Source: Balanoglossus misakiensis (lineage: Eukaryota > Animalia > Hemichordata). From it: a stretch of 64,000 nt of DNA. The stretch lies in assembly GCA_040954595.2 (NCBI GenBank), contig CM082593.2, positions 3,055,434 to 3,119,433 on the forward strand. The letters run 5' to 3'. Below the pieces are notes generated by a model that had not been told where the DNA came from, did not search any database, and saw only the letters and a list, made by a program, of their open reading frames with translations. Shown here in pieces: positions 1 through 64,000 of this stretch. The position numbers and the translations under genes are program-made. How positions within the stretch are numbered: position 1 is the stretch's first letter; every line of letters starts with the position of its first letter.

Positions 1-1531
1 AGACTGGATTGGTGAAATTCTCCCCCAAAAGAACTGTGGACATTTGCATTTTTGGACAAAGGGATTGTTAATTGAATCGAGAGAAAGGAAACAGTGCAAC
101 CATTAGTAATTTTTAGCAAAGTGTTTGATTCCAAGTATTGTAATATTGAGCTTCAGATTTAAAATGGCCGACTTGAAATAACTAGACAATTCGTTCCATA
201 AATGTCAATTTACTGTACGACTTTAAAGGACACATTTCACAAAGGCTGTAACTTTGTTTTTCGTTGCACAATTTTAGAAAAAAAGAGGGACTAAAGATCG
301 GTTAATGACAGGATTGCTGCACTTGGTTGTCAGCGCCATCTCGTTTGTCAGTTGCCAGGCAATTTTCTTCCCGCCCGCCGGTTGTTAGGTTAGTTGGTGA
401 GGTGTGATAGTCAGGCAATTTGAGGTATATTGCTTTTCAGTCGAAAAAAGGGCGACAACACTCATTTTTGAACGATCAGAGAGAGAGAAGGACAAAGAAT
501 CTGCTTGTCACTAGTGAGCGGTTGATGGAGTAGAAAAGTGATAAAACCAGGGGGAGAGGAGTGTGCGGTGAAAAACGATGACTCGGCGATGGCAGGGGAA
601 ATTAAAATCTGCCGGATGCTCGGGGAGTTTTCCGACACACGGCATCACTTTCTCTGACAAGGCATTTCAATCTTAGCCGAAGAAGAAAAAATTACCGCTG
701 GTGTCAAAGGTCGGCCGTGTCAAGGAGGCATTGGCGAACATTTTCACAGGTGACAGATTCGCAATTTGTCACTGTCAAAGAACGGAAAAGATCTTCAGAG
801 GGGTCTTCTCCGCTATCTGTGAAAATTAGAAAAAAAAGTTGCTTTTGAAATGATAGGTGTTTGATACAGGTGACTCACATCCTAAAGTGATTTCGACACC
901 ACAAGTAAAACAGAGTCAGTCAGAGAACTTGACAGATCCTAATCACACCATCTCGTTTATAGGATATGAGAGTAAAAATCTCGCCGAAATGAATAAATGG
1001 TAGAGACTGATTATTCATTTTTGGCGAGTTTTTCACTCTCGTGTCTACAAGCGGGATGGAAGGTGTGTGTGGTCAAACGTTGATTCACTATATATCCACA
1101 TGGAAATGGAAAAAGGGTAACGAGAGAGAGACTTTGTTCTCTCAGGCAAGACCAGACAAGACCATTATCAGAAAGTCGATTCAGCACTTTGATGAAAACA
1201 GACAGCGTACGCGCTTAATCACCAATTGAATAATTTGTGTTTGCTCCAATGATTACAAAACTTAGACTTGAGTCAGCAAAGTAGAGACCAGGAGTAATAA
1301 CATGAGTCACTAATTGAAACAGGTCTGTTTGTGGCTAACCTGATTTAGTCGCTGCTAAACAGGTTGTGGTCGAGTGAGTGGCGTATAAGACGAGCGCCCT
1401 CTCAAGTTAAACATTGTACAATAATTTAATTTGCGCCGACAAAGTGAAATTGAAAAAAAAATTGACAGACTTGATAAACATTTATTGAAAAATACCAGAG
1501 AACTAAATTTGTAAATGAATTTTTTTTTCAG

Positions 1532-4500
1532 TTGATGGTGGCTGGACAGAGTGGGACAGCTGGTCGAGGTGTAGTCCGCAATGTAATCATATCAGAAGTC
1601 GTACCTGCGACAATCCAAAACCAGATAACGGTGGAAAGCGGTGCGAGGGTCTGGACATGGAATCGCGCAACTGCACAGGGGAATTGTGCAAACGTAAGTT
1701 GTGATTTTCAGATAATGGCATGGCTGATACAAACCAAACCGCCACCCTGTAATTTTGAATCTCTGTTCTACCGCAAAGGATATTGATCGTTAGAACAGTG
1801 TCAAAACTCCCGATATTAGCGACAATTGTGATGTACTGAAATATGACAGAACATGCAGCAGTCCGGAGCGAGAATTCCGGACGATTGCTCGGCAAAATGA
1901 GAGTCATTTCCTGCAAAACTCTTCTAAGTGGGAAATCATGTCAAACTGCACAATTTCCATCGCACTTATTGTAGATTAGGTCTTTCTGCCGGATATTTCA
2001 TTTCTCCGGGAAAACTGTGCTAATCTGTGGATCATGTCCAAATGATTACGTTTGGAAGTCTGAATGCTGTGTCATTTTAAGCATAAAATTCCAACATTCA
2101 ACATCCTATTCAGTAGAGAGAATCGTTTGGGCGGTTGACAACTTGCAACTGTGAGTGAAAAGTACTCACTGTTGGTTGCCTTTCTTTCACCCCTGTTGCC
2201 ATTCTCATACCCTCTCACCACCACAGACCCATATTTTGAATCCTGTACCTGATCATAGTGAATTAGTTCTATTTTTGGCTCAGTGAAAACAAAATCAGCA
2301 GCAGTCATTAGTTGAAAATTGTGTTTGTAGATGCAATTTTGGATCAAATATCCTCAAACAGATCCTGTAATCAGTGGAATGTATGTTATAAAGCAACTGC
2401 TTTTAATGTTTCATAATACCTAGTTAGAATCATTATGGTATAAATTACATTACACTCAATATTTAGCCAAATTAAAAAAAACTAATTCCTCCCGCTCTCT
2501 TCCTTGCTTTCTTTCTACTTTTCCAGGTGCTGCTGGTGGACTTGCTGCGGATGGAAAAGGATCGGCGTCACACACGGAAGGGGAAAATGTCCCCTCAGAG
2601 CCTTCGGAAGGTACACTCAAACTCTGTTGATTTGTAACCCACAGTTGTAATTGTCGCTGGGTGATGTTTGTTTTTAAAACATTGTGTCCCCATAATACCC
2701 TTTATGAAGGGCACGTGTTATCGTAATAAAATTCCTGTTCTGAAATACAGTTGTGAAGATCTAAAACTGCAAATTTTAATGTTGTTTCTCTTTTTTTTGT
2801 CTTTCAGCCAAGAAGGATTCTGGTGATGGAATAGACCTGTACATTGGTATGGTGGTTGCCTGTGTGGTCTTCATGCTAGTCTGCATCTTCGTAGTCTATT
2901 TGATTCATCGGAAAGTCCGACGATCTGGTGTGTACATTGACATCAATGCTTCAGGTATATGTGGGTGCAAGTGAAAAAACAAAATGGCTGCCACATACGC
3001 TTCCCAACCAATCACGTTGCTCCCTCCCTAAGTGACCTTTGAACTCTGTTTATCCGGTCTTCCACTATCCCACAGCTTAAAGAATTTTCAAAAAATCAAG
3101 AAAGCATCATACTTGATCAATTTTATGTTTTTTTTTCAAGAATTAATCTCAGGACAAGATCATAATTGGACAAGAAAAATATTGTGACATACGTCTCACA
3201 AAACAGAGATTCAAAGTTTTAATCCTCATGGCCATGATCTTTTAGTATCGATTTTGCAAACCAGTGCGCGTAAACTCGGCCAACTGAAATGTGTCTAATG
3301 CGATTTTCTATCAGATTATGCCCAATGCGATTATCGCCTGTACAGCAATTAGACAAGTGGGTTACAGCTTAATTAGTTCATCAGTAATTCATTCAGGCCC
3401 CAATGATCATCTGGTCTGTGTTCTCAATCAGCACGACTATTCGTGTTCTCCTGTCAGTCAAAGCGTCCTATTTTCTACTCACTAATTTAATGACCGTTGA
3501 GGATTCACGATGTCACACCTTCCTTGCCACCGGACACAAGAGGCATAGCAACGATAACTTCATTATCTGGCTTTTTCATTCTCTCTAGATGCCACGTTAC
3601 CTGGCGTCGGGCAGAACAATATAAAAGGACACAAAATCGGTCAAGGTGTGATATTCTTGTTAACATTTGTCAGAAGCACATTTTTTTGCATAGTTACGCC
3701 ATTGCATTTTAAGTTTTGTTTTTGCAATAGTTGTGTGTGTTTAATCTTGAAGTGTGTGTCCGCTTGCTTACTGCTCCTAATTTGTATGAGAGTTCAACCA
3801 CAGATGAAACTCGGAAACTGCTATAATATCAGTCATGGCCATAATTCAAATATGGCCGTCACCTAGTACCTCCTCTTAGAAATTTAAGATTATGAAATCT
3901 AAAAGTTTCTTCAATTAATTTGCAGATAATACGCATATGGGTGTTTTGTCAGTTCAGCCAGATGTGACCCAGTCATCCATTGCCTTGCGAAATCAGAATA
4001 TCCTTCTGCCGAACCGAGAATTGGATGACAAGTTGATGATGATGAGCCCTCCCATGTACAGTGCTCCGCTCAATAAGGGAATGTTGTCGGATTCGTGTTC
4101 ACATTCGTTGACGTCGCCGCAGAGCGAGCATAAATACGAGAGTCTGCAGCCAGTGTCGTGCCCCGGCTGCTCGTCCATCACGCCGTCGCAGTTGTCGCCG
4201 CGGTCGTCGCTGGTGTCGTCGTGCTACTCGCCCGTGGCCCCGCCTGAGACGGAGATGAAGCCCGTGCACCCGCTGGACGACACCATGCTGCAGGAGAAAC
4301 TGGACAGTATCCGGGAGACGGACCTCATAGGCTCCTCCACCGACCAGTCGGTGAAAATCTTCCCCGAGACGGAGGACGAGTGCAACACAGAGAGGAGTTT
4401 TGGAACTCTAAAAAGCCTGTCGGATAGCGACTCCCGGCCGGTGTCCATGTACGACTCGGACAATTTAGCAAACTCTGTGTGCTCGCTTGCCAGTACTGCT

Positions 4501-6775
4501 CTCCCCACAAGCGTTGACCCACGCTGCATTGCTTGGGGCATGATGGGACACAGAGGTGGCAGACTGACAGTCCCAGACACAGGTAACGCTTGCCTCTAAA
4601 TCTGCAGTGTTTTCTTTGCAGCTACACATGTATCAAACAGTTATCCAATACAAAAAGTATCTTCAGCGTAAGGAGAAAGGTGAAATGTCTGTAGACGACT
4701 CTGTACCAGTAGATATCCATAACAAAATATGCTGAGAGAAAGTTGGAGATTTTAATTTGAAATTTCTCTCCCTCTCTCTTTCTCTTTCTCTTCCCCCCAC
4801 ACCCCCTCCCCTCCCTACCAGGTGTGAGTGTACTGCTGGCAGAAGGTGCTCTACTCAAAGGCCACACTGAGGAAATTTACATAGCTGTGTGTCGCGAAGA
4901 AAAGGATAGGCCGAAACTCAATCCCAAACAGACGATACTGAGTCCCATCGTCATGTGCGGGCCGCGCAACATCAACTTCAAGAAACCAGTCATCATCCAG
5001 ATACCACACTGTGCAAAATTAGACGAGGAGGAGTGGTCTTATGCCATCTATGGTAGCGATTCACATCCGGAAGAAATACCAAGATGGGAGGTACGGAAAA
5101 TCAGGGCACATACAACCATCTGAAATTCTCTTTAGACACTACTTTATTCCACATAAAATTGTTTAGCTTAGAACTTTGCCCTAACATACATGTTAACCCT
5201 CTGACATTGTGTTCGAATGTGTGTATTACAGAAACTTGTTACATTAGGGGAGGAAACAATAAACACACCACTATACTGCCAGATGGACCAATCACAGTGT
5301 TTCATTATGGTTGATCGCTTCTCCAAGTTTTGCCTGGTGGGTCAGTCGTATCCCGGCAGAGAAGCGGCCAAGATTTTGAAACTGGCGGCATTCGCTCAGC
5401 CGCTCAGAGCCATCGCAGACTACAATATCCGTGTGTATGTGGTAGACGACACGCAAGATGCGCTGGAGGTGAGGGGGCTTATTTTTTTTTTGATGTACAC
5501 AAATCAATGTGAGTCCTTATATTGATGAGAAAGTTGTTGGGCGCTAGAGGACATGATCTGAATGTTTAATATATTTAATTGTCCATTTTCCTTCAGGGTG
5601 TGGTTCAAGTGGAACAGAGGTTAGGTGGTCTCCTATTAGACAAACCCAAACAATTGGAATTCATCGACAGCGGTGCTAACATGTGTCTGAGTATTGAAGA
5701 AATCATGCCGGGCTGGAGGAGTAAACTAGCAGCCAATTATCAGGTGAGAGCCCTCTATAGGCAAGTTTTGTGGGAGACCCTTGTTTTTATCAACTTTACC
5801 CGATGTAGTCTAAGCCAGGAATTATATCAATCATGTATGTATGTTTGTTTTGCTTACATTACTGACTCGTTTTCTCTAGTCAGGCTCATAGTGGACACTG
5901 CTTGGTTGTATCTTCGTGAACTGTATTTGAATTTTTTTTTTACGGTTGTGTTTTTCAGGAGATTCCATTCTACCACATATGGAGTGGCAGTATGAACGCC
6001 TTGCATTGTGCCTTCAGTCTGGAGAGACTCGAACGCAATATTCAGAGAATTCAGTGTCAAATCACAGCGTACCAGTTGTCGGGCGGAATCGAGAAACAAG
6101 TCCTGCAGATTTCAACGCACGTGAATGAGGTGAGTCACCAGGGGCTTTTGTTGTCATTATGGGTTCTTACTGTTGGCAGTGTATTGCATGGTACAGTTGT
6201 AATATTACAGTGTGACTAACAGTTTTTCTTTTCCTGTGGCAGCAGAACCGATCCCAGTTTGCTCCCGAGATGTTGTACGGACACGGGCGGAGCCGCTCCT
6301 CCACAGTCACCACCAACTCCAGTTCCGGTTGCAGTTCCATGACGATGGATCCGCCCAGCACGGTGTTCCGGATCCCCCGGCCGACCAGGAATAAGCTGTG
6401 TGCGTGTCTGGATAGGCCCATGAAGAAAGGGAATGATTGGAGGTTGCTGGCAAGGCAGCTCAATGTAGACAGGTTAGCTTTGTTTTTTCTGCCTCCACCC
6501 CTGCCTTTCCCATGTATTTGACACTCAGAAATTTAATTAAACAAAAGTCAGATTTAATAATGTGCATTTAAAAAAATGATTTTTGTATGTTTTGCATTGA
6601 CAGGTACGTTAATTATTTTGCAACGAAACCAAGTCCTACGGAGCATATCCTTGATCTGTGGGAGGCACGCAACCGAGAAGACAGAGCCCTCACGGAACTC
6701 ATGCATCTGTTGACGGCGATGGGGCGTGGTGATGCTGTGGCCGTCATCGAGAAAGACATGGGGTCGTGGATGTGA
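1532..6775 (+). CDS. UNC5: Netrin receptor UNC5 family, 3' part (TSP1, TM, ZU5, UPA, death domain); 5' exons lie upstream of the window
   Basis: Phase-consistent GT-AG exons: 1532-1693 (TSP1, [26 protein letters not shown]), 2527-2610, 2808-2954 ([28 protein letters not shown]), 3589-3645, 3926-4582, 4822-5090 (ZU5, [21 protein letters not shown]), 5232-5468, 5597-5743, 5959-6129 ([15 protein letters not shown]), 6243/6246-6472 and 6604-6775 (death domain, [25 protein letters not shown]); stop TGA ends at 6775. Confidence 0.95.
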
Positions 6776-9700
6776 GGACATTTCTTCCGAGTCGAAATAT
6801 TGCGGGCGTCAGTATCTGATTGCCTCAAAGTCACAGTATCTCTTTTCTGGGAATAGGATCAAGTCTTCAAGGTTGCTTGTATAATATGCTTGCCTGTAAA
6901 GAATGCAAATGATCTCAAAAAAACAAGGAGGAGATTCGAGTCTTCTTGTCCCGAGAACAGAATTCAAAAAGATTGCTTAAAGTTTTAGAGGTCACTAGAT
7001 ATAAAAGATAACGATGAAGGCCGTGTGTTGTTGCACTTTTGAGCCAAGTTTGTTGTCGATGGAAATGATTTCTGTAAAAAATTGCATAATTGTTTCAAAG
7101 CTCAACAGACTTTCTTTTATATTTTGTACACATCTTTGTGGATTTGTCACAAACAGGAAACGTTTAACCCTCTCACAAATAGTGTCTGGTCTCCAAGCCC
7201 ATTATTTTCAATGGGTGTGGTTGGATCCACTTGTTGGAAATATAGGGGTGAAAGGGTTTAAGTAAAGTTTTGTGGGCACACTGACTGCCATTATTTTTTA
7301 AGTGTTCATGACTTGTTGATCCCCCCTCCCCGATATAAGAAGTAATTTTCCAGATGATGAAGAAGACGAGTATATGGCACATGTTCAACGAGAGTACTTT
7401 TTACATCGATCAAGTTTGAAGTTAGCAGAACAAATAATTTTGTGAGAAGTTAATGTATGTTACTGTGCTTAAATTAATGGAAGACTGTTTCATTCCGTTT
7501 AAAAAAAACATCACTTTTACAGTTTTATATATCTTTTCACACTTTGAGCCGATTTTGTAAATACTTCTATAAGGTGAGTAGTGGAAAATAAGTTTTTGAT
7601 ACCCCTGTATTGTGGACTGGTGGCAGCAGGCCAGGATCAGCTCTCTTTCTCTTTAGATATGGCTGGTTTTGCCATTAGTGAGATAAAAATTCCTGAACTT
7701 TTCTCATGAGATCTCTTAGAGAGGATATAGCCTTTGTATCTCGTCGTGTGGCTTCCTGTTGCTCTCTGTGATATTTAAAGGTGGACTTGATCGACAAAGC
7801 TTGTGAAGTCACGTGACGAGCACAGAAGCAAGGGATGGGATGGGGTGGATTTCAGTTTTGAAATTGGACATAGTACTGTTCTGCTTGTAATACAAATCAC
7901 ATTTATTGACCAACCCAAACACTCCAGTCTCAGATACTAGTAGGTTCAAAGTTCATATGTAGATTTTTTTGACCAATCAAAACACTCTAGTCAGATAGTT
8001 CGGTTTCATGTGTCAGTAGTGGTAATAATCATGTTATTTTCTTGTCAATGACGCAGGAAAGAAAATTTGGCAAGGGGATTTTACGCTATGATCTTGTTAA
8101 ATTGTTTTCCTTGGGCATCAGTGCTTTGGATGATGTCTTTTATGGTTGCATATGTTATGGTTGCTGTAGCAACCGCCTCTACTTCCAAGACTTTGTGTCA
8201 GGGCTTGTCCATTTATCCTGTTTTGGAAATTTATTTAGTTTATTTATAGTAAGAGAACGAAACATCTGCCTGTATAAATACATGTATAAAGTGAAGATTA
8301 TTGGTCTGAGCAATATCAGAAAAAGAAAAAAAATCTCAATTCTGAATGATCCAGTTTATTACAGAATTACTTGTTTGAAAAATTGAGATTATTATAAAAA
8401 GAAGAATTTAAGTTGTCATTTCTGTATGTAGCAATATATAGCAATATGCTTTCAGAGCAATGTAGTATTTATGATAAAAAAGTTAGTGTGGAAAAAAATA
8501 ATTATTGAACACTGCAAGTCGAAATGTGATGAGCTTGAAATCAAAAAGTGGGATCTGAGAGAGTCTTGTTGGTGAACTTGCCGATGAAGAATATTCCAGA
8601 CCTTGATATTTTGTGGAAACACTGGCAGACCTTGTAATTCAAAGTTAATCGCTTGGCACCTGTGATGTATTTATAACTGTTGGCAAAAATGTCAGCTGAG
8701 CGCTGTGGCAGTAAAATGCTGACCCCATCTTGTAGAAGGCTATCGTCCTGTGATTAAAAGTAGGTATATGTGTATAGCGCCCCCAGAGCCTGTTGTTGAT
8801 GACTTTGGGCGGCCATTTTGTAAATATTCACAAATGAAATGTTTCTTTCCACTTGTCAACATTGTTTAGTATAATTTTCACCAGTCTGTGCATATACATG
8901 TAGTTTCAATTGCGTCACAATTAAATTTGATTTGCATATTTTTTACTTGGTGGACAAATGTAAGCATTGAGAAATTGTGCTAAACAGAGACATCGAGACT
9001 TTAATTTTGTTTGTCTGTTATGCCACTCTGCTGTTTATGTTGGCGCTTGTATGTCCTGCCTGGAGCTTAGTCTATTTGTTGTAAGCACACAACTGCAAGG
9101 TGTTTTTTTTCAGTGGAATAACCCGTACAGGTACAACATTATGATGGGTCCCCCTTTAGCATCGCCCCTCCCCCCCCCCCCAAATAATGGGGGGGGGGGT
9201 CCATGTCTTATGGTGTGTTTTGCCTGTCTGTAAAAAATGGCGATAAAAAAATCACAGAGTGCATTTATAGTGTCAATTTAAATTCTGCTTGAAATGATCA
9301 ACATAACTTTGAGTCATCAAAAGATATGCATAAAAATATTAAAAAGAAAGAATTTAAGGCAATGAACACTAGTGGACATCAAGACCACTGAAGGCTTAAA
9401 GAAAACTCCTTGAAATTTGAAATATTTGAGCAAAACTCGTCATTTGCAAACTTTTTTTTAATGTTAGTCCTTTGACTTATAAATTTACCCCCTTGCTTGT
9501 ACTCACAGCCACCCCTTCATTCTAATGAAACTGGCCATTTACATTACAAAAGTGGGTAGGTTGATGAGAGAATAATTCTTGCCATTAACAGGAAACACAC
9601 CTTGTTCCACCACACAACACACTGTGAAATCTGTATGCAGAAATTTTCATTAGTTGCTAGAGTCACTTTTGATCAGTTACCAACCAATGTTAGTGTAATT

Positions 9701-9835
9701 CTTGCAGTGGTTAATTTTGTCAGTAGTTTGTTGATTTTTTTGTTGCCATGGTAGCTGTATTTGTTGATGCTATCAACCCAGTTGCTCCTTTTCCTGTATA
9801 TATATTCGAATAAAGAGGCTTTATCATTGTCAATA
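6776..9835 (+). other. Putative long (about 3 kb) UNC5 3'UTR ending at polyadenylation signal AATAAA 9809-9814
   Basis: Non-coding AT-rich stretch after the stop codon; AATAAA at 9809-9814 is followed by a T/GT-rich downstream tract. The end point is inferred. Confidence 0.5.
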
Positions 9836-11362
9836 TAAACAATTATGGCTGAGCGTCCTCATTTCTGTACATTGTTACGTAGGAGAAGTTTTTCTATTGT
9901 TTTTGTGGCCAGGTGCGCCTATGTTTATTTCTTTATAATTTAACATATTAGCGTGACCAGGTGTTAGTTTTTGGTCGTATCAAAACCATCCAGTGCCACG
10001 TTGTCGGGTGGCACATTTTGATTCTGGTCTGGTAGCTGTGCCGTCGCCTTGGAGGAGTTTTGGGAGCCCACCGTACGGAGTTTGCCTGTCGACTGTGGTA
10101 AATAGACTGGTTTGTTGTACGTGTGCTGTCTTTGACCATTTCAAAACCACTCTTCGTAAAAAAACAAGAATAAGTTTGGGCCTAACTTCTATTTTCAGAA
10201 CTGGTTCAAAACCCGCAACACGCGTTAGGCTACCCCTCGCCTTCGTTTTTGCTCGATTCCTGTACCACGTATCGGTCCATGCTTGCAGACAGTTTACCAA
10301 ATCTTGATAAACTGAAACGAGACGGAGACTTGAATTGGAAAGTTCTTTTGATAGAGCTCTCCTTTTATTACCTCAGAACTCACCTGAGATAATTGTTATC
10401 GCTTTTTCTGTGTTTGTGTCTATCTGTTGTTGGCACGATATGATCAGATTTTGATCAGCTTTGACGTAGCTATATTTTGGAATGACGAGAACTGATTAGT
10501 TTTTTGGTGACAGTGGGCAGTGAATTATGTAAAAAGAAAAAAGAAAAATCGCCGTCATGCAAGACGTCAAGACACTCCAGGTGTATGGCTTATTGGGACA
10601 TCACACCCATTTTGTATCTTATTCGCACGTGTTTAGATGCCGATGATACTTACTTAAATATAGGACCCTTCATCGTTCGAAAATTCTTAATGAACTTATT
10701 TTAGTTTGAAATGAAGATACTTTTAAAAGTTGCAGCTCGTGCTTTTAAAGTTTCGATGGCTATAACTTTCTGCTGTGGTTTTATGTATTTTTGTTTTGTG
10801 TATTCTGTGGTCAAATCTTCGGGGTGGAATCCAAGTTCCTTCCGCAAAAACTAAACACAGACCACATGGCACAAGAGCTGCCACGTACTGTTTATAGAAA
10901 TTTCACGATTTTAGTGACTTTCAACTTTCCCAAGACTTACTGAGAGGTCGGTGTAAACCCGAAAACAAATTTAAATTCATTACATTTTCCAATATTTGGA
11001 CATTCCGTATATATTTGTGGATTTTTTTGGATGGTTGATTTATTTTATTTTCAGTAACACGTTTACTTGCCTAGTTCATTTATGAATGTGTAGGCCCCTA
11101 CACTGCTATTGTGCAAGGGAACAAGAGCTTCCGATTGTAAAAGTCCTGACCCGATGTGACCGATAACCTTACTTGATCTCAACGTAAAAAAACATGTGAC
11201 CTGTTATTTATTACCTAGTCACGCGGGGTATTTTAACAGACGTGCGTTTTCCCCAGTTCTACACGTCATAAACAGCAAAGGCAGTTAAAAAGGAAAGCTA
11301 TCACGTGGCTGAATCTCGGGACAGTTGATTTTCGGTTTCTCGAAAGTAATATTTTTGCAAGC

Positions 11363-12673
11363 ATGGAGAAAAATGTGGCACCAGAACAAAACGACACTGA
11401 AGGTGAGGAGGCTCACGTGATGAAGGGCACACACTGTCCTTCACCCCCGGGGTCACCCCATTTCCCTTGCCCACAAACTTGGACGTTGTTGGTAGGGGGC
11501 GTAGCTGGTAACAGTACCTCAACCCTTTCACCTATCTGCATTGCTTCAGTGCTGTCCGCGTGTTTCAAAACTGAGCCTCAATCTATATTTGCATTTTGAA
11601 GGTCTAAATATATACCACAGGTGGCTTTCCATAGGTCATAGGCGATATGATACATGGTATGATACTGAATTCTTTTCTGAAATAATTTTCAGCTCGAAAA
11701 GAAGAAATCATCCAATTAACGAAAACGCTTATTAATGCCATCTCCTTGAGGGACTGCGAAACGTATCTGTAAGTATTTCTGGTCGTAGTGTATACAGCAA
11801 GCATTTGGGTCTATTACTAGGAATTGACATCAGAATTGGGTTCTTGTTTTGCAATTCAATCACATTTTGTGAAGGTTTTTGGTTTTATGAGTAATTATAA
11901 TAATGTCGGAAAGTTAGTTTCCCATATTTGTGTGACATTAAGTAATGGACCCCTTTCTGTTATTTCTAAGTAAACTGACCGACGCAAACCCCTCTTGCTT
12001 TGAGCCGGAGACTATGGGTGATCTCGTCGAGGGATTAGACTTTCATAAATTCTTTTTCAACAACCGTAAGTGAATATTTTTAATAGGCAAATGTCTGAGA
12101 TGGGTTGGTGCAATGGGAGAATGGCTAGAAAGCCTACTTCTGCTCTTGTCATTTTCATGAAATTATTAGCCTGATATAGCATTTAAATTCGTTCTTCAGT
12201 TCCTAAACTTTCACCCGAGGAATGTGTGACCACCATGGTAAACCCTCTCGTACACTTGCTGTCCGATGACATAGCCTGCATTGCTTATACAAGACTGCGA
12301 CAAACTATGACTGGGTAAGTTTGCTGTAGGGGCTTACATTTAGGGGCCCATTCGCCATACTGAGATTGTAATCTAGCTAGGGGGTCTAAGTGGATGTTGA
12401 TGCCAGTTCCCCTAGCAAGGTTAGCTACATCTCTGTACATACGAAGAATGTAAAGGCACAGTGTTTATTGTGCAGTAAAAAACTTGAAATTCAGAAAACA
12501 ACTGCCTGGGGTATTATTGGTTGATTGTCTGATGGTTTCTCTTTATTCTTTTCCTTCAACCATGCAGGCCGAATAGTTATCAGACTGCAAAGTCCAATGA
12601 AACTCGGGTCTGGGTAAAGAAAAATGGCAACTGGCGAGTTGTGCATGTTCATCGCTCAAATTCTACTATCTGA
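11363..12673 (+). CDS. Stand-alone CaMKII association (hub) domain protein, kinase-less, 143 aa
   Basis: Exons 11363-11402 (MEKNVAPEQNDTE; Kozak agcATGG), 11693-11768 (ARKEEIIQLTKTLINAISLRDCETYL), 11971-12065 (KLTDANPSCFEPETMGDLVEGLDFHKFFFNN), 12200-12314 (LPKLSPEECVTTMVNPLVHLLSDDIACIAYTRLRQTMTG), 12568-12673 (PNSYQTAKSNETRVWVKKNGNWRVVHVHRSNSTI*). All introns are GT-AG and the 432-nt frame is open. Internal exon sizes 76/95/115 nt match the CaMKII hub exons at 61913-62503. Confidence 0.9.
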
Positions 12674-13382
12674 ATGCGTACCCATGACGACCAATGATTC
12701 ATCAAATAATACACATAGGACACAGGGAATCAGTCCACAATTTTATTCATGATTAATTAAAATACTAGTTGCAGTAACATGGGAGTACATGTACACGTTT
12801 ACCAATAATGCTAAAACAAAATACGCTGTACTGTTGTTCGTTGAGGGCACTGTATTACAACACGTCTTCCAGAAGAAATTTGAATGACATATCTTTTTAA
12901 TAAAACTGACAAGAAACCGTTAAGTTTTGTGTATATCACACTCCTTCTTCACTGCAACACTATTTTGATTTTTCTTTGTCTCAAAGCATATAAGTACATA
13001 TGGAATGTGGAATTTGTAAACATCATTCTGAAATACAATGCCCTTCAAAATTTAATATATAACTGATCTGTTTTGCATTGTACTCTTCATAAACATAAAA
13101 AAATATTGATCATTGGTTTTAATATCACCTACTTCGTAAGTGTTATATATTATTGATTCAATATGGGTTTGTGAAAATATGTACATATATGTAATATATA
13201 TATAAAATAATACATACTCTACAAACTAAAATATTAAAAGCAGAAACATTTACACACAAGATTGTACGACAAAACATTAAGGATACCCGCATTTTGACTT
13301 CTCTACGCAAAGCCATATACTACAGGTTTCTTTATGTTACAAATAGCGAAGCGTTTTCTAATGAATTGTTTGTGCTGTGTCT

Positions 13383-15273
13383 TCAATTACGTCCAACGAT
13401 CGCTAGCAACAGCTTCCTGTAATCTCCACTAGTGTCCTCCTCGATCATCTTGAACAGCGTCTTGTGATACCTCTCCAAGAATGCTTGCTTGATTTCAACA
13501 AGATCAATCTATGAAAGTCAACGAAAGACCATGTAGGGTCAATGTTTTTTTATGGCAAAGATAGTATGGCAAAGATAGATGCTTTGTTCTATCTATATTA
13601 TTTATTTTTCTTATAGGGGCAAATGGTGTCTGTTTTCAGAGAGAAAACATCAGCCTTACCTCTGATCTAGTGACGACAACTCTGATAAGAGTGTGGTCAT
13701 CGGTACCTAAACCATGCATCGCGCGATACAGACGATCAGCGAAATAAACAGGACGACTCTTCACACATTGTGCTGAGGAGAAATTGAAAAAAAAAATACA
13801 AAAGATTAAATCATGACACGGCCAGCAGGCCTTAGAATGATCCACACTGAAAGTTGAAGTAAGGTTTCACCTTTGACCTATGAACTGTGACTCACCGATA
13901 GCCATCATTCCGTCACGCACGTCACCTGAGAATTCACGCTTGATGCTGTTGAGGATGTCACGCTGTGAAATCTGTCAGACAGAAATTACGAAAAAATTAA
14001 GCAAACAAAAGAGAATTTTTTAAGCAAACTTTCCATAGTAATTGTGACCATAAACCCACACAGGTGTCTGTAGGAAAGTCTCACACAAAAGTTACCATAG
14101 CAACACATCACACACACAACAAACTCACCATAATATACTCCTTGAATGTAGCTCTCAGCTGAGCGAAGTTCCTCACTGCAAGAATCTTGTTGAACGTCGA
14201 CTCATCTGTTCCCCATTTTCCTTCTCCCGCTTGATACAAATCATTGGCATCCTTCCTTGCCTTCTCTTCGTCCACATCATTCCCTTCATCGCGGTTGCCC
14301 TGGAAACAATGAGTAACTGAACAATTAGAGGGATCAATTGTTACTTTCCATATTAAATGACCACTATTGTAACACTAATAGTGTTCTACTTCATACAGCA
14401 TGCCAAACAGTTCAGCTTTATCAAAACATCTTACCTGACACATTGAGACCAGCAATCGTTTGAAATGTCCGCTAGTATCTCCAATGCAGTCGTTTTCTAA
14501 TGACTTGCCAAATTCTGAGGAATACAAGAGAATATTTCTTGAAATCATATGTCACAAAAAACAAGGGCGAAGTCACAGTTGAACTAAGAGGGGTGGCTGT
14601 CCTTATCAGCTAACTGCCCACCCAGCCCTGAAGCTCAGTTGAACGTGTCTTAAGGTGCCAGCTAGGTCATACCTGTCTTGTAGGTGCTAACTATCTCCCT
14701 GATTTCTTCGTTGGTTCGCGTGCACAAAATTTCAATCAGAATCTCTTCATTGGTACCCAAACCCTAAAAGAAACAAAGATAGATGTTTGTAATGAGAAAA
14801 TCAAAATGATGACAAAATAAGTTGCAATGGCTGAAGTTAAGCATCTGGTTTTCCATTTGACCCATGACCTTTGATAAACCCTGGACTTTAAACTGACCTT
14901 GATAGCATGGTGTATGGACCAGGCATCATAGTAAGTGGTGGGCATGAAGAGCGCCATCACAGTCTCTTTTAGGTCACCACTCAATTCAGACTGCAGGTCC
15001 TTGATCAAATCCTTATAAGGGGAAAAAGACAAATCTCACGTTAATATGTAGTGGAAATAGAAAATCTATAAATCCTGAATATGGTAGTATGAGGTTTGTA
15101 CAGTCTGCCAAAGAACACCCATTTTAGTTATCAAGGTTGGCTGCTCACCTTGCCGAACATGGTCTTGAACTGTAGTTTGAGTTTCTGTCTCTGTTCGTTG
15201 GATCTTGAAGTGATTAAGGTGATGATAGCTTGCTCATCAGTGCCTGTTCAGAGAAAACAAATCTGTCATTGTT

Positions 15274-15326
<53 letters not shown>

Positions 15327-16814
15327 GTGTGTCTGCCTGTGATCATGTCAATATTAATGATACTTCCCTCTTTCCCTCACTTACCCAATCCCTTCATGGC
15401 TTTCCTGATGATCTCAGCATCTTGCTCAGCATCAAACGGATTGGCCGGCCTGACTGTGCCGTGACACTCAAACGGCTGATCCCGTATTTTGAAATCCTGC
15501 TCCTCTTTAATCTTCGCAGGTTTTTCCATGGGTGGCGGTACCTTGGAAGAACAAAGTGAAGACAGGTTGTACACTGTAAACACTCACGCAAGCGTCAGTA
15601 GTACACGGATGCATTATAAAACCATCTCAAACTTGTTTATACCTTTGGTTTGGGCTTGGAAACCTTTTTCTGTACAGGAGCTGGTGGTGCCATCATTTGC
15701 GTATTATCTGCAAGAAAATTTTCACTTGTCAAAGAAAAATTTCAAATCTTGCATCAAAAATAAAGAATAGATGCTTGATATTCTTATATAAACAACCAAG
15801 CCGTAAAAAAATTCTGAGTAAAAACATCAGCCAATTCATACCTGGTTGTGCAGCATAACTTGGAGCAGGGACAAGAGTTGGAGGAGGGGGTTGTGGTTGG
15901 TACTGTATATTTGATGGCGGGGTCGCTTGTTGTTGCTGGCTGTAGATGTTTATGTTTGCCGGTACGGGAGCCACTCCGGGGGTGGTGAATCCAGCTGCAG
16001 CCTGCGGAGGAGGGTATCCGTATCCTGTTGCTGGAAGAAGAGAAAGTTGGAAAAGAGAACAGAAAGATATAATGTTAACACAAGGAAAATTTAAATCATG
16101 CACTCCCTCTGTTAATGATGTACCTCCCACACCTCGAGTCCGATTTTGAATTGGCTTTGTCGAAGTTTCAGGTAGGCAAGATATTGAACTAGACTGCCAA
16201 CAGTCCTTTGGGCCCTTTTTCACTTGGTTTATGATGACAAGCATTCCTACCTGGCTGTCCTGGACCTGCTCCCCAAGTCTGGCCTGGAGGAGGAGGGGGT
16301 CCACTTGAGGGTGGGGGTCCAGGTTGCATCTGGGGTGGGTAGGCTCCCATCTGTGGTTGCTGCGGGATCAACAGGAAATGCAAAATCTGACTGTGAACTC
16401 ACATTCTCATGATCATGACTTTGAGTTCAGCGGTATGACAATGTGTATGTAATTTTGACATGATAATACTGTATAGGTACTGTAGTTATTAAGCAAATTA
16501 ATGTTACATTATATTATATCAATTATATTTTAATTGTTACTTACGCCTGCTGATATACTGACTGTTATGTTGCCAGGCTGAGGTTGGGGGTAACCACCTG
16601 GCCCCCCGGGTGGGTATGCACCCATCCCTCCAGGAGGAGGTGGGTAGCCTCCTTGTCCACCCGGTGGTGGGTAGCCACCTTGTACACCTGGTGGTGGGTA
16701 GCCACCTTGTACACCTGGTGGTGGGTAGCCTCCTTGCCCACCCGGTGGTGGGTAGCCTCCTTGCCCACCCGGTGGTGGGTAGCCATAACCACCTGATGGA
16801 GGGGGGTAGCTCAT
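13383..16814 (-). CDS. Annexin A7/A11-like protein (about 551 aa; GYPP/Pro-rich N-tail plus four annexin repeats)
   Basis: Minus-strand exons 16814-16545, 16359-16251, 16030-15842, 15707-15643, 15541-15385, 15243-15149, 15011-14898, 14763-14673, 14514-14435, 14299-14129, 13971-13896, 13772-13660, 13508-13383; phases are consistent (1656 nt). Repeat motifs [34 protein letters not shown]; C-terminus [20 protein letters not shown]-terminus [17 protein letters not shown] is of ANXA7/ANXA11 type; exact orthology is not resolved. Confidence 0.93.
15276..15326. repeat. (ATC)17 microsatellite in an annexin intron
   Basis: Read directly; it is the source of the spurious poly-His ORF. Confidence 0.95.
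16631..16790 (-). repeat. Coding 27-bp tandem repeat (GGYPPPG[G/V]Q) in the annexin N-tail
   Basis: About 6 near-identical units seen in the DNA and in the translation. Confidence 0.9.
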
Positions 16815-17408
16815 GGTATGGTAAGAATTGTAGGGGGAGTGTGCAAGGAAGCAATCTGCAAAATCAATTAAAATGTGATCATGATGTCAGCTGCTACTGT
16901 CATGTTGTTCAACAATGCCATACGTGTTGTTGTCTAAAACATATCGATTTAAGAATAACGGTGCGCTATGTGCCCCCCTCAGAATGTTTTAAAGATGGCG
17001 CGTTTTGTTTGTTTACAATTTTGACTGGTTGCCTGGACGCCTACTGATGATCGCTGCATTGAATAGTAATCCAATAGCTACTGCAGATAGTGTGACGCAA
17101 AGTGACAAATGCCTAGTGCCTGTGTTGGCGTAACTGCAGGGAGTTATCGAGGAGCTGATCGCCATCATAACGACTCAAAACACTGTTGTTGCTATCCATT
17201 TGAACTTTGCATAGTGAAATGTGATGCCCATTTCTTGAGCACGGTTCCGTAGCTCGAAGTAGGGAAAATAGTTTTTACTGACACAGAAAGACCATTAAAT
17301 ACACAAAAACATCATCCAGTGAAAGTAAAAATTAGGTTCGATTATCTAATATCTGTCTTTTACGTTTAAAACGGCACAGTTCAGAGCGACAGTGAACTGT
17401 ACACTCAC

Positions 17409-17460
17409 CTGAAGGTCGACGTCTCTCCGCTTCACGTCATCCGGCAAATTTACATACGGT
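17409..17460 (-). other. Probable non-coding first exon of the annexin gene
   Basis: Minus-strand donor CAG|GTGAGT at 17409/17408 and a matching acceptor at 16856 upstream of the ATG; CpG-rich with TGACGT-like sites. The 5' end is approximate. Confidence 0.55.
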
Positions 17461-17772
17461 CATGACCTTTTACCTCACGGAACCCCGACGTCGCGACGCA
17501 TCTCGATAATTTATTCACGCACCCACACGGGCGATGGCATTATGATGCAGGGCGCCATCGAGTGTTGGGAACGTACTCCAGCAGGGTTATGCCACGTTGA
17601 GCTTTATCAAATGTTTCATGACATCATGATATAAATTCTTCCGATGATAAAATGATAGATATATAGATAGATATAATTATTATAATAGATATATAGATAG
17701 ATGTATAGACTGATAGACGATGGGATGGATGGTTGGTTGGTTGGTTGGTTGTTTAGATAGATAGATAGATAT

Positions 17773-17825
<53 letters not shown>

Positions 17826-17829
17826 GAAA

Positions 17830-17892
<63 letters not shown>

Positions 17893-18204
17893 AAAAATAA
17901 ATAAAAAAAAAGTGATGAGCTAAAACAAAGTAACTTTGGTATGATAATTTTATATGGACATTTGTGGAAATCTATTTATGTTGTGACAAAGCTCACTATC
18001 AATTCTAGAGAGCATGCATTTCCGCTATGTGCTTTATTTTACTTTTAGTTCCGTAATTCGGTGCAACGGCCGTTGTCTCGACTTCTACGTAGTATTACTA
18101 TCGCTCTGTATAAACACTATTCATCTGACCACACCCCCTTCTGTAAATGGTAGCACCCTCTTCATTATCTGTCAATCATCAATTAATATCATGTTCATTT
18201 CAAA
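17461..18204. promoter_or_regulatory. Divergent (bidirectional) promoter region between annexin and CaMKII
   Basis: About 750 bp between the annexin first exon (-) and the CaMKII ATG (+); CpG-rich flanks with a central microsatellite block. Confidence 0.55.
17655..17905. repeat. Compound microsatellite (GATA)n/(GGTT)n/(GACA)n/(AAAT)n
   Basis: Read directly. Confidence 0.95.
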
Positions 18205-62836
<44,632 letters not shown>

Positions 62837-64000
62837 AAATTCTAATTTCAGAATTTCTAGGTGTTTTTAGGTTTTCAGAGACAGGTCATGCACACACAAA
62901 AACCATTGAGGATGTGACTTCGAAGGATTTCTGGTTCTAACCGATGATTTTATTTGGCATCACCAGTACAAAAGAAAATGTGTCACAAAGTTTCGACATC
63001 AGTGAGTTTGTCTGTTTTACTGCTTTTTTGCTAGCAGCCAAGATTTTTTGTAAGATAATTAAGACTTGTACAAAATCCGATTCAAGGATCAGACAAGAAT
63101 CATTTACATAAAGCAAGACAAATTTCTCACTGGTTATTTGAGCTGCACATGCATATCATTTAAGATGCAATTTCTTGAAATTTCCGGATGGTTTCATATA
63201 CTGAATGATTGCCATGGCAATAATTGCTATGGCAGTCAGCTTTGTGGCACACAGTCACTGATGGCAGCCATCTTTGATTGAGTCATTCCCAGAATACATC
63301 ATGGGAATTGAACGATGCCAAACACTATGGCAGCTGGTTAATGAAAACACACAAAACACGGTTAGGCCAGATTTTCTGAAGATTTTTTTTTCTTTCTGTG
63401 GGCGATGACTGGTGTGGAATTGCAACAGAAGAGAGCACTTTGTTGATTCAAAAAAATATGCAAGGAAAAAAGTGCATGAGTGATGTGGACAGCAAAGCTA
63501 GAAAAGTGGTTTCAAAAGTTGAGGCACAAGTAATGAAGGCCTTATTTCAAATTTGACCTGAAGCGTCAGATGGAGCAATTTTCGTCGCTGCCAAATGACC
63601 TTCACCGGGAGTACAATGTGTTCCTGTGTAGCAATTAATCTTGCAATTCTAGTCACCTAACAAATTTAGAACATTTCTATTTTAAACTAAAATCTTGGGA
63701 AACAGAATTGTTTTGTCTTTTGTTCCTTCTGCACAGTCATTTCTTGTGCATCACTCGAAAAAAATATCAAGATTCATGTCAGAATTATCAAAGGCAATTT
63801 AGCTTTGCTAACTTTTTAATGTTCAGGGGCATTTTTTTCGGTTTCGCTCTTAACTAATATCTACAAGAGGAAGTTTGCATGTCTTATATGGTGTGATTCT
63901 ACACTGGTGCAATACTGGGAATTCGAATTTAGACATTTGCTTGTTTGAATATGACTCAATGGCAACTGATCTTTAGCAATGAAGCATGTATTTCGTTATC

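Follow-up and report, generated by a model that had tools for sequence, protein, structure and literature searches.

Can the association domain (hub) of CaMKII be encoded, free of any kinase, by a gene of its own in an animal that retains the intact enzyme, and what would such a subunit do there? The question is raised by a locus of the acorn worm Balanoglossus misakiensis, analysed here in a window of 64,000 nucleotides (the whole stretch of DNA that was examined), in which an earlier note had described a hub-only paralog next to CaMKII. CaMKII switching needs kinase domains placed side by side on the ring, and subunit exchange is disputed (PMC10468207 and 10.64898/2026.07.27.741023, in their accessible parts), while the kinase-less hubs in print are either CAMK2A's own product or belong to organisms without CaMKII. 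On sequence evidence, we put the probability that the hub-only gene is functional and expressed at about 0.88, with even odds that its main role would be co-assembly with CaMKII as a catalytically empty subunit.

Organization of the locus

1..6775, + strand: UNC5-type gene, 3' part (ZU5, UPA and Death domains), with a candidate polyA signal at 9809
9850..11350, no strand assigned: putative promoter region, CpG observed/expected 1.0 against a window mean of 0.58
11243..11257, + strand: possible splice acceptor ahead of the ATG, in open frame, for a 5'UTR intron or an extended N-terminus
11363..11402, + strand: hub-only exon 1, with the ATG, a 13-aa hydrophilic, mildly acidic leader and a phase-1 donor
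11693..11768, + strand: hub-only exon 2 (76 nt), hub N-terminal helix; PF08332 positions 1–24, E 0.018
11971..12065, + strand: hub-only exon 3 (95 nt), F394 and H395 equivalents, AAG acceptor; PF08332 E 1.2e-6
12200..12314, + strand: hub-only exon 4 (115 nt), H420, R433 and Q436 equivalents; PF08332 E 1.8e-5
12568..12673, + strand: hub-only exon 5, coding part (106 nt) to the TGA, R453, H466, H468, R469 and S470 equivalents; PF08332 E 1.7e-8
12899..12904, + strand: candidate polyadenylation signal AATAAA, 225 nt past the hub-only stop, its use being presumed
13401..17410, − strand: annexin gene situated between hub-only gene and CaMKII, its product rich in Gly/Tyr/Pro at the N-terminus; position of the 5' end approximate
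18205..62836, + strand: intact full-length CaMKII, a 17-exon, 477-aa model with all introns GT-AG

Gene order is thus UNC5-type (+), hub-only (+), annexin (−) and CaMKII (+), so that the description of the gene as next to CaMKII holds in that both lie in the window, but needs amending in that an opposite-strand annexin gene intervenes and CaMKII starts at 18205. Splicing by coordinates reproduced the claimed anatomy of the hub-only gene (11363–12673, +) in every respect: five exons of 40, 76, 95, 115 and 106 nt, joined across four GT-AG introns of phases 1, 2, 1 and 2, give an open frame of 143 codons plus stop that encodes a 13-aa leader and a complete CaMKII hub, and the leader is acidic as had been stated (four D/E against one K/R in 13 residues). 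The four hub exons map in order to PF08332 positions 1–24, 26–56, 65–92 and 100–127, and three of them singly pass the curated cut-off of this family, the 25-aa exon 2 falling below it. Greatest divergence is found in the 5' loop of exon 4. Exon 1 is the top-scoring of six candidates running from an ATG to a phase-1 donor and scoring above 4 in 6776–11660. Splice sites were scored with a crude matrix derived from 23 donors and 22 acceptors of the window (one CaMKII exon in the training set being off by a base and the UNC5 exons unverified), and its rough scores place the hub-only donors at the 82nd–99.6th and the acceptors at the 77th–91st percentile of all GT/AG sites. The exon-3 acceptor reads AAG, against CAG or TAG at all 16 modelled CaMKII acceptors.

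Since a candidate acceptor at 11257 lies in an open frame upstream of the ATG, the N-terminus of the predicted protein is not certain. The 1.5 kb preceding the ATG have a CpG observed/expected ratio of 1.0, compared with 0.40 for the 3' region of UNC5; seven of 250 1.5-kb windows are as high as the former, all around the region in which annexin and CaMKII stand head to head. Together with the downstream AATAAA, this CpG-retaining stretch would fit an independent transcription unit, without proving one. The minus strand has a further AATAAA at 12742, and the 3'UTRs of the hub-only and annexin genes may overlap antisense (12674–12920).

Matches to kinase exons are confined to 18205–53192 in the window, and tblastn over 6776–11362, between the UNC5 stop and the hub-only ATG, found no kinase or regulatory exon (best E = 3.0), which agrees with the reported lack of kinase and CaM-binding exons back to UNC5. 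As all kinase exons lie downstream of the hub-only exons, splicing of the latter to them is impossible. The full-length CaMKII itself is highly conserved, sharing 472 of 477 residues with P0003 of Ptychodera flava, 466 with Glandiceps talaboti and 453 with Saccoglossus.

Origin by duplication and selective constraint

The last CaMKII exons (61913–62836) likely represent the source of the duplicated hub. Exon sizes of 76, 95 and 115 nt and intron phases are the same in both genes, some 50 kb apart, and a gap-free alignment of the hubs has 62 of 126 identical residues (49%), both as earlier claimed. The introns had been called unrelated, and indeed no intron pair aligns better than shuffled sequence, with 125, 32, 200 and 164 of 200 shuffles reaching the observed alignment scores. 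The hub-only frame has nevertheless kept 126 codons free of indels relative to the CaMKII hub, while its introns became unalignable. Identity at the three codon positions is 0.60, 0.78 and 0.45, where neutrality would predict about 0.73 throughout. Second-position matches outnumber those at third positions by 41, a margin that never exceeded 21 in 2000 neutral runs. When neutral change was simulated to equal protein divergence, 56 of 2000 runs remained stop-free, and the replacements seen in the hub are more conservative than those of 1947 out of 2000 such runs. With 0.34 substitutions per site, stops were absent from 159 of 5000 runs, a single one also retaining all splice dinucleotides, and with 0.5 or 0.8 none of 5000 runs each kept frame and splice dinucleotides; as indels were left out, these simulations are conservative. 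Comparison of the two hubs gave a dN of 0.40 against a dS of 1.59, and with only five of 26 four-fold sites identical dS must be regarded as saturated. The hub-only gene is under purifying selection.

This constraint is looser than that on CaMKII, since the hub-only protein keeps 39 of the 61 columns that do not vary across 22 other rows (the comparison including 21 of 120 proteins, picked at one or two per taxon), and omega on the hub-only branch could reach about 0.5 if all amino-acid change is assigned to it and silent change is split evenly. Shared introns, saturated silent sites and the neutral simulations, together with the acorn-worm relatives described below, support the earlier proposal of an old, partial, DNA-level duplication kept by selection, likely of the final CaMKII exons and within acorn worms. 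Three other explanations were rejected: an assembly or haplotype duplication by the 49% identity, the unalignable introns and the counterparts in other species; a retrocopy by the presence of all introns; and a CaMKII product of an internal promoter, of the alphaKAP type, by the separate exon set 50 kb upstream, which has UNC5 upstream of it and is separated from CaMKII by the annexin gene.

Relatives in other acorn worms

Relatives were sought with a profile of hub-only exons 4 and 5 against 1.84 billion representatives, which returned 60 hits. In a check of this query, simulated 60%-identical orthologs scored 41–62 bits against up to 40.4 bits for 120 ordinary CaMKII proteins; a profile scaffolded on the CaMKII hub was dropped, as ordinary CaMKII outranked the simulated orthologs. 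No close ortholog was found among the 1.84 billion representatives, in which members of 50% clusters are not visible, the hub-containing hits reaching at most 43.2 bits. Searches by words from hub-only exons 4 and 3 gave two candidates each, none with E <= 10, and among the ten matches listed by the ESM Atlas only bacterial NTF2/DUF4440-type clusters appeared, at 0.93, an uninformative result. The highest whole-hub identities to the hub-only protein among the profile hits were 51.5% (P0140), 51.2% (P0163) and 50.4% (P0154).

Two of these hits led to kinase-less models in other acorn worms. P0154 corresponds to XP_070545064.1, a 166-aa P. flava model, and P0140 with its cluster mate P0181 to XP_077999528.1 and XP_077999218.1, 146-aa models of G. 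talaboti; all three (146–166 aa) contain PF08332 and overlapping NTF2-like families only. Named 'CaMKII delta chain-like' in RefSeq, these one P. flava and two Glandiceps models, reported here as kinase-less hubs for the first time, had been hidden by ordinary CaMKII names. They sit on contigs equal in size to those of their own species' CaMKII (18,482,504 and 35,945,698), and the P. flava accession precedes the first CaMKII isoform (XP_070545076) by 12 numbers, those of Glandiceps being 84 and 221 off, which hints at linkage to CaMKII. Known as protein records, the models may be products of truncated annotation. No Saccoglossus copy was present among the 18 of 60 hits inspected.

The Balanoglossus protein shares 63/122 residues (52%) with the P. 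flava copy and 64–66/124 with the Glandiceps copies, and is no closer to them than to CaMKII hubs (60–64/126), whereas the CaMKII hubs of Balanoglossus and P. flava are identical at 125 of 126 positions. The Glandiceps copies are much nearer CaMKII (85–92/124). One of P0140 and P0181 is identical to CaMKII over a 27-residue C-terminal stretch from which two cavity arginines are missing in the other, possibly by gene conversion or by decay of one copy. Two diverged kinase-less hub proteins from other sources, P0132 and P0163, are 48% and 55% identical to the Balanoglossus CaMKII hub, and possibly represent independent hub-only genes, perhaps of animals, or fragments.

The RefSeq models are likely orthologs or parallel copies of the hub-only gene. 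Orthology would rest on rare shared changes, which favour one clade: Q348E is found in all four hub-only rows and none of 33 others, and L415V in all four and one of 33. Balanoglossus and P. flava copies share six unique and nine rare residues, Balanoglossus and Glandiceps copies two to three unique and five to seven rare ones, and the Balanoglossus protein and any other row at most two unique and five rare (P0163). The hub-domain phylogeny proposed in the earlier note grouped the Balanoglossus and P. flava copies (support 81/89, 17/37 rows, two long branches meeting), but a single origin does not follow from the trees. The four-copy clade is absent from the best tree (p-AU 0.44, 17/37 rows), a recent sister relationship of the hub-only protein to its own CaMKII has p-AU 0.30, and AU tests rejected no alternative tried; another tree dropped six near-redundant rows. 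When the P. flava copy was omitted, Balanoglossus and Glandiceps copies grouped with support 59/78. At D393 and C428 the Balanoglossus copy has the general animal state and the Glandiceps copies have acorn-worm CaMKII residues, so that a single origin needs gene conversion or reversion, failing which a second duplication must be assumed.

Retention and loss of hub residues

Residues are numbered as in human alpha; contact positions were taken from PMC11199487, and those of the cavity and the histidines from 10.1101/536094, both sources accessible in part, with the roles of H395 and H418 assigned from sequence rather than from papers. Identity to its own CaMKII is enriched at literature-named contact and cavity positions, at 15 of 20 against 47 of 106 elsewhere (Fisher p 0.011). 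All three cavity arginines (R433, R453, R469), which according to the accessible part of 10.1101/536094 set CaMKII hubs apart from other NTF2-like folds, are kept, as are five of the six residues of the vertical-dimer set (H420, H466, H468, T378, T452, S470), the sixth being changed as T378S. Of the other hub histidines H395 is retained and H418 lost. The lateral contact is identical to that of CaMKII at six of nine positions, including F394, Q436, 434 and F397, the four top-ranked residues of this contact (PMC11199487, in the part consulted); the differences are L415V, I438M and P444Y, and L415A was without effect in alpha according to the same part.

Elsewhere the hub has changed considerably. 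Alterations affect 22 of the 61 columns that show no variation among the 22 other rows, including H418L, P444Y, I438M, L415V and E355K, and E355K, I414M and F467V fall on three of the six ring-size sites at which mutation enlarged the human alpha ring (10.1101/536094, accessible part). F394, Q436, L434, H466 and H468 are kept in all four acorn-worm copies; both Glandiceps copies lack H420 and one also lacks two cavity arginines. Judged by its kept assembly residues the hub-only protein should still oligomerise, yet its partner is not readable from them, since the same residues would fit rings of its own, CaMKII rings or both.

A possible role and its alternatives

On the co-assembly reading, the gene would be transcribed from its own CpG-rich promoter, and its product would fold as a hub, entering vertical-dimer and lateral contacts through the kept H420/H466/H468 and F394/Q436 equivalents. 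Mixed rings would then carry fewer kinase domains per holoenzyme, which would weaken neighbour-to-neighbour autophosphorylation, and ring size or targeting could shift. The predicted fold of the P. flava model, taken as a stand-in, has a hub pLDDT of 85–97 and an rmsd of 1.1–1.9 Å to chains of PDB 2W2C, 5IG4 and 7URW, a modelled hub fold such as the alignment of hubs leads one to expect. Kinase-dead subunits can act dominant-negatively by a mechanism that is unclear (PMC11088445, accessible part), and such an effect is not to be assumed here. Counted against co-assembly are the mere 49% identity to the presumed partner, the fast drift of the hub-only copies beside a near-fixed CaMKII, which is odd for an obligate partner, and the kept residues, which would serve self-assembly equally well. 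A functional gene whose product forms a ring or dimer and works independently of CaMKII, serving as a multivalent scaffold or binding a ligand in its three-arginine cavity, is a possible but rather doubtful reading, to which the evidence for selection applies in the same way. Retention of the cavity arginines in the Balanoglossus and P. flava copies, rapid divergence from CaMKII and differences at ring-size sites 355, 414 and 467, with I414M an algal-type change, all speak for it, as does the basal binding of GluN2B by an isolated 12-meric hub (PMC12236485, accessible part), by which a hub can act alone. However, the stand-alone hubs of algae and bacteria come from genomes without CaMKII kinase (10.1101/536094, in the part available), while here CaMKII coexists, and with the top lateral residues F394, Q436, 434 and F397 equal to those of its own CaMKII, exclusion from CaMKII rings would require other changes.

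An alphaKAP-like anchored or secreted form, in which an unseen upstream exon supplies a longer N-terminus that targets the hub and CaMKII to membranes, appears improbable. It draws on a hydrophobic pre-hub stretch in the P. flava model (best 11-residue Kyte-Doolittle mean 2.79, against 0.89 in Glandiceps) and on the candidate acceptor at 11257 in its open upstream frame, but the Balanoglossus leader is hydrophilic (−1.69), none of the six candidate phase-1 first exons is hydrophobic, both Glandiceps models have short polar leaders, and the P. flava extension may be translated 5'UTR, as a Met directly precedes the hub. We give equally little credence to a decaying or silent duplicate, its frame open by chance or its constraint lost recently. 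The long branch (about 1.0 change per column), the weak AAG acceptor and the middling splice scores of the crude matrix would suit such a relic, yet one in 5000 neutral runs at matched divergence, indels not counted, preserved the gene, identity is enriched at contact sites, the models of two other species are intact and have rare substitutions in common with it, and the upstream region retains CpG. The wider form of the co-assembly reading, that acorn worms evolved a fast-evolving family of independently expressed, kinase-free subunit genes setting the number of active kinases per ring, and perhaps ring size or location, is put forward tentatively, at somewhat below even odds.

Comparison with known kinase-less hubs

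The nearest functional parallel is alphaKAP, which assembles with CaMKII into heteromultimers and redirects the kinase (PMC5882894 and PMC9913510, accessible parts). Both proteins comprise a complete association domain without kinase beside a full-length CaMKII, but alphaKAP arises from an alternative CaMKII-alpha promoter and contains the kinase's own hub, whereas a separate gene encodes a 49% identical hub here. The contrast drawn earlier with the membrane anchor of alphaKAP stands for the non-hydrophobic leader in Balanoglossus and for the Glandiceps models, but does not extend to P. flava, given its hydrophobic pre-hub stretch. Algal (Chlamydomonas, Volvox, Gonium; PDB 6OF9) and bacterial (Pirellula, Planctopirus) hubs resemble the hub-only protein in being encoded alone by a gene of their own and in keeping the three cavity arginines and the interface histidines, and are about 50% identical to animal hubs (10.1101/536094, accessible part). 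They differ in that their genomes lack CaMKII kinase, whereas the hub-only gene coexists with an intact 477-aa CaMKII, has the intron positions of this adjoining animal gene and arose from it.

Kinase-less hubs also occur as animal protein models, namely P0131 and P0137 of Caenorhabditis briggsae (one locus tag) and P0076 (Apis isoform X33). These are near-canonical, with the CaMKII linker upstream in P0131, and their sequences suggest isoforms or fragments derived from the main CaMKII gene, unlike the diverged hub-only gene. In the literature searched (titles and abstract openings, with few subscription journals and no supplements) no separate hub-only animal gene was found, nor any work on P. 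flava and CaMKII. If the wider form of the co-assembly reading is true, the locus would encode a tuner of CaMKII cooperativity and molecular memory. A separate hub-only gene, maintained by selection beside a functional CaMKII, would offer a natural tool for studying kinase dilution and subunit exchange, and copies at 52–75% identity to a near-invariant partner would show how far a co-assembling hub can drift.

Additional features of the CaMKII gene

Annexin and CaMKII stand head to head over a CpG-retaining region (17400–18900, observed/expected 1.28), probably a bidirectional promoter of two calcium-signalling genes. Two 73-nt copies of the CaMKII kinase exon with the HRD motif (47782–47854 and 47940–48012) are both open with AG/GT ends, likely reflecting mutually exclusive splicing within the kinase domain. 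Small linker exons matching acorn-worm isoforms lie at about 55043–55084, 57866–57895 and 59438–59557, and 53194–61713 may contain further alternative ones. CaMKII intron 3 contains a long TACA microsatellite (about 26890–27650) and a 185-bp imperfect palindrome (28070–28254), 87% self-complementary and possibly a miniature transposon.
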